IMG/VR virus record: IMGVR_UViG_3300032219_000848
Span: 1-64,000 of that record
Origin: a virus
Lineage: Duplodnaviria > Caudoviricetes
DNA: 64,000 nucleotides
Reading direction: 5' to 3' (one strand)
Shown: positions 1-64,000 of the stretch, one piece after another
How positions within the stretch are numbered: the first letter of the stretch is position 1
How the letters are laid out: each line of letters begins with the position of its first letter
Made by a program: the position numbers and the translations under genes
Notes under the pieces: model-generated
The model's input: only the letters and a program-made list of their open reading frames with translations
Database searches by the model: none
Told to the model about the DNA's origin: nothing

Positions 1-1586
1 AAATTCCAATTGTTGGCTGAACTTGGAATTAAACCCCTAAATCCAAAGTTATTGGTTGCATTATTTAAAGAACTTTGAACCTCGAATCCGTATTGATTTG
101 TAACGGTTGAACCTGCACCAAAACCTGCAGTTGCTGCTCTATAATGAATTAAATTAGTCATTGTAAATGATGCAGCTTGAGTACTTGCATCAGTTGCAAA
201 ATAGATTGCTTGGCTAGTTACATCAGATAGAGCTTGTGAACTATTATAAACATTACGGGAATTTGTCGCTCCTGTAATTGCTTTACTAATTATTAAATTA
301 CCACCTAATCCACCTGCTGAACCTCCAGAAATATTTGTAACACTACCTAATGTAATCAAACTACCTGTATCCGTAATATTACTATTACCTATTGCACTTG
401 CACTTGTAAACTTTGGTATTGTATTGGTTGTGCCTGAAAGGGTAGGTGAAACGCCACTAGTGCCTGAAGTACCTGTCGTTCCTGAAGTACCGTTTACTCC
501 AGATGATCCACTAGTACCTGTCGTGCCAGATGTCCCCGTAGTTCCACTAGTACCTGATGTGCCATTTACACCTGAAGTACCTGATGTACCATTAATACCA
601 CTTGTTCCTGATGAACCACTTATACCACTAGAACCTGATGTTCCTGTTGTACCTGATGTACCATTAGTTCCAGAAGAGCCAGATGTTCCATTAACTCCTG
701 ATGTACCACTAGTGCCTGTTAAACCACTTGTGCCTGATGTACCTGAGCTTCCACTTCCAACAGTCCATGTTCTATTTCCAGATAGATCATGAGTTATACC
801 ATTAATAGTTATTGTTCGTGATCCAGGAACAGGAGTATATCCTAATGCAGATTCCACATCTAATTGTGTAACAGGACTTGCTGCTGTAATTAATCCTTTT
901 GCATTAACTTTAAACTTTAAGAAAGTGCTAACTGTATAGACATTTGTATTAACGTCTGATAGAGTTAGTGTAGTTGCAGAACCTGTAACTCCTGATCCAT
1001 ATACATCTCCTACAAAACTAAGAATACCAGAAGGTACACTAATAGCTGTTGTTGTAAGAGCTGTAACTCTACCTTTTGCATCTACAGTTACTACAGGAAT
1101 AAGAGAACCAGAACCATAAGTACCTGGATTTGAATTAACTACAGCTAAAGCTGCGTTCACTGATCCAGGACCAGAAGCAATTACATCACCTGTTAAAGCT
1201 GTAATATAATTACCTGCAGCTTGATAAACTGTAGAGTCTAATGTACCATTACCTTTTACAAATTGAGAAGCTGTTCCTCCTGTTGTAATATGTCTAGCAG
1301 CTTGTAGATTACCTGTAAATGTTAATGTGAAGTTACCACCTATATTTGTATTAGCTGTAAGAGAACCACCTAATCCCACAGGAGCACCAGCAACAGATTG
1401 ATTTACACCATTAGTAAAGATGTATCCTACCATTGCATTTCCAAACTTAGCATCTATTTTCTGTAGAGCAGTTTGTAAAGAATCATTAGTGGTAATACCA
1501 GTGTATATTAATGCGTTACCTTCGTAAAATACGCAAGTAGCATTTAATATAACTGGGCACATATCAGCCGTGCATAATACATCCAT
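1..1586 (-). CDS. Tail/head fibre-like protein with Gly-X-Y repeat (partial, runs off the window start)
   Basis: Manual translation from the ATG at 1586: MDVICTADMCPVILNATCVFYEG...VTVDAKGRVT...(GTS)n...IPKFTSASAIGNSNITD... The frame is open to position 1. It is absent from the ORF track because no stop lies in the window. Gly/Thr/Ser-rich fibre-like composition. Confidence 0.8.
   Translation of the reverse strand, partial: MDVLCTADMCPVILNATCVFYEGNALIYTGITTNDSLQTALQKIDAKFGNAMVGYIFTNGVNQSVAGAPVGLGGSLTANTNIGGNFTLTFTGNLQAARHITTGGTASQFVKGNGTLDSTVYQAAGNYITALTGDVIASGPGSVNAALAVVNSNPGTYGSGSLIPVVTVDAKGRVTALTTTAISVPSGILSFVGDVYGSGVTGSATTLTLSDVNTNVYTVSTFLKFKVNAKGLITAASPVTQLDVESALGYTPVPGSRTITINGITHDLSGNRTWTVGSGSSGTSGTSGLTGTSGTSGVNGTSGSSGTNGTSGTTGTSGSSGISGSSGTSGINGTSGTSGVNGTSGTSGTTGTSGTTGTSGSSGVNGTSGTTGTSGTSGVSPTLSGTTNTIPKFTSASAIGNSNITDTGSLITLGSVTNISGGSAGGLGGNLIISKAITGATNSRNVYNSSQALSDVTSQAIYFATDASTQAASFTMTNLIHYRAATAGFGAGSTVTNQYGFEVQSSLNNATNNFGFRGLIPSSANNWN
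447..752 (-). repeat. 34 uninterrupted Gly-X-Y triplets (GTS/GSS/GTT/GVN), proline-free collagen-like repeat
   Basis: Direct translation of the minus strand: GSS GTS GTS GLT GTS ... GTS GVS. Confidence 0.9.
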
Positions 1587-1630
1587 CTGTAAAAAAGTTA
1601 AATTTTAAATATAAAAATACGGTATTGAAT

Positions 1631-1660
1631 TGTAGGATAGCTATAGAAAACTATCCTACA
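1631..1660 (-). terminator. Perfect 10-bp hairpin downstream of the 1671-aa gene
   Basis: tgtaggatag-N10-ctatcctaca inverted repeat just after the stop at 1669. No clear U-tract. Confidence 0.5.
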
Positions 1661-1668
1661 TAATATAA

Positions 1669-4600
1669 CTATTGTAATCCTATTGGCTTAGCTTCCGATT
1701 GTGCTTTCATCCCTAAGTCTTTTGCTAAGTCAGGAAAGAATAATAATATAGGAAGATCAAACTCATAAGTTACTGGAAATCCTTTTAAGAAATATTTAAT
1801 AACTTTATTTTTCTCAGCTTCTTTTACATCATCTATGCCAAGGTAATACATCTCTAAACCAAAGTTTTTAAAGATTTTAGTAAAATTAGAAATTAATCCT
1901 GTTGCTGGAAATATACCAGATTTTGTTAAGTTTACTAAAGATGTAGGATCATAGAAGTATGAAATCTCATCCCTCACTTTATCTACAACTCTTAACATAA
2001 ACTTGTATCTATTTTGAGCAAGTTTATCATCTTCATCATCTGGAGCTAAAGCTTTTAATACTAAGAACATAGAAGTTAACGTTAGATAAAATACTAAGTC
2101 AACTGCTTGATCTTTTATATTTTTTCTAACAAGATCCATGAAGTCTTGTTCACTCATACGTAAAGGTTTACCTGTTTCTTTTTCGTATTCAAGTCTTTTC
2201 TTTTCATATAATTCTCGCATGTACTCTATACCTTTTTCATTGGCTTGAGCTATATTAATGAATTTAGCAGCAGAGGTTAATACACCATCTGACAAAACTC
2301 TAAATACCATTCTTGTTCTTCCCCACTCATATGCATCTTTTGCAGAATTATATTTAAGATCACCAATACGAACATCTACAAGTCTAGGAATCCAGTTCTT
2401 GAATACCATGAATGACTTACCTATAATGTTAAGATTGATTCTTCTAACATCATCATCTGATAAGTTACCCAATGCATCCTTTGTTAATGATTGAACTTTT
2501 CTACGTAGTTCAAATACACTATCATCTTTTCTTTCTACACCAGGAATAACTAGATTATTATTCTCATCAACAGTGGCAAGATTCATTACTCCTTTTTCTT
2601 CAATTAATTTCTTAATATCATCTTCAAACTCAGACATTAATTTATTTCTATCTTCTGTAGATAATTGATACATAGCTGCATACTTATCAGTTTTACGTAA
2701 ATATTCTCTAACATTTACTAATTTACCATCAAGTACGATTGTATTATCTATGTATGTAAAGAAGTTAACACCTTGAACAAACTGATCAGAGTTTCTCATC
2801 AATGACATTAGTATCTCTTGAACTCCTTCAGGAGTTACACCTATAGATAATTCTTTAGCTATCTTATTGTTGTAATTCTCAGTAAGAGGTAGAAAGTATT
2901 CTAACAATGCTAATCTTCTCTTTCCATCCTCTCCTCCAAAACTAGATGCAATTTTCATTTCGTTAGCAAAGAATTCAGACTTAGTGAAATATGTACCAGC
3001 ATTAATAATACTTTGGAAAGATCCACCAAGTAAGTTAGATAGAGCAGATAATGGATTCAATCCTAATGTTTTTAATTGAAAGTAATTATTAAGACTTGTT
3101 AATGTCTTATTCATTGAGATTTGAGAATCATCAAACTTCTCAGGAAATAAATTAACACCTAGTAATTTATTTGCTTTCTTACCAAATCCAGATATACTTC
3201 CTAACAACTGATCAAAGTTATCACTCTCTACAAACTTATGTCCATAGATGATGGCTTCCATCATATCTCGAATAAGCTGTGTATTATCTGAGTTATCAGA
3301 AGTAGTTTCTAAACTACCATCTTCTTTGTATTTAGTTTTACCAAAATAAGAAGTTTTAATAGCTCCTTTATTAGATTCTACACGAGCAATAAGTCTCATC
3401 TGATCTTCAATCTGACTTAAGTATTCATAGCGAATAGCCATTTCATTTAGAAGAGTCATGTTTCTGAATAAGTCAATACTTGTTTCTTCTCCTGTATCTC
3501 TAGTGAAATATTTAGGAATAGAATAAATAGCTTCTTTTGTAATTGGATCTATATTACCATATCCAACTTCTCCTTCAGTTATTGTAATTTGTCTCAGTAA
3601 GTCTTCACCAACTTTGATATCTCCACCAACTACAATCTTCTCCATTAAACTCTTCCTTACAAATGGTAAGAATGTGCGTGATTGAACAGAGTTAATGTAT
3701 CCTAATTTATCATATGCCTCGTTACGAGATCTAATGTAATCATAGAAAGCTTTAGCTGGTTCATTGCCCTTAGCATTTAATTCTTTCCATTCTTTAGTTT
3801 CCCATGTTTCTCTTTTAGGAAACTTCTTTACTGAATCATACAATAACCAACCTACAGAATCAGGATAAGTAACATTGTATAATTCTTTAGCATCATTCAT
3901 TTCACGAGCTATATCTCTAGCTGTTTCTTCAGCACTCTTGAATCTGGTTTTATTTTTAATACGCTCAAATTCTTTCTCTCTTTTGTCAACAATATATTCT
4001 TTATAAGCTGCTACATCGATATTATCTCTTATCCATGTAAAGTTTTTATCTTTTATTTTTTCTTTTAACTTCGTATAAAATTCTACATCAAACTCATCTA
4101 TTAACTCATTCTTATCTTTCTTCTTGATAACATCGAAATAGTTTTTGCTAGTTAAACCTTTAGCTTTTGCCCATGTATCATATGATTTTTTAAGACCTTG
4201 TAATATTTTTCCTTGCTCCAATGTATCCATCGATGCTTCTCCAAATATTCTGTTGGCAAGTTTATATAATAATTCAGCAGACTTTAATTGAATAGTTGAT
4301 GTAGAAGAAAACCATTTACTAAATCCTTTAATTACTTTTTCAGGAAGTAAGTAATCTAATACATTTTGACTTTTTGCAATAACCTCTGCTGCAAATTCTT
4401 TAGATATATCTTCTAAATCAGAAGCTAATTCTTTTGCAGTTTCACTTACATTTCTTACTTCTTCCCACAATTCTTTAGCTGCTCCTTTTAATTCACCTCT
4501 AAATAAACTTTTTAATTCAGTGGATAAATTTTTATAAACCTCTAATGCATTCTCAAGTTCTAAAGTTCTAGAAGAAAATTCATTCTTTTCTTCTCTACTA

Positions 4601-6684
4601 AACGATGATGGATCTTTACCTTTGAATGTATTTTCATAATCACTAATTAATCTATTAACCTCAGCATTAATTACTTTTGCTTCTTGTAACAATGGACTAA
4701 TCTCTTGTCTCATTTGCAACTGTCGAATTGCATAGAAAAGATTATTAAGGTTTTGTGCTTTCTCAAGTCTTCTATCTGGAGTAGTTTTTCTTTCAGATAT
4801 TGTTTCATACACCTTATTCAACTTCTCAATAAGTGCATCAATCTTTTTATCACCTGTAGATTCAGCTTCTAATGCCAAAGGTAATAGATATGCTTTCTCC
4901 TCAGCTTTAAGATTTATCTGACCAATTTGTACACCTGCAAATTTAGGAAGTTCTCCAGTTTTAGAACTACCTCCAACATATGTAACTTTGATAGGAATCA
5001 TTCGAGTCTGTTCAAAGTCACTAGCTGAAACACCGTAGTTATCTTGAAGAATCTTCTTGTACGCTTTCATTTGTATTCTCCAAGCATCACGCTTGTACCA
5101 AGGAATATCAGCCTTCTCACCTTTAGTGTTGCTATCAGCAAACTTCCAGTCTAGAATACTAACTTTACCTTTTGGAGTTACAGCAACAAAGTCAACCGTA
5201 CCTGCAAGGTCTTTTCCATCAAACACTTTCACCTCAACTAGAAACTTTGTATTTGGATCAAAAGATTCTAATCTTTCTTCCATATTCTCTTTAAGAAGAT
5301 CATAGTAAGATCTATCATTAGGATCTAATAAAGATACATATCCACTATCATCCTTACGTTTATCTTTTGGAAGCAACTTTCTATCTTCTCCAAGAAAATG
5401 TTTAATTAACATGTTTTGTATATCCTTGTGACCTAATGTACCTTTTTCTGCTTTTAATTGTTTTACAGCTTTTTCATATTCTGTATCTGTTAAACTCTTA
5501 TCTGCAAATTTTTTAGAATACCAATCAGATGTAAGGTCTGTAACACGTCTTTTAATTTTATTTCCTCCTATTAAATAACCCTCTTCATTTTTTAATTTAT
5601 CTATACTTAAATCAGTGTTTAATAATTTATCAACAATAACTTGTTGTTTATCTTCAGATGTTTGATAGAACTCACTATATTCAACTCTTGCTTGATCAAC
5701 AGTACCATTAAATTCTCCTGATAGCACTTTAAATGCTGCCTGATCAAATCCACTCTTTAAGAATATACTTTTAATAGAATTAATTATAGCTTGCCACCAC
5801 GATTCAACTCTTGCTAAATTTTCTGGTTTTTCTAGAGAACCTTCATTCTTATTGATAATAGTTTCTGTTAAAACTTTAGCAATAGCTTCTTCTTTTAACT
5901 TCTTGATATTTGGTTTACCATCTGCTTCTTGATATGCTGGCAGTTTTCCATACTCAGCTACTACACGATTATATATTTGATAACCGTTGATTTCCTTCAT
6001 TAACTTATTATATAATGCAGGATCTTGTTGTTTTAGTATCTCTACAACAAAGTGCATAGCTTCTTCTGGAAGAGCTACATCTATTTTATCTTGTGCAACC
6101 TGAACAAGTTTTTGCATGATGTTAGCTACACCATTCATATCTTGATCTACACCATTTATAGAAAGCTTCTTAAGAGTTTCTACTTTTACTCCTATTCTAT
6201 CTAATAAATCTTGTATTAGTTTTATAGTTTGTGCGGATGCTTTAGACGTAGTGGTTGAGTCTTTTCCTGTTTGATAAAACTCTCCTTTATCTTCTTCTGT
6301 ATAATCTCCTCTTTGTTTTTCGTATTTAGAAATTCCTTCTATTTCTTTTTCAAGAATCTTTCTTTCTAAATATTCACGCTCATCAGCATCTGTTGCATTA
6401 AGTATTTCTAGTTGCTCTTTATCAAGTGCAACTTTTACATAGTGACGATATCCTTCTTTTACTGGATAGAAGATTCTACCAATGTTAATATTCTTATTGA
6501 TAGAATCATTCATAGATTTGACATATCCCCTTGTTACAGCAGCTATATTATATTCTCCTATATTAGCAGAGGCATCTAGTAATACCTCAATTCGACCTTG
6601 GTTTCTATCATAATCTAACCAAGGCTTATCTTCTACTACATTTGAGATTGCTCTTTCTAATCCTATACTACAAATTTGTGCCAT
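1669..6684 (-). CDS. Large virion cargo/ejection protein with PD-(D/E)xK-like nuclease motif and degenerate zincin-like motif
   Basis: 1671 aa, directly after the virion RNAP gene. Contains E...GTVDFVAVTPKGKVSILDWK...W.IQ..AY (5143-5202), LPEEAMHF...EEAIAK (6052-6066) and a hydrophobic helix near the C-terminus. Confidence 0.65.
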   Translation of the reverse strand: MAQICSIGLERAISNVVEDKPWLDYDRNQGRIEVLLDASANIGEYNIAAVTRGYVKSMNDSINKNINIGRIFYPVKEGYRHYVKVALDKEQLEILNATDADEREYLERKILEKEIEGISKYEKQRGDYTEEDKGEFYQTGKDSTTTSKASAQTIKLIQDLLDRIGVKVETLKKLSINGVDQDMNGVANIMQKLVQVAQDKIDVALPEEAMHFVVEILKQQDPALYNKLMKEINGYQIYNRVVAEYGKLPAYQEADGKPNIKKLKEEAIAKVLTETIINKNEGSLEKPENLARVESWWQAIINSIKSIFLKSGFDQAAFKVLSGEFNGTVDQARVEYSEFYQTSEDKQQVIVDKLLNTDLSIDKLKNEEGYLIGGNKIKRRVTDLTSDWYSKKFADKSLTDTEYEKAVKQLKAEKGTLGHKDIQNMLIKHFLGEDRKLLPKDKRKDDSGYVSLLDPNDRSYYDLLKENMEERLESFDPNTKFLVEVKVFDGKDLAGTVDFVAVTPKGKVSILDWKFADSNTKGEKADIPWYKRDAWRIQMKAYKKILQDNYGVSASDFEQTRMIPIKVTYVGGSSKTGELPKFAGVQIGQINLKAEEKAYLLPLALEAESTGDKKIDALIEKLNKVYETISERKTTPDRRLEKAQNLNNLFYAIRQLQMRQEISPLLQEAKVINAEVNRLISDYENTFKGKDPSSFSREEKNEFSSRTLELENALEVYKNLSTELKSLFRGELKGAAKELWEEVRNVSETAKELASDLEDISKEFAAEVIAKSQNVLDYLLPEKVIKGFSKWFSSTSTIQLKSAELLYKLANRIFGEASMDTLEQGKILQGLKKSYDTWAKAKGLTSKNYFDVIKKKDKNELIDEFDVEFYTKLKEKIKDKNFTWIRDNIDVAAYKEYIVDKREKEFERIKNKTRFKSAEETARDIAREMNDAKELYNVTYPDSVGWLLYDSVKKFPKRETWETKEWKELNAKGNEPAKAFYDYIRSRNEAYDKLGYINSVQSRTFLPFVRKSLMEKIVVGGDIKVGEDLLRQITITEGEVGYGNIDPITKEAIYSIPKYFTRDTGEETSIDLFRNMTLLNEMAIRYEYLSQIEDQMRLIARVESNKGAIKTSYFGKTKYKEDGSLETTSDNSDNTQLIRDMMEAIIYGHKFVESDNFDQLLGSISGFGKKANKLLGVNLFPEKFDDSQISMNKTLTSLNNYFQLKTLGLNPLSALSNLLGGSFQSIINAGTYFTKSEFFANEMKIASSFGGEDGKRRLALLEYFLPLTENYNNKIAKELSIGVTPEGVQEILMSLMRNSDQFVQGVNFFTYIDNTIVLDGKLVNVREYLRKTDKYAAMYQLSTEDRNKLMSEFEDDIKKLIEEKGVMNLATVDENNNLVIPGVERKDDSVFELRRKVQSLTKDALGNLSDDDVRRINLNIIGKSFMVFKNWIPRLVDVRIGDLKYNSAKDAYEWGRTRMVFRVLSDGVLTSAAKFINIAQANEKGIEYMRELYEKKRLEYEKETGKPLRMSEQDFMDLVRKNIKDQAVDLVFYLTLTSMFLVLKALAPDDEDDKLAQNRYKFMLRVVDKVRDEISYFYDPTSLVNLTKSGIFPATGLISNFTKIFKNFGLEMYYLGIDDVKEAEKNKVIKYFLKGFPVTYEFDLPILLFFPDLAKDLGMKAQSEAKPIGLQ

Positions 6685-9600
6685 TATTCACATTTTAAAT
6701 TATCTGTTTCTAAACTACCAGTCTTGTAATCACGATCATCAGCTATTCCAAAATCAAATCTATCATCATAGTATTCGTTAATGATATCTTTTGTAGGAAT
6801 GATTTCATCTATTTCAAGTTTACGAGTATTGTTATCTAATACAGACTTACCTTCAAATAAACTATACTCAACTGCTAAACCAGGATCACCATACAAGTTA
6901 ATCGCTTTGTAAATATAGTAAGGATTTCCATTATCATCATAATGATACATTGGTTTTTCACCATTCATTACCAATTCATATCCATATTTTATTTCTGTAG
7001 CTTTACCTTCTGTTGCTTCTAATGCAGCACGTCTTAGAGGAGGTAGAGTTTGTCCAGTTATAAAATCTATATCTGTTAATCTTTTATTTTTACCTTCGCC
7101 TAACATTTTAGAAAAAATCCTAGGAATTACAATTACAGAAGCTCCTGAGCCTTTTATGTTTGCACTAACTCCTACTTTTATTAATTTTTTATTTTCATAC
7201 GTAGATCCTAATTTCTCATTTATAAGAACAGATGGAGAACGATATACACTGATCTCTTCATCTTGTGCTGATATAAATGAATAAGCTTCCTCTCTTCGAT
7301 CAACAAAAGTTGTTGTACCATCTTGTAATCGCATAGCTCCCCAGAATGTTGGAGAATATACTGGAACTACATCTGGATCATTGAAATTATTTTTTTGGAA
7401 CCAATTAGCTTTAGCAAAATTCTTAATGTCTTCATCATATACCAAGTTATTAATTACAGGAGCAATCATTCTTGAATAGTCTTCTACAGGAATGATTTTC
7501 TTTAATGAGCTTGGAGTAGTTACACTACCTTGTGTAATTGCTACTTTTACAATATCATTATATAGTTTAACAACTTCAACATCTGGATGATTTCGCATCT
7601 CTCGCATGTATCCAGTTAAAATGTTTTCATCGAACGCATTATCAATTTTAGAAGTTAGCTTGATAGTTTTTGTAGGATTCTTTTCATTCTCATTGAATGC
7701 ATAAGATAATTTATCCAACATCTTAACATCAGGATGTAGTTCTTTGAATTTAACAACTCTATCAAACACAGAATCTTTATCTACTAATAAATCTTTTAAG
7801 TTTAATTCTTCACCCTTAGTGTAGATGATATAATCTAAAAGTGATGCTGTTGCTTTCTCTGCAATTTTTACAAATCTATCAGCACCTATATATTGATTAG
7901 TAGCATAATACTTAAGTAAATCTTTTAACATTGATCTAAATTCATCTTTGTTAAATACAAGATACTCGCCCAAAGCTTTAGTTGCTTTATCTAATGCATT
8001 AATCATTGGTGAAATGAAAGATGATTTTAATATACCATCAATACCATCAATTAAATTTTCTTCTTTAGCTACATCACGTAATGCATTTTTTCTATCAAAT
8101 TCATTTGCATTTTTAAAGTTTGTAGTATCATAGTTAACTGCTTGACTAATTTTAAAGTTAGAATTAGCAAGATCTACAATTTTAACAAATTGATCTAACA
8201 CTGCATGTTGTACAGCATTATCAAGAGCACTTAATGATTTTTTATTTTTAATAGCATTCTTCAATAACTCATTAAGATCTTTCAGCTTATCAACACTACT
8301 TAATCCTGTCAATAATGTATTTGCTTTTGTTAGATTAATATTATTTGTTCCAAAGTTTTTCTTTATATAATCAGTGTTCTCTTTAAGAGAAATAGCAGAT
8401 AAAGATTTCTTTGTAGTATCAAGATACTTAATGTAATCTTTAATGATTGGTTGATTCATAAAGTAAGTGATTGTATCAGTAGGCACACCTGCTCTTTCTA
8501 AGAACATAAATGATCCTACAATACGATCACTATAGATAAGCTTTAAGATGTATGGATCTTTTGAAACGTCTACAAAAGCATTGGCATATTCTGATAACTT
8601 ATCTGAAACATATTGTTTAGTTCCTTCTTGATCCTCACCAACTTTATATAAATTAGATAATGAGATATGCTTCTGTCCATTAATTTCTACAGTGTTATGT
8701 GGTAAGAACAATGTTGTAGAAGAATCTTTAACATAGACTTTTGTCTTCTGATATAATGAGTTACCAGTGATGTTAACAGCAGCAATACCTACCCACTTTT
8801 TAGCAAGAGTAAATGCATGTCTAGTAAATGACATAAAGCTTCTTCTTGTTAATGGGTTAATTATATCAGATTCGTCTACACCTTCTAACTGGTCAATCTC
8901 TTTAGCTAAACCTTTTAATGTACTATCTGTATTTGGATTAGTCAATCTTTTAAAGTTTTCAGGTAATGTCAACAAAGCTTCTAATGAATCGTAATATTCA
9001 TTCTCTAATGATGCCGCATACATTCTATTTACATATTCACTTCTTGTTTTAGAAGCTAAAATATCTGCAAACAAATTATCTTTAACATCTCCAATAGTTT
9101 CAATCTGTGCAAGAATATATTGTGATGGCATTAACTCAGCGTCTGTAGCTTGATCTATAATTTGTGATAATAAGTTTTCGTGAACTGCATAGAATTGCTG
9201 ATCATTTTCATTTAAACTAGTTACATCTGCTGCACCATATAATTGTTGAAGACCTTCCAACTTACTAAAGATAGATACAAGTTCATTTCTAAAATTATCA
9301 TATTTAGAAAGTCTTTCAATCTCTCCCTTTATAGTATCATCAAATACTTTTCTGAAATAGTTCTTAGTTTGTTCTTCTCTTTCTTCTACAGTTTGATCTG
9401 CAGTACCTCTTAATTTAACAAGTCTTACATCACCATCTACATCCTTGTAAATAGAACGTAGGTACATATTCAACTTATCAATATCAAAGTCAGATCCTGC
9501 TTTAGTTGTAATCTCAGAAGGAACAACTACAGAACGTCCCATGTAGTCTGGTAAGAAACCTTTGATTTCAAATACTTCTACTTTATTCAATGCATCTGTA

Positions 9601-12600
9601 GGAATACGGAAACCAATACCTCTTAAGATTTTACCACCATCTGCACTTTGTAAATATGCAAGAATCTCTTCGTCTGTTTTAAATTTATCTCTATCAAACT
9701 TAGACTTGATCCAGTTAGGAAGTAATATTTCACAATGACGTTTACCCTCTTCATCCTCATAGAACTTAAGAGTCTTTGAACCAAAACTTACATTTCCTTT
9801 ATCCTTATCTGATAAAGCTTCATATGCTTCTCTAGAGATTTCTCTGTATCTAGTTACTTCTTCACCATTTACAACAGTTGTATATTTCTCTAGCAACACT
9901 CTTCCTTCTAATGCTTTTTCCCACATTGCTGCAGAAACTTGTACACCAGAGAAACCATTCATCTTAGGAGACACAATAGATTTGTTAACGAGAGAATAAA
10001 GAATGTTTTTGATTTCTGAATAGTTTGTAGATGCTTCGAAAGGAATAACGAATCTACCGTTCTCATCTAATGCAAGACTATCTAAAGCATTCATTGACAT
10101 CTGTTGAGATAACATTGTCTCTCTTAAGATCTTAGCTACATTTGAGTTATCTACAATAGCATATGAACCACCGATATCTTCAAGTCCTAATTTATTTAAC
10201 AAGTTTACATATCCTTGATTAACTAAATTAGCAAGATCCTTAGTGTTTTTCTTTACTAAGTTTTCGATTTCTTCTTGTCTTTCTGGTGTATCACCAATTG
10301 GTGTACCTTCACTATACAAATCAACAGTTGCTAATTTATTTAATTGAGATCCTCTAGTTTGTAACTTGGCTTTTTCATAACTGTTCTCAACTTGAATACC
10401 ATAAGCACTCCAAGGTACATCAATAAAATCAGTCATTGCTGCATCATTGAAAGAACCATCTTTGTTATATAACTCATGTAAGCTTTCAGCACCAACCTTT
10501 CTACCAGAAATTACAACAACATAATCAACCTTGTTATCAAACATTTGCTTATATAATGATGCAAGGTTTGTACCCTTAACAGCACTATAGTAAATAGGAA
10601 CTTGTGAAAACTTATCTAATACAAGATCAATGTTATTCTTACCATATTTGTTACCAGATACAACTGGCTTTAAAATATCTATAATATAATGTGGTCTACG
10701 CTTATTCATTAATTGAATATCATGAGCCTGTAGTTCTGTATTATTATATTTATACCCAGGAAAATTCTGTCTTGTAAATGCCATTTCCCATTGGTGAAAT
10801 GCTTCAGCTTCATCAGACCACTGACCATTCTTCATCTTGATTTCTCTCCATGCGGTAGGAGCTATCCAAGAAGAAGCATCTGTTTCATTAACCTTAGCAT
10901 ATGCTGGATCTATATTAGCAAACGGACTAACTAAATTAACGTCATTAGCAGTGATTGTTCTTAAATAATCTTTTGCTTCATGATATCCATAGTCTTTATC
11001 AGTTAATGCAATACCATCTGCTGTGTTAAAATCAGATCTATTATTAAGAAAATTATTATATTCTACTGAGTTAAATGTTTTTCTACGTTGTGATAAGAAA
11101 GATTTAATACGTTTAGTCTCATCTAAGATACCTTCCTTAACAGCAAACTGTGCAGGATCACCAAATAATATTTTGTGATACTCAATATTATTTAAAACAT
11201 AGTTGGTATTTACAAACGTTAGTAAATTATTTAAATCTGCTTCAGTTATTCTAAGCTTGTTTTTAAAGAAATTATCTACTAATCCTGGATAACTATACTT
11301 ACCTTGTTTTTCAAGATAAGTGATTTCGTTATTATCCATTAGTAATTTCTTAACTTCTTCCTTTGTTTCGTTTAAATAGTTTACAATAGATTTATTAATT
11401 GCTTCTGCATTAGCATCAATGTATTTCTGAATTTCATCATCTGTAATGCTATCAGCAGGAATCATTTCAGTATTGATGTATTCAAGAATTGATTCTGGAA
11501 GAACACCTTTAAACCATCTTAACTCTTTAGCTTTATCTCCAACGTTTCTTAGCTTGCTTCTATTTTTCCAATCTCTAGCAAGATTAATCTCATCAATTAA
11601 ATATCCGTGGAACATAGGTAAAGACTCTTCGACACCAGTTCTTCCATCTTTAAATTTTTCATAGTCTATTCTATTACCTACGTTCATCATCCATTCTGTA
11701 GATGAATCTGCAGGTATTAAGATGTAATAGCTACCAGCAATGTTTTGATTAATTTCAACAGTTAATCTTTGACCTTCTTTTAAAGAAGCAGTTGTTGTAC
11801 CTTTTTTATTCAACTCATCCTCAATACCATCAATGTATTGTACACGAAGTAATTCCCCTGTTCTATCACCATCCTCATCAAAGAAAAGTCCACCCTTCTT
11901 AAGAATATCAGAGTGTGCAGAGAACGTATCATTTAATTGAGGCATCTCTTGTAACAATTCATCAAGGTTGTTTACAGAATTAAATACAGATTCAAAGTAT
12001 GATGGAGCATTAGCTTCAGAAAACTCTTGACGCTGATCACCATTAACGTTAACTAATGATGTGCTATTTAATCTTGATGTAGATAATGCAAATAATCTAG
12101 CAAGTTCTTTTACTCCTGTATCAATATCTAATTGTTTAGATCTAATACTTCTTACTTTAGAAATTTTTGCAGAAGTTAATCCTAGCTTGATATTTCCAAC
12201 TGCTGTTGCAAAATCTTTCTTTTGTTTAATGTTTAATCTATTGTAATTAGTTAAACCAAAACTGATATTTAATACTCGATTTAAAAAGTTTAATTGGTCA
12301 TTGAAATTTTTAACAGATACTTTTTCTATATCTTCTTTATTTATAACGTATCCCCCCTGTTCTTTTTTAATTAACGAGTTAGGAACAGATGCCATTAATA
12401 TAATATTATTATACCAGTCATCCTTGATATCTTTAATTGAACCAACTTGTACAGCTGATCCAATATGTACCTCATTACCTTTTGTAAATTGTTTAATTGC
12501 GTCAGGTCTTTGTTTAGTAAATACCAAGAATGTATTAATAAACAATCTCCAATCATACGCATCGTAACTAGCAAAATTGATACCACCTGTTTCAACACTA

Positions 12601-15600
12601 CCCCCTAAGCGTTTTAATAATGCTACGTATTCAGATTTATCTTTAGCTAATTCAACTAACTTTTGAACAAATGTATCCTGGTCTCTTACATTTTCAAAGT
12701 GACGTAACAATGTACCAAATGCTTGATTGAATGGAATAAGCTCATAGAACTTTGATCCAGCTTTTGTAAATGGAAGTACTTGTCCTTCTGCATTACGTAC
12801 TGTTCTTACAAGTGTACTAACTAATAATTTAACTGCAAATGGAGATGACTTCTTATAATCTACAGTAAATGCTTCTGCTGCATAGTCATTCTTATTTGAG
12901 TTCTCATCATTGATGTTTACAAAACTATCATTATCAAATTCAATTTTATATGATCTAATAAAGTCTTTAGTTTTACTAACCAATGCTGTCCATGTAGAAT
13001 TTGGTAAACCTTGATATAAAGGATTATTTTTAACTTCTTGTAAATATTCAGCAATATTTATTTTCTCAAAATTAAATAATGATTTGTTGTCTCTGAATAT
13101 TCTAAGGAATATACGAGCAGAAACGTCTTGAACAATATCATTTATTTGTTGTTGAGACAATCCAGGAATAGCACTGTATTTTTCAGATAGTCTGTTTCTT
13201 AAATCTGGATAAGATTTATAAGCAAACTGTCCTGTCTCAATAGCCTTGAATAAATCTTCTACCTTAGTACCCTTGTTAACAAATGATTTGAAAAAATCTA
13301 AGATGCCTCTGAAGAAGTCAAGGATTGTTTGTGATAAAGATTTAGCAGAAATTTTACCGAGTCTGAAGTCAGCAAATTCATCAGCAATCTTTTCTTCGAT
13401 TTGTAAATCAGTTGCATTATCATAGTCTACAGTTAATCCGCTTTGTCTATCTACAAATGATCCTGGTCTATTTTTAACCTCATCATATATCTCTTGCTTC
13501 TCTGCATCAGATAAGAAGCCATCAAATACATAGTGGAACGCTTCGTGATACCCTGTACCTTTTGGAGAATTCTTTACAATGTATGCTACGCCTTTTGCTA
13601 CTTTACCCCAAGCTCCTCTACCATCTTTTGTCTTTAACATATTGTCAAGAAAACGATATGGCATAGTTGGTAGATTTTTCTCAGCCCAGTTCTTGAACTC
13701 GTCCATATCATACTGAGTCATCTTTTCCATGTCCTCAGTGCCACTCACTACACTAAACAATCCTAAATCAGGATCATCTGCTGAATGATCTATTTTAACA
13801 TCTTCTGCAGGTGAAGCATCTTCTTGTTTGGTTGTTGCTTCTGTTGCTTTTTTAGCAACTCCTAGTTGATTTCTAATCAACATAGTAAAATATAAATTTA
13901 CTAACTTCTCATTAGATTGAGAGGCATCGTAAGAATTAAGTTTTAACAATATATTTTTAATTGCTTCAAACTTATCATTGTCTTTTGCAATTACAATAAT
14001 TGTTGGATCGTTTTCTGAAATAGAAACTATAGGAAGCCCATCTTTACCATAACTTAGTGTATACTTAACATTACCTGATGAGCTAGGGTATTCTCTAACC
14101 TCTTCAGATGTATTACTACCTTCAGTTGGTACTGGTTGTTTAACTGGTTCAGTTTTCTTTATTTCTTCTACAGGAAGTTCTAATTCTTGTAGAGTGACAT
14201 ACTTACGTGTATAGTTATATGGTACAGCAGTTGTCATCTTACTTACAGATGTTGTTACTGGAACAGACGTAATAGGTCTAGCAGCACCATCAGGAGTGGT
14301 TGATGATAACAAATAAGATTGATAGTTTTTCCAATCTCTAGATTTTATCTCACCATTTTCTGTGTAGAACTCTTTGAATGATTTACTTAATCCAGCTTTT
14401 AGAGTTTTGTTATTTACAGTGTGATATGTTGTTTTTAACTGATCAACAATTTCTTTTTCAAACTTATCTAACTTAGTTAAGTCATACACCTTCTCACCAA
14501 TATGTAAACTAGTTCCCCTTAAATATATTTTATTAGCACTAGTTACACTTTCTTTATCACTAAATAATAGAATGTTATTTAAGAATATTCTTTTGTTAGC
14601 ATCGAAAGTTACATTCTTACCTTCTGCTTGAGCAATTACTACATCTACTAATTCTTTGAATAAACCTAATACAGTTTTTGCCTGATCATCATTTAACGTA
14701 TTGTTGTTTACAATTTGTAAAAGATCATCATGTTGTATATAAGGTCTACCTTTTGGTACTTGATAGTTGACACCATCAGTGTGTGTAATTGAATCTTTTG
14801 TATTAACTAATAGTACTTGTTCTTTATTTACTATATTATCTGAAAGCAAATTCTGTGGTCCTCCAATTGTATTTACTTCAGGAGACTTCTCATTAATAAT
14901 TGGTTTACCTTTAGAAATAACAAAATTAAATTTTAAAACTTTATCAGGTTTTCCAAATAATGTTGCACGATAATTTTCCCAAGCTTTCATGTAAGCTTTT
15001 GCTTCAGCTTGTTGACTCTCTCTTGTTCTAGGGAATCCACCAACAGTTAATGAAACAGTGGGCATATCAGCCATTACAATCTTATTCAGATCAACTTGCT
15101 CACCCACTTTACCAATTACATTACCATCCTGATCAATAAAAGATTGTTTACCGTTCTTATCAACTTGAACAAATACAATCATTACATTACCTTCCTTTAG
15201 GTCTGTAACTTTCTTCAATGCATCTCCTTTAAATTCACCTGCTTTTTTATTCCAAGCCATTTCTATAGCACCATCCAATCCCAATGCTTTCTGTTGATTG
15301 TATGTAAACATCACTGCTTGTAACTTCGCTCTATTTTTGAAGTTTCTAGCACGGTTCATGAACGCATTAAATCTTACAACATATGCTGGAGGATTAGGAT
15401 TGTCTTCTACCTTTTTAGTAGATGTACTAATGAATGCTTTATCTGCATCTTTTAAGTTAGGCTCTGAGCTAGAAAACTTCACAATAGATTCAACTGTAGA
15501 ATCTTCCGTAGGAGCATCTTCAGTATCTATAGTTGCTTCCTTCTGAATCTTTTCAAGTTCACCTTTCTTTGATTCAAGAAGTGCCTTTTTACGTATAGAT

Positions 15601-18404
15601 TCTTCTATTTCTTTTCTATACTCTTCTAGCTCACCTGATAACTCAGCTTCAATATCATCAACTAATTTTTGATTATCTAATGAGTTAAGATGATCAAGTG
15701 CAGATGTGCCTTCAGGAACATCTATCTTTGCTTTCTTTAAATACTTCTTTACTACTTTATCTACAACTTCATTTACATCATCATCCACTACTTGTTGATC
15801 AGTAATCTTGTAGTCTTTGAATTCTTCAGGTTTTAAGAAAGTGATTGTACCATTAGGAAGTTTTACTTCATACTCACCACCTAATGTTTTAGATAACACT
15901 GTAATTTTTGGAGAAGGTGTTAATGTATTACCTTCTCTAGATAAAGGTTCAGCTAAGTAATAGTCTTTACCAATTTCTAATTCTGCTGATATTGTACGAG
16001 GCTTTCCTGCTTTTGTTAATTCAGGACTAAGTTGTTTAATTTTTACAACTTTAGAATCTTCAATCTCATCAGGAGTTTCATATTGTTCAGGATCATCCAT
16101 AATCCCTTTAACATCATCTATGTAGTTTTTTCTACGAACAGTCATCTCAATAGAATCAGATAATTTAGTTTTTAAATTATCTTTAACTAATTGAGTGGTA
16201 TCCATATTATCAATTATCTCATCAATGGAGTTGATTGTTTCTAATGATTCTTTGGTTGCAGTTTTTCTATTTTTATTAGTATTAACTACTGTATCTAATG
16301 CTTCACCTACAGGAACGCCTTCTCTTAATAGTTCAGCACTTACTTTATTGATACGTCCATCGTAATCTGCAATCTTAGATTGTGCATATGCAATAGCTTC
16401 TATAGCACCTTGTCCATATTTTTTAATAGGTTTACCTTCTTCATTCAATACTGTATTTCCATCTTTATCAGTTTGAGTGATACCACTCAGAGCCATGTAT
16501 GAAGCATTATAAATTGTTTCTGTATTCTTAGCAACCTTTTCAAAGTTATCTAATCTTCTACCAAATGATTCTATATCATCATTAATGTTACCAATACCTT
16601 GTTCTTTTAAAGAAGCTAATCCTTCAGATGTAGATGACATTCTTCTAAGATCAGCAAGATCATCCATAAGTAAATCAAATCGACCATACTTAATGCGAGG
16701 CATTAAATAGTTATGCATTTGATCAGCTTCAGTATCACGTGCTTCTAATTCATTACCAGATAATATATGTTTTTGATGTAATTCATTTAATATAATTGCA
16801 CGATTTGTAGAGTTGATTCTATCCTTTAACGCATTCTTGAATTCAGGAGCATTATTTAATTTTTCTAAAAATGATACAGTGCTCTTTTCTTTTTCAGAAG
16901 CTTCTACATATTTACCACGAGCTTGCATTAGTCCTCCTGACAATCCACCCAGTATCATACTCTCTATTCCTTCCTTGCTACCAAGTTGCTCAAAGCCATT
17001 AACTACACCATCAACCCAAGCATCTGCATCTTTTGTATGATATGCCTTATTAAAATAATTAGTAACTCCTTCACCTGTTACATATTGTAATCCCTCTTGA
17101 GCCATCTCTTTAGGATCAAATACATAACCTGCACCTTTATATATATTTGACGCATATCTACCAAGTTTACTTGTAGGTGCTCCTTTAGCAATCCATTTAC
17201 CAGCTGCATCTTTTGCTACATCTCCTGCTTCACCAAACATAGCAAGTGCGGTGTTACGAGAATTTTTATAGCTAGATCCTAATTGATATGGAAGTTGTAA
17301 GTTTTCTGTAAAAGCTAATACAGCTAGGTTAGCAAGAAATGCTGTATTCCCTGCATCTGCAGCAGTTCCTTCTATTTTTGCTAAGTCATCTCCTGCTGGT
17401 TCCATACCATCGTTAGCTGCCTTATATTCATTTATTAATGTTTCTCTAATTTTATTACCTGTTTGCAATGCTTCAAACGCAGCCTCTCCTTGAGTAGACA
17501 AAGTAGAAATTGCAGTTCTTCTAGCATAATCATTTATCTTATTAAATGATAATGCACTCTTTGCTAAACCAAGAGTTGCTTCTTCCACTTCAGCTAAATT
17601 ACTTACTCCTTTTGCTAATATCTCATATGCCTTTGCGTTTTCACTAACGCTCATTGCACGAGAACTTGCTTTTAATAGTGGAGTAAACACTTTACTAAAT
17701 GCACTATTTGATTCAGCAAGTGTTGCAGCTCCACGAGCAGCTGCAGATCCTAATTTACCAAACGTTCCAAGTATTGCAGCGTTAGCAATATTACCACTAT
17801 ACATTGCACCAATTGCAAAACCAGCATTCTTAATAAACTTATCAGCTAAGAAATTTGTAGTGAGCCAGTTATCTGTAGAATACCATTTAGCATTCTTCTC
17901 TATGTCTTTATAATAGTTTGGAAGTAATTCTTGATCAACATAATTATTCCATTTATCAAGACCTTGCATCACTGGGTTATTCCAGATTGTAGAAAGTTTA
18001 CCTGTACCTAATGCAGCAACAGCTCCACCTAATGTACCAAATGTACCAACTACGGTTGTAGCTGCTAGATTAACTCCTTTTAGTACACCATTCTTAACTT
18101 GATCAAATCCAGATTGACCATATGCAGCAAAGTCTTCCTGACTAGGAAGAGTAGGATTATAAGTTTTGTATCTTTTGTTTGCTGCTAATTCCGAACTTGT
18201 TACAAAAGTTCCTGCAAGATTTGGATCAGACTTACTAGTGTAATGACTAATCAAATCAAATACACTAGTTGAATGAGATAAGTCTGGCGTAGCTGTTCTA
18301 GGATTAATAAAATCAGATACAGCTCTAACGTTTGTAGATGGACTTAAATCAGGAGAAGACTCATTAACTGTGGATGGGTTTAGGTCTTTATCAAAATCAG
18401 GCAT
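6684..18404 (-). CDS. Giant virion-packaged RNA polymerase polyprotein (crAss-like vRNAP) with zincin domain
   Basis: 3906 aa. GFRIP...GSDFDIDKL (DFDID at 9477-9491) is the catalytic motif of crAss-like virion RNAPs such as phi14:2 gp66. GYHEAFH...EEKIADEF zincin motif at 13533-13547. Ala/Gly-rich hydrophobic N-terminal region. Confidence 0.9.
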   Translation of the reverse strand: MPDFDKDLNPSTVNESSPDLSPSTNVRAVSDFINPRTATPDLSHSTSVFDLISHYTSKSDPNLAGTFVTSSELAANKRYKTYNPTLPSQEDFAAYGQSGFDQVKNGVLKGVNLAATTVVGTFGTLGGAVAALGTGKLSTIWNNPVMQGLDKWNNYVDQELLPNYYKDIEKNAKWYSTDNWLTTNFLADKFIKNAGFAIGAMYSGNIANAAILGTFGKLGSAAARGAATLAESNSAFSKVFTPLLKASSRAMSVSENAKAYEILAKGVSNLAEVEEATLGLAKSALSFNKINDYARRTAISTLSTQGEAAFEALQTGNKIRETLINEYKAANDGMEPAGDDLAKIEGTAADAGNTAFLANLAVLAFTENLQLPYQLGSSYKNSRNTALAMFGEAGDVAKDAAGKWIAKGAPTSKLGRYASNIYKGAGYVFDPKEMAQEGLQYVTGEGVTNYFNKAYHTKDADAWVDGVVNGFEQLGSKEGIESMILGGLSGGLMQARGKYVEASEKEKSTVSFLEKLNNAPEFKNALKDRINSTNRAIILNELHQKHILSGNELEARDTEADQMHNYLMPRIKYGRFDLLMDDLADLRRMSSTSEGLASLKEQGIGNINDDIESFGRRLDNFEKVAKNTETIYNASYMALSGITQTDKDGNTVLNEEGKPIKKYGQGAIEAIAYAQSKIADYDGRINKVSAELLREGVPVGEALDTVVNTNKNRKTATKESLETINSIDEIIDNMDTTQLVKDNLKTKLSDSIEMTVRRKNYIDDVKGIMDDPEQYETPDEIEDSKVVKIKQLSPELTKAGKPRTISAELEIGKDYYLAEPLSREGNTLTPSPKITVLSKTLGGEYEVKLPNGTITFLKPEEFKDYKITDQQVVDDDVNEVVDKVVKKYLKKAKIDVPEGTSALDHLNSLDNQKLVDDIEAELSGELEEYRKEIEESIRKKALLESKKGELEKIQKEATIDTEDAPTEDSTVESIVKFSSSEPNLKDADKAFISTSTKKVEDNPNPPAYVVRFNAFMNRARNFKNRAKLQAVMFTYNQQKALGLDGAIEMAWNKKAGEFKGDALKKVTDLKEGNVMIVFVQVDKNGKQSFIDQDGNVIGKVGEQVDLNKIVMADMPTVSLTVGGFPRTRESQQAEAKAYMKAWENYRATLFGKPDKVLKFNFVISKGKPIINEKSPEVNTIGGPQNLLSDNIVNKEQVLLVNTKDSITHTDGVNYQVPKGRPYIQHDDLLQIVNNNTLNDDQAKTVLGLFKELVDVVIAQAEGKNVTFDANKRIFLNNILLFSDKESVTSANKIYLRGTSLHIGEKVYDLTKLDKFEKEIVDQLKTTYHTVNNKTLKAGLSKSFKEFYTENGEIKSRDWKNYQSYLLSSTTPDGAARPITSVPVTTSVSKMTTAVPYNYTRKYVTLQELELPVEEIKKTEPVKQPVPTEGSNTSEEVREYPSSSGNVKYTLSYGKDGLPIVSISENDPTIIVIAKDNDKFEAIKNILLKLNSYDASQSNEKLVNLYFTMLIRNQLGVAKKATEATTKQEDASPAEDVKIDHSADDPDLGLFSVVSGTEDMEKMTQYDMDEFKNWAEKNLPTMPYRFLDNMLKTKDGRGAWGKVAKGVAYIVKNSPKGTGYHEAFHYVFDGFLSDAEKQEIYDEVKNRPGSFVDRQSGLTVDYDNATDLQIEEKIADEFADFRLGKISAKSLSQTILDFFRGILDFFKSFVNKGTKVEDLFKAIETGQFAYKSYPDLRNRLSEKYSAIPGLSQQQINDIVQDVSARIFLRIFRDNKSLFNFEKINIAEYLQEVKNNPLYQGLPNSTWTALVSKTKDFIRSYKIEFDNDSFVNINDENSNKNDYAAEAFTVDYKKSSPFAVKLLVSTLVRTVRNAEGQVLPFTKAGSKFYELIPFNQAFGTLLRHFENVRDQDTFVQKLVELAKDKSEYVALLKRLGGSVETGGINFASYDAYDWRLFINTFLVFTKQRPDAIKQFTKGNEVHIGSAVQVGSIKDIKDDWYNNIILMASVPNSLIKKEQGGYVINKEDIEKVSVKNFNDQLNFLNRVLNISFGLTNYNRLNIKQKKDFATAVGNIKLGLTSAKISKVRSIRSKQLDIDTGVKELARLFALSTSRLNSTSLVNVNGDQRQEFSEANAPSYFESVFNSVNNLDELLQEMPQLNDTFSAHSDILKKGGLFFDEDGDRTGELLRVQYIDGIEDELNKKGTTTASLKEGQRLTVEINQNIAGSYYILIPADSSTEWMMNVGNRIDYEKFKDGRTGVEESLPMFHGYLIDEINLARDWKNRSKLRNVGDKAKELRWFKGVLPESILEYINTEMIPADSITDDEIQKYIDANAEAINKSIVNYLNETKEEVKKLLMDNNEITYLEKQGKYSYPGLVDNFFKNKLRITEADLNNLLTFVNTNYVLNNIEYHKILFGDPAQFAVKEGILDETKRIKSFLSQRRKTFNSVEYNNFLNNRSDFNTADGIALTDKDYGYHEAKDYLRTITANDVNLVSPFANIDPAYAKVNETDASSWIAPTAWREIKMKNGQWSDEAEAFHQWEMAFTRQNFPGYKYNNTELQAHDIQLMNKRRPHYIIDILKPVVSGNKYGKNNIDLVLDKFSQVPIYYSAVKGTNLASLYKQMFDNKVDYVVVISGRKVGAESLHELYNKDGSFNDAAMTDFIDVPWSAYGIQVENSYEKAKLQTRGSQLNKLATVDLYSEGTPIGDTPERQEEIENLVKKNTKDLANLVNQGYVNLLNKLGLEDIGGSYAIVDNSNVAKILRETMLSQQMSMNALDSLALDENGRFVIPFEASTNYSEIKNILYSLVNKSIVSPKMNGFSGVQVSAAMWEKALEGRVLLEKYTTVVNGEEVTRYREISREAYEALSDKDKGNVSFGSKTLKFYEDEEGKRHCEILLPNWIKSKFDRDKFKTDEEILAYLQSADGGKILRGIGFRIPTDALNKVEVFEIKGFLPDYMGRSVVVPSEITTKAGSDFDIDKLNMYLRSIYKDVDGDVRLVKLRGTADQTVEEREEQTKNYFRKVFDDTIKGEIERLSKYDNFRNELVSIFSKLEGLQQLYGAADVTSLNENDQQFYAVHENLLSQIIDQATDAELMPSQYILAQIETIGDVKDNLFADILASKTRSEYVNRMYAASLENEYYDSLEALLTLPENFKRLTNPNTDSTLKGLAKEIDQLEGVDESDIINPLTRRSFMSFTRHAFTLAKKWVGIAAVNITGNSLYQKTKVYVKDSSTTLFLPHNTVEINGQKHISLSNLYKVGEDQEGTKQYVSDKLSEYANAFVDVSKDPYILKLIYSDRIVGSFMFLERAGVPTDTITYFMNQPIIKDYIKYLDTTKKSLSAISLKENTDYIKKNFGTNNINLTKANTLLTGLSSVDKLKDLNELLKNAIKNKKSLSALDNAVQHAVLDQFVKIVDLANSNFKISQAVNYDTTNFKNANEFDRKNALRDVAKEENLIDGIDGILKSSFISPMINALDKATKALGEYLVFNKDEFRSMLKDLLKYYATNQYIGADRFVKIAEKATASLLDYIIYTKGEELNLKDLLVDKDSVFDRVVKFKELHPDVKMLDKLSYAFNENEKNPTKTIKLTSKIDNAFDENILTGYMREMRNHPDVEVVKLYNDIVKVAITQGSVTTPSSLKKIIPVEDYSRMIAPVINNLVYDEDIKNFAKANWFQKNNFNDPDVVPVYSPTFWGAMRLQDGTTTFVDRREEAYSFISAQDEEISVYRSPSVLINEKLGSTYENKKLIKVGVSANIKGSGASVIVIPRIFSKMLGEGKNKRLTDIDFITGQTLPPLRRAALEATEGKATEIKYGYELVMNGEKPMYHYDDNGNPYYIYKAINLYGDPGLAVEYSLFEGKSVLDNNTRKLEIDEIIPTKDIINEYYDDRFDFGIADDRDYKTGSLETDNLKCE

Positions 18405-18416
18405 ACTGTATTCTGT

Positions 18417-20975
18417 TTATAAATTCTTTATACGTTGTTTTACTTCTTTACTAACATTAGGATTTGCTAGATACAACTCTTTTATTTGTTTATCATTTAT
18501 TTGATTCATGAATTGAGTAGCAGTGGATGCATCAAACCTTCCTGGAACTCGAAGAGGAACAATATCCCCACCACCTAAATTTAAATTCATATCAATATAT
18601 TGTATGCCAGAAGGAGACATACCTTCAGCATAATATTGAGTTTTTAAATCAGCTCCAATATTTAAACTTCTAACATTAGGAAGTGTATTTTTTGAGAAAT
18701 ATGAATCTTCAAAACTTTCAGTAGGGTTAGTACTGTAGTTACCATTTGCTGATTGAATAGCACCTATTTGCTGAGCAACATCTACAGTTTGTGATTGTTG
18801 TTGTAATATAGGAATCTTAGCTGCAAGTTTCTCACTAACTGGTACTATATATTTTTTAGTTCCGTCATTAACAACAATTGATTTCTCACCACCATAGTTT
18901 AAAAAACCATATGTTAATTTACCAGCATCTCCAGAATGAATCTTTGCATTTAATTCTCTTGCATCATCTGCACTCATTTGAGATGTACCACCTTTCACTC
19001 CCATGTTTTCAAAATCAAATCTAGCTAAAGCAACACCTACCATATTTTTATATGTTTCGTTTGCTTCTGGAGTAGCTGTATTTACAACAGTGTATTGTGG
19101 TAAATATTCTCCACCTCTTCTACCCATCTCAGCATTTACCTCATTATCAAATTGTTTTAATTTATCTTTATATTTTGAATATGCTTCTTGATATGAGCCT
19201 AATCTATTTTTTACAGCTGATGGACCTCCTTTATAAAGACTATTTGCTAATATTCTTTCTCTACTACTCATTTTTGAAAAATCTAATTGAATAAGAGGAT
19301 GAACTCCTGCTCCTGCAGATTTAGAAGGTAATTGATCAACTTGGTCAGAATATTTTTTAGTGAAGTCCATTAACTCTTTTGGAGTGTAATGTAGTTTTTG
19401 TCCACTAGTTGTATTAACGTTCATACCATTCCATCCCATGTCTCCTTCAGCAATGTATGCATCCAAATTAAACTCTGGATGTTTTTTCTTTACATCGGTC
19501 TCTATACGTGTTTTTAAATTTTCTTGAATCTTCTTCTGCTTACGTGCTTCAATTACATTATTAATTAATGTAGCATTTTCACCAGATACTTTTTCAGGGT
19601 TGTTTAAATAGTTCTTTATTGCAACTTCAGGATCAACACCTGTTACTTTCTTTAATAACGCTTCGTTCTGAGATATAGAAGAATCAAGTCCTGTAATTTT
19701 ATCATTTACTATTTGAGAAGGTGTTTTTAATTGTTCAGTTTTATCTCCAAACTCATCTGTAAATCCACTAAGTGCTCCAAAGTATTTCTTATTTTCTACT
19801 TCTTTTTCAAATAAAATTTTCTCATCAGCTTGTCTTTCACTTACAAGATTATGTCTTCTTGATTCTGCTTGACCTTGTGCTGTTAAATTAATACGCTCTC
19901 TTTCAAATTGTGCTTGAAGAGCAGGGTTATCAATTAACTGCTCTATCTTTTTTTCCCAAGAAAAACCATCTGCAAATTCAGATAATGCAGCATTTTTATA
20001 AATATTTGTTTTAGCTCTTTTTGGATCAGCTTCTGATAACTTTAAATTATAAATTAAATCGTTTTTTAATTGTATTTTCTGATCAGTTAATTCTTTAACA
20101 CTTTGATCAACCTTCATGCTAAGGTTAGGATCATTACCATTTATTTTTGAATATCCTTGTATTGCAGAAATACGCTTATCTATTTGTTTAACTGCATTAT
20201 CATAATTTAATGTAAAATGATTTTTTAAATCTTCTCCATCAACATCTTTGAATTTATAATTAGCATCTATTCTTAATTGGTTTTCAATCTCAGGAGTTAA
20301 TGTTGCTTTTAATGCATTTTGAATTTGAGTAGAGGATACTCCTTCTGTAGAAACTCTAGTCATTGCTGCTGCTAGTTTACCTGTCTGCACCTTACCTTTA
20401 GCATCTATAAATTGCTCAAAAGGGAAATCTTGTGATTTTAAACCAGGTTTAATTTTATCTAGTGTATCTTGCCAAGATTTATTATAGTTTACATAGTTAG
20501 AATATCTACCATTAAAAGATTCACCAGCTTGTCTCCCTTCTTTCCACGCCCTAGATTGCTCATCAAAATCATAATTATTTTGAACTGCTCCTTTCCCATC
20601 ATCATATTCTTTTAACATGCGAGCATGTTCTTTTTTATAATTAGCAGTTGATATAACAGAGTTTTGAATGTTAGTATCTTTAATAATCTGACTAGTCATT
20701 CCTCCAACAGAATTAACTAATTGTTGATTAGAGAAATCTCCAGCAGCAACTGTTTTAAGTTTATTACCTAATTGACCAAGTTTAGATTGAAGATATTGTT
20801 TATCTACATCTCTATATATATCTAATCCAGCTACATTATCAATATAGCTTTGAACTTTTTGAACACCTTGATCGTATTGGGCTTGCTTCTGCATACCAAC
20901 CTTACCCATCAACTCAACTGGAAGTTGTTGGACGTAAGGGTTAAATTGAGCAATCGCATCTGTAAAACTTGCCAT
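18417..20975 (-). CDS. Virion cargo/internal protein
   Basis: 852 aa, helical composition, N-terminal FNPYVQQLP; sits directly upstream of the vRNAP gene as in Crassvirales cargo clusters. Confidence 0.6.
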   Translation of the reverse strand: MASFTDAIAQFNPYVQQLPVELMGKVGMQKQAQYDQGVQKVQSYIDNVAGLDIYRDVDKQYLQSKLGQLGNKLKTVAAGDFSNQQLVNSVGGMTSQIIKDTNIQNSVISTANYKKEHARMLKEYDDGKGAVQNNYDFDEQSRAWKEGRQAGESFNGRYSNYVNYNKSWQDTLDKIKPGLKSQDFPFEQFIDAKGKVQTGKLAAAMTRVSTEGVSSTQIQNALKATLTPEIENQLRIDANYKFKDVDGEDLKNHFTLNYDNAVKQIDKRISAIQGYSKINGNDPNLSMKVDQSVKELTDQKIQLKNDLIYNLKLSEADPKRAKTNIYKNAALSEFADGFSWEKKIEQLIDNPALQAQFERERINLTAQGQAESRRHNLVSERQADEKILFEKEVENKKYFGALSGFTDEFGDKTEQLKTPSQIVNDKITGLDSSISQNEALLKKVTGVDPEVAIKNYLNNPEKVSGENATLINNVIEARKQKKIQENLKTRIETDVKKKHPEFNLDAYIAEGDMGWNGMNVNTTSGQKLHYTPKELMDFTKKYSDQVDQLPSKSAGAGVHPLIQLDFSKMSSRERILANSLYKGGPSAVKNRLGSYQEAYSKYKDKLKQFDNEVNAEMGRRGGEYLPQYTVVNTATPEANETYKNMVGVALARFDFENMGVKGGTSQMSADDARELNAKIHSGDAGKLTYGFLNYGGEKSIVVNDGTKKYIVPVSEKLAAKIPILQQQSQTVDVAQQIGAIQSANGNYSTNPTESFEDSYFSKNTLPNVRSLNIGADLKTQYYAEGMSPSGIQYIDMNLNLGGGDIVPLRVPGRFDASTATQFMNQINDKQIKELYLANPNVSKEVKQRIKNL

Positions 20976-20991
20976 AGGATAGTATAATTAA

Positions 20992-21022
20992 CAAATATAA
21001 TTTAAAATATTACATATACAAA
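20992..21022 (-). promoter_or_regulatory. Bacteroidetes primary-sigma promoter (-33 TTTG / -7 TATATTTG)
   Basis: Minus strand TTTG (21022-21019)-N19-TATATTTG (20999-20992), 16 nt upstream of the ATG at 20975; matches the TTTG/TAnnTTTG consensus. Confidence 0.75.
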
Positions 21023-21063
21023 GAAGACTAACAAAAGTTAGTAATCTTGTATAACTAGTTTGA

Positions 21064-23907
21064 TTAGAGACCCTTGATTGCTTTTACAATAGCACCGTTT
21101 CTACCAACCTTTTTGTATTTAGTTGGATTACCTTGTGCATCGTAATCAGTTGGTAATAATTGCACACCTCCTGCAGTAATTGCTCCAGTAGCAGAAGTGG
21201 ATGTATTCTTTCCCATACCAGGACTAAATGATGCTAGGTACATAGGATTCTTATATGCTACACCATCTTGTGTAAAACTAAACGCAGGATACATATTCTC
21301 CATAACAGTTGCTTCCATGTTTTCACGTTTGTTTTGAGCAATTTTATCAGCAATAGATTTAGCAATAGCAATAGATTGTTCTTTGGTTTTACTTTTACCA
21401 GTTGCTTGTCTAACGTATTGTTGATCTAAAATTCCCAAGTTTTTCATTTTAGCATCGTTTAACATACTAATGTTCTGATCATTTACACGTTGTCTTTCAG
21501 CTTGGTTTATTCTTGTTTGCTCACCTATTATTTTATTTCTAGCATCGTATGCGTCAGAAGCAATTCTTGTTACTGCTGAAGGATCACCTTGAGCCATTCT
21601 CATAGCATCTCTAGTTTGTGCTGTCACCTCATTTAATTGATCTTGTAAGCTAATGCTTGTAGCTTGTGTAAGCATTGGATCATATAACTGTGCTTGTACA
21701 GGCTCTTGTTGATTCATAGCTGAAGCTAAATACTCAGGAGCTAATTGATTAGGATCAAGAGGACGACCAGCTCTAGGTTTAATAAAAGGATATAATGCAC
21801 TCAATGCTGTTTGTCCAATAGTTCCCAAATCAAATGCTGATTCTTCATTATTCAAAAGATCAGTACGCTGACCAAAGTTACCAGCAGCAATAGATGTGTT
21901 CATAGCAGTCTGAGGCATTAATGACTTAGGTGTCATGTATCCTGGCTGCTTAACTGTATTCAAAGGAGCATAATCAAACTGTTGCGTCTTATCTAACAAA
22001 AATTGATTCTGTTCTGGTGTACCTTTAAAGTTAGGAATACCTACAGTTTTAGCCATAGCCTTTCTTTCAGTAAAAGGTATATTATTAACAAAAGATTCTA
22101 ATGTATCTACTGGTTTAGAAGGAGTAGTGATTAACATACTCTTCTTAGCCTTCTTACCACCTTTTTGAAATGTTTCCATCTTAGCACCAAACTTAGCATA
22201 GGGATCATTAGCTTTAGCATATTTAATTTTACCTTTAGCTAATGCATCTGATTCTAAGCCAAATTCTTTTGCTGTATCGAGAATAGCATTTTGTTCAGCA
22301 GCTGCATCTTTTTTCTTACCAGCAATATCTTTTAATTTCATATTAGCACCAATTAAATTTGCTTGCCCTGTGTTTAATGATAATTTATCAAACTGATCAT
22401 TAGTATCAGCATCATTAATTAATGTAGTAGTTTTATCAACTAGTTTATTTTGTTTAGCTTCTATCTTTGATAAATCAGCAATGTAGTTTTTAAACTTTTG
22501 ATTTGTACCAGGTTTCATTAAATTACCAAATACAAGTAAGTTACCTTCGTCATTACCATTTTGCATATCACCACCATCTTGCATAATTTGAGCTGGTTCT
22601 CCACCTTCAACTTCTACACCATTCTCTCCATAAGAAATAGGCATACCACCATTATCATGAGATGGTCCTCTGAACATTACAGTTTCTCCACCATTTGGTA
22701 AATACGGATTATATGATATTGTTTCTGCTTTACCACGGTGAACTTGTAAATCACCACCCATAGCCATCTGTGTACCATATTCAGCTCTACCTGTATACAT
22801 AGCTTCTTCACTAGGAGGAGTGTAATTTACTTGTGCAAGATGACCGCCTGAACGTAACATATCAGCATCATATGGAGGTTTGAATAATTGATCAACATCA
22901 TAATCACCAAACTTAGCAATCATTTGTGGATTATATTCTGGATTCATCCATCCACCATTTTCCATAAATCCTTGATTCTGTTGAGTAAAATTATCAAATT
23001 GATTAATACCTGAAATCAATCCTGTATTTTTATCTAAATAAGATTGAGCTTGTTGTTTTTTCTTAAGCATTGGTGCATCTAACAATCCACCAGCAATACC
23101 TCCTAGTAATCCAAAACTTCCTAGCATTTGTGTATAACCACCAGTTTCTCCACCAGCACCTCCCCATTGAGAACCAAGTCCACCACCAAGTTGTCCAGCT
23201 TGTTTTGATACATCAGCAAGAGCATTTGCAGCCGAAATAATAGCTCCTGCATCAGCTTTTCTTAATTTACCACCTTTCTTATACTGCTTAACATTACTAT
23301 TATTCAATGGCTCATATCCTAAGTCAGTGTATATATCATTAGGAGCATATGTATTTTGTATCTCTGCACCATTTCTTGCAGCTAGATAGTTAGTGCCTGA
23401 TCCTAAAGGATTAAGATTCTGTACTAAATTATCTTCAGGACGAATGTATTTATTTTGAACACGTTCTGGTCTACTGTTAGCTGCTTGTAATACAACATCA
23501 CTCACCTTCCCATACTTCTCAAGCTCTCCAATGTTTTTCTTAGTTTGCTTTATAGTGTTTATACCAGCTCCAATTCCACCAATCATACCTGCAAGTCCAC
23601 TAGGTGTAGATAAGTCTACGGGCTTTATAAGATCTTTAGCTCCTTTAAGAACATCGTTGCCTAGATTTTTTCCATAGGCTTTGGCTGTAGCTCCGAAACC
23701 AGGAGTTGATGAAAATGTATTTTGTAAAGTGGGAAGGGTAGGAGCATTTACTGGCATCTGTCCTGGCATCTTTGCACCAAGTTGAGCTTTCTTTAACTTC
23801 TCTAGTTTCTTTCCATACTTAGCCATGAACTCTGCTTCTGTAGGAAACATGTTGTAGAAGTCTGCATCGTTCTTAGCACCAGCAAGTTTTAATATTTCAG
23901 CTTTCAT
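21064..23907 (-). CDS. Virion cargo/internal protein
   Basis: 947 aa, Gly/Gln/Met-rich, with GPSHDNGG...EVEGGE motif and repeated xxGG motifs; located in the cargo cluster. Confidence 0.6.
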   Translation of the reverse strand: MKAEILKLAGAKNDADFYNMFPTEAEFMAKYGKKLEKLKKAQLGAKMPGQMPVNAPTLPTLQNTFSSTPGFGATAKAYGKNLGNDVLKGAKDLIKPVDLSTPSGLAGMIGGIGAGINTIKQTKKNIGELEKYGKVSDVVLQAANSRPERVQNKYIRPEDNLVQNLNPLGSGTNYLAARNGAEIQNTYAPNDIYTDLGYEPLNNSNVKQYKKGGKLRKADAGAIISAANALADVSKQAGQLGGGLGSQWGGAGGETGGYTQMLGSFGLLGGIAGGLLDAPMLKKKQQAQSYLDKNTGLISGINQFDNFTQQNQGFMENGGWMNPEYNPQMIAKFGDYDVDQLFKPPYDADMLRSGGHLAQVNYTPPSEEAMYTGRAEYGTQMAMGGDLQVHRGKAETISYNPYLPNGGETVMFRGPSHDNGGMPISYGENGVEVEGGEPAQIMQDGGDMQNGNDEGNLLVFGNLMKPGTNQKFKNYIADLSKIEAKQNKLVDKTTTLINDADTNDQFDKLSLNTGQANLIGANMKLKDIAGKKKDAAAEQNAILDTAKEFGLESDALAKGKIKYAKANDPYAKFGAKMETFQKGGKKAKKSMLITTPSKPVDTLESFVNNIPFTERKAMAKTVGIPNFKGTPEQNQFLLDKTQQFDYAPLNTVKQPGYMTPKSLMPQTAMNTSIAAGNFGQRTDLLNNEESAFDLGTIGQTALSALYPFIKPRAGRPLDPNQLAPEYLASAMNQQEPVQAQLYDPMLTQATSISLQDQLNEVTAQTRDAMRMAQGDPSAVTRIASDAYDARNKIIGEQTRINQAERQRVNDQNISMLNDAKMKNLGILDQQYVRQATGKSKTKEQSIAIAKSIADKIAQNKRENMEATVMENMYPAFSFTQDGVAYKNPMYLASFSPGMGKNTSTSATGAITAGGVQLLPTDYDAQGNPTKYKKVGRNGAIVKAIKGL

Positions 23908-24619
23908 ATTTATCTAACCAGCCTCCTGGTTGTTTAGTGTTGTAATTAGTAAAGTTAAGTAATTGATCTAGTTTTGTTAACTGTCCACCTTGTGCCATCA
24001 TAGGATACTCTGTAACGTACTCTCCATCGTATTGATACTCTTGGTTAGGATACATCATTTGCATGTCTCCTGTGTCAGATATACCTAGTACAGGATAAGG
24101 TACACCTTGCATTGTTATTTGGTTAGAACCAATCTCTGTTATCTCTCCTGGATGATTGTATTGTCCCATATCATCTTTAATAACAGAACCGTTTCTAGAA
24201 ATAGATTTAGGTTTGAAATCAAGTCCTTCTTGATAGTATCTCATCTCTGTACCATTCTGTGCAGAAGCCATTGTCTTCTTAGCATAAGGACCTTCACTAG
24301 GAGCAGGATTATTTGTACGTGCGTATGTAAATCCTACAGCTCCTGGCATAGATCCTCCCATTGCAAACTGTCCTCCCCATGCAGGAGAATAGTTACGTCC
24401 TTTGTTGAATGTTCCATCACCTTGGAATCCTGGTCCTGCAGAAGCAGAATAATCATTATAGTTAGGTTGTACAGGACCTCCATCATTATACTTATCTAAC
24501 CATCCACCATCTTTCATTGTGTTGTCTTTACCACATATATGACAGACGTATGTGTCTTTTTTACTGGAATCTGATTTATTCCAAGAATGACCACATGTAC
24601 ATTTAATATCTTTAGCCAT
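23897..24619 (-). CDS. Putative virion protein with N-terminal Zn-finger-like CxC..CxxC
   Basis: 240 aa; CTCGHSW...CHIC; GGWLDKY occurs twice; overlaps its neighbours. Confidence 0.6.
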   Translation of the reverse strand: MAKDIKCTCGHSWNKSDSSKKDTYVCHICGKDNTMKDGGWLDKYNDGGPVQPNYNDYSASAGPGFQGDGTFNKGRNYSPAWGGQFAMGGSMPGAVGFTYARTNNPAPSEGPYAKKTMASAQNGTEMRYYQEGLDFKPKSISRNGSVIKDDMGQYNHPGEITEIGSNQITMQGVPYPVLGISDTGDMQMMYPNQEYQYDGEYVTEYPMMAQGGQLTKLDQLLNFTNYNTKQPGGWLDKYES

Positions 24620-25488
24620 TATTTGTAAGAGATTTGAGAATTGCTAAGAATAAATTGGCTCACAAGATGAGCATCAGATCTATCATCTAAGATGTGTCTC
24701 ACTAATAAACTTTTAGCTCTTAATGTATCTTTCTTAAATGAACGTACACCATAATCCATGTTAGTTTGATTTAACACTTTGTCTATAGATAAAGACTCAC
24801 ATGATGTATTAAATAAAGGTAATGATTTATTTTTAACTACAGACCAAAAAATATTGTATTGATAAAAACTATCTGATTTAGTAAATATAATTGTTTTGCT
24901 ATCTGTATTATATTGAGGATAAGAATTGTAAGATTGTAAATTACGCATTGGTTTAGGAATCAATTTTAATAGTCCTGTACACTGCTGACCATTGTATAAA
25001 ATTGCTTTATTAAAATATTCATTATCAGTTTGAATTTTAGCATTCTCATTAAACACCCCATCTGTAATAGGAAGATATTTATATGCTGTAGTGAAGTCTT
25101 TAATATTTTGTAATATCTGGTCTTGATTCTGATAGTAAAAAGGATATTCAATAATATATGGTTTTATAACTCCATAGTATTTATTGTAATTAATAGTGTC
25201 AGTCAAATGTCTCCATAAACTTCCTGTGTTAACATACGTTAATGTAATAGCATTAATCTGAGGAATAGTTAAAAATGAAATAGAAGTTGTCACAGAAAGA
25301 TTACAATCATCATTTGACTTTATAGTAATGCTTGTAGTAGCATCATTAACTAAATATTCAACGCCAGTAATTAAGGTTTGCATAACTATATTAGTAGCTA
25401 CAACATTCCCTAAGTTATCTGTTATATCAAATGGTCCTTGTATTTCATTACCAAGTGATGTTAGTTTTATGACAATTGTTTTAGGCAT
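24619..25488 (-). CDS. Tail protein, possibly the separated C-terminal part of the muzzle/stabilisation protein
   Basis: 289 aa. The N-terminal ~70 aa resemble ORF 35065-35508; the remainder (LWRH..YNKYYG..PYIIE) is beta-rich tail-like sequence. Confidence 0.55.
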   Translation of the reverse strand: MPKTIVIKLTSLGNEIQGPFDITDNLGNVVATNIVMQTLITGVEYLVNDATTSITIKSNDDCNLSVTTSISFLTIPQINAITLTYVNTGSLWRHLTDTINYNKYYGVIKPYIIEYPFYYQNQDQILQNIKDFTTAYKYLPITDGVFNENAKIQTDNEYFNKAILYNGQQCTGLLKLIPKPMRNLQSYNSYPQYNTDSKTIIFTKSDSFYQYNIFWSVVKNKSLPLFNTSCESLSIDKVLNQTNMDYGVRSFKKDTLRAKSLLVRHILDDRSDAHLVSQFILSNSQISYK

Positions 25489-25506
25489 CTTTTTTTATTT
25501 TATTCA

Positions 25507-28500
25507 TTAACATATTCCATCACTTGTAACTACACCACTTGAATTTAATACAATAAATCCATTATCAGTAGCATAGTATCCAGCTCCTAATGTAGATGAT
25601 CCTATTGAATCTGTGTAAATTGTTTTACCTACATCTGGACTTCCACCTATACAAAATGCTGTTTGATCAACTGCTCTTGTACAAACATTAAACTGACTTG
25701 CTACTGTACTAATGTTAAATGCACTATATGAAGGAGGTACATATCCACATGTAACACTATTAACTTGAACAAGAGTTTGATTTCTTGTAGCACTTGTACA
25801 AGAGTTGATTTCTTGACTCCATAGATCAAATCCTACACAGTAATATTGTAAATCCCAAGTTCCACAACTTTCGTTCACTACACCTGTGTTAATTGTTCTT
25901 GTGGTTCCTGCAGCACAAGGATTAGTTTGTACTTGATTTTGACGTAATGTACATGATCCAGAAATACAATAAGGTTCTCCTGAATTAACCCAAACAGGAG
26001 TAGTAGATGCACCACAAGTTGCACTACATGTATATGTTTCAACAACACCTGTGTTAGCATTATTACATGAGTATTTCTGAGTTCTAGTTAATGTTGTTCC
26101 ACCATTACAGCTATCAGAAAAATATGTACCTGTACAAGCTACTGTACAATTAGCATTTGTTTCAACAACGCCTGTAAGAGCACCATTACAATAGTAATAT
26201 TGATTTCTCTTAGTTTGATTGATATCACAATACCACTCACCAAAATATGTACCATCACAAGTTACATTACAGTTACACGAGCAGCTATCAATTACATTAA
26301 AGTCAGTAGTGCCACAATCATTAATTACTGGTTGTCCCCAAGCATTACCTTGACATCTTTGAGGTCCATCATTAACCCAATTATCAGCATTCTTTAATTG
26401 AAATACATAGTTAATTCCTGAAGAAACACTAACGTTAAATCCAGAACTATAAGATATTCCATTAACAGTGACACTACATGCTGGAGAAGAATAATCAATA
26501 CGAATTATTGTTCCTACGGCATACGATCTTGTTCCACTATCCCAAGCAGGATCAGCAACGCCATTAATGTATGGAATATAACTTGTATTAGAAAGACTAT
26601 TTAATGGATTGATTGTAACTGATCTTTGTTCTACAGGAGCAGAAGTTGTAGTAGTAGATGTCGTAGATGTACTTGTACGTGTGCTTGATGTAGTAGTAGT
26701 TGTAGGAGTAAATATAACTGCACTACCACCAGGTAATGCACACGGAGTAACTGTAGTTGTACTAGTAGTTGTACTAGTAGAAGTGCGTGTACTTGATGTA
26801 GTAGTGGTGGTAGAAGGTGGAATAACTACAGCACTTCCGCTAGGTAATGCACAATTATTCACTGTAGTAGTAGTGGTAGTAGTTGATAGACTAATTATAG
26901 CACTACCGCCAGGTAATGCACAAGTGTTTATTGTAGTTGTTGTTGTAGTACTAGGAGATGTTCCAACAACAGCTGTTCCTGAAGGTAATGTACAATTAAT
27001 AATACCAGCAGTTGTGGTAGTAGATGTTGTAGGTGTTGCAGTTGTGGTTGTTGTTGTGGTTCCTGATTTAATTGCTGATCCTGAAGGAAGTACACAACCT
27101 TCTGCAATAGGAACTGCTGCAACAAATGTCATGTTACATCCTGAATTTAATCCTGAATAGAAAAAGTTATTCTCTCCTATATAATAATTAGGAAGATATG
27201 TATGAAATGATGTCCACGACATTGTATTCATATTGAATGACATGGTCCAAGACTTATTACAGAAATACGTAGGATTTAATAGACTAACTATAGTTGGTGA
27301 TTGTTGTGTTCCTGTGTAATATTTTTTATATGTTAATGGGTAGGATGAACTGTTACCATATTTAATTAAACCTACATAAGCAGATTGTGGAATATAATCA
27401 AGTTTAGTGATAATAATACGATCAAATTTAGAATCGTATACACCATGTAATCCTATATCATTAAAATTATTATCTACATCAGCATCTGGAAAATAACGTA
27501 ATATTTCAAATGCTAAATGGTCAGTCATAAAACGATTGACACCTGATCCAAATGCGGTGAGATCTTTAGATTGATTACCAGAAATTAAAAATATTTGTCC
27601 ACGTTTAGCATCTACTGTAATTTGTCCTTGTGGAACTTTTAATAAGAACTTATGTTGAGAACCAACATATCCAAGATCTGTCTCAGCAAAATCAATTGGA
27701 GGAGAACTTTTAAACAATGTTGAATTACCAATATAAGCAGCTTGTGGATTGCTAGTGTTAATTGTCAACATTGTATTATATAACAATGACTTGTTTTCAA
27801 AACGAGCAAGAACACCTTTGTTTTGTATACCATCAAGAGATATTAAATCCCCATAACTTTGAGGAAAATCAAAGAATGATACAGGACGATAAATTAACCA
27901 GTTGTTCACCTTACTAGTAGGATCACTTACTTGAGGATCTGAATATATAGTTCTAAAAGGATAAACAGTTCTACAATTATCACCATCCCAATCAATAGGT
28001 AGATGTGAGAAAAAGTTCTCAGTGTTCTGCTTAGAGAATGTAATGTTATAGTTGTATGTATTATCTAAAGCAATAGGTACATTAGTTTGTTGTAACCATG
28101 TATCTGGAATACCAGAACTAACATGTGGATAGAAGTCACCATCAAGATTATTAACAGCTTGACGTAAATCTGTGTTAATGGAACTCTCACAATAAAAATA
28201 TGGAATACCATAAGCAAACATGTACATCTTACCAAGATATCCATAGTTAATATTGCCTGTAGTAACACTTCCTGGAATCTGAGTGGTGGTTGTAGTAGTG
28301 GTGGTTCCTCCAGCAGTATTATAGGCAGAATCGTTTGGACAATCTAATGCTGTAGCTTTTACAGAAATTATGTTCTGTAAGTTAGTGAGTGTACCAACTT
28401 GATAATTACTTAAAATAGATCTTGATGAATGCCAATATCTAGGATAGGCAACATTACCAATCTCATCGTAGAATATATCTGAATCATCAGGAGCATTAAC

Positions 28501-31500
28501 TCTATTATCAATAAAGAAAGGAAGCTTTGTTTTAAATGCAAATCTTGATACAAAAGTATCTCCACCAAACACTACACCTATTGTATCTACTGTATCTAAG
28601 TCAACTTGGAATCCTGTATCAATTGTTTCATAAGAATATAATTGACCATACTGATTAACAACAATATTCTTTAATGATGCATAATACATCACCGAAGAGT
28701 TGCTAACTATATCTTCAGGAGATCCACAATTACGTCTTTGAGATAAAGTAAATCTAGTTGTATCAGTGATACTTAATGTAGATACAGCAGGTACATCTTT
28801 AACAAAAGGTAAAGGGGTTGTTCCTATAGTTTTTAAATATACAGATGATTCTCTTTGAAAGTTATTAACATCGTAATCATCAGAAGTAGATTGTACTCCT
28901 GGAATCAAATATTGATATATACCAAGTTCTCTTTGTTTGTTACCTGAGTTAGTTACATTTGCCCAATAATCATAACTAGCAATTGAGTTAAATGAATAAG
29001 CAAAGTTAGTTCTACTAAGTCCGTTGATATATATCTGAAGATATGCTTGATATGTTGTAAACATGGCATTACCATTAAATATACCTGTAGAAATAGCTAT
29101 GTTATAACTTGATTGTAAAGCTTGTTGTTGTGTAGCTCTATTAATAAGTTTATACCTAGCGTTATTCTTAACTTGAACAAAGTGCGATCTACTCTCACCA
29201 AAAATGGCATTCTCCACCTTAAGAATTGATCCTAATGAAGGTTGTCCAAAAGAAGTTTCTGGGGAGTTAAATACATTTCTAAACTTAGAAGCATCTGTAG
29301 AGAATGCACTTAGATTAGGAGGTAGAGTTTGTGCATTTACGGTGTCACTTAATGTAACTGTAAAGTTCTTTGATCCTGATACATACTGAAATGGATAGAA
29401 CGAGTTTATAGCAACATACTTTATACCATCAGTAACATACACTGTAACATTTGTAGGAGTTAAACTATAAGCACCCACATAAGAAAACATTGTTTGACTG
29501 TCAGTACTTATACCAATAGTCACTGTCTTTAAACCAGGAGGATCAATTGTTGCAGATGCACCAGCTTGCAACACTGGATAAGTTAATGATCCTATTTCAA
29601 GTTCAGGTTGTCCAACAGTTAAAGGTAGAGTTTCAACTAAGCCAGTGATATCACTTGTATAACTTAATGATCCAGCAATTACAACATTATTAATTTTATA
29701 AAGAGTAGATTGGCTATTATAAGCATTAGTTCTAGATAATAAGAATGGATCTGCATTTAAGTCATTGTAAGGATAGTTAGGGAAATAGAAATCTGTACCC
29801 TCACGTGTATACTTACCTACGTTACGTAAGATACCCTTACCAACAATTGACTTGTTTGTAGAACGACTTCCACGTAATATCTTAAACCCAACAATCTCTG
29901 CCTTTTCATCAGCACTTAAAGATGAACTAGCAATCAATGATTTAATTTGAGCAATGCTCACTCTCACTCCTAAAGGATATACAGCATCGTAAGCTTGTGT
30001 AACTGGTAATCCTCCAACCAGTGCAGCACTTTCAAATATAGGACTAACTAATACATCTGGAAATTTATGATGGCGGATACCTCCTGTTAGTCCAGCTGAA
30101 GTGAATACAGTTCCTTGATATTGCACTTCTGATTCCCAATATGCAAACTTACCAAATTTATAAGGAGTAGCTCCAGCAATAGGATCTCCTGTAGCATTTT
30201 GAACATCATATGCAGTATTGTAAATCTTCCATGTAGGAGCTGATGTACCTGATCCAATGTAATCATTATTACTAGCTTTATTAATTACTACAAGATCTGA
30301 TGCAATAGGTGTTCTACCAGGAATATGAAAACCATCTGTTTGTCTACCGTTCTTTAATAAGAAACATATCTCAAAAGCATAAACCTCATCACGTAAATAA
30401 CCACGTAACTTTGTAGCTATATCTGGATTAGAATAATCTGAACCTACAGGAATTTTATAAGTTTCCCAGTTCAATACTATCTGAGCAGCAATGCTTTGAT
30501 AGTTGATTCTTTTATTAGTAGTGAGTTGATCCCATATCAATACATCTTGTACTGATGTAACGTCTCCAGCAATATCGTAATATGGAAACTTCTCAAAGAT
30601 ATCATTAATAGATAACCTTATCTGTGTTTGATTTTGTCCAGTGTATGATAATTGATCAGTTGCAGAATTAATATAGTATGTACCTATTAGCTCAACAGAA
30701 GTGATACCATTTATAGTTTTAATAACCGCAAGGTTATAGTATTCATAGTATCCACTAATCTCTAAATTAGAAATGGCTAACCTAATTGATTTATTTACTG
30801 GGTAGTTAAACTCAGGGCTAGTTATATCAGGATTAGCAATAGGGGTGGGATTAGTTACTGAATAGTAAGAGGTGTAGCCAAAGCCTTGAGCATCTGAATA
30901 TTGAATAGCAAACTGATATGTACCAGCTAGTAACTCCCCACCAGTAGTAACTTCAGAAATAGTTAATTGAGGAATGTTAAAATTTGGTTGTACACTTAAC
31001 TTATTACAGATGTCGCCTGATATAGGAACATTATCAATATCTAAAAATCTACGTGAGTTTAATCCATCTGTCCAATAAATCTCTGTAGTACAGTTTGTAA
31101 TACGATGTGCAACTTTATGAATAGGATAGTTAACATCAAAGTTTAAACATTCAGCACTTAATAACGGACGATATACACAATCGTTATTAATCATATATCC
31201 TATTTGTGATTCACCAGTTCCTGAATTTACTAAAAAGAAAATATGTTTATTTTTTTCAGGAATGAAATATTTTCCTATTAATGCATAATTAACAGGAAAG
31301 CTTACACAAAATTGATTAGCAGGTTCATTTTGATAATTAACAGAATTACTATCAAAATTTTCTACAGCAGCATTTAATGCATAAGTCAATGTGCCTTTTT
31401 TAATTTGGGCAATTGAATTATCCATATTTAATCCAAGCTGAGCAGCATTGAAATTATTAACGATATTTCCTCTATTTTCCTGATTAGTTGTTTCTTCTGC

Positions 31501-31506
31501 GGCCAT
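25507..31506 (-). CDS. Tail muzzle/stabilisation protein (P22 gp10-like) with Thr-rich and Cys-rich C-terminal extension
   Basis: 1999 aa with IYWTDG, GYLRDEVYAF, FGGDTFVSRF, GVYDSKFDRIIITK and WTSFHTYLP motifs; follows a ring protein gene as in crAss-like tail operons. Confidence 0.75.
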   Translation of the reverse strand: MAAEETTNQENRGNIVNNFNAAQLGLNMDNSIAQIKKGTLTYALNAAVENFDSNSVNYQNEPANQFCVSFPVNYALIGKYFIPEKNKHIFFLVNSGTGESQIGYMINNDCVYRPLLSAECLNFDVNYPIHKVAHRITNCTTEIYWTDGLNSRRFLDIDNVPISGDICNKLSVQPNFNIPQLTISEVTTGGELLAGTYQFAIQYSDAQGFGYTSYYSVTNPTPIANPDITSPEFNYPVNKSIRLAISNLEISGYYEYYNLAVIKTINGITSVELIGTYYINSATDQLSYTGQNQTQIRLSINDIFEKFPYYDIAGDVTSVQDVLIWDQLTTNKRINYQSIAAQIVLNWETYKIPVGSDYSNPDIATKLRGYLRDEVYAFEICFLLKNGRQTDGFHIPGRTPIASDLVVINKASNNDYIGSGTSAPTWKIYNTAYDVQNATGDPIAGATPYKFGKFAYWESEVQYQGTVFTSAGLTGGIRHHKFPDVLVSPIFESAALVGGLPVTQAYDAVYPLGVRVSIAQIKSLIASSSLSADEKAEIVGFKILRGSRSTNKSIVGKGILRNVGKYTREGTDFYFPNYPYNDLNADPFLLSRTNAYNSQSTLYKINNVVIAGSLSYTSDITGLVETLPLTVGQPELEIGSLTYPVLQAGASATIDPPGLKTVTIGISTDSQTMFSYVGAYSLTPTNVTVYVTDGIKYVAINSFYPFQYVSGSKNFTVTLSDTVNAQTLPPNLSAFSTDASKFRNVFNSPETSFGQPSLGSILKVENAIFGESRSHFVQVKNNARYKLINRATQQQALQSSYNIAISTGIFNGNAMFTTYQAYLQIYINGLSRTNFAYSFNSIASYDYWANVTNSGNKQRELGIYQYLIPGVQSTSDDYDVNNFQRESSVYLKTIGTTPLPFVKDVPAVSTLSITDTTRFTLSQRRNCGSPEDIVSNSSVMYYASLKNIVVNQYGQLYSYETIDTGFQVDLDTVDTIGVVFGGDTFVSRFAFKTKLPFFIDNRVNAPDDSDIFYDEIGNVAYPRYWHSSRSILSNYQVGTLTNLQNIISVKATALDCPNDSAYNTAGGTTTTTTTTQIPGSVTTGNINYGYLGKMYMFAYGIPYFYCESSINTDLRQAVNNLDGDFYPHVSSGIPDTWLQQTNVPIALDNTYNYNITFSKQNTENFFSHLPIDWDGDNCRTVYPFRTIYSDPQVSDPTSKVNNWLIYRPVSFFDFPQSYGDLISLDGIQNKGVLARFENKSLLYNTMLTINTSNPQAAYIGNSTLFKSSPPIDFAETDLGYVGSQHKFLLKVPQGQITVDAKRGQIFLISGNQSKDLTAFGSGVNRFMTDHLAFEILRYFPDADVDNNFNDIGLHGVYDSKFDRIIITKLDYIPQSAYVGLIKYGNSSSYPLTYKKYYTGTQQSPTIVSLLNPTYFCNKSWTMSFNMNTMSWTSFHTYLPNYYIGENNFFYSGLNSGCNMTFVAAVPIAEGCVLPSGSAIKSGTTTTTTTATPTTSTTTTAGIINCTLPSGTAVVGTSPSTTTTTTINTCALPGGSAIISLSTTTTTTTVNNCALPSGSAVVIPPSTTTTTSSTRTSTSTTTSTTTVTPCALPGGSAVIFTPTTTTTSSTRTSTSTTSTTTTSAPVEQRSVTINPLNSLSNTSYIPYINGVADPAWDSGTRSYAVGTIIRIDYSSPACSVTVNGISYSSGFNVSVSSGINYVFQLKNADNWVNDGPQRCQGNAWGQPVINDCGTTDFNVIDSCSCNCNVTCDGTYFGEWYCDINQTKRNQYYYCNGALTGVVETNANCTVACTGTYFSDSCNGGTTLTRTQKYSCNNANTGVVETYTCSATCGASTTPVWVNSGEPYCISGSCTLRQNQVQTNPCAAGTTRTINTGVVNESCGTWDLQYYCVGFDLWSQEINSCTSATRNQTLVQVNSVTCGYVPPSYSAFNISTVASQFNVCTRAVDQTAFCIGGSPDVGKTIYTDSIGSSTLGAGYYATDNGFIVLNSSGVVTSDGIC
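26640..27100 (-). repeat. Five C-x-L-P-(S/G)-G-(S/T)-A units separated by poly-Thr/Ser tracts
   Basis: CVLPSGSA, CTLPSGTA, CALPGGSA, CALPSGSA, CALPGGSA within the 1999-aa ORF; boundaries approximate. Confidence 0.85.
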
Positions 31507-32458
31507 ATCTGTTTGTTCTGTTTGGCAGTTCGTACATGTTGAACCTATTCAGGTCATTTTTAATTCTACGTTGCTTATCCCAAGCAGTTTGTTTCTTTAT
31601 TTCAATGTCAGCCATAATGAAAGCTTCCTCTGACAATTGTTTGTAATAACCAAGCTTTTGTTGTATTTGTTGAAAAGTCTCATCTGTAAGTTGATTAGAC
31701 AACATTTCAAATACTTTGTATTTGATGAATGCTTCTACATATTCTCTAATACGATAGTTATCAGGAATCATTTGATTACCAATTTCATCATATTCTGTAG
31801 CGTAAAAAATTAAATGTACAATACCATTTCTGAAGTTAGTGACAAACTTATTATCTCTAATATCAAATGAATCATATCCTGCAGATCCTGGAGTAAATTG
31901 ATGTCTAGCAGGAACAGCATTACCGTTGTCCCAAGCAGTGGTGTAACTAAGATCACAATTAGATCTTGCAGAAATATTACCTGGTTTAAGTAGATAGTCT
32001 TTAGTGTATAAATTTACAGCACTATTGTTTGTCTTATAAACAGTTTGAACAAGCTCAGGCATACACACACCATCACAACCTACATTAGCACAATCAGGAT
32101 TTGTACAAGAGCCATTATTTGTAATAAGTGGACTAACTTGTATAGTTGTAGAAGTGAATGCCTGAGAATAGAAAGAATTAGCATCCTGGTAAGTGTTACT
32201 ATGAACTGATGTACACATCCAAGCCTCTCTCACTGCATAGAAATTATCTGGAAGACGTGCTTCAAAATCTGTAATATTAAGAGGTTGTTCTGTAATAACA
32301 TAAGTAGTTCTACCTAACTTCTTTAAACATTTGTCTAAATATGTAGGGAATAACAAATCATCCACTGCTCCTGTATCGAAGTAGCTCTTAAGCTCTTCCT
32401 TTACTGTAGCATATACAGGCTCAGGAGAAATAAAGTCGTATTTATAATAGTATGACAT
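31484..32458 (-). CDS. Tail tubular/ring protein
   Basis: Probable start MSYYYK at 32458. ARLPDNFY and D..G.QMIPD...IREYVEAFIKYK motifs; lies immediately before the muzzle gene. Confidence 0.65.
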   Translation of the reverse strand: MSYYYKYDFISPEPVYATVKEELKSYFDTGAVDDLLFPTYLDKCLKKLGRTTYVITEQPLNITDFEARLPDNFYAVREAWMCTSVHSNTYQDANSFYSQAFTSTTIQVSPLITNNGSCTNPDCANVGCDGVCMPELVQTVYKTNNSAVNLYTKDYLLKPGNISARSNCDLSYTTAWDNGNAVPARHQFTPGSAGYDSFDIRDNKFVTNFRNGIVHLIFYATEYDEIGNQMIPDNYRIREYVEAFIKYKVFEMLSNQLTDETFQQIQQKLGYYKQLSEEAFIMADIEIKKQTAWDKQRRIKNDLNRFNMYELPNRTNRYGRRRNN

Positions 32459-32459
32459 A

Positions 32460-32936
32460 TTATGGGATCCATTGCTGATAGATGTGTTGATACCTATCAT
32501 TTGTTTTTATATAATGAGAAAGTAATCTCGAAGTAGTTCTAGAAGGTTTGAAATACCAAAGCTCTGAATCTCTTAGTCTTGCAGAATCTTTAAACCACTT
32601 CCATCCAAAAAAATAACCTTCTGTATGATAATTAAAGTTGTAAATAATCTTACCCTTCTCTTTAGTTTTTTGCCAGTCAACAGGAAGATTAATAAACTCT
32701 TTACCATTATTAGTTTTTATCTTTTTTCTTTTCTTTTTGTTGATAGAGAATTCACCAAATCCAAATGGAGCTTTTACTTTTTCGCCTGTTTCTAAAATGT
32801 AATTTTTAAAAGACTCATTGAACTCATAGACAATAATTCTCCATTGATCAATAGAAATATTAATGGTAGGATTCTTCTTACAGAAGTTTTTGTAGTTTAC
32901 TGGGCTGGAGCTTCTCCAATCGACTGGTGTACGCAT
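32460..32936 (-). CDS. IHF/HU-like DNA-binding protein
   Basis: 158 aa, basic; GEKVKAPFGFGEFSINKKKRK...FKPSR; an IHF-like gene in this position is typical of crAss-like tail operons. Confidence 0.65.
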   Translation of the reverse strand: MRTPVDWRSSSPVNYKNFCKKNPTINISIDQWRIIVYEFNESFKNYILETGEKVKAPFGFGEFSINKKKRKKIKTNNGKEFINLPVDWQKTKEKGKIIYNFNYHTEGYFFGWKWFKDSARLRDSELWYFKPSRTTSRLLSHYIKTNDRYQHIYQQWIP

Positions 32937-33643
32937 TATTGTTTGCTCACTTGATCATCTTTATTATCAGATGTTTTATCATCATTAATTCTAAAGTATG
33001 TCTGTAGTAATTTTTGTGAAGTTAATTCTAACACTTGTTTTTCTAAATATCCTGGAACACCATATTCCTTATCTAAAGGATTTAAACAATATGCAACAAT
33101 GTCAAGACTTTGAGATGTACAACCGAATGCAATTGTATTAGAAACATCATTTTCAAAAAATGCAGAAATTCTAGCAGTTTTTAATAAAGGATTAGTTATA
33201 TATAAATAATTATTATGAATCCAAAAATATGCTTCTTTTTTAATAATAGGAAGTTTTAATAAATTAACATAACGATTAATTGTAATTTCTTTAAACTTCT
33301 TAGCTGTTCCTCCCATTGCATTAATGGAATATACACCTTGAATAAGGTATTGATAATTACCTTCTGAGATAGGAGGAAGTTTATATCTACTTCTAGAAAT
33401 TGTACAAGGATCTGTATAATCACAACATTCAGAGATGGGAACTTGTATCATCTCTAAACATGGAATAGTTGTAAACAAAGTATCTGTAGCCCATAGTCTA
33501 CGTAAATTTGTTTCACGTTTAATTAACATAACACTATTGTTCTTAATTTCAGATGCAATAGCTCTGTCTGTTATCAAACCATCAGTTGATAATAATTTGT
33601 GCAATGAACGCACGTCTGAAACTAATTTTCTTAATGTTGCCAT
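32936..33643 (-). CDS. Tail ring/adaptor protein
   Basis: Probable start MATLRKLV at 33643; SRYKLPPI and YLYI motifs; synteny. Confidence 0.6.
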   Translation of the reverse strand: MATLRKLVSDVRSLHKLLSTDGLITDRAIASEIKNNSVMLIKRETNLRRLWATDTLFTTIPCLEMIQVPISECCDYTDPCTISRSRYKLPPISEGNYQYLIQGVYSINAMGGTAKKFKEITINRYVNLLKLPIIKKEAYFWIHNNYLYITNPLLKTARISAFFENDVSNTIAFGCTSQSLDIVAYCLNPLDKEYGVPGYLEKQVLELTSQKLLQTYFRINDDKTSDNKDDQVSKQ

Positions 33644-33662
33644 TTTGTTATAATATAAATTA

Positions 33663-34886
33663 TCAAATGCGACTTTCAAATTCAGCTATTTTACCATGAT
33701 GAACATCATAGACTAATGCTAAGCCAGCTCTGATACTATGTACAAAGTTGTTATCTGCATGCCAACGGTCTGTACCAGACAAACTAGGCATTTGTTGGAT
33801 TCTAACACCTTTGACTTCCTTAGCCATATAATGATGTTTATCTCCTGTGTGAACTTCACGATATACAGCATTACCAAATTCGTGACTGTAATTTTTGTGA
33901 GTTGCAAATAATAAAGGAAGATCTTCAATCTTACAGTTACCATGATGATAACCAATGAATGTACTTCCTAATGTAATTCCTTTTACTGTTGATGTTGATC
34001 TATCAAAATATATATCAGTTTGTGATTTATAATAAACTTCTAATGCATGTGCTAAATAATATGATTTAGTCTTATCATGATTTCCTTGTACTAATATAAC
34101 TTGAACTTCTTCTGAATTTGCTTTTAAGAAATCAATCACTTGTACTAATAAATCAAATCCATGTTCATACTCTTGTGCATAATCAACAATTACATCTTGT
34201 GGAGTACCGTTGGTTGTTTGATTATGATAGTTATCTGTATGAAAGAAGTCATTTGATATAGGTAATACAACTACATCAATATTATAAACAGCTCTTACAT
34301 TCTTTATTAATTCTTGCACCGTGTGCATGTATGCCGCTTTTCTAACTTCAATATCGTTATTACCATCAATCACTTTCTTAGCTAAGTGAAAATCAGATAG
34401 AGAGATTTCTACATCTACTGTTTTCTTATCTGGATGAATATCTACAAACTTTACAGCACTGTGTTGCGGTTTATATTCTTGTAGAAACTTAGCAAAATCT
34501 TCTGGAGTGTAATCCTGTGGTTTCTTTAGTTTGGAAAACACTGAGGATGTAAACTTACCACTAGGAAGAACCTTTGACCAGTAGTTTGTAATTACATATT
34601 TATCAAGATTGATTTTATGTAATGATGCTAATTCAATGTCATCTTTAGGTTCATAGTCTAACACTAGTGTACTTTCTAGTGTTCCTTTTTCATTATTTAC
34701 TTTACGAGTAGAAGATACGTATTCTATAACTTCTTCTGTAATAGGAGTATCTTTTTCTCTTAACTCTTTTAATAATTCTTCAACTTCACCTTCCGTAATT
34801 TGTAGCTTTTCAGCCATAAATTTCTTACTCTTTTTCCAACTTAAAAGCTTTTCAAGTTGAAATAATAGGTTTTGGTCTTGAGCCAT
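33663..34886 (-). CDS. Calcineurin-like metallophosphoesterase with N-terminal HTH-like segment
   Basis: SDFH, NDFFH, GNHD, HHG and GDKHH motifs in canonical order. Confidence 0.8.
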   Translation of the reverse strand: MAQDQNLLFQLEKLLSWKKSKKFMAEKLQITEGEVEELLKELREKDTPITEEVIEYVSSTRKVNNEKGTLESTLVLDYEPKDDIELASLHKINLDKYVITNYWSKVLPSGKFTSSVFSKLKKPQDYTPEDFAKFLQEYKPQHSAVKFVDIHPDKKTVDVEISLSDFHLAKKVIDGNNDIEVRKAAYMHTVQELIKNVRAVYNIDVVVLPISNDFFHTDNYHNQTTNGTPQDVIVDYAQEYEHGFDLLVQVIDFLKANSEEVQVILVQGNHDKTKSYYLAHALEVYYKSQTDIYFDRSTSTVKGITLGSTFIGYHHGNCKIEDLPLLFATHKNYSHEFGNAVYREVHTGDKHHYMAKEVKGVRIQQMPSLSGTDRWHADNNFVHSIRAGLALVYDVHHGKIAEFESRI

Positions 34887-34911
34887 GTATCGTTATTTAG
34901 TTAAATTATCC

Positions 34912-34944
34912 TAAATATATAAATTATTTTTTGAAATTACCAAA
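34912..34944 (-). promoter_or_regulatory. Bacteroidetes-type promoter for the metallophosphoesterase gene
   Basis: TTTG (34944-34941)-N21-TATATTTA (34919-34912); one mismatch to TAnnTTTG. Confidence 0.55.
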
Positions 34945-34989
34945 CAATAGTAACTAAATTAATTATATAGGTTAATCAAATTGGTTATA

Positions 34990-35024
34990 AAAAAGAAAAC
35001 TCCTAGGGATTCTAACCCTAGGAG
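34990..35024 (-). terminator. Intrinsic terminator
   Basis: ctcctaggg-N7-ccctaggag hairpin followed on the minus strand by TTTTCTTTTT. Confidence 0.65.
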
Positions 35025-35064
35025 AAACCCCGTAAACCAACAAACAGAGTTTTTTATATCTTAA

Positions 35065-35508
35065 CTATACGGTGCAGGATCCAACTAATGTTAATGGACC
35101 GCCCACTGTAACAGTTACAGAACCATAAACAGCACATACACTAGATGTAGTAGCTAAAGCATAATTACTAACAGGAGTGCTACTTCCACAAGGAGTGTAA
35201 GTTATAGTAGCTTGTTGAGCTGTATCATTTCTCCATTGTTGACAAGAAGTTAAAGGATTAGTAGTAGTGGTTGTTGTAGTTGGACTTGCAGGATTTACAA
35301 TATTTATATCTAAAGAGTTTGTACAAGTTCCTGTAGAAGTAGCTCTAATAAAAGTTGCATTATCTGGTACAGAATTTAATGTATACCCTGAAATTAATGC
35401 AGCTCTAGAAATACCAGTTACTAAAGGATTAACCAAATTTACATTTGAGAATAAATTAAATGGACCAGTGTTTGCTCCAGGAGAGGTTAGTGTTACTATG
35501 ACAATCAT
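35065..35508 (-). CDS. Small structural/fibre-associated protein with poly-Thr linker
   Basis: 147 aa; two small beta domains joined by PTTTTTTT. Confidence 0.6.
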   Translation of the reverse strand: MIVIVTLTSPGANTGPFNLFSNVNLVNPLVTGISRAALISGYTLNSVPDNATFIRATSTGTCTNSLDINIVNPASPTTTTTTTNPLTSCQQWRNDTAQQATITYTPCGSSTPVSNYALATTSSVCAVYGSVTVTVGGPLTLVGSCTV

Positions 35509-35533
35509 CGAATTTTATATTTAAAATGTTAAT

Positions 35534-35803
35534 TTATTTGTTAATTAATATTTGTACTTTACTAGCAATCATAGGAACTGTAAATGCAACAGCATAGTCT
35601 GCATTACAATATTTCCATTCTAGTATTTGTTTATATTGCAATAAGTCAAATATTACTTGACCGTTAATGTAATAGTTTAAATCGTAAACAATATTATTAT
35701 ATTGCTCATTAGCAAGAGAAGCAACTTTTATATTAATATTATTTAATAATACAGGAATGGTAGCACAATCAATACATGCATTGAGCCTAGGTAATAACAT
35801 CAT
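35534..35803 (-). CDS. Small structural protein (tail hub-like by synteny)
   Basis: 89 aa, tightly packed in the operon. Confidence 0.5.
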   Translation of the reverse strand: MMLLPRLNACIDCATIPVLLNNINIKVASLANEQYNNIVYDLNYYINGQVIFDLLQYKQILEWKYCNADYAVAFTVPMIASKVQILINK

Positions 35804-35804
35804 A

Positions 35805-35957
35805 TTATTGAGGATTTAATCGTTTTGCTTCTTCTATTGCTTGTTGGGATGCTATAGCCTCTTGTTGAGCAACCACACTAACGCAAGAAGCACACATTCC
35901 ATTGGTAAGTTGGCATCCACAGCCAACAGAAACACCACACCTTGTACAATTAGCCAT
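35805..35957 (-). CDS. Small Cys-rich protein (50 aa), not in the ORF track
   Basis: MANCTRCGVSVGCGCQLTNGMCASCVSVVAQQEAIASQQAIEEAKRLNPQ*; fills the gap exactly and overlaps the upstream stop. Confidence 0.7.
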   Translation of the reverse strand: MANCTRCGVSVGCGCQLTNGMCASCVSVVAQQEAIASQQAIEEAKRLNPQ

Positions 35958-36523
35958 TATTGAAAGTTGATTATATAGTTATTACCTGAACAACCACAGT
36001 TATTTTTAATGAAATTATCTAGCATTATATTAGCTTGCTGATATAATTTAGCAGCTTGTGTAGAAGCTAAGTTGTTGGCAGCAGCAATAGATCCTTGAAT
36101 TAAAAAATAAATACTACTTAATGTAACTTTTTGTTGTGTTTTAATAGCCATATCACATTCCATCATATCAAGTTTCATAAATGCATTATCAAACTTTTCT
36201 TGAATCTTATCTGTACGCATGATACTCTTACTTACGGGAGTAGTTCCTGTTATAGAATATGTAAGTCCGTAGATACCATCTGGAAGAGGATTAGTTACCC
36301 CAACTGTAGACAATTGTAAAGTTGCAGAGTTGAAGATGTTGTAATCATTAGGAGTGAATGGAATAGATACTGTACTACCTCCTGAAAGAGTTAATACACC
36401 AGAAGGTAATGTAACAACCATAGTTGGAGCTACAGGAGTTCCAACATATGTAGAATTATCAGCAACACCTAATGTTAACGTGTTGTAGGTATTAATTACC
36501 AGAAAATTTAAAGTTATTGCCAT
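35957..36523 (-). CDS. Structural protein (tail hub-like by synteny)
   Basis: Probable start MAITLNF at 36523, because the longer start runs through a terminator hairpin; LPDGIY motif. Confidence 0.6.
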   Translation of the reverse strand: MAITLNFLVINTYNTLTLGVADNSTYVGTPVAPTMVVTLPSGVLTLSGGSTVSIPFTPNDYNIFNSATLQLSTVGVTNPLPDGIYGLTYSITGTTPVSKSIMRTDKIQEKFDNAFMKLDMMECDMAIKTQQKVTLSSIYFLIQGSIAAANNLASTQAAKLYQQANIMLDNFIKNNCGCSGNNYIINFQ

Positions 36524-36528
36524 GTTAT

Positions 36529-36574
36529 AAAAATAATGCCAGAGGATAGAGATTATCCTCTTACCCTCTGGCAT
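36529..36574 (-). terminator. Intrinsic terminator after the 369-aa gene
   Basis: atgccagagg/cctctggcat inverted repeat followed by TATTTTT on the minus strand. Confidence 0.65.
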
Positions 36575-36595
36575 AGGTTAGACTAGTTGTCCTTA

Positions 36596-37705
36596 TTAAG
36601 GAACTAAAGGATTAAAAGTTGGAGTTCCAGGAGTTTCATCTCTAGGAGTACCTAAAGCAGCAACTAAAACAGTTTGGATACCAGTAGAAACACCACCTGC
36701 AGGAGCAGCTATGATTACTGTAGAATCTTGGTGAATGTAATCACTCCACTGATAAGTAGATTGATCCAATGTATTGAACTTGATATAATAAGTATCATAA
36801 GTAGTACCTGTAGACACCCAAGACTCAAAGTTCTCATTGTATCCAGCCATGCGATATAAATGCTTCAAATAACCAGCTTGGTAGCTATAGAAGTTTTTCT
36901 CTAATTGAGCAATCTCTGGAGCTGATCCAGTTGGATAAGTAGATTTTCTAGTAATTGCAGCTGTAGCAACAAGATTACAAGAATCATCTACAATAAAGTC
37001 AGCAGTAGTAGCTGGGCCAGCATAAGGGAATGTACGGAAGTACATACGATCATACTCGTAAGGGAATGCAGCAACATCACAAGGTTGTCCATAAACTGTT
37101 AACGCTTTAGCAGTGATAACTAATTTAGAAGATTGACCAGATCCAGAACGAGAGAATGTCCAGAATGTGTTGAAAGAAATGTTGTCAGGATTATTTCCTG
37201 GAGCAGCTTGTGTAAACTTAGTAATGAATGCATCAACTAAAGTTTGATAATTTACCGCACCACAAGGATCTCCACCACAAGCTAAGCAAGTACCTTTAAC
37301 AGTTACCGAACGAGTGAAACCATTGAAATACAATGTATCAATGTAAGAAGAGTGCGCACGTAATGTAATAGTTACATCAGTTTCAGGAGTAACATTCCAA
37401 GCAGAAACTTCAGTAATTTGAGTGGTAACTGTAGAGTCACCAGTTATTTTGTACCATTCAGTTACGTTAGTTCCAGTTGAAGAGATCTTGTCAGAACGCT
37501 TCGAACCTTGTAAGTAAGTGTTTGTACGACCTTGAGCAACATAGAAGTATTTATTAGTAGTTTGGATGTTACCAGCAGTAGCTACTGTATAATCCGCCTT
37601 AAAAATACCTACTTGGCCTGCAGTCAAGTTTTGCGTAGATCCAGAGCTAGGCAATGTGTTGCCTACAGGAACTACAAACAGGGTGGTTAATGAAAAATCA
37701 GCCAT
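36596..37705 (-). CDS. Structural protein (auxiliary capsid-like by synteny)
   Basis: 369 aa, Thr/Ala-rich and beta-rich; three genes downstream of MCP; followed by a terminator. Confidence 0.6.
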   Translation of the reverse strand: MADFSLTTLFVVPVGNTLPSSGSTQNLTAGQVGIFKADYTVATAGNIQTTNKYFYVAQGRTNTYLQGSKRSDKISSTGTNVTEWYKITGDSTVTTQITEVSAWNVTPETDVTITLRAHSSYIDTLYFNGFTRSVTVKGTCLACGGDPCGAVNYQTLVDAFITKFTQAAPGNNPDNISFNTFWTFSRSGSGQSSKLVITAKALTVYGQPCDVAAFPYEYDRMYFRTFPYAGPATTADFIVDDSCNLVATAAITRKSTYPTGSAPEIAQLEKNFYSYQAGYLKHLYRMAGYNENFESWVSTGTTYDTYYIKFNTLDQSTYQWSDYIHQDSTVIIAAPAGGVSTGIQTVLVAALGTPRDETPGTPTFNPLVP

Positions 37706-37735
37706 TTGTATATTTGTTTATTGTTAAAAAAAAAT

Positions 37736-38461
37736 TTACTCGTTCGTTTGAATTCTATATGTTGCACTTTGAACCGCAGATTGGTTCTCTGTATACATAG
37801 CTAAATTCTGTACTGTTAAATCTAAAAGTTCATCTTCTAGATATAGTTCTAATTCGCAATCTACATTAGTTGATGCAGTACCATCAAATTTAACATACCC
37901 AACTTTATCTATGTAAACTGGATATCTCATGTAAGAAACCCACACCTTACTTGGGGTAAATGTACCATCTGTGTAGATGGAAAGTTCATTAGAAGATAAA
38001 GAATTAAATGTTTCTTGATATTCAAATGATGGTTTGTAATGATCATTATTTAATAATAAAGAAATATCACCGTGTTTTGAAAGATCTTTATTAATCCAAA
38101 TTTGTCTATTGATACATAAACCTTTAGTAGCTATAACATAAGCATCTACGTAAAACATATACTTAGGAGTAAGTAATGATAAATCTGCAGACCACTGATT
38201 AATTACAGCATTTTTTAAAACTAGTGATAGATCTTTATATATTACCACTAGTTTTTGTAAATCTTCATAACGTTTCTTGAACGCATCCAATCCCAATCCT
38301 GAGATTGTATTTTGACCATCAACTTTTTGTTTAATTAATTTAATCTGCGCCTCATTGAGAGCTAAGATTTTATCTTCTAATGGTATTTGTTGATGTTCAT
38401 TAGTAGATAGTTTATTTAGTTTCTGATCAATCTTATATAATAAACTATCTACTGGGATCAT
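37736..38461 (-). CDS. Head-tail ring protein
   Basis: 241 aa; LNEAQ..L, KRYEDLQKL, Y.RYP and DCEL motifs typical of crAss-like ring proteins. Confidence 0.65.
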   Translation of the reverse strand: MIPVDSLLYKIDQKLNKLSTNEHQQIPLEDKILALNEAQIKLIKQKVDGQNTISGLGLDAFKKRYEDLQKLVVIYKDLSLVLKNAVINQWSADLSLLTPKYMFYVDAYVIATKGLCINRQIWINKDLSKHGDISLLLNNDHYKPSFEYQETFNSLSSNELSIYTDGTFTPSKVWVSYMRYPVYIDKVGYVKFDGTASTNVDCELELYLEDELLDLTVQNLAMYTENQSAVQSATYRIQTNE

Positions 38462-39426
38462 ATCGAAGCTAATTTTTTACCTTTTAATTTTTGTTCTAAT
38501 ACAATAAGCTCATCTTGATTATCATCGTTAGCTAAAAACTTAACTAATTCTTCTTCATCAATTGCAACTTCTAACTCACCCATATAAATTTTTCCATTTG
38601 CTTTCATTCGATAAATGGAGTGAGATAATGCTTGTTTTACCAAGTCTTTAATATGAAGTAAATTTTCCTTCATATCTGCAAAACGATTAAATACCTCTAC
38701 TGGATTTAATCCTTGGTATTTACCATCTTTTAATTCAGTTTGTTTCAACAAGTTATCAACAAGGTTGTAAACAACTTCTTCTTTAGTATCATCAACTACA
38801 GGTAATCCTAACAAACGAGCAACTTTTTTCTTCTTATCAGGAGACATTGCATCAAACTTGATAATAGCTTTGTTGATTAATTGTTTCTTTTTGTAAACAA
38901 CCGCATTCTCGATTTCATCATCTACAACATAGAATTGTGTATCTGCAGGAAATTCACCACGTTCCCAAGCCTGATATGAACTTGCAATCGTTGGATGAAC
39001 TCGTAACCAAGAAAAAGCAACTTCTTGTAACGTATTAGTGAAATCAAAATAATTATCACCATCTAGTAACTTAACTGGTTGCACATGCATTTCATCAGTT
39101 ATAGAAGTTGATAAGCCGTAATTCCAAAACTTAGAACGAGGACCAAGATCTACATCGCCTAATTGTAATTCTAATTTAGCACGTAAATTTGTTACACGTT
39201 CAATTTCTAATTCACGTTCTGTCGGATCTTGAATTCTACGAATGTAAGCAGCATTAGGATCTAATCCTGTGCGATAATGTCCATCCATTTCCTTGTAAGG
39301 ATATTTGAAAACTCCTGTTCCAGGAATACGTGTCAAACCTTTTTGTGCAAGTCCAGCTTGCATTGTTTGCAATTGCGAATTGTTGTAATCTTTCTTAATA
39401 GTAGAAATTTTTCCCATTTTACCCAT
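38458..39426 (-). CDS. Hypothetical protein downstream of MCP
   Basis: Probable start MGKMGKIS at 39426; about 322 aa. Confidence 0.6.
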   Translation of the reverse strand: MGKMGKISTIKKDYNNSQLQTMQAGLAQKGLTRIPGTGVFKYPYKEMDGHYRTGLDPNAAYIRRIQDPTERELEIERVTNLRAKLELQLGDVDLGPRSKFWNYGLSTSITDEMHVQPVKLLDGDNYFDFTNTLQEVAFSWLRVHPTIASSYQAWERGEFPADTQFYVVDDEIENAVVYKKKQLINKAIIKFDAMSPDKKKKVARLLGLPVVDDTKEEVVYNLVDNLLKQTELKDGKYQGLNPVEVFNRFADMKENLLHIKDLVKQALSHSIYRMKANGKIYMGELEVAIDEEELVKFLANDDNQDELIVLEQKLKGKKLASI

Positions 39427-39507
39427 AGTATGTAGTTGTTTTAATTGGTTTTTTAGCAGAGTGCTATCCATCGAAGGAATAGCGACAATAGTCCAAGCAC
39501 TCTATAT

Positions 39508-39556
39508 TCAAGAACACTCTCCCTCATAGGAGGGAGGAGAGAGGGAGAGGTTCTTG
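39508..39556 (-). terminator. Strong hairpin after the major capsid gene
   Basis: caagaac.ctctccctc...gagggagag.gttcttg inverted repeat. Confidence 0.6.
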
Positions 39557-39593
39557 TGCTTTCGATTGAAAGCTAGGGCTGTTGCCCCATGTA

Positions 39594-41147
39594 TTAGAAC
39601 TGAGGTATTTCTTCAATCAAGACTGTGCGAGACAAGTCTTCAATAAACACATCACAACGATCTTTCATCCAGATTTCGTATCCTGGGAATTTGTTAGCAC
39701 TTGACATACCTTGAGATTTTGCAAATCCTAAGTGGTGACGAGTACCATCGATATAACCCCAAGTCATAGAAGGAGCACCCTTCATACGTACTTCACGGAT
39801 GTTGTTAATCATAGAACCATCAGACATTGGAGAAACGTCAAACACCATAAATACTGGAGTAGACTTCTTGTTTTGTCCAAATTCTAAGTTAGATTGAGGA
39901 AGGTCTAATTCTTTTAAGTGAATTAACTCAACACGACCAGTCTCACGAGTAACCATTGCATCGAATGCAAAGTTGTAAGTGATGTGTTGTCCTTCTCCTT
40001 GCATATAACGATTACCTGAATCAGCCATGAAAGTAAGACCTGAATTCAATGCATCATTTTTCAAAGCTTGTTGGAACACGTCAAAACCAGCTTCGTTAGT
40101 GTACATTTTAACACGGCGATCTTTAACATCCACACGTCTGTAGAATAAATCACCAAATACCGAACGAATCAAGTTAGCAGTGAATTCTCCACGGTTGTAT
40201 TGTACTAAGTTACCGTTGTTACGCATTCTGTGATAAACACCAGCAGATGTACGCTTTAAGTTTTGTTGAGAACCACTAGTCTTAACTGTACCTGGCTTAG
40301 ACCAGATCATACGCTTAACTTTTAATTCTAACATAGACTTACGCATCCAGAATTCAATAAACGGTTCCCATTTAACATCATTACGAGTTAAAGGTAATTG
40401 GTTACGTCTTTGTGGAGCATATACTAAAATATCTAATGCTTTACCAGAAGCATCAACCATCATCTTATCATCAGCCCATTCAGTAATCTTGTGCTCATAA
40501 CCATATGCAGAACCTAATGATTCAAACATTGTGATTTGCTCACCTAAACGAGGCAATCCTAATAAGTCTTGATCAAACTCACCAATAACTGCATCAATTA
40601 ATTCTAATTCAATACCAAGTTGTAAGAATGTAGAAGAAACGAAATCAACTGTTGGATTATCAGAAATCAAAGTGAAAGTGTACAAGTAACCTGCGTTGTA
40701 AGGAACTGGATCTTTGATAACAAAGAAACGAGGACCATACTGACGAGTACCTACTGATACTACAGCATTCTTAGAGAATTCATTAGTATCAATAACTAAA
40801 GAAAATTCCTGACCATCAATACCTGGTTTCTCAAAAGCTAGAGTAGTAGCAGGAATGTCAATGACTTTAGGAAATTTGTAAGGAACTGCGATTTGCCACT
40901 TCCAAGCATCACTGTTGTTGTCAATGTAATACGGAGTTGACTTGTTGATCATGTCCAAGAAGTCATTACTATACAATGAACTCTGAGTGTACAAGCTGAT
41001 AATTTTCTTATCGTAGTCTGCAGGCTCAGTTGAGTGAAAGCTTTCCAAGTGGTTAGAATCTGTCAACTTACCAACTGCACGTTTGTCCATAGACGCAACG
41101 CGAGCGTAAGTAAAGCCAGTTAAACCTGGAATTGTTTGAATTGCCAT
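39594..41147 (-). CDS. Major capsid protein
   Basis: 517 aa in terL-portal-scaffold-MCP order; strongly biased codons; followed by a hairpin. Confidence 0.85.
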   Translation of the reverse strand: MAIQTIPGLTGFTYARVASMDKRAVGKLTDSNHLESFHSTEPADYDKKIISLYTQSSLYSNDFLDMINKSTPYYIDNNSDAWKWQIAVPYKFPKVIDIPATTLAFEKPGIDGQEFSLVIDTNEFSKNAVVSVGTRQYGPRFFVIKDPVPYNAGYLYTFTLISDNPTVDFVSSTFLQLGIELELIDAVIGEFDQDLLGLPRLGEQITMFESLGSAYGYEHKITEWADDKMMVDASGKALDILVYAPQRRNQLPLTRNDVKWEPFIEFWMRKSMLELKVKRMIWSKPGTVKTSGSQQNLKRTSAGVYHRMRNNGNLVQYNRGEFTANLIRSVFGDLFYRRVDVKDRRVKMYTNEAGFDVFQQALKNDALNSGLTFMADSGNRYMQGEGQHITYNFAFDAMVTRETGRVELIHLKELDLPQSNLEFGQNKKSTPVFMVFDVSPMSDGSMINNIREVRMKGAPSMTWGYIDGTRHHLGFAKSQGMSSANKFPGYEIWMKDRCDVFIEDLSRTVLIEEIPQF

Positions 41148-41183
41148 TTGTTTGTTTTGTTTAAATTAAAAAAATATTACGTG

Positions 41184-42431
41184 TTATGAAAACCAAGATG
41201 TTGGCGTTGATGATTTAGATTTCCCTATACCTTTAGAAGCTTGACGAGCAACCTCTCCAAACAACTCATTTGACTTCTTAGAGATTCCTGATTTTTGAAT
41301 TGTTGATAATGTAGGATCCTTTTCTAGGATTTTCAAAAGTAGTGCCACTTTTACCTTCATCTCATGATTCTCAGGACGCTTTAAGTCGAGAATGGTTCTA
41401 TCAAAATCTGTTAATGTTTCTCCAGATCCTGTTTTCCATTTCTCAGCCAAAAGGAAATCTTGTAGTTCACCAGCTAATTTTGGGTTAAGAGGAATGCCAT
41501 CAAACTCTTTAGTTTTTAGCTTCTCTTGTAAAACTGTTGTTACATTTTGTTGATACTGTTGTTTATAAGCAGCTTGACGTTGTAACTCTACAGTTCTGTC
41601 TTGTTCTAATTTTTGTAGCTTCGCAGCTTCTTTTTTAATTAGAACCTTATGATGTTTTCCAGCAACGCTTTCAAGATCACCATAATTTTGAAGTCTTTCA
41701 ACTTCTGTTGTTATATCTTCAGGATCAAAACCTTGATCAGCTAAAGCTTGTTTAAGTATTGCTATTTGATTTGATTCTTGAGATAAGTCCATCTCAGAGA
41801 AATTTTGAATAGCATCATATGTACCGAAATATTCTTTAGGATTTACACCCTTAACAAAGATAGCATCAAATGCACTTTGATAGTCTTCTCCAAATTGTCC
41901 AATGAAGTTTTGTACCACTTCAATTGCACCTTTTTTTTTCTCAACTTCAAAACGTTCTAAGAACTCTTCTGCAGAATTAACAGAAGTATCTTCTTCTCCA
42001 TCTTCTTTTGTAAAAACACCAAGTTTAAAAAGATCTCGTGATAGAGCAGTGAACTGATTACTTGCTGCATCATCATCTTCTTCTTCTTCTTCTTCTGGAG
42101 CATCTTCAGCTTTTTTAGCCTTAGGAGTTACAGCAGGAACATCATCTTCTTCCTCGTCATCATCATTTCCTAATAAGAAATCTTGAATTGATTTAGAAGC
42201 ATCTTCTTCTTTTTTATCATCAGCATCATCTTCTGTTTTAGTAGAAGGTGCTTTTTTAGTGGGAGCAACTGCTGCAGGTTGTGCATCAATCTTTTGTACA
42301 TCATCAGGATCAGCGGTAGAAGTATCAGGACTCATTAAGTCATTTAATAACTCTGCGTTTCCCATTCCCATTTCCATGGTGTTCTCAATGCTAAAATTCC
42401 CAAATCCTGGGTTTTCTAAATTATCGGCCAT
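41184..42431 (-). CDS. Putative capsid scaffolding protein
   Basis: 415 aa, highly acidic N-half and coiled-coil C-half, between portal and MCP. Confidence 0.65.
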   Translation of the reverse strand: MADNLENPGFGNFSIENTMEMGMGNAELLNDLMSPDTSTADPDDVQKIDAQPAAVAPTKKAPSTKTEDDADDKKEEDASKSIQDFLLGNDDDEEEDDVPAVTPKAKKAEDAPEEEEEEDDDAASNQFTALSRDLFKLGVFTKEDGEEDTSVNSAEEFLERFEVEKKKGAIEVVQNFIGQFGEDYQSAFDAIFVKGVNPKEYFGTYDAIQNFSEMDLSQESNQIAILKQALADQGFDPEDITTEVERLQNYGDLESVAGKHHKVLIKKEAAKLQKLEQDRTVELQRQAAYKQQYQQNVTTVLQEKLKTKEFDGIPLNPKLAGELQDFLLAEKWKTGSGETLTDFDRTILDLKRPENHEMKVKVALLLKILEKDPTLSTIQKSGISKKSNELFGEVARQASKGIGKSKSSTPTSWFS

Positions 42432-42463
42432 ACGTAGTTTAATTTTTAATTGGTTTTTCGATA

Positions 42464-42494
42464 TAAAAGTATATTACATTAATTTAATAACAAA
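42464..42494 (-). promoter_or_regulatory. Bacteroidetes-type promoter for scaffold/MCP
   Basis: TTTG (42494-42491)-N19-TACTTTTA (42471-42464). Confidence 0.55.
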
Positions 42495-42571
42495 GAGTAA
42501 ATCTGCTATGGAGCTGAATATTCTGCATAATATAGCATTAATGAAATTTACTCTAATCTAATTGATTAGAA

Positions 42572-45154
42572 TTACTTGGATTTAGAACCTCTATTACGTG
42601 CATTAATTTTTGCAATTTCTAAATCGTTTGCTTGATTTTTTAAATCTGTAGCAATCTTTTCACGCTCTATTTGCATTTTTTGAGCATCTGCTCTTGTTTT
42701 ATTAGCAATGTCTGCCATCTTAGTTTGATAATCTTTAGAAGCTTTAGATTGTTCACTTGCTAATTTATCTATTTCTAATACATCAGCAGTACCAGAAGTG
42801 TCTACATCTGTTAAAGGACCTGCTTTAGATTCAGCAGCAATCATTGCAATTTCAATCTTATTAATTCTATCTAACTCATTTTGATAATCATCATGAGCAA
42901 TTTTTTCAGCTTGCATCTGTTGAGCTTGTTGTATTTGAGCTTGAGCAATTTGTTGTTGTTGCTCTAGTTGCTGCTGTTGTTGTTGCATCTTCTGATCTTC
43001 AAGTTGTTCTTGACGCTCTTTAAGAGTCTTAAACACCTTCTTCATATCACGAATAGAGTTTGTGCTATATAATTCAATAATGTCATGTAATGAACCACCA
43101 TTTTGTAAAACAGCTTGAGATAATCCTCTAATCTCATTAAACATTTGTTTATCTTCTGGACGATTAGTTAAGAACACTTTAAGATCTCTAAACTTAAGAT
43201 CTGTTCCATTCACTTGTACAAATGCTGATTCTCCTTCAGATGTAATGTATGAAATAGTAGATTGTGGTTTAGCACTTTCTACATATAATGAAGCATCAAT
43301 GATTGCTTGGTACAACTGACCTAGTACATACTCGTGTGCTACGAATAATGGTTCTGTTTGCGAGTAAGATTGTGTGATGGCAGTGTTAGTACCTGTAGCA
43401 GTTTCAGAAGCTGAAACAGATCCCATACGCTGTCTAGACATACCAATAAGTTCCCAACATTCATTCTTTAACTGGATAGCTAAATTATAACGAGATTGGA
43501 TTTCTTGTGTACGTGTTAAATCAATATCACGGAATTGATTGAATGAACTTGGAGACTTTAAGTTCTCTGGACTATCATCAATAAACATAACACCTCTATT
43601 ACGTGCTTCCATCTCCCATATGTCAAGAGCATCTTGTGCATCTCCATCTTTAGGAATAGGAATGTGTCTGATAGATGTTAAATAAACCTTACCAACTTCT
43701 TTCTCTAATAATTTGTACAATTGATTCATACAAACATTATAAAGAACCTGGAATGGTTTCATTAAGTCTACTAAAGATTTAGCTTCCGTATTCTTAACCT
43801 CGTGCACTACACCAATGATTGGGCAGTAGTTTAATAACTTAAATGGTTTAATGTGATAAATATCTGGTCCAATCTTTATACCCTGATACCATTGATTGAT
43901 CCATCCCCACTCTAATGATTGTTCTGTAGGAATTGTACCTTTCTTATAATTCTCATCAACTAGCATTGACTGCTCATTACCCATTTCATCTGTGTAGATG
44001 AGTTTACCAATTTTCTTTTTAGAAATCCAATAACATCTTACAACAACATATTTATATCCGAATGAAGAAACATTATTTGTTAGTCCTAAAAAGTCTTTCA
44101 AACCATCATTGTTTTCTTTCATTTCTGATTCAATAATCATACGTGTTTGTAACACAGCAGGATCGTATGTATCATATTGTACAGAGTCTGTACCTGGAAT
44201 TGCATCTGGATTACCTAAGTTAGATTCACGAACATTAATCAAACCATAGTCTTGTAATGATGATCTTAAATGATCAATTTCTTCTTTTGTAATATCTGGA
44301 ATAGCTTCAATAATCTCAGACAATTCCATAACTTGTACAGTGCCTGCAGCATACGCGCCTTGTGCACGTCCTGTTGGATCTGAAATGTATTTACGATCTG
44401 GTGTAGATAGGAACCATGTATTCTTAGGATTGGCCACTTCTATATTATATCCCACCTTAGAGTTATCCTCATATATGTGATAATATTCACGTGCAGAAAT
44501 TAACATATCACGAAATGCATCTTCTGATTTTTCTTTAAGAACAAAATCTGCTTTCTGACATGTAAGTACATGGTTAGCCCATTTCTCTGCTATAGATGTA
44601 TAAGAGTCAAGTTCATCTTGAACTTCTTGCATTGTCATTTGTTGTAATTGCTCTTCCTCAATTTCTTCTCCTGCAATTGCTGCTTTTTCTAAAATCTTTT
44701 GTTTAGCTTGGTTCATTACAAACTCTTGTAAAATACCAGTTTTAAACTCTAGTTCTTCTGCTTTAGAATCATCATCAAATGCTTTAACACGGAAAGCATC
44801 AGGACGCTTAGAGATCTCGCCTACAAGCTCGTTTATTGGAGTTGTAATGATAGAATAATGTTTTACATATGCTGGTAAAGCTAGATCAGCTGTAAGCATA
44901 TCTGTAAAACTTCTCACTTCAGGTTCTTGATAAAAATCTTCTGGACGTAAAATGCCTTTTATTAAATCGTAATTCTTAACAAACGTATCACGATTTTTAA
45001 TATACTCCGAATAGGCTTTATTCGCAAAATAGTCCATTGTGTTTTTAATCCAACTTTCATCTTGCTTTTCCTTTTCAGTTTTGAATTGATCAGGGAAGAT
45101 GTTTAGATATGCATACCTAATTGTTGCATCTTTTGTATATCTAATAATTGCCAT
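42572..45154 (-). CDS. Portal protein
   Basis: 860 aa immediately after terL; SLVDLMKPFQ.LYN, IGMSRQRMG and a Q-rich C-terminal coiled coil. Confidence 0.85.
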   Translation of the reverse strand: MAIIRYTKDATIRYAYLNIFPDQFKTEKEKQDESWIKNTMDYFANKAYSEYIKNRDTFVKNYDLIKGILRPEDFYQEPEVRSFTDMLTADLALPAYVKHYSIITTPINELVGEISKRPDAFRVKAFDDDSKAEELEFKTGILQEFVMNQAKQKILEKAAIAGEEIEEEQLQQMTMQEVQDELDSYTSIAEKWANHVLTCQKADFVLKEKSEDAFRDMLISAREYYHIYEDNSKVGYNIEVANPKNTWFLSTPDRKYISDPTGRAQGAYAAGTVQVMELSEIIEAIPDITKEEIDHLRSSLQDYGLINVRESNLGNPDAIPGTDSVQYDTYDPAVLQTRMIIESEMKENNDGLKDFLGLTNNVSSFGYKYVVVRCYWISKKKIGKLIYTDEMGNEQSMLVDENYKKGTIPTEQSLEWGWINQWYQGIKIGPDIYHIKPFKLLNYCPIIGVVHEVKNTEAKSLVDLMKPFQVLYNVCMNQLYKLLEKEVGKVYLTSIRHIPIPKDGDAQDALDIWEMEARNRGVMFIDDSPENLKSPSSFNQFRDIDLTRTQEIQSRYNLAIQLKNECWELIGMSRQRMGSVSASETATGTNTAITQSYSQTEPLFVAHEYVLGQLYQAIIDASLYVESAKPQSTISYITSEGESAFVQVNGTDLKFRDLKVFLTNRPEDKQMFNEIRGLSQAVLQNGGSLHDIIELYSTNSIRDMKKVFKTLKERQEQLEDQKMQQQQQQLEQQQQIAQAQIQQAQQMQAEKIAHDDYQNELDRINKIEIAMIAAESKAGPLTDVDTSGTADVLEIDKLASEQSKASKDYQTKMADIANKTRADAQKMQIEREKIATDLKNQANDLEIAKINARNRGSKSK

Positions 45155-47178
45155 TATGTAAACAGTTTATGTTTTTTTGTTTCTGAAAATAGACCATTAC
45201 TACTTCCAAATAATTTATTATTTTTCTTCTTAGCGTACATAGCTTGTACTCTAACATCACCACCTGCACCAATTCTACCCATTATAGGATCAAGTTTCAT
45301 AGCCATAGCCACTGCAAGTTCTGCTGCAATAATACGGTCAAAGTTACCTTCTTCATTATACTGAATCATTTCTTCTAATAATACAGGATCAAAAATTTTA
45401 ACCATACCCTTCACTTCAGATTTAATCTCTCCCTCTTCATTTTTTTCTGAGATGATAACTTCTTCTGTATATTTTTTAAGACATCCATGTAAGAAATCTC
45501 TAATCTTTTCAGAAGATCTATGTATTCCATATTCACGTCTCACTGTTGTATTAGGTACAACTTCTTTCAACCACTCTGGTTGCTTTTCTAAATAATGAGC
45601 ATCGTTCTTAGAAATCATATAATCAATGAAAGACATCTCATCATTCTCGACAAGAGCTCTTGCATTATAGTATTTAATGAGGAGACGAGCTTGCTCATCC
45701 CATGTTTCCTTTTTGTCTGGACGTGCACAATAGGATGCAACGAACATATCTTGATACTTTTCATTTGTAATTGAGTGCATACGTTTATATATGTATACAG
45801 ATCCTAACGATGTTGAATATGCAGCTTTACCTTGACGGTACGGATCGACTCCTGCTACATATAGTCCGTAAGGTGGGGATTCTATAGGAAACTCATACAC
45901 TATTACAGGAGCATCCTTCATGTCTGAGTTTTTAAGAGGGAAGTTGGAGATGGGTAGCTTGTCTGTGAATTCATGCTTAACACCTTCTCCATCATCATAT
46001 AGCACAACTGGTGTACCTGTTCGCTCTTGAGATAAGAGTCTGGCCTTTTGTCGTTTTGCTCCCTCTATATCAAAGATGTTACTGTCCTCATTTAAGAATA
46101 TATCATCCACCTCTTGTGGATAGTACATCTTCTCTTTTAAATAAGCAATTCTATCTCCTGCTTTCTTGAGTCTTTCTAAATTTTCGTTGGTTATTTTTGT
46201 AGCTACTTCTTCATCAGAAACTAACATTTTCACATTATGTAAATCATCACCTTTAGGTAGGTCTAAATACGCTCCTAATGTAGAGTCGTATTTAGCTTCC
46301 ATTCTAAACTTATGTGAAATGAATAACCCGTGTATACGAGATTCATCTTTGGCATTATTGTATTCTAAGAAATTGTAGTTACCTACATCAAACATCAAGG
46401 ACTTAGCGTCCATGAATTTCTTCATATCCCCACCTGTTCCCGTAAGAATTGGTGCACAACCCCAGCCAAAGGGTGTTGTGAAACCTGGAACAGCCGCTTG
46501 AAAACCTCGTAGGAAACTTCCTTTACCAATTTCATCTATAATTAATCTTCTAGGCTTTGTACCTGCAATAGCCTCTTCGTTATTACCTTCGTCAAGGTTA
46601 CGTATTAATATTTGTGAAAAGGGGATACGTTGTCCTCCTCTTGTTTTTACACCTAGCGTTACTTGATTCTTCCAATTATCCTCAACTCTTTGCCACTGCC
46701 ATGCAGCAGGAAGATGATTAAGTCCTTTGTCAATCTTGTCTGTAATTAGCTTTATATCAGCTGCATTTAGTCCAGCTATAATGTTCTGTGAGTTCTCATC
46801 AAAGGTTGCTCCATGTGACACATATGATGCCTCAATCACACTCTTAGCAAAACGTCTGATTCCTAAAATAACTAAACCTTTACGTTCTTTTTGAGCTCTA
46901 TCAATTTCTGTTGATACCACCCACTCATTATCTCTTAAAGAAGGGTTAGCATATTTCTGTGCTATTCTACCATATTCATCTATAACATCCACCTCTGTAT
47001 GCCATGCATTTAGATGCCAATATAGAAAAGGATTAATATATACATCTCCCATCATTGCACCATTCTTACACAGCTCCTCATGAAATGCAAAAAAAGAATC
47101 ATACTCCTCAGATTCTTTATCTGGAAGACGCTTCTGGTTCATTAACCAATCCTTATAATCTATTTTAAGAAGTTCCAC
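45154..47178 (-). CDS. terL: Terminase large subunit
   Basis: 674 aa; RRFAKS (Walker A variant), LIIDEIG (Walker B), TGTGG, YVAGVDPY nuclease motif and NFDRI. Confidence 0.92.
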   Translation of the reverse strand: MELLKIDYKDWLMNQKRLPDKESEEYDSFFAFHEELCKNGAMMGDVYINPFLYWHLNAWHTEVDVIDEYGRIAQKYANPSLRDNEWVVSTEIDRAQKERKGLVILGIRRFAKSVIEASYVSHGATFDENSQNIIAGLNAADIKLITDKIDKGLNHLPAAWQWQRVEDNWKNQVTLGVKTRGGQRIPFSQILIRNLDEGNNEEAIAGTKPRRLIIDEIGKGSFLRGFQAAVPGFTTPFGWGCAPILTGTGGDMKKFMDAKSLMFDVGNYNFLEYNNAKDESRIHGLFISHKFRMEAKYDSTLGAYLDLPKGDDLHNVKMLVSDEEVATKITNENLERLKKAGDRIAYLKEKMYYPQEVDDIFLNEDSNIFDIEGAKRQKARLLSQERTGTPVVLYDDGEGVKHEFTDKLPISNFPLKNSDMKDAPVIVYEFPIESPPYGLYVAGVDPYRQGKAAYSTSLGSVYIYKRMHSITNEKYQDMFVASYCARPDKKETWDEQARLLIKYYNARALVENDEMSFIDYMISKNDAHYLEKQPEWLKEVVPNTTVRREYGIHRSSEKIRDFLHGCLKKYTEEVIISEKNEEGEIKSEVKGMVKIFDPVLLEEMIQYNEEGNFDRIIAAELAVAMAMKLDPIMGRIGAGGDVRVQAMYAKKKNNKLFGSSNGLFSETKKHKLFT

Positions 47179-47503
47179 TACGTTCTTTTAAAAACTTATC
47201 AGCTTTAGATCCTAATGCTGATCCCCCTCTTACTTCAACCTTAGCTTCTTCTTTCTCTCTAAGTTTATCTACCACTTCGAGGAGAGCTAAATAGTTCTTC
47301 ATGGTCTCTTGTATAAACTTACCTTGAGCTTCTATAGATGCAATCACCATAGGTAACATACCTCCTTTAGAAGTTGGTTTCCACTCAATCCTATCTACAA
47401 GTGTGTGCATAGGATGAGCATCAACATATTGTCTCCAAGATTTGAGTTGTTCCTCAGCCCATTCAAGCTCAGTGTTAATATATGTAGTTTTCTTTAGTGC
47501 CAT
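47165..47503 (-). CDS. Hypothetical protein (terminase small subunit candidate)
   Basis: 112 aa, helical, overlaps the terL start; C-terminal VRG motif. Confidence 0.45.
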   Translation of the reverse strand: MALKKTTYINTELEWAEEQLKSWRQYVDAHPMHTLVDRIEWKPTSKGGMLPMVIASIEAQGKFIQETMKNYLALLEVVDKLREKEEAKVEVRGGSALGSKADKFLKERSGTS

Positions 47504-47508
47504 ATAGT

Positions 47509-47784
47509 TTAGTCGTTATCCTCGTCATCATCTAGAATTGTATCTAGATTCATTCCTTCTCTTATAATCTTATCTATTTCTGAACCATCTAAATGAGGAA
47601 TATCTTGCATCAATTCTGCTTTGTATTTTGACAGAGCGTAAACCATTTCCCTATCTGTCATTCCCCATATGTCTTTGTATTCATATAGAGCTGTTGATAA
47701 ATGTCTTCCTAAATTATATGTAGGAAATGCTTTTTGTAAATCTTCTAAAATCTTTAAAGCTTGTTGATAGGGGGTTAAGTTCAT
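47509..47784 (-). CDS. Hypothetical protein
   Basis: 91-aa ORF in the operon. Confidence 0.6.
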   Translation of the reverse strand: MNLTPYQQALKILEDLQKAFPTYNLGRHLSTALYEYKDIWGMTDREMVYALSKYKAELMQDIPHLDGSEIDKIIREGMNLDTILDDDEDND

Positions 47785-47793
47785 AGGGGGGAT

Positions 47794-48063
47794 TTAAATT
47801 AAATCATTGATGTCATCCTCAGAGAATTTTGAATCCTCCTCGTTAAAATCAATATCTTCAATGCTGTCCTGAATTAATTCAAAATCATCAGACTCTTGCA
47901 TTTCTTTACACATATATTCTTTTGTAAAAATGACAGAAAGTTTTCCTTCTTCTTCATCTGTGTTAACTAAGTCAACATAGTCTATTCCTTTATTATATAA
48001 GTCTACAAAAACATCTATAATTTCATCTAAAGAAATCTTTTTTATTAACACTTTCTTAGCCAT
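47794..48063 (-). CDS. Hypothetical acidic protein
   Basis: 89-aa ORF in the operon. Confidence 0.6.
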   Translation of the reverse strand: MAKKVLIKKISLDEIIDVFVDLYNKGIDYVDLVNTDEEEGKLSVIFTKEYMCKEMQESDDFELIQDSIEDIDFNEEDSKFSEDDINDLI

Positions 48064-48355
48064 TGTTTACGTCTTTTTTTAATTGATCTTCTTCTTCTGG
48101 GTTTGACATTACAGCTTCCCATTTATCTTTTGGACATGAGCACGATAAACATGCTGTCTTTGCTTCTAAATTACAACCACAATCTGTACAGTGATTATCT
48201 GGTCTTAATGGTGTCTTATGAAACTTAGAATGAAAAGGGCATACACTACATATTGCTAAACGTTCTTGTGATACATCATGTATCAATGTTTTCATTTTTG
48301 TAGGAGGAACTAACTTATTGCGCCATCCCTCGTACACTTGGCTAAAGTTAATCAT
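48056..48355 (-). CDS. Cys-rich Zn-finger-like protein
   Basis: RLAICSVC...CTDCGC.L.AK..C...CP..KW. Confidence 0.65.
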   Translation of the reverse strand: MINFSQVYEGWRNKLVPPTKMKTLIHDVSQERLAICSVCPFHSKFHKTPLRPDNHCTDCGCNLEAKTACLSCSCPKDKWEAVMSNPEEEDQLKKDVNNG

Positions 48356-48704
48356 TGGTTGGTTTTATTTTTGGTTTTAATATTCTTATTTGTATTGTCA
48401 ATATATCTATAGCATCCTGTATCTTTTTTACATCTACAGTTGTATTTAGTTCTAATTGTTTTTGGGCTTTTTCTAATTTAGCTTCTAATGCTGCTAATTT
48501 CTTTATTGCCTTCTTATTATTAAATATAATACGTCCAAATCCAGAAAATTCTAAAGAATGATTTGTGTCCATTGCCTCATTAGCTGATTGAAACTGATGA
48601 TTAACTACAGTTTCTATAATCTTCTCTGAGACAGCAAGCTTTATAGACAATGCCCTAACAAGGTATTCCTTATGGGACATACTCTTTGGCTTATTATACT
48701 CCAT
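48348..48704 (-). CDS. IHF/HU-like DNA-binding protein
   Basis: Helix-helix followed by SLEFSGFGRIIF, an HU-like signature. Confidence 0.55.
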   Translation of the reverse strand: MEYNKPKSMSHKEYLVRALSIKLAVSEKIIETVVNHQFQSANEAMDTNHSLEFSGFGRIIFNNKKAIKKLAALEAKLEKAQKQLELNTTVDVKKIQDAIDILTIQIRILKPKIKPTND

Positions 48705-49056
48705 GCTCTAACTTTATCTCTAATGTAATGTTCTCTGAGAATGGTAGAATAATAACAGGATTAACTTTAATCTTTGTCCCATCCTTAACTAATACACCAA
48801 CCTTCTTAAGCTTTGATATAATGTTGTTGATTGTAGGAGATGTAGAATTATACTTATCACAAAACTCTTCCCTTATACTACTATAAGAAATATTACCATG
48901 TATAGCTGTAAATGCTACTAATTGTATTTCTCTTGTTGTAAGGTTTAGACTATTAACTGTAGATAATAAACTATAATACTTTTCAGCTATAGCATAATTA
49001 TCATCTACACTCCTTTTTAACTTTTGTACAATTACCTTTTTCTTAATCTCTTCCAT
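48694..49056 (-). CDS. Winged-HTH DNA-binding protein (RepL-like)
   Basis: LTTREIQL...TSPTINNIISKLKKVGVLVK...IKVNP. Confidence 0.6.
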   Translation of the reverse strand: MEEIKKKVIVQKLKRSVDDNYAIAEKYYSLLSTVNSLNLTTREIQLVAFTAIHGNISYSSIREEFCDKYNSTSPTINNIISKLKKVGVLVKDGTKIKVNPVIILPFSENITLEIKLEHGV

Positions 49057-49092
49057 ATGTAGTTGGCATTCTATAGAATTATAGACGCTATA

Positions 49093-49242
49093 TTAAGAAT
49101 TATATTTGGTAAATACAAATGAAAGAGAAAATATTATTAGAGAAATCTCTATAGTGTACATATCATACCATCTAATTTCTTTCACTCTAAACGATGCACC
49201 TATTCCAAAGTCTGTCAATGTATTCACTTTAAAATATATCAT
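49093..49242 (-). CDS. Small protein (49 aa) with hydrophobic C-terminal segment; first gene of the late block
   Basis: MIYFKVNTLTDFGIGASFRVKEIRWYDMYTIEISLIIFSLSFVFTKYNS*; lies just downstream of the promoter at 49283. Confidence 0.5.
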   Translation of the reverse strand: MIYFKVNTLTDFGIGASFRVKEIRWYDMYTIEISLIIFSLSFVFTKYNS

Positions 49243-49274
49243 ATATAAAAAGTTTTTATTTACTAGCCCCCCTT

Positions 49275-49439
49275 TATCCCCCCAAAGGTAATAGAACTTT
49301 TTGAATATGCAAAATTTTTGTTCGGGGTGAAAATTTAAAATTTTTTTACATCCCCCCTAGGCATTATGTTCATGAGAGAGGAGTCCACTTCAGATGATAT
49401 CCCCTTAGGGTAATTAGGAGGGTGACGTTATCCCCCTGA
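49275..49439. repeat. Four ATCCCC(C/T) motifs in the strand-switch region
   Basis: ATCCCC starts at 49276, 49350, 49399 and 49430 in otherwise AT-rich DNA. Confidence 0.6.
49283..49313 (-). promoter_or_regulatory. Consensus Bacteroidetes promoter heading the late block
   Basis: TTTG (49313-49310)-N19-TACCTTTG (49290-49283). Confidence 0.75.
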
Positions 49440-49442
49440 TAT

Positions 49443-49465
49443 CGTTGGCAGACGTATAACTGTCA
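49443..49465 (+). promoter_or_regulatory. Two-stem/pseudoknot element copy 1
   Basis: cgt-tggcag-acg-tataa-ctgtca; ends 10 nt before the ATG at 49476. Confidence 0.5.
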
Positions 49466-49475
49466 TATTACCCAT

Positions 49476-49676
49476 ATGAAAAATTATCAAAAAGTACAAA
49501 GAGTGTTCCAAGTATTTCTACTAGTCATCTCACTCTTAGCATTAGCACAGATTTGTTATTTAGTCACAACTAGAGACTATAGTAACAATGATCTGATTCT
49601 CATTGGCATCTTCTGCATGCCAATGATTATGTCAGTGTTCCTTGCAATTGATTTACTAAAACAAAAACTAAACTAA
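49476..49676 (+). CDS. Small two-TM membrane protein (first early gene)
   Basis: 66 aa with two hydrophobic helices. Confidence 0.65.
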   Translation: MKNYQKVQRVFQVFLLVISLLALAQICYLVTTRDYSNNDLILIGIFCMPMIMSVFLAIDLLKQKLN

Positions 49677-49684
49677 CAACTAAA

Positions 49685-49712
49685 CCCTTGGCTGGGGGGC
49701 AATACTCAGCCA
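49685..49712 (+). promoter_or_regulatory. Two-stem/pseudoknot element copy 2
   Basis: ccc-t-tggctg-gg-ggg-caatact-cagcca; ends 8 nt before the ATG at 49721. Confidence 0.5.
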
Positions 49713-49720
49713 CAATTATT

Positions 49721-50062
49721 ATGTTATTCCCAATCTTAGTAACAAAAGTGGTAGCAAGACATACTTACTATCTTGGCCATTCACACACAGACTTAGGATA
49801 CTACAGAGTGGTCATTGATAATGATGTGATGCTTAATGACTTTGGACATTCAAGAGATTATCCATTGTTCGATCGTGATTGTGCTGACATCAAGCCATTC
49901 GTAGCACTATGTAAGCTTGATAAGTATGAGCGATGGTCAGTGAAGAGAGTAGATCATGACTATCGTAAGTTCACAGAACATCACCAAGTATGGAAAGATT
50001 CGTTCAGCAGATCCAACACCTTTAGTATTACAGTTAAATCAATCAATTCACAATTAAATTAA
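49721..50062 (+). CDS. Hypothetical early protein
   Basis: In-frame ATG at 49721 preferred over the TTG at 49688. Confidence 0.55.
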   Translation: MLFPILVTKVVARHTYYLGHSHTDLGYYRVVIDNDVMLNDFGHSRDYPLFDRDCADIKPFVALCKLDKYERWSVKRVDHDYRKFTEHHQVWKDSFSRSNTFSITVKSINSQLN

Positions 50063-50068
50063 ATTAAA

Positions 50069-50332
50069 ATGAAAAATCAATTCGAGTACCAATCAATCTA
50101 TTTTACAGATGAATACATGATGGAAGCAGATTATGACATGGCATTAATGATGAAAGATGACTGCATCAAACAGTTAATGGCATTGCGAACATTGCTACCA
50201 TTAATGTTACCTGATGAAACATTGCACTTCAGAGAGCGAGTTAGAAATAATCTAAAAGCTGCACAAGCTGACATTGATCATTATGAATCAGTTCATGGCA
50301 AGCCAAAAGGTTCATTAGAATCAACCATTTAA
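50069..50332 (+). CDS. Hypothetical early protein
   Basis: 87 aa with an A-rich leader. Confidence 0.6.
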   Translation: MKNQFEYQSIYFTDEYMMEADYDMALMMKDDCIKQLMALRTLLPLMLPDETLHFRERVRNNLKAAQADIDHYESVHGKPKGSLESTI

Positions 50333-50347
50333 TCAATTCACAACTAT

Positions 50348-50372
50348 TCCTAGCGTGAGGGCTAAATCACGC
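50348..50372 (+). promoter_or_regulatory. Two-stem/pseudoknot element copy 3
   Basis: tcc-ta-gcgtga-ggg-ctaaa-tcacgc; ends 11 nt before the ATG at 50384. Confidence 0.5.
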
Positions 50373-50383
50373 ATATTAAACAC

Positions 50384-50722
50384 ATGTACTTAATAACAAT
50401 CTATTACGGATCCTTTGAAAATTACGGATCATCTGAACATCCTGAAGTATTGTTCACTGCTTATGATAAAGATCATAAAAAGGTAATCATTAACACAGAG
50501 TTATTACCTAAAGAATTACTGACTGAGGATCAAAGCGTTCGCATGCCATTCCATTGTTACACATCATGTAGAAAGAGGAATGATAAATGGGAAAGAATTG
50601 CAGACAGATGCTTTAGTAATTACGAAGATGCATTTGAATACGCAAACATGATTATTGAAGGTCTTGAATACGAACTTCATGAACTTACAGGAATAGTTCA
50701 GCAGAATAAATCTTTAAATTAA
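50384..50722 (+). CDS. Hypothetical early protein
   Basis: 112-aa ORF. Confidence 0.6.
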   Translation: MYLITIYYGSFENYGSSEHPEVLFTAYDKDHKKVIINTELLPKELLTEDQSVRMPFHCYTSCRKRNDKWERIADRCFSNYEDAFEYANMIIEGLEYELHELTGIVQQNKSLN

Positions 50723-50740
50723 TTAATCAATTCACAACCA

Positions 50741-50764
50741 ACCCTTGGCAGAGGTCAACTGCCG
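50741..50764 (+). promoter_or_regulatory. Two-stem/pseudoknot element copy 4
   Basis: acc-ct-tggcag-a-ggt-caa-ctgccg; ends 10 nt before the ATG at 50775. Confidence 0.5.
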
Positions 50765-50774
50765 TAATACAAAT

Positions 50775-51476
50775 ATGAATGCATACATAATTCAATCAGG
50801 ACATTTCTCTAAAGCAGGGAATTTCATGGGAATCTCAGTAAAAGGTGAAAGGATTCACATCTACAAGAAGGACATTATTAGACTATTTCCACAAGTTGGA
50901 ATAGTCTATCGATGCTTGGGACAATACGAGAAGGAACTAGTCAAGTTACCATTCTACTGTCTAGCAGAAGAGAAGACATTTGATCAAATTGATTTCGATG
51001 GAAATAAGACAGGAGAGAAATTTACTAGACTTACAGCCATTGAGATACGTGAGCATGAGTACGAGATTAAGACTGTTCTAGTTAATTCTAGAATCGTGAG
51101 TCTAGAGATGGACTTACATTGCTGTAAACAAGACTATGATAAGTTACAGGAAGAGTATGATGCACTTGTAGCAAAAGTAGAAGACTATAATGCTAATGCT
51201 GAACTAAATGAATGCAGGATGGTGATTGATCATCTCACAAATCAGATTGAGGATCTAGAAGAAGAGAATGATAAACTTACTCGTGAGCTACAAACAGCAA
51301 ACTGGAACTATGAGTATGCTCAGTCAGAACGTGAAAGACTAGAGCTATTATGCAAAGAGCATGAGTATACAATAATAGAACTGTTAAAAGATAATGATGA
51401 ACTAGAGAAGTACAAGAAAACATTTGAGACAGTTCTGACATCATATCATATTAATCAATTAATTAATAACGTTTAA
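50775..51476 (+). CDS. Early paralog A: GNF.G...GERIH.Y domain plus coiled coil
   Basis: The N-terminal ~100 aa align with the ORFs at 51879 and 52440; heptad-rich C-terminus; ATG at 50775. Confidence 0.7.
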   Translation: MNAYIIQSGHFSKAGNFMGISVKGERIHIYKKDIIRLFPQVGIVYRCLGQYEKELVKLPFYCLAEEKTFDQIDFDGNKTGEKFTRLTAIEIREHEYEIKTVLVNSRIVSLEMDLHCCKQDYDKLQEEYDALVAKVEDYNANAELNECRMVIDHLTNQIEDLEEENDKLTRELQTANWNYEYAQSERERLELLCKEHEYTIIELLKDNDELEKYKKTFETVLTSYHINQLINNV

Positions 51477-51489
51477 ACAATAAATAACA

Positions 51490-51792
51490 ATGGCAAATTA
51501 CCTAACATTATTTGACAAGACCTCTAAGGAGGCAGCATCTCTCATTAGCATTGATGAGAGAATCTGTAAAGAAGTGTATCACGTAGAACCTCATGATAAA
51601 GATTGGGGATCTGATGTGTTTGATTGGTACAATACAATTGGCTTCCAATTATCAACTGGTAAAAGCATAGAAGAAGTTAGACAACACTATGTCACTTCTG
51701 ACTTGTGGACAGAAGAACTTCCTACAATACTTCCTGTAATAGAGTTCTTAGAGAATAATTACACACCAAAAGCATCATGGCGTTGGTCATAA
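51490..51792 (+). CDS. Hypothetical early protein
   Basis: 100-aa ORF. Confidence 0.65.
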   Translation: MANYLTLFDKTSKEAASLISIDERICKEVYHVEPHDKDWGSDVFDWYNTIGFQLSTGKSIEEVRQHYVTSDLWTEELPTILPVIEFLENNYTPKASWRWS

Positions 51793-51878
51793 TGTTCATT
51801 AGAAAATCCTTTTAATAAAATAAATTAATTAATAAACAACTAAAATGGGAACAGGAGAAATAGCTGAACAAAAAAACA

Positions 51879-52262
51879 ATGAAGAATTACGTAATTAACA
51901 ACGGATCATTTACTGCACAAGGTAACTTCTCAGGATACACTGCCATGGGAGAACGCATTCACATGTATGCTAGACAGATGTCATCACTAGACTGGGAAGC
52001 AAATGAGGATGTGAAGTATCCATTCTATGCAATTGCAAAGGAGAAAGAGATTGAGCCACTAGGAACTGATGGCAAGCCAACTGGAGAGAAGACAATGCGA
52101 TTAACAGCATTGTCAGTATTCAAGAGTAAAGCTGACATCACGAGTGCTAGATCCGAAGCAGCATTGCTTGACATTGAGATTACTAAATCCATTCAAGAGC
52201 AGGCAGAGAAGGTTGGCATTAGTCAAGATGTCCTTGACGTGCTACTAGCAGCATCAGTGTAA
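51879..52262 (+). CDS. Early paralog B
   Basis: 127 aa, 101/127 identical to paralog C by manual alignment. Confidence 0.8.
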   Translation: MKNYVINNGSFTAQGNFSGYTAMGERIHMYARQMSSLDWEANEDVKYPFYAIAKEKEIEPLGTDGKPTGEKTMRLTALSVFKSKADITSARSEAALLDIEITKSIQEQAEKVGISQDVLDVLLAASV

Positions 52263-52270
52263 TGCTAAAC

Positions 52271-52331
52271 GGGAGAGGAAATGTTCTCTCCCATTACTAA
52301 CCAAGAGAGGGGCACATGCCTCTCTCTTTTT
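52271..52331 (+). terminator. Tandem hairpins/intrinsic terminator
   Basis: gggagagga/ttctctccc, then agagagggg/cctctctct followed by TTTTT. Confidence 0.7.
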
Positions 52332-52439
52332 CCCTCGTCTTGTTCATCAGACTACATCCCTATAGATATGGGAGTATAACTAATATGTAGTTATATATCT
52401 AAAACTTATATTTATAAACAATTTAAAATTAAAATTATC

Positions 52440-52823
52440 ATGAAAAATTACGTGATTAACAATGGTACGTTTACAGGTCAAGGAAATTTCTCAGGCTATA
52501 CAGCTATGGGAGAGCGTGTGCACATCTATGCTCGTCAGATGGCTTCATTAGGATGGGAGATGAGCGAAGATGTAACTTTTCCTTTCTATTGCATTGGTGC
52601 AGAAAAGGAAATTGAGCCATTAGGTTTAGATGGTAAGCCTACAGGTGAGAAAGCAATTCGTCTAACTGCTCTATCTGTATTTAAAAACAAGGCAGATATC
52701 ACTCAAGCTCGTAGTGAATCTATTATGTTAGACATAGAGATTAACAAATCTATTGCTGAACAAGCTGAGAAAGTAGGTATTAGCCAAGAAGTGTTAGATA
52801 CCTTATTAGCTGCTTCTATTTAA
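52440..52823 (+). CDS. Early paralog C
   Basis: 127-aa tandem duplicate of 51879-52262. Confidence 0.8.
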   Translation: MKNYVINNGTFTGQGNFSGYTAMGERVHIYARQMASLGWEMSEDVTFPFYCIGAEKEIEPLGLDGKPTGEKAIRLTALSVFKNKADITQARSESIMLDIEINKSIAEQAEKVGISQEVLDTLLAASI

Positions 52824-52837
52824 TAGTGTGTGTAATA

Positions 52838-52869
52838 CAAGAGGGGGAATAAATCCCTCTCTTGTTTTT
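52838..52869 (+). terminator. Intrinsic terminator
   Basis: caagaggggga/tccctctcttg followed by TTTTT. Confidence 0.7.
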
Positions 52870-53106
52870 ATATATATAGTTAAACAGAAGATTATATAGG
52901 TAAAATAATAAATACATATATAATATTTGGTTTTAAAAAGTTTTTACGCGGAGCTTACCAAATATTCTTTGGTTTTTATATGTTTGGGAAAGCATTAAAT
53001 GGTGGTAGTGTAACCCTTCAACAGATAAATAGGTAAATTGAATAAACCTAAAAAAGACATAAGTTTAAATTATATAGCATTAATAACCCTTTTAAATAAC
53101 AAAGAT

Positions 53107-53334
53107 ATGTATGCAAGCAGAATGGGAGTTCATAATATGTTCTCTAATCAAAATGAGTCTGAATATGTCATTATTAATAATGAACATAATAGTCATCGTG
53201 CAGCTCAGTTTAATATAGCTTACGAAGGTGGGTTTTTAACTCATGTAGGTGATGGCTTTTTTAAAGTAAAGCGTATTGTTGCCAATAATCTAGGTCTTGT
53301 CATTATGTGTGATGCAGATCAAAGAATGTATTGA
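53107..53334 (+). CDS. Hypothetical protein
   Basis: ATG at 53107 preceded by the CCTTTTAAATAA leader. Confidence 0.55.
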   Translation: MYASRMGVHNMFSNQNESEYVIINNEHNSHRAAQFNIAYEGGFLTHVGDGFFKVKRIVANNLGLVIMCDADQRMY

Positions 53335-53338
53335 GTAT

Positions 53339-53370
53339 AAGGGAGAATAATTCTCCCTTTTTTTTTTTTT
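53339..53370 (+). terminator. Intrinsic terminator
   Basis: aagggagaa/ttctccctt hairpin followed by a T13 run. Confidence 0.75.
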
Positions 53371-53393
53371 CAACCTTTTAAATAAATAAAGAA

Positions 53394-53582
53394 ATGAATA
53401 GAGAACATATACATAAACGTATTAATAAGATTAGTAATAGATTACAGAAGTATAAAGCTAACTATGATACAATGTATTCTTCACAATATAAACTAGAGAA
53501 GAACAGAATAGCTCGTGTTGATCTTGTTATTAGTAGAAATGAGAAAATGTTAGCTTATTATCAATCTTTACTTATTGAGTAA
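53394..53582 (+). CDS. Hypothetical basic helical protein
   Basis: 62 aa. Confidence 0.55.
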   Translation: MNREHIHKRINKISNRLQKYKANYDTMYSSQYKLEKNRIARVDLVISRNEKMLAYYQSLLIE

Positions 53583-53817
53583 TGCATCAGTCTATCTTCC
53601 CAAAGGATAGCAAACATACGTACCTCCAAGAATAGCCTATTGTGGTGATAGGCAACGTGCGTTTGAATGCAGAGGGAGATTTTATACAAGCTACCTTAGT
53701 AGCATACTTTTATTAGTTGGCAGATCTAGTTATCAAGAACTGTCTATCTTTTATGGTGGAAGGATAAAACCATTATTTATAACATTGTATTTTCAAACCT
53801 TTTAAATAATAACAAAA

Positions 53818-54126
53818 ATGAAAACATTTAATGATTTAGAATTTACTGAAATAGTAAATGACTATACTGTTAATGGTAAAAGAGCACGTATGATGTTTGA
53901 TAATGGATATGGTGTATCTGTTGTACAATCAGACATGACATATGGTGGTAAAGAAGGACTATATGAATTAGCTGTATTAGATGATGAAGAAGGTGGTCAG
54001 ATCTATTATACATCAATAACAATGGATGTGTTAGGTTGGCTTACAGAAGACGATGTAACAACACATATGTCTGAAATACAAGGCTTACCATTATTAACAG
54101 CTGAAACTGATAAATCAACCTTTTAA
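53818..54126 (+). CDS. Hypothetical phage protein
   Basis: 102 aa; FDNGYGVSVV...YGG..GLYELAVL...DVLGWLT, a pattern that looks like a common small phage protein family. Confidence 0.7.
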   Translation: MKTFNDLEFTEIVNDYTVNGKRARMMFDNGYGVSVVQSDMTYGGKEGLYELAVLDDEEGGQIYYTSITMDVLGWLTEDDVTTHMSEIQGLPLLTAETDKSTF

Positions 54127-54137
54127 ATAATACATAT

Positions 54138-54344
54138 ATGTTAATTACAATGACTAGTATGATATCAAAAACTACATCCACTAAGGATGTTGATATTACA
54201 ATAGAACAACTATTTAGAATAAAGCATGAAAAAGAGCTTATACAAAATGTTGTTCCACATCTGTCTATAGAAGATAGAGAGTTTTTAATATCTGGTATAA
54301 CATCAGAAGAATGGAAAGAATTGTTTCACACTATAGAAGACTAA
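54138..54344 (+). CDS. Hypothetical phage protein
   Basis: 68 aa; LIQ...P.LS...REFLISGIT.EEW..LF. Confidence 0.7.
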   Translation: MLITMTSMISKTTSTKDVDITIEQLFRIKHEKELIQNVVPHLSIEDREFLISGITSEEWKELFHTIED

Positions 54345-54434
54345 ATGAAAAACGAACTTATGGAATTGTTATGTACCATCATCTTCATATTGATTGTTGT
54401 GATGTTTAGTATTCTTATTGTTTCAACTCTTTAA
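54345..54434 (+). CDS. Very small single-TM peptide (29 aa)
   Basis: MKNELMELLCTIIFILIVVMFSILIVSTL*; abuts the upstream stop. Confidence 0.45.
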   Translation: MKNELMELLCTIIFILIVVMFSILIVSTL

Positions 54435-54449
54435 ACTTTTTAAATCATT

Positions 54450-54653
54450 ATGAAAGCAATTATTATCATTCGTTGGTTCATCATTATATATATAGTGACA
54501 TTTTTGTGTCTTGATTTGTACATCATCACTAATTCAGATGTTGTTACAAAGTATGGCTGGGATAATATACAATTAACATTATTGTGGCTATTTGCTTTTA
54601 TGGCTGCATCTGTGTTATATGTTACAATTAGTACAAACCCAAGGAGACAATAA
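54450..54653 (+). CDS. Small two-TM membrane protein
   Basis: 67 aa with two hydrophobic segments. Confidence 0.6.
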   Translation: MKAIIIIRWFIIIYIVTFLCLDLYIITNSDVVTKYGWDNIQLTLLWLFAFMAASVLYVTISTNPRRQ

Positions 54654-54713
54654 TGTCTCTTTGGTTTAAATTAGTAAACAGATTTTTTATTCACATATTT
54701 TAAATAAACAAAA

Positions 54714-54929
54714 ATGAGAGCACTTTTAAAAAAACAAGAAGACAAAAAAGAAATAGTTAGATATTGTACAATTGTATCGCCTGTACAAGTAGAAGAAGCA
54801 CGAAAATCAGGTGATTCTAGAGCAAAGATTCTTGTAGAAACCCACATAAATACACGTGGTAAAAAACAAGAACCGTTCTACAAAAAATTAGATACAATTG
54901 AAGTGGAGTATTCACAACTGAAATTTTAA
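54714..54929 (+). CDS. Hypothetical protein
   Basis: 71 aa. Confidence 0.6.
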   Translation: MRALLKKQEDKKEIVRYCTIVSPVQVEEARKSGDSRAKILVETHINTRGKKQEPFYKKLDTIEVEYSQLKF

Positions 54930-55028
54930 TTGTATAAGAAATTCACCATTACCTAAAGCACAAAGTCTCGGTGTGAGTAGGGAGAGAGCAAATCATAGTT
55001 ATACAAGTTGGTGTGAGTATAACTATAT

Positions 55029-55133
55029 AGTCAGGTGGCGGAATAATGGTAGACGCAGGAGTTCTGAAAGCTCCACGTAAGATGTAGCGAGAGCTTTGAT
55101 CATCTCATGCAGGTTCGAATCCTGTCCTGATTA
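55029..55133 (+). tRNA. Aberrant tRNA-like RNA (Leu/Ser-type D arm, non-canonical anticodon loop, 34-nt extra arm)
   Basis: Acceptor AGTCAGG/CCTGATT+A; D arm TGGCGGAATAATGGTAGACGC; T arm GCAGG-TTCGAAT-CCTGT; middle hairpin GGAGT-TCTGAAA-GCTCC; no encoded CCA. Confidence 0.7.
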
Positions 55134-55166
55134 CTAAAATTATTTTTTAACTTAAATTACACACAC

Positions 55167-55394
55167 ATGTCAAATCACGTATCATTGTATTCTTCTCTAT
55201 TACATAGAAAAGGATATGCAAAGAAGTCAGCTTGGTTAGAATTTATATTCAATGACCAATGTACACACATTGAACTTATTGTTCAAGGAGTTACTTACAG
55301 TTTTTCAGATGTTAGTCATCTACATACAGACGAAAGTCTTATGCATGATGAGATATTTGATGATAACTGTCTGTTAGTTCCTACAAACATATAA
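55167..55394 (+). CDS. Hypothetical protein
   Basis: 75 aa. Confidence 0.5.
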   Translation: MSNHVSLYSSLLHRKGYAKKSAWLEFIFNDQCTHIELIVQGVTYSFSDVSHLHTDESLMHDEIFDDNCLLVPTNI

Positions 55395-55476
55395 GATTTA
55401 TGTGTGTAGTCCTGAGCATGACACAAAACTGCTCAATTATTAATTCTTTTACATTTAATATAGCATTCTTATAAAT

Positions 55477-55647
55477 ATGAAATATTTAGATAAGTTTATG
55501 GAAGTATACATTTGGTTAGCTATGGCTATTCTTATGTTGTTAGCATGCGTACAGCACATTGATGCTGGTAATACATACACAGGATTTTGTATGTTGTTTA
55601 TAGGAATAGTATTCTTATATATGTTTAAAAAGAATAGGTTTAATTGA
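55477..55647 (+). CDS. Small two-TM membrane protein (56 aa), not in the ORF track
   Basis: MKYLDKFMEVYIWLAMAILMLLACVQHIDAGNTYTGFCMLFIGIVFLYMFKKNRFN*. Confidence 0.55.
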   Translation: MKYLDKFMEVYIWLAMAILMLLACVQHIDAGNTYTGFCMLFIGIVFLYMFKKNRFN

Positions 55648-55675
55648 TTTTCATAGAAGGGTTTAAGCGTAAAAT

Positions 55676-55711
55676 AAAGGGCTGATGTTATACGTCAGTC
55701 CTTTTTTGTTT
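55676..55711 (+). terminator. Intrinsic terminator
   Basis: aaagggctgatg/cgtcagtccttt followed by a T-tract. Confidence 0.7.
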
Positions 55712-55734
55712 TCCCTTCTAATAACAAACATTTT

Positions 55735-56025
55735 ATGGAACAATTAAAATCTGGTGTTAAGATTAAATTTATAGTGGGTGATGATTTCTATGTATATGAA
55801 GTTAATCCTAGTTATTTAGAATTAAAAAAAACTTCAGGAGAATATAGTAATGCTGCTATATTCAACGCTCTTGGTATTAGTGAAGATGAAAAATACGAAT
55901 TAGCTACAAAATATTATGGCTATCCTGTATCACAAGGTGTTTGGCCTTCATATAGAGATTATGATACAGCTACAGAGTTAGTTAAGCATTTATATGATTT
56001 ATGTAATATTCACAATACTAAATAA
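55735..56025 (+). CDS. Hypothetical protein
   Basis: 96 aa. Confidence 0.6.
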   Translation: MEQLKSGVKIKFIVGDDFYVYEVNPSYLELKKTSGEYSNAAIFNALGISEDEKYELATKYYGYPVSQGVWPSYRDYDTATELVKHLYDLCNIHNTK

Positions 56026-56112
56026 ATAAAAAATGGAAGATTTAATTTGTCAAATTTCATACTTTCTATTAGGAATATTAATAGGTATGAAAATTCACAG
56101 TTTATTACGAAA

Positions 56113-56475
56113 ATGAGAGCAATAGTTATTGACGCATGGTCCAACGATGTAAGGGAGGTTACAATTGTTGATGAAGCTAGTATGTTAGAACAAATGTACG
56201 AGCTTATTGGATGTTCAACTGTAGAATGTGTGAGTTTACCTGGAGGTAATGACCTTTGGGTAGATGAAGAAGGACTTTTGTTCTTAACAGAAAACAGTAG
56301 ATTCTTTACATATGGGCAAGTTATGCCTATACATGGAAGAGGAATTATTTTAGGATTAGATCGTAAGACAGGAGAATCTAAGAGCACAAAACTGAAACTG
56401 GAAGATGTTACAGATGGTGTTGACTTTTATTCTATAGATGAAGTACGACAACTAGTTAGAAAAGAAGAGTATTAA
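56113..56475 (+). CDS. DUF3846-like protein
   Basis: LEQMYELIGCSTVECV...LWVDEEGLL...IHGRGIILG pattern; ATG at 56113 coupled (ATGA) to a 27-aa ORF at 56033-56116. Confidence 0.6.
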   Translation: MRAIVIDAWSNDVREVTIVDEASMLEQMYELIGCSTVECVSLPGGNDLWVDEEGLLFLTENSRFFTYGQVMPIHGRGIILGLDRKTGESKSTKLKLEDVTDGVDFYSIDEVRQLVRKEEY

Positions 56476-56492
56476 TTTTTAAAAACACACAA

Positions 56493-57128
56493 ATGGAAAA
56501 GATTACATTTAATCATGACTCAATCGAAATCTACGAGTCATTTAGTTTAACAAAAGAACAGGCTGATAAATTAGAGTCTGTTATTGTATTTGAATCAATC
56601 GTTGCAAATTCTATTATTAATAGAGATTACAAAGATGATGAAAGTTCAGCACCTCGTGTATTACGTACAAAAACAGGTGTGTTGTCACGTTCTCTAAAGT
56701 ATGCAGCTACAGAAATGGAAAGATTATTCTTAACATTTGTATTTGCTACAAGAGCTCAAAATGCTAACACAATATTATCTGCTGTAGATGCATTTAATGA
56801 TGCATCTACCAACTATGAGTTAAAAGCTAAGTTAATTAAACATGCAGAAAAACATTTTGGTGATAGAATGTCTAAAAGCATGATTGAGAAACATCTTGAA
56901 GAAATGATAGCTAAACAAGGTAGACCATTGAAGCAATTTAAGAAACTTGTTCGTCAAGTGGAGAATTCTAACTATGATTTTAGTTTATTTAAAGCTATGA
57001 TTGATGAAGAAGAATCATCATCATATATCATGGAAATCATAGAAGATACAATGCAAAGCATTGAAAGGCTTAAAGATGAAGGGATGTTTAAAATGGGTTC
57101 TCGTGATGATGAGAATGATGAAGATTAA
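56493..57128 (+). CDS. Hypothetical helical protein
   Basis: 211 aa. Confidence 0.65.
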   Translation: MEKITFNHDSIEIYESFSLTKEQADKLESVIVFESIVANSIINRDYKDDESSAPRVLRTKTGVLSRSLKYAATEMERLFLTFVFATRAQNANTILSAVDAFNDASTNYELKAKLIKHAEKHFGDRMSKSMIEKHLEEMIAKQGRPLKQFKKLVRQVENSNYDFSLFKAMIDEEESSSYIMEIIEDTMQSIERLKDEGMFKMGSRDDENDED

Positions 57129-57230
57129 CAGTTGTGTGTGAATCAGAGGATAAGAGGGTAGCATATAAAATTGCTATCCTCATTCTCAATTAAACACATT
57201 ATAATTTAAAACTTAATTAATAACAAAGAA

Positions 57231-59177
57231 ATGAAAAAAGTAAAATATTATTTCCCTGATATACAAGTAAGATGTATTACTGAATATTGTAGAAAAGGTG
57301 AACTTGCTAAAATTACAGAATCAGCAGATAGTTACAAAACTGTTATTATTCAGTATTTAGACGGTGGTGAAGAGATAGCACGTATTGGTCATGATGATGA
57401 ATATGATCTTGAGTTTGTACATGAAGAAGATGAGCTATTACAAGAAGCTATGGAGCGTTATAATGGAAAATCATTTAAATCATTAGCAGGTACAGATTTT
57501 GAGAACTTTAAACCAGTCAAGGCAAGATGGATTAATGTTAGTAAACATGATATACTTCTTGATAGTGAGAATGGAAGTACTGCACATGTCTATGAATTAG
57601 GTAAATGGGCTAACTCAGAACCATCATCATCTAAAGATGTATCTGATATTGAAATAGGCCAATTAGTTAGAATTAAGCCTATAGAAGATCGTCCATTAAA
57701 TTCATATTGTAATGTAAAACCTACAAATGATAAAATCACTTTTCACAATGGTTGGCGACAAGATAGTGATAAAGATATTGTAGTGATGGATGCATATTAT
57801 GTAGAACATTTACAACAATGGTTTTATCAAGTATATCCTAATTCATGGTATTCATCAGATGCTATTGATATTGTTACAAGTCCTCCGCCAAAAGCAGAAG
57901 ATGATGCTACATTTCCTATAGAAGGGCAATGTAAAACTATTACGCCTGGATTATCAGAATATTTACGTAAGACTAGAACACCAGAAGGAGACCAATCTTT
58001 AAAAGACCGTGCTAAGGCAGTGTGTTGGAATAATAAAGGATATTGGTTTGTATCTCGTAATTCATCTAAACAAGAGTATTCTATTAATTATTTAGAAAGA
58101 TTTTTCACACAAATTCCAAAACAAGAGAAGCCTATGCCTCCACAACAAGAGTTCGATTACACACCAAAAGGTGGATTTCAATTAACGCTTCCTCCTGAAC
58201 TTGTATCAGCAGCATTGCAACAAGCTACAGAAAGTCATTTCAGAGAGTCTGAAAAGAAGTTTGAGAAGCATCGTGAAGATGTCACTGCATTAGTAGAGAA
58301 GAAAAAGCAGATGATTGAGACAGAATTATATGAAAAGGTTGAAAAGACTATTTCATGTGATTTTGTAGAGTTCAAGACAAAAGTTATAGAAGACTACTTG
58401 ACTTCTAAACAAATTATTATTGAGCTGGGACAAGAGAAGAAATATGAATTCTCTTTGGAAGACAAGCATGAGCAATTACCAAAGATGGTAACATTTCTAC
58501 AGTTGTTTAAGCAAGCTATGATTGTAGGTCCTTCAGGATCAGGTAAATCAACTATGGCTAAGCAAGCAGCTGAAGTGATGGGATTACGCTATGGTGCATT
58601 CTCTTGTAATCTAGAAGCTTCTAAGTCAGAGTTGGTAGGTTTTGCTAACATTGACGGTTATGTAGAATCTTCATTCTTAGATTTCTATGAGAACGGTGGT
58701 GTATTTCTTGTAGACGAGTATGACTCTATGTCTCCATCTATTGCAGTTGTGTTAAATGCTGCATTCGACAGAACTGGTATGATTGCTGTACCAAACAGAA
58801 AAGGTAAAACTATAGCTAAGAAGCACAAAGATTTCTATTGTATTCTAGCAGGTAATACCTGGGGTTCTGGTTCTGTAGAATATCAAGGTCGCGAGATGCA
58901 AGATGCTGCGTTCTTAGATCGTTTCAAGATGTGTCGTATCTTCATTGATTATGATGAGAAGCTTGAGAAGAACATTGCTGGTAAACACCATAGTTTCTTC
59001 AAGAAAGTTCGTAACTATGTTACTAAGAAAGTGGATGGTGAGAACTTCTCAACTCGTTCTATGTATGATGCTGCAATGCTATTGAATAATGGCTTTACAC
59101 ATGAAGATATTCTAAATATGATGTCTGAACATTGGGATGAAGCATTACGTAAGGATTTAGTTAACTCTGTAGTCTAA
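57231..59177 (+). CDS. MoxR/CobS-like AAA+ ATPase with long N-terminal extension
   Basis: GPSGSGKST (Walker A), FLVDEYD (Walker B), HKDF..ILAGNT, DAAFLDRF and FSTR. Confidence 0.85.
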   Translation: MKKVKYYFPDIQVRCITEYCRKGELAKITESADSYKTVIIQYLDGGEEIARIGHDDEYDLEFVHEEDELLQEAMERYNGKSFKSLAGTDFENFKPVKARWINVSKHDILLDSENGSTAHVYELGKWANSEPSSSKDVSDIEIGQLVRIKPIEDRPLNSYCNVKPTNDKITFHNGWRQDSDKDIVVMDAYYVEHLQQWFYQVYPNSWYSSDAIDIVTSPPPKAEDDATFPIEGQCKTITPGLSEYLRKTRTPEGDQSLKDRAKAVCWNNKGYWFVSRNSSKQEYSINYLERFFTQIPKQEKPMPPQQEFDYTPKGGFQLTLPPELVSAALQQATESHFRESEKKFEKHREDVTALVEKKKQMIETELYEKVEKTISCDFVEFKTKVIEDYLTSKQIIIELGQEKKYEFSLEDKHEQLPKMVTFLQLFKQAMIVGPSGSGKSTMAKQAAEVMGLRYGAFSCNLEASKSELVGFANIDGYVESSFLDFYENGGVFLVDEYDSMSPSIAVVLNAAFDRTGMIAVPNRKGKTIAKKHKDFYCILAGNTWGSGSVEYQGREMQDAAFLDRFKMCRIFIDYDEKLEKNIAGKHHSFFKKVRNYVTKKVDGENFSTRSMYDAAMLLNNGFTHEDILNMMSEHWDEALRKDLVNSVV

Positions 59178-60040
59178 TGCGTATAGTCAAAGAAGAGAAG
59201 AATATACTTCACATGTATTTTGATTCTGTAGATGATTTCTTTCAAAACAGTGATGCATCAGCTATTAAAGCAAAAGGTATAGACCATTTGCATCACTCTA
59301 ATCAAGAACAAATTAAAGATATTTCAGAAGCAAAACAAAATAATTGGAGATATGCAGATGAGAGAAACAAAGATAAGTTTGAGAAGACTAGATTTGATCC
59401 TAGCAAAGGTAAAACAATGTGTGCAGAAGCTGTTAAATCAACTATGGCTGATAAAAGCTATAAGAAGTTAATGGCTAACGCTATGACATATCGTAGAAAA
59501 CCTAAGTTTCAGGATGTAGGATCTAGACTATCTATCCCACGAGCTATAGCTGGTGAAGATAAATACTTTGTTAGTCTTAAATCTGCAAGAAAACCAACAG
59601 TGAAGATTGCTATTAACATTTGTGGGAGTGCAAGTGTTAATGCTGAAGCGTTTGCTAAAGTGGCAAGAACTGCTATTCCAACTATTTATGCATTGGAACA
59701 AGCAGGTATTACCACTGAGGTGTACTATTGTGCATTTTCAAATGGTACACATCAAGGTTACAAATACAGTGAACTAGCTGTAAAAGTTAAATCAGCCCAA
59801 CAAAGATTCTCTTGGACATTATTTGCTCCAATATTCTGTGTTGGTAGCTATAGAGATAACATCTTTACAGCCTGGAGTAACTGTGATGTAGAAACAGATT
59901 ATGGTTTAGGTAGACCAATGGTTGAATCAGATATTAAAAAGCATAATAACTTTGGATATGATTCTGTAATTGGTTTAAATGCTGTAGGTCCTGTAGAAAA
60001 TGTAGGCTCTATTTTCAATAAAATAAAGCTTAAAAAATAG
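59177..60040 (+). CDS. vWA-like partner of the AAA+ ATPase
   Basis: Translationally coupled (TAATG); VKIAINICGSAS (degenerate MIDAS), LEQAG..TEVY, VKVK and GLGRP. Confidence 0.6.
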   Translation: MRIVKEEKNILHMYFDSVDDFFQNSDASAIKAKGIDHLHHSNQEQIKDISEAKQNNWRYADERNKDKFEKTRFDPSKGKTMCAEAVKSTMADKSYKKLMANAMTYRRKPKFQDVGSRLSIPRAIAGEDKYFVSLKSARKPTVKIAINICGSASVNAEAFAKVARTAIPTIYALEQAGITTEVYYCAFSNGTHQGYKYSELAVKVKSAQQRFSWTLFAPIFCVGSYRDNIFTAWSNCDVETDYGLGRPMVESDIKKHNNFGYDSVIGLNAVGPVENVGSIFNKIKLKK

Positions 60041-60060
60041 GTTAAAAGGTTGAATTGGTT

Positions 60061-60098
60061 AGAGCTCTTGGATTTTATCCTTGAGCTCTTTTATTTTT
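60061..60098 (+). terminator. Intrinsic terminator
   Basis: agagctc...gagctct followed by TTTATTTTT. Confidence 0.65.
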
Positions 60099-60118
60099 CA
60101 CAGTTTAAATAATAAAAA

Positions 60119-60466
60119 ATGAAAATTATTATTGAGAAATCAGGAAGATCATTCTTCATTCATGCTATTCATTGGGTAGTCTTTTGTTTGTATATATGTC
60201 AACTATTTATTTACGATAGTACAGTGAGTAATATAGAAGATTATGTACTTGCTATAAGTTGTGCACTTTGGGTGGGTATTGCTTATGTGCGTTTTATACA
60301 ATTAACAAGTGCTGAGTATAAATTAGATTTGTTAGAAAATAAAATGGCAAAAGAAATTGTTAATGGATTTGAAAAATTCATAGAAGACAATAAGGATAAA
60401 CTTATTCAAGATATTAAAAACAAAAAAGACATTAAAATCAAAAACAAAGATGAAAGAGCAAATTGA
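60119..60466 (+). CDS. Two-TM membrane protein
   Basis: 115 aa with two hydrophobic helices and a basic tail. Confidence 0.6.
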   Translation: MKIIIEKSGRSFFIHAIHWVVFCLYICQLFIYDSTVSNIEDYVLAISCALWVGIAYVRFIQLTSAEYKLDLLENKMAKEIVNGFEKFIEDNKDKLIQDIKNKKDIKIKNKDERAN

Positions 60467-60833
60467 TTCATTGACTAGTCTAGCTATACATGCTAGAGAT
60501 TATGTAAAACGTACAGGTATTGAGCCTATTGACAAGTATATTGTCTTTGCTAATGATCTTGTAGCGTATTGTACAGAGGATTATGGTTTCTTTACTTTGA
60601 CTTACACTCCTGATGTAAAATTGACCACTCACACAATGTATCATGATAAGAAAGAGCGTAGTTCAATTACTTTTAATTCTGATGCTACAGCTGAAGACTT
60701 AGAAGCTATTTATGCTAGAGCATTTGAAAGTATATTTCAGTTTGAACAAAATAGTACTGAAATGCTAGAAAAGAGAAGGCTTAAAGAGATTACAGAGTTA
60801 GAATCTAAATTGGCAAAATTAAAAGAATTATAA
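60450..60833 (+). CDS. Hypothetical protein
   Basis: 127 aa. Confidence 0.6.
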   Translation: MKEQIDSLTSLAIHARDYVKRTGIEPIDKYIVFANDLVAYCTEDYGFFTLTYTPDVKLTTHTMYHDKKERSSITFNSDATAEDLEAIYARAFESIFQFEQNSTEMLEKRRLKEITELESKLAKLKEL

Positions 60834-60834
60834 T

Positions 60835-61350
60835 ATGGGATATCAACCTGTAAAATTAATCTACAACTCATACATCCCAGATCAGTTAGAACCTGGGATG
60901 TTATTTGCTGTAAGTGTTACAATTAATGAGAATTCTTATTTGCATGTACATAAGCTTGAAAAGCTTCCACGAAATATTGAGAAATATATTCAAGAGAACG
61001 GATACCCAGTCAAACCATATTTAATCAGAGCTATAGATTCTAATCCTGATAAAGCACCAGAACAAGTAGCATATCCAGATCAAATTGCATATTGTGAACA
61101 AGATGGTTTATTGTATGATTTTACAATAGATGACATGAACTATGTTAGTATGGAAGATGAAGGATATGTTGGATTGTACTTTGATGATGAAACAGATAAA
61201 CCTACATTAGAAGATGGTCGTGTTATTGTAACATCAATGGACAATCTATGGAATGCAGAAGATGATGAATTTGAAAATCATGATTTGTTTCAAGATTATA
61301 ATGATGATGAATGGGATGTTACATTAATGGATGGTTTAGAAAATTTATAA
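60835..61350 (+). CDS. Hypothetical acidic protein
   Basis: 171 aa. Confidence 0.65.
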   Translation: MGYQPVKLIYNSYIPDQLEPGMLFAVSVTINENSYLHVHKLEKLPRNIEKYIQENGYPVKPYLIRAIDSNPDKAPEQVAYPDQIAYCEQDGLLYDFTIDDMNYVSMEDEGYVGLYFDDETDKPTLEDGRVIVTSMDNLWNAEDDEFENHDLFQDYNDDEWDVTLMDGLENL

Positions 61351-61889
61351 TGTTAAAACGTACATACACAAACGCTGCTCAAAAGAAAGCAGTGAGAGAG
61401 TTCCTTATAGGACACTTTAAGTTTAAGAATATAGTCGGATTAGCTGGACCAGATATCAATGAATACATTGATTGGTGTAAAGCTAAAGGTTATGATGAAT
61501 TTGAGATATTTGAAGCAGATCCCTCTACAATGGTGTCACAACTCGCAAAACTAAATCAGAAAGTGAGAATGACATTTACGTATGGAGATATTTTAAAAGC
61601 AGATTCATCAAAAAGTGAAACATTGTATGATCTTGATTTCTGTGCTAGTGTTCGTTATTTAAAAAAACACATAGCCAAATTCAAAGAGCATTTTATTATG
61701 ACGTTTAGCACAAGAGTAGGTATTCAGGAAACTATAGATACTTTCTTTGCTGCAAGAAATGAGAAAATAATAAAATCAGAGGAAGTGGTCAGTCCTCTAC
61801 AACATACAGTGTTTACAACTGAACAAGGTAATTATTTATTCATCAAGTATTGTGATACATCAGCGATGTGTTGCTTTGCTAAAATTTAA
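61350..61889 (+). CDS. SAM-dependent methyltransferase-like protein
   Basis: ATG at 61350 (TAATG coupling); IVGLAGP, EIFEAD, YGDI and YDLDFC in Rossmann MTase motif order. Confidence 0.5.
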   Translation: MLKRTYTNAAQKKAVREFLIGHFKFKNIVGLAGPDINEYIDWCKAKGYDEFEIFEADPSTMVSQLAKLNQKVRMTFTYGDILKADSSKSETLYDLDFCASVRYLKKHIAKFKEHFIMTFSTRVGIQETIDTFFAARNEKIIKSEEVVSPLQHTVFTTEQGNYLFIKYCDTSAMCCFAKI

Positions 61890-61895
61890 AAAATT

Positions 61896-62276
61896 ATGGA
61901 AAAGAAAGTAAGATTAAAAACATCAAAGTTCTTTTATACAGAAGAACAAGTTCAACAGTTACAAGATGCTATTAATAGCACGGAATTTAAAACTGATTAT
62001 GAAATTGCACGTACTTATTCAGAGAAGTTTGGCAAAACTCCAAATGCAGTTTTTAATAAACTATGCTCAATACGTGGTAAAAATGTTAGAGGCAAGATTA
62101 AAGTAATTGCTAAAACTACTAAACTTAAAGCTATTACTAAAGTAAAAAAGGCTAAATTAGCTAAAATTGAAATCATTAAAGAAGTTAAACCTCTTACATT
62201 ACCAGAAGGTATGACATACCAAGGTGTAGCTAAGACAGTAGAACTTCATTCTGATCATTTCCGAGTATATTTTTAA
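61896..62276 (+). CDS. Basic protein with possible N-terminal HTH
   Basis: FYTEEQVQQL...IAR...FGKTPNAVFNKL. Confidence 0.55.
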   Translation: MEKKVRLKTSKFFYTEEQVQQLQDAINSTEFKTDYEIARTYSEKFGKTPNAVFNKLCSIRGKNVRGKIKVIAKTTKLKAITKVKKAKLAKIEIIKEVKPLTLPEGMTYQGVAKTVELHSDHFRVYF

Positions 62277-62296
62277 TATTTAAACAAAAAAAAGTT

Positions 62297-62515
62297 ATGT
62301 CTATTAAAACACGCGTAGGTAGTCTTGTTAAAGTAATTAATCAAGCTAAAAAGAAAAATGCTGCTGATACATATCATTCAGTGTTATTGAAAGAAGATGG
62401 TCGTATTCTTTCATATTTATTTACAAGTATAGAGCTAGAAGTAGCTAAATCTCGTGCTCGTAAGAATGTTGAAGATTCAGTTGAGCAGAGTTTCATTTCT
62501 AAAATTATAGATTAA
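62297..62515 (+). CDS. Hypothetical protein
   Basis: 72 aa. Confidence 0.6.
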   Translation: MSIKTRVGSLVKVINQAKKKNAADTYHSVLLKEDGRILSYLFTSIELEVAKSRARKNVEDSVEQSFISKIID

Positions 62516-62520
62516 AATCA

Positions 62521-62555
62521 TGAGCACTACAGGAGAACAACTCCTGTAGTGCTTA
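62521..62555 (+). terminator. Strong hairpin
   Basis: tgagcactacaggag-aacaa-ctcctgtagtgctta. Confidence 0.6.
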
Positions 62556-62571
62556 TTAAATCAAATAGAAT

Positions 62572-62844
62572 ATGTCTACAGCTAAAGGAACAAGTTATGT
62601 AACATACTATCATCCAGAGAATGATGAGTTATGGTGTGAGTTAGAAGTTGTGTGGCAACACACTAGTGAACCAGCAGTTATGTATTATCGTGATGGATCA
62701 GGTTATCCTGGTGATGAATCATCTGAAATTATAGAGTTAAAAATGATATCATATTGTGATGAACCTATTCAAAACATGTCTATACCTCATTGGATAAACT
62801 GGGATGATGTAATGGAACAATTAAATCCCGAAAACTTATATTAA
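62572..62844 (+). CDS. Hypothetical protein
   Basis: 90 aa; Y.DGSGYP motif. Confidence 0.6.
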   Translation: MSTAKGTSYVTYYHPENDELWCELEVVWQHTSEPAVMYYRDGSGYPGDESSEIIELKMISYCDEPIQNMSIPHWINWDDVMEQLNPENLY

Positions 62845-62845
62845 T

Positions 62846-63004
62846 ATGTCAGAAATAGAAAAAGCTAAAGAGCTAATGAATAGATTTGGAGATCTTGCTT
62901 ATGACGCAGCACAACTTGCAGAAGATCAGTATGATGAACAGGAAAATCCTGCTCAGTTTATGTTTTGGTTTAGAGTTAAAATCTACATTGGTGCACGAAC
63001 ATGA
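62846..63004 (+). CDS. Small hypothetical protein (52 aa)
   Basis: MSEIEKAKELMNRFGD...; coupled (ATGA) to a 53-aa ORF at 63001-63162. Confidence 0.5.
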   Translation: MSEIEKAKELMNRFGDLAYDAAQLAEDQYDEQENPAQFMFWFRVKIYIGART

Positions 63005-63237
63005 AAGAAAGTAAAATCAATATACAATCAGCCTTTGAGCATATAGACAAAGAGTTGAAAAAAGAATATCTTCGTGATAAACAAAGATATTTAGACAAAT
63101 GGAAGTTGCAGTCTATTAAGACTGGTACAACTAGAACATCATTACAATCATGGGAATGTTAATTATTATCCTTCCTCATCTCTAGGTTTATGGCCTAGAG
63201 ATGGGTTGTAAATGCATGAACAAAATATTTGGAAAAA

Positions 63238-63549
63238 ATGAGAAATAAATTAGAAATGTACATAGAAGATAAGTTATTTAGAATCATTCTAATGATTGCA
63301 AAAATTGCTATCTGGTTTGTAGAAGAAAAAACAAAAAATATGAGAAGAAAAATAATTTATATAATTGTATTAATATTACTTTGCTATGTTTATTTTTGTA
63401 CAATTAAAACCAAAGTGACAGAGAAAAAACATATAGTTGTTAAAGAGTTTGGTATTGTTACACAAGAGGACATTTATGTGGATAACATGGAAAAGGGTAG
63501 ATACACAAGTCATGGTAGGTTAATTCTAAATGAACAAGACAATGACTGA
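63238..63549 (+). CDS. Hypothetical membrane protein
   Basis: Hydrophobic segment; start uncertain (63238 or 63340). Confidence 0.45.
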   Translation: MRNKLEMYIEDKLFRIILMIAKIAIWFVEEKTKNMRRKIIYIIVLILLCYVYFCTIKTKVTEKKHIVVKEFGIVTQEDIYVDNMEKGRYTSHGRLILNEQDND

Positions 63550-63662
63550 AGATGAATTATATAGTGCTATTGAAACAGCTATTATACGTTGGCGTATTGA
63601 TGGTACTAAAACAGCAGGTGAATTAACAAGAGAGATTATGTTAATAATTAAACAACAAGAAA

Positions 63663-63824
63663 ATGGAATTATATAACTACGTATTTCACTACAATCATCA
63701 TGAAGAATTGTGGTGGGCTATTCCAAGAGAATCTTATCTTGATTATTGGAATGGGGATAAATATGAATGCTTATTTGCATTATCAATGAAAGATTTGATA
63801 GAAATAATAAAAGATGGAGAATAA
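63663..63824 (+). CDS. Small hypothetical protein (53 aa)
   Basis: MELYNYVFHYNHHEELWWAIPRESYLDYWNG...; overlaps a 44-aa ORF at 63542-63676. Confidence 0.55.
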   Translation: MELYNYVFHYNHHEELWWAIPRESYLDYWNGDKYECLFALSMKDLIEIIKDGE

Positions 63825-64000
63825 CTTACAGGTTTTATGCTTTGACATCGAGACAATGCAAGAGTTGTTTCTCATTAACATACTCGATCCAGAATTACAT
63901 GAACAACATGAATTCATGGTGAGTAGATGGCACAACAATCTTGATGCAATGGTTAAGTTTATTGATGACCATAAAGATTATTACTTTGTAGGCTATAACA
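63814..64000 (+). CDS. DNA polymerase 3'-5' exonuclease domain (partial, runs off the window end)
   Basis: MENNLQVLCFDIETMQELF...YFVGYN: ExoI DIET and the start of ExoII GYN. Confidence 0.75.
   Translation, partial: MENNLQVLCFDIETMQELFLINILDPELHEQHEFMVSRWHNNLDAMVKFIDDHKDYYFVGYN

Follow-up and report, generated by a model that had tools for sequence, protein, structure and literature searches.

The leader of gene 32 in phages T4 and T2 carries a small H-type pseudoknot with a one-nucleotide first loop, an operator at which the T4 gp32 protein regulates translation of its own gene. This knot is placed about 40–70 nt upstream and serves, for a single gene, as the nucleation point of cooperative binding. 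The rpsO pseudoknot of E. coli, another gene-specific structure, takes in the ribosome-binding site and is the target of ribosomal protein S15. Two further systems use hairpins. In the PeSL (promoter-early stem-loop) cassettes of T4-type phages, a stem-loop that was shown to terminate transcription comes together with a Shine-Dalgarno sequence and an early promoter of sigma-70 consensus (Arbiol et al. 2010, PMC2839356; Comeau et al. 2014, PMC4122927). The hairpins of the N4 virion RNA polymerase have a stem of 5–7 bp and a 3-nt loop, are formed by the template strand and number three per genome (PMC4496689). For the one crAss-like phage studied, early transcripts were found to have no upstream signal in common.

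The window analyzed here is a stretch of 64,000 nt from the 102-kb genome of an uncultured crAss-like phage (IMG/VR record IMGVR_UViG_3300032219_000848). The original prediction presumed a Bacteroidetes host; by terminase, the closest relative in culture is a Leptolyngbya phage, at 40% identity. The descriptor scan for the elements covered the whole genome on both strands (204 kb). The locus resembles the PeSL: stem-loops with G-T pairs recur between genes, immediately before small ORFans, and the region is plastic, with indels and gene replacements between close relatives falling at the motifs. However, it shows no recognisable promoter consensus, no Shine-Dalgarno sequence and no T-run, and its hairpins stand at a fixed 8–11 nt from the ATG. 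In N4 as here, the phage injects a polymerase of its own and has small hairpins at early genes. In our case, however, the loops measure 7–12 nt, wobble pairing is possible on the non-template strand alone and the polymerase belongs to another family. A small H-type knot with a one-nucleotide first loop, in our case putative, and the position of two family members in front of OB-fold genes recall gene 32, whereas the many copies before unrelated genes and the putative second stem of 3 bp do not. With rpsO the elements share a compact fold that occupies the place of the Shine-Dalgarno helix, directly 5' to the start region; in contrast to rpsO, the fold does not include the start region, and the element is portable and not gene-specific.

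Hairpins in front of the first rightward genes

The elements are borne by a block of seven ORFans, g1–g7 (Table 1), whose status as early genes is judged from genome layout only. PHROGs and Pfam returned nothing usable for g1–g8. The proteins g5N, g7 and g8 form a predicted OB-fold family, with OB-fold matches of only Z 5.4–7.1, and Foldseek found no PDB structure that matched the g7 model at E ≤ 0.001.

The original prediction described six copies of a dispersed element, each composed of two interleaved stems. All six strings are present in the DNA at the positions given. The first four, here called W1–W4, end at the predicted distances from the ATGs of g1, g2, g4 and g5, and a dispersed family of cis-elements before four of the first five rightward genes is supported. 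The last two copies, on the other hand, fall out of the family. Copy 5 lacks the second stem in strict register and lies inside a 101-nt segment that is absent from the related contig L003. Copy 6 is an isolated weak hairpin (−6.5 kcal/mol, z −1.5) outside the strict register, and in its counterpart in contig L002 the main stem is down to 4 of 6 pairs by eye. Both were missed by R1, our covariance model.

Table 1. Positions of the elements and associated features (S1 and S2, second and main stem in fixed register).
Feature	Position	Strand	S1	S2	Relation to genes and remarks
W1	49443..49465	+	49443-45/49452-54	49447-51/49460-64	10 nt before g1 ATG (49476); linker 49446; A-rich loop 49455-59; one G-U in S2
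W2	49685..49712	+	49686-88/49695-97 (one G-U)	49690-94/49707-11	8 nt before g2 ATG (49721)
W3	50348..50372	+	50349-51/50358-60	50353-57/50368-72	11 nt before g4 ATG (50384)
W4	50741..50764	+	50743-45/50752-54	50747-51/50759-63	10 nt before g5 ATG (50775)
Copy 5 (rejected)	53712..53744	+			73 nt from next ATG
Copy 6 (rejected)	55409..55435	+			41 nt to next ATG
13-mer leader motif, exact	50331..50343; 50041-50053; 50725-50737	+			set 3-5 nt 5' of W3 and W4; found too at the head of the g3 leader, which lacks a hairpin
ORFan block g1-g7	49476..52262	+			GC 0.34-0.39 vs 0.28-0.31 downstream; closes at canonical terminators 52304-52325
Canonical terminators	52304; 52837; 53339; 54639; 55676	+

W1–W4 are real, and their occurrence is far above chance level. 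In the whole genome, a hairpin of 5 bp that is rich in GC and ends 7–14 nt upstream occurs at 4 of 114 ORF starts, and these are W1–W4. A strict descriptor (stems of 3 and 5 bp separated by 1 nt, then 0–1 nt and a loop of 3–10 nt, with at most one G-U and at least 6/8 G/C) likewise matched only W1–W4 in the 102 kb on both strands, with 0.7 matches expected in shuffled genomes and 0.0055 in shuffles of positions 49243–50780. The generic layout originally proposed does not reach this specificity, as its 106 matches in the 49.4–55.5 kb region compare with 96 ± 8 in dinucleotide shuffles, which is the level of chance. As anticipated, no known family overlaps W1–W4, and the elements are not catalogued as a family in Rfam; a scan of positions 48500–56500 against Rfam 15 with E-values up to 10 gave just a tRNA-like match and rows at chance level.

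The module is a GC-rich stem-loop of 5–8 bp that is read on the + strand, i.e., as mRNA, and that ends at a fixed 8–11 nt from the next start codon, whatever gene this belongs to. No Shine-Dalgarno sequence is present in the leaders of W1–W4, which are otherwise G-poor and unstructured. The folding z-scores of single elements are modest (−1.1 to −2.6). Folding within contexts of 75 nt retained the hairpin and left the start region open.

Covariation of the main stem and the putative second stem

Both stems had been described as changing in sequence while keeping complementarity. This holds for the main stem, whereas the second stem as first defined, with flexible spacers (P1), is a chance feature present in 43% of 2,396 control hairpins. 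We therefore refer to the stems in fixed register as S1 (second stem) and S2 (main stem), and to those of the original prediction as P1 and P2. The pair counts come from a manually set register, because MAFFT misaligned W3 and the related types L2 and L7.

The main helix S2 is supported by covariation. It pairs in all seven intact family types (35/35 cells) and covaries at three of its five positions. Position 3 shows three pair types, and position 2 shows two in addition to G-U. The hairpin blocks are 63–77% identical where the flanking coding DNA is 83–100% identical. In contig L005, the ortholog of W2 (type L2, 3542–3568) keeps S2 via two double compensatory changes, and in the ortholog of W4 (type L4, 4341–4364) a G-C pair of S2 has become G-U and the loop has been rewritten. 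W3 (−9.7 kcal/mol) has a stem sequence unlike that of the other copies. Most of S2 is gone from the degenerate type L1, which is orthologous to W1. The claim that G-U pairs work solely on the + strand was also borne out: those in types W1, L4, W2 and L2 fit only this strand, and W1 and W2 fold 4–5 kcal/mol better on it (for W1, −6.2 vs −2.2 kcal/mol).

S1 consists of 3 bp directly flanking one base and the 5' arm of P2. Together with S2 it may form an H-type pseudoknot of 21–28 nt in which the two stems are coaxially stacked, a geometry permitted by a pseudoknot loop L2 of 0–1 nt. In this putative knot, loop L1 measures 1 nt and the A-rich loop L3 4–9 nt, as in classical pseudoknots. In a register that was chosen post hoc, after the copies had been seen, S1 holds in 6/7 types with two compensatory variants and three different middle pairs, 24 of 5040 partner permutations are as good, and strict S1 occurs in 5.5% of control hairpins versus 4/4 here. 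One of the compensatory changes is seen in the W4 ortholog, where the middle S1 pair has gone from C-G to T-A. However, S1 fails in types L7 and L1, and the minimum-energy fold of W2 (−13.8 kcal/mol) lengthens S2 to 8 bp by using the 3' strand of S1. A pseudoknot is therefore possible, yet unproven.

These observations bear on the idea of a true mini-pseudoknot operator, in which S1 and S2 together would be recognised by a trans factor. The OB-fold early family is itself a candidate and would, in that role, autoregulate early translation or switch it off. The position of W4 and L7 upstream of OB-fold paralogs fits such a scheme, as does the regularity of S1. Nevertheless, we consider this operator unlikely: besides the failures of S1 and the choice of its register, the copies share a common descent, the thermodynamic stability of a stem of 3 bp is marginal by estimate, W1–W3 precede unrelated genes and the OB-fold matches are low in score. 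Similarly doubtful is the broader proposal that genuine pseudoknots would serve as a generic, portable initiation or operator module in a phage lacking Shine-Dalgarno sequences, either by docking on the ribosome platform in place of the Shine-Dalgarno helix or by being bound by an OB-fold early protein that silences the first genes together.

Relatives and the exchange of gene cassettes

Relatives of the elements were found only in about a dozen freshwater metagenome contigs of one lineage, which contributed the types L2, L4, L4b and L7 and the degenerate L1. The g1–g7 block is confined to the L005 lineage among the relatives; in the 16 others, the strand switch is followed almost directly by a g7 homolog. 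A metagenome scan with the g5 alignment added five new contigs, all of the L005 lineage and with identical hairpins, and protein searches with g1 and g4 added five further short contigs. IMG/VR scans with g1 and g6 yielded no further contig, and neither blastn of the 49–53 kb region nor tblastn of g7 against 50,697 phage records gave any match. The covariance model failed to recognise W3 and identified no member in 16 relatives that are more distant; as the model is sequence-driven, diverged members are still conceivable. GGCAG-type hairpins in contigs L010, L014 and L015 look like ordinary terminators and were not counted as members.

Gene cassettes have been inserted, deleted and swapped beside the hairpins. 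The L2-type hairpin is found upstream of four unrelated genes, while homologs of g4, g5 and g7 carry W3, L2, L4, L7 or no hairpin, the last case indicating that the element is dispensable for those genes. The spacing to the ATG stays at 8–11 nt even where the downstream gene differs. W3 is 100% identical in contigs L036 and L037, whose g4 proteins are only 53% and 85% identical. The same hairpin before unrelated genes, and homologous genes with other hairpins or none, point to portable leader modules at cassette-shuffling joints, and the elements mark exactly where these phages exchange small gene cassettes. As effectively two lineages are known, the apparent conservation may partly reflect recent recombination, as in the case of the identical W3.

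The hairpins could also lack a function of their own and be hitch-hiking palindromic remnants or homology patches for cassette recombination. This would agree with their dispensability for homologous genes, the narrow clade to which the family is limited and the near-identical copies across contigs. We nevertheless find it very improbable in view of the compensatory S2 changes between orthologs and paralogs, the strand bias of the G-U pairs and the constant distance to the ATG of differing genes. Given that the family is so far limited to this one freshwater lineage and that the second stem is unproven, we regard the elements as a modest lead and not as a general principle.

Possible role and a shared leader motif

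Judging from the sequences, we assign a probability of roughly 0.55 to the reading that W1–W4 and types L2, L4, L4b and L7, with the degenerate L1, are one family of portable leader modules that would act after transcription. Their role is most likely that of an mRNA-level leader structure affecting translation start or stability, and either effect would fit the data. Because the hairpin is situated at the place of the Shine-Dalgarno helix on the ribosome platform, it most likely sets the initiation of the downstream cistron. It may also be a barrier to decay or processing at the 5' edge of a cistron within a polycistronic transcript. Compact, portable and constant in its distance to the start codon, the RNA module would also lend itself to synthesis for simple tests of how translation is controlled where Shine-Dalgarno sequences are absent.

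Transcriptional punctuation of the PeSL type, in which the hairpins would be attenuators, terminators or parts of virion RNA polymerase promoters and each cassette its own transcription unit, would explain why they are intergenic, repeated and placed before ORFans at recombination joints, as in T4-type phages (PMC2839356). Moreover, single-stranded templates are preferred by the virion polymerase of the crAss type, for which no promoters are known (bioRxiv 10.1101/2020.03.07.982082). As terminators, however, the elements do not show the expected GC-rich stem followed by a T/U run. In a scan for terminator-like structures only W2 passed, with a weak tail, and W1, W3 and W4 are without a T-run, while five canonical terminators lie nearby (Table 1). 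W1 precedes the first gene of the block and thus cannot terminate an upstream gene. As to promoters, no sigma-70-type promoter was found at the four leaders in a scan of the sigma-70 form alone, which may not be the promoter type of the host, and a start site 3' of the hairpin would leave a leader of less than 10 nt. The single-stranded promoter suggested in the original prediction is disfavoured also by the variable loops of 7–12 nt, instead of 3 nt, and by the template strands of W1 and L4, in which the G-T pairs would become A-C mismatches; an N4-type hairpin promoter was rejected on these grounds and on the weak folding of W1 on the − strand. Overall, punctuation appears distinctly unlikely. 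The suggested role as an antitoxin mimic fared no better: ToxI and pseudo-ToxI form tandem repeats of about 36 nt that adjoin a toxN gene or mimic those that do, whereas no such array exists in the 49–56 kb region, where the copies are dispersed and differ in sequence, and no Rfam match was obtained.

In the region as a whole, promoter-like sites are at shuffle level (40 vs 39.5), as counted with the sigma-70 form only, which may not be that of the host. The exact 13-mer motif of the leaders (Table 1) gave no sigma-70-like match, and sigma-54-like and integron attC-like readings of it were dropped by eye since the spacing and the core sites misfit. An IMG/VR 14-mer scan for the motif returned chance matches alone among the matches listed. 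Variants of the 13-mer are present in leaders of the L005 lineage, both with and without hairpins.

Four hairpins upstream of putative early genes

The window covers the first 64 kb of the 102,177-bp virus record. Its leftward block carries large virion genes, including those for a 3,906-aa protein and the large terminase, and after a strand switch a rightward block starts with small ORFans (g1 to g8 are the successive rightward genes). When terminases are compared, the top match among cultured phages is one of Leptolyngbya (40% identity), and phages of Cellulophaga and crAss-like phages of the gut come next; therefore, judged by sequence, the source is a distant, uncultured crAss-like phage. 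Inspection by eye revealed no Shine-Dalgarno sequence in any leader of the region.

The original prediction described six members of a two-stem element family, and all six strings were confirmed in place. Among the 114 ORF starts in the genome, a GC-rich hairpin ending 7–14 nt upstream was present only at g1, g2, g4, and g5, the genes behind copies W1–W4. A strict two-stem descriptor matched these four sites only (entire genome, both strands), compared with an expectation of 0.7 in shuffled genomes and 0.0055 in shuffles of the 1.5-kb region, figures that overstate the significance because the descriptor was built from the copies themselves. The positional result (4/114) is independent of this descriptor. 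The generic layout as first proposed was not special, with 106 matches in 49.4–55.5 kb versus 96 ± 8 in shuffles. No Rfam match was found, as predicted. We conclude that the four hairpin leaders are a real, uncatalogued, narrow family with a possible pseudoknot.

Copies 5 and 6 were dropped as members, leaving four: they lack the fixed register of the second stem, and the next ATG is 73 and 41 nt away, respectively. Copy 5 lies within a 101-nt segment missing from the related contig L003, where the remaining non-coding region is 92% identical; for copy 6, 4/6 pairs are retained in contig L002.

Coordinates of the features discussed (window-based unless stated otherwise)
Feature	Position	Remark
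Strand switch	49.06–49.47 kb	
ATCCCC-type repeats	49243–49442	L005 counterpart 3100–3300
g1–g7 block	49400–52400	
W1	49443 (+)	ahead of g1
W2	49685 (+)	ahead of g2
W3	50348 (+)	ahead of g4
W4	50741 (+)	ahead of g5
g5 N-terminus	50775–51100	
GGGAACAGG-CTGAACA motif	51846–51870	also genome about 66,555–66,580; L005 5385–5415
g7	51879–52262	
g8	52440–52823	
Small-gene region	52600–56000	
12-mer leader	53.1–54.1 kb	ahead of four ATGs
Segment missing from L003	53678–53778	contains copy 5
Copy 5	53712	
tRNA-like sequence	55029–55133	
Copy 6	55409	

Conservation of the main and second stems

Sixteen related IMG/VR contigs have the flanking genes in common, and their strand switch leads almost directly to the g7 homolog. 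The g1–g6 block, with GC above its surroundings, is common to one lineage only (L005, L023–L025, L030–L032, L034–L035, L036, and L037, the last two being short contigs); every one of these contigs comes from a freshwater or environmental metagenome. This lineage yielded hairpin types L1, L2, L4, L4b, and L7 and identical W3 copies. A covariance model built from six copies had no match in the other relatives, and a leader-motif scan of IMG/VR gave only chance-level hits among the matches listed.

Both stems had been predicted to covary, and this holds for the 5-bp main stem. In seven types every cell is paired, with G-C, G-U or C-G at position 2, C-G, U-A or G-C at position 3, and A-U or U-A at position 4. 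W2 differs from its ortholog L2 by two double compensatory changes, and between W4 and its ortholog L4 a G-C became G-U while the loop was rewritten. The hairpin blocks are 63–77% identical versus 83–100% for adjacent coding DNA, and pairing is kept nonetheless; in L1, the ortholog of W1, the stem has decayed to 3 bp. The expected plus-strand preference due to G-U pairs was borne out, since W1 and W2 fold 4–5 kcal/mol more stably on that strand. The proposed 3-bp second stem with flexible spacers carries no weight, because 43% of 2,396 control hairpins have one.

A fixed register, in which a single linker base separates a base triplet from the 5-bp arm and the complementary triplet follows that arm after 0–1 base, was found in 6/7 types and 5.5% of control hairpins. 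Its middle pair is C-G, replaced by G-C in W1 and U-A in L4. Only 24/5040 partner permutations equal this pairing, for a register chosen post hoc in copies of common ancestry. The register fails in L7 and L1, and in W2 these bases instead extend the main stem to 8 bp. Together the two stems would have the classical H-type pseudoknot geometry, with coaxial stacking. By rough estimate the 3-bp stem is energetically marginal, and we consider pseudoknot formation rather doubtful.

Portability and possible role of the leaders

In different contigs, hairpin L2, with unchanged sequence, lies upstream of four genes that are unrelated to one another. The hairpin ahead of g5 homologs is W4 or L4, and some of these homologs have none; those of g4 carry W3, L2, or none, and L7 precedes one g7 homolog while near-identical neighbours lack any hairpin. 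In L024, compared with L005, an 80-aa gene is inserted directly upstream of L2; in L036, W3 is 100% identical and the downstream protein 53%. The distance to the ATG is 8–11 nt throughout. L2 before unrelated genes, homologs with different or no hairpins and this constant spacing indicate, at the sequence level, that the element is a general-purpose leader module positioned at cassette joints and not an operator dedicated to one gene. The arrangement matches the promoter-early stem-loop cassettes of T4-type phages (PMC2839356; PMC4122927), and the family is best filed with phage regulatory-cassette joints, as a variant.

Roles as transcription terminators or promoters are disfavoured: W1 precedes the first gene of the rightward block, T-runs are missing after W1, W3, and W4 (five canonical terminators lie close by), and the leaders contain no sigma-70-like promoter, a form that may not be the host's. 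An N4-like single-stranded DNA promoter for the virion RNA polymerase, as had been suggested, is disfavoured by A-C mismatches in the template strand, and a ToxI-like antitoxin mimic because there is no tandem array in 49–56 kb. Start regions remain open in longer folds. Strand bias, fixed start-codon spacing, and open start regions favour an mRNA-level role, in which the hairpin would affect translation start and/or form a decay or processing barrier. The sole published study of a crAss-like virion polymerase reported that early transcripts share no upstream motif (bioRxiv 10.1101/2020.03.07.982082), so there is no direct precedent.

The proteins g7, g8, and the g5 N-terminus form a conserved family; in most relatives its gene opens the rightward block. 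They were modeled as an OB-fold barrel with a long helical hairpin tail (pLDDT 86), with ExoVII OB, cold-shock domains, SSBs, and S1 domains as top structural neighbours (Z 5.4–7.1), and are probably single-strand nucleic-acid binders. Because of this fold, a gp32-like operator scenario is conceivable.

Other features of the region

The strand-switch region contains four ATCCCC-type repeats plus C-run/G-run hairpins; the final repeat and the bases ahead of W1 are kept in the L005 lineage, and in L002 the motif lies within the loop of a 7-bp hairpin. The g1–g7 block has a GC of 0.34–0.39 and near-zero GC skew, and the small-gene region, with its own repeated 12-mer leader, a GC of 0.28–0.31. 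Composition and leader use are consistent with separately acquired modules. A 105-nt tRNA-like sequence scored 40.6 bits against Rfam tRNA (gathering score 29), and ARAGORN predicted no tRNA in the entire window. Another leader motif consists of GGGAACAGG and CTGAACA with a short spacer between them. It ends about 10 nt upstream of two start codons, those of g7 and of a gene at 66.6 kb; upstream of the g7 homolog in L024, its place is taken by hairpin L7.
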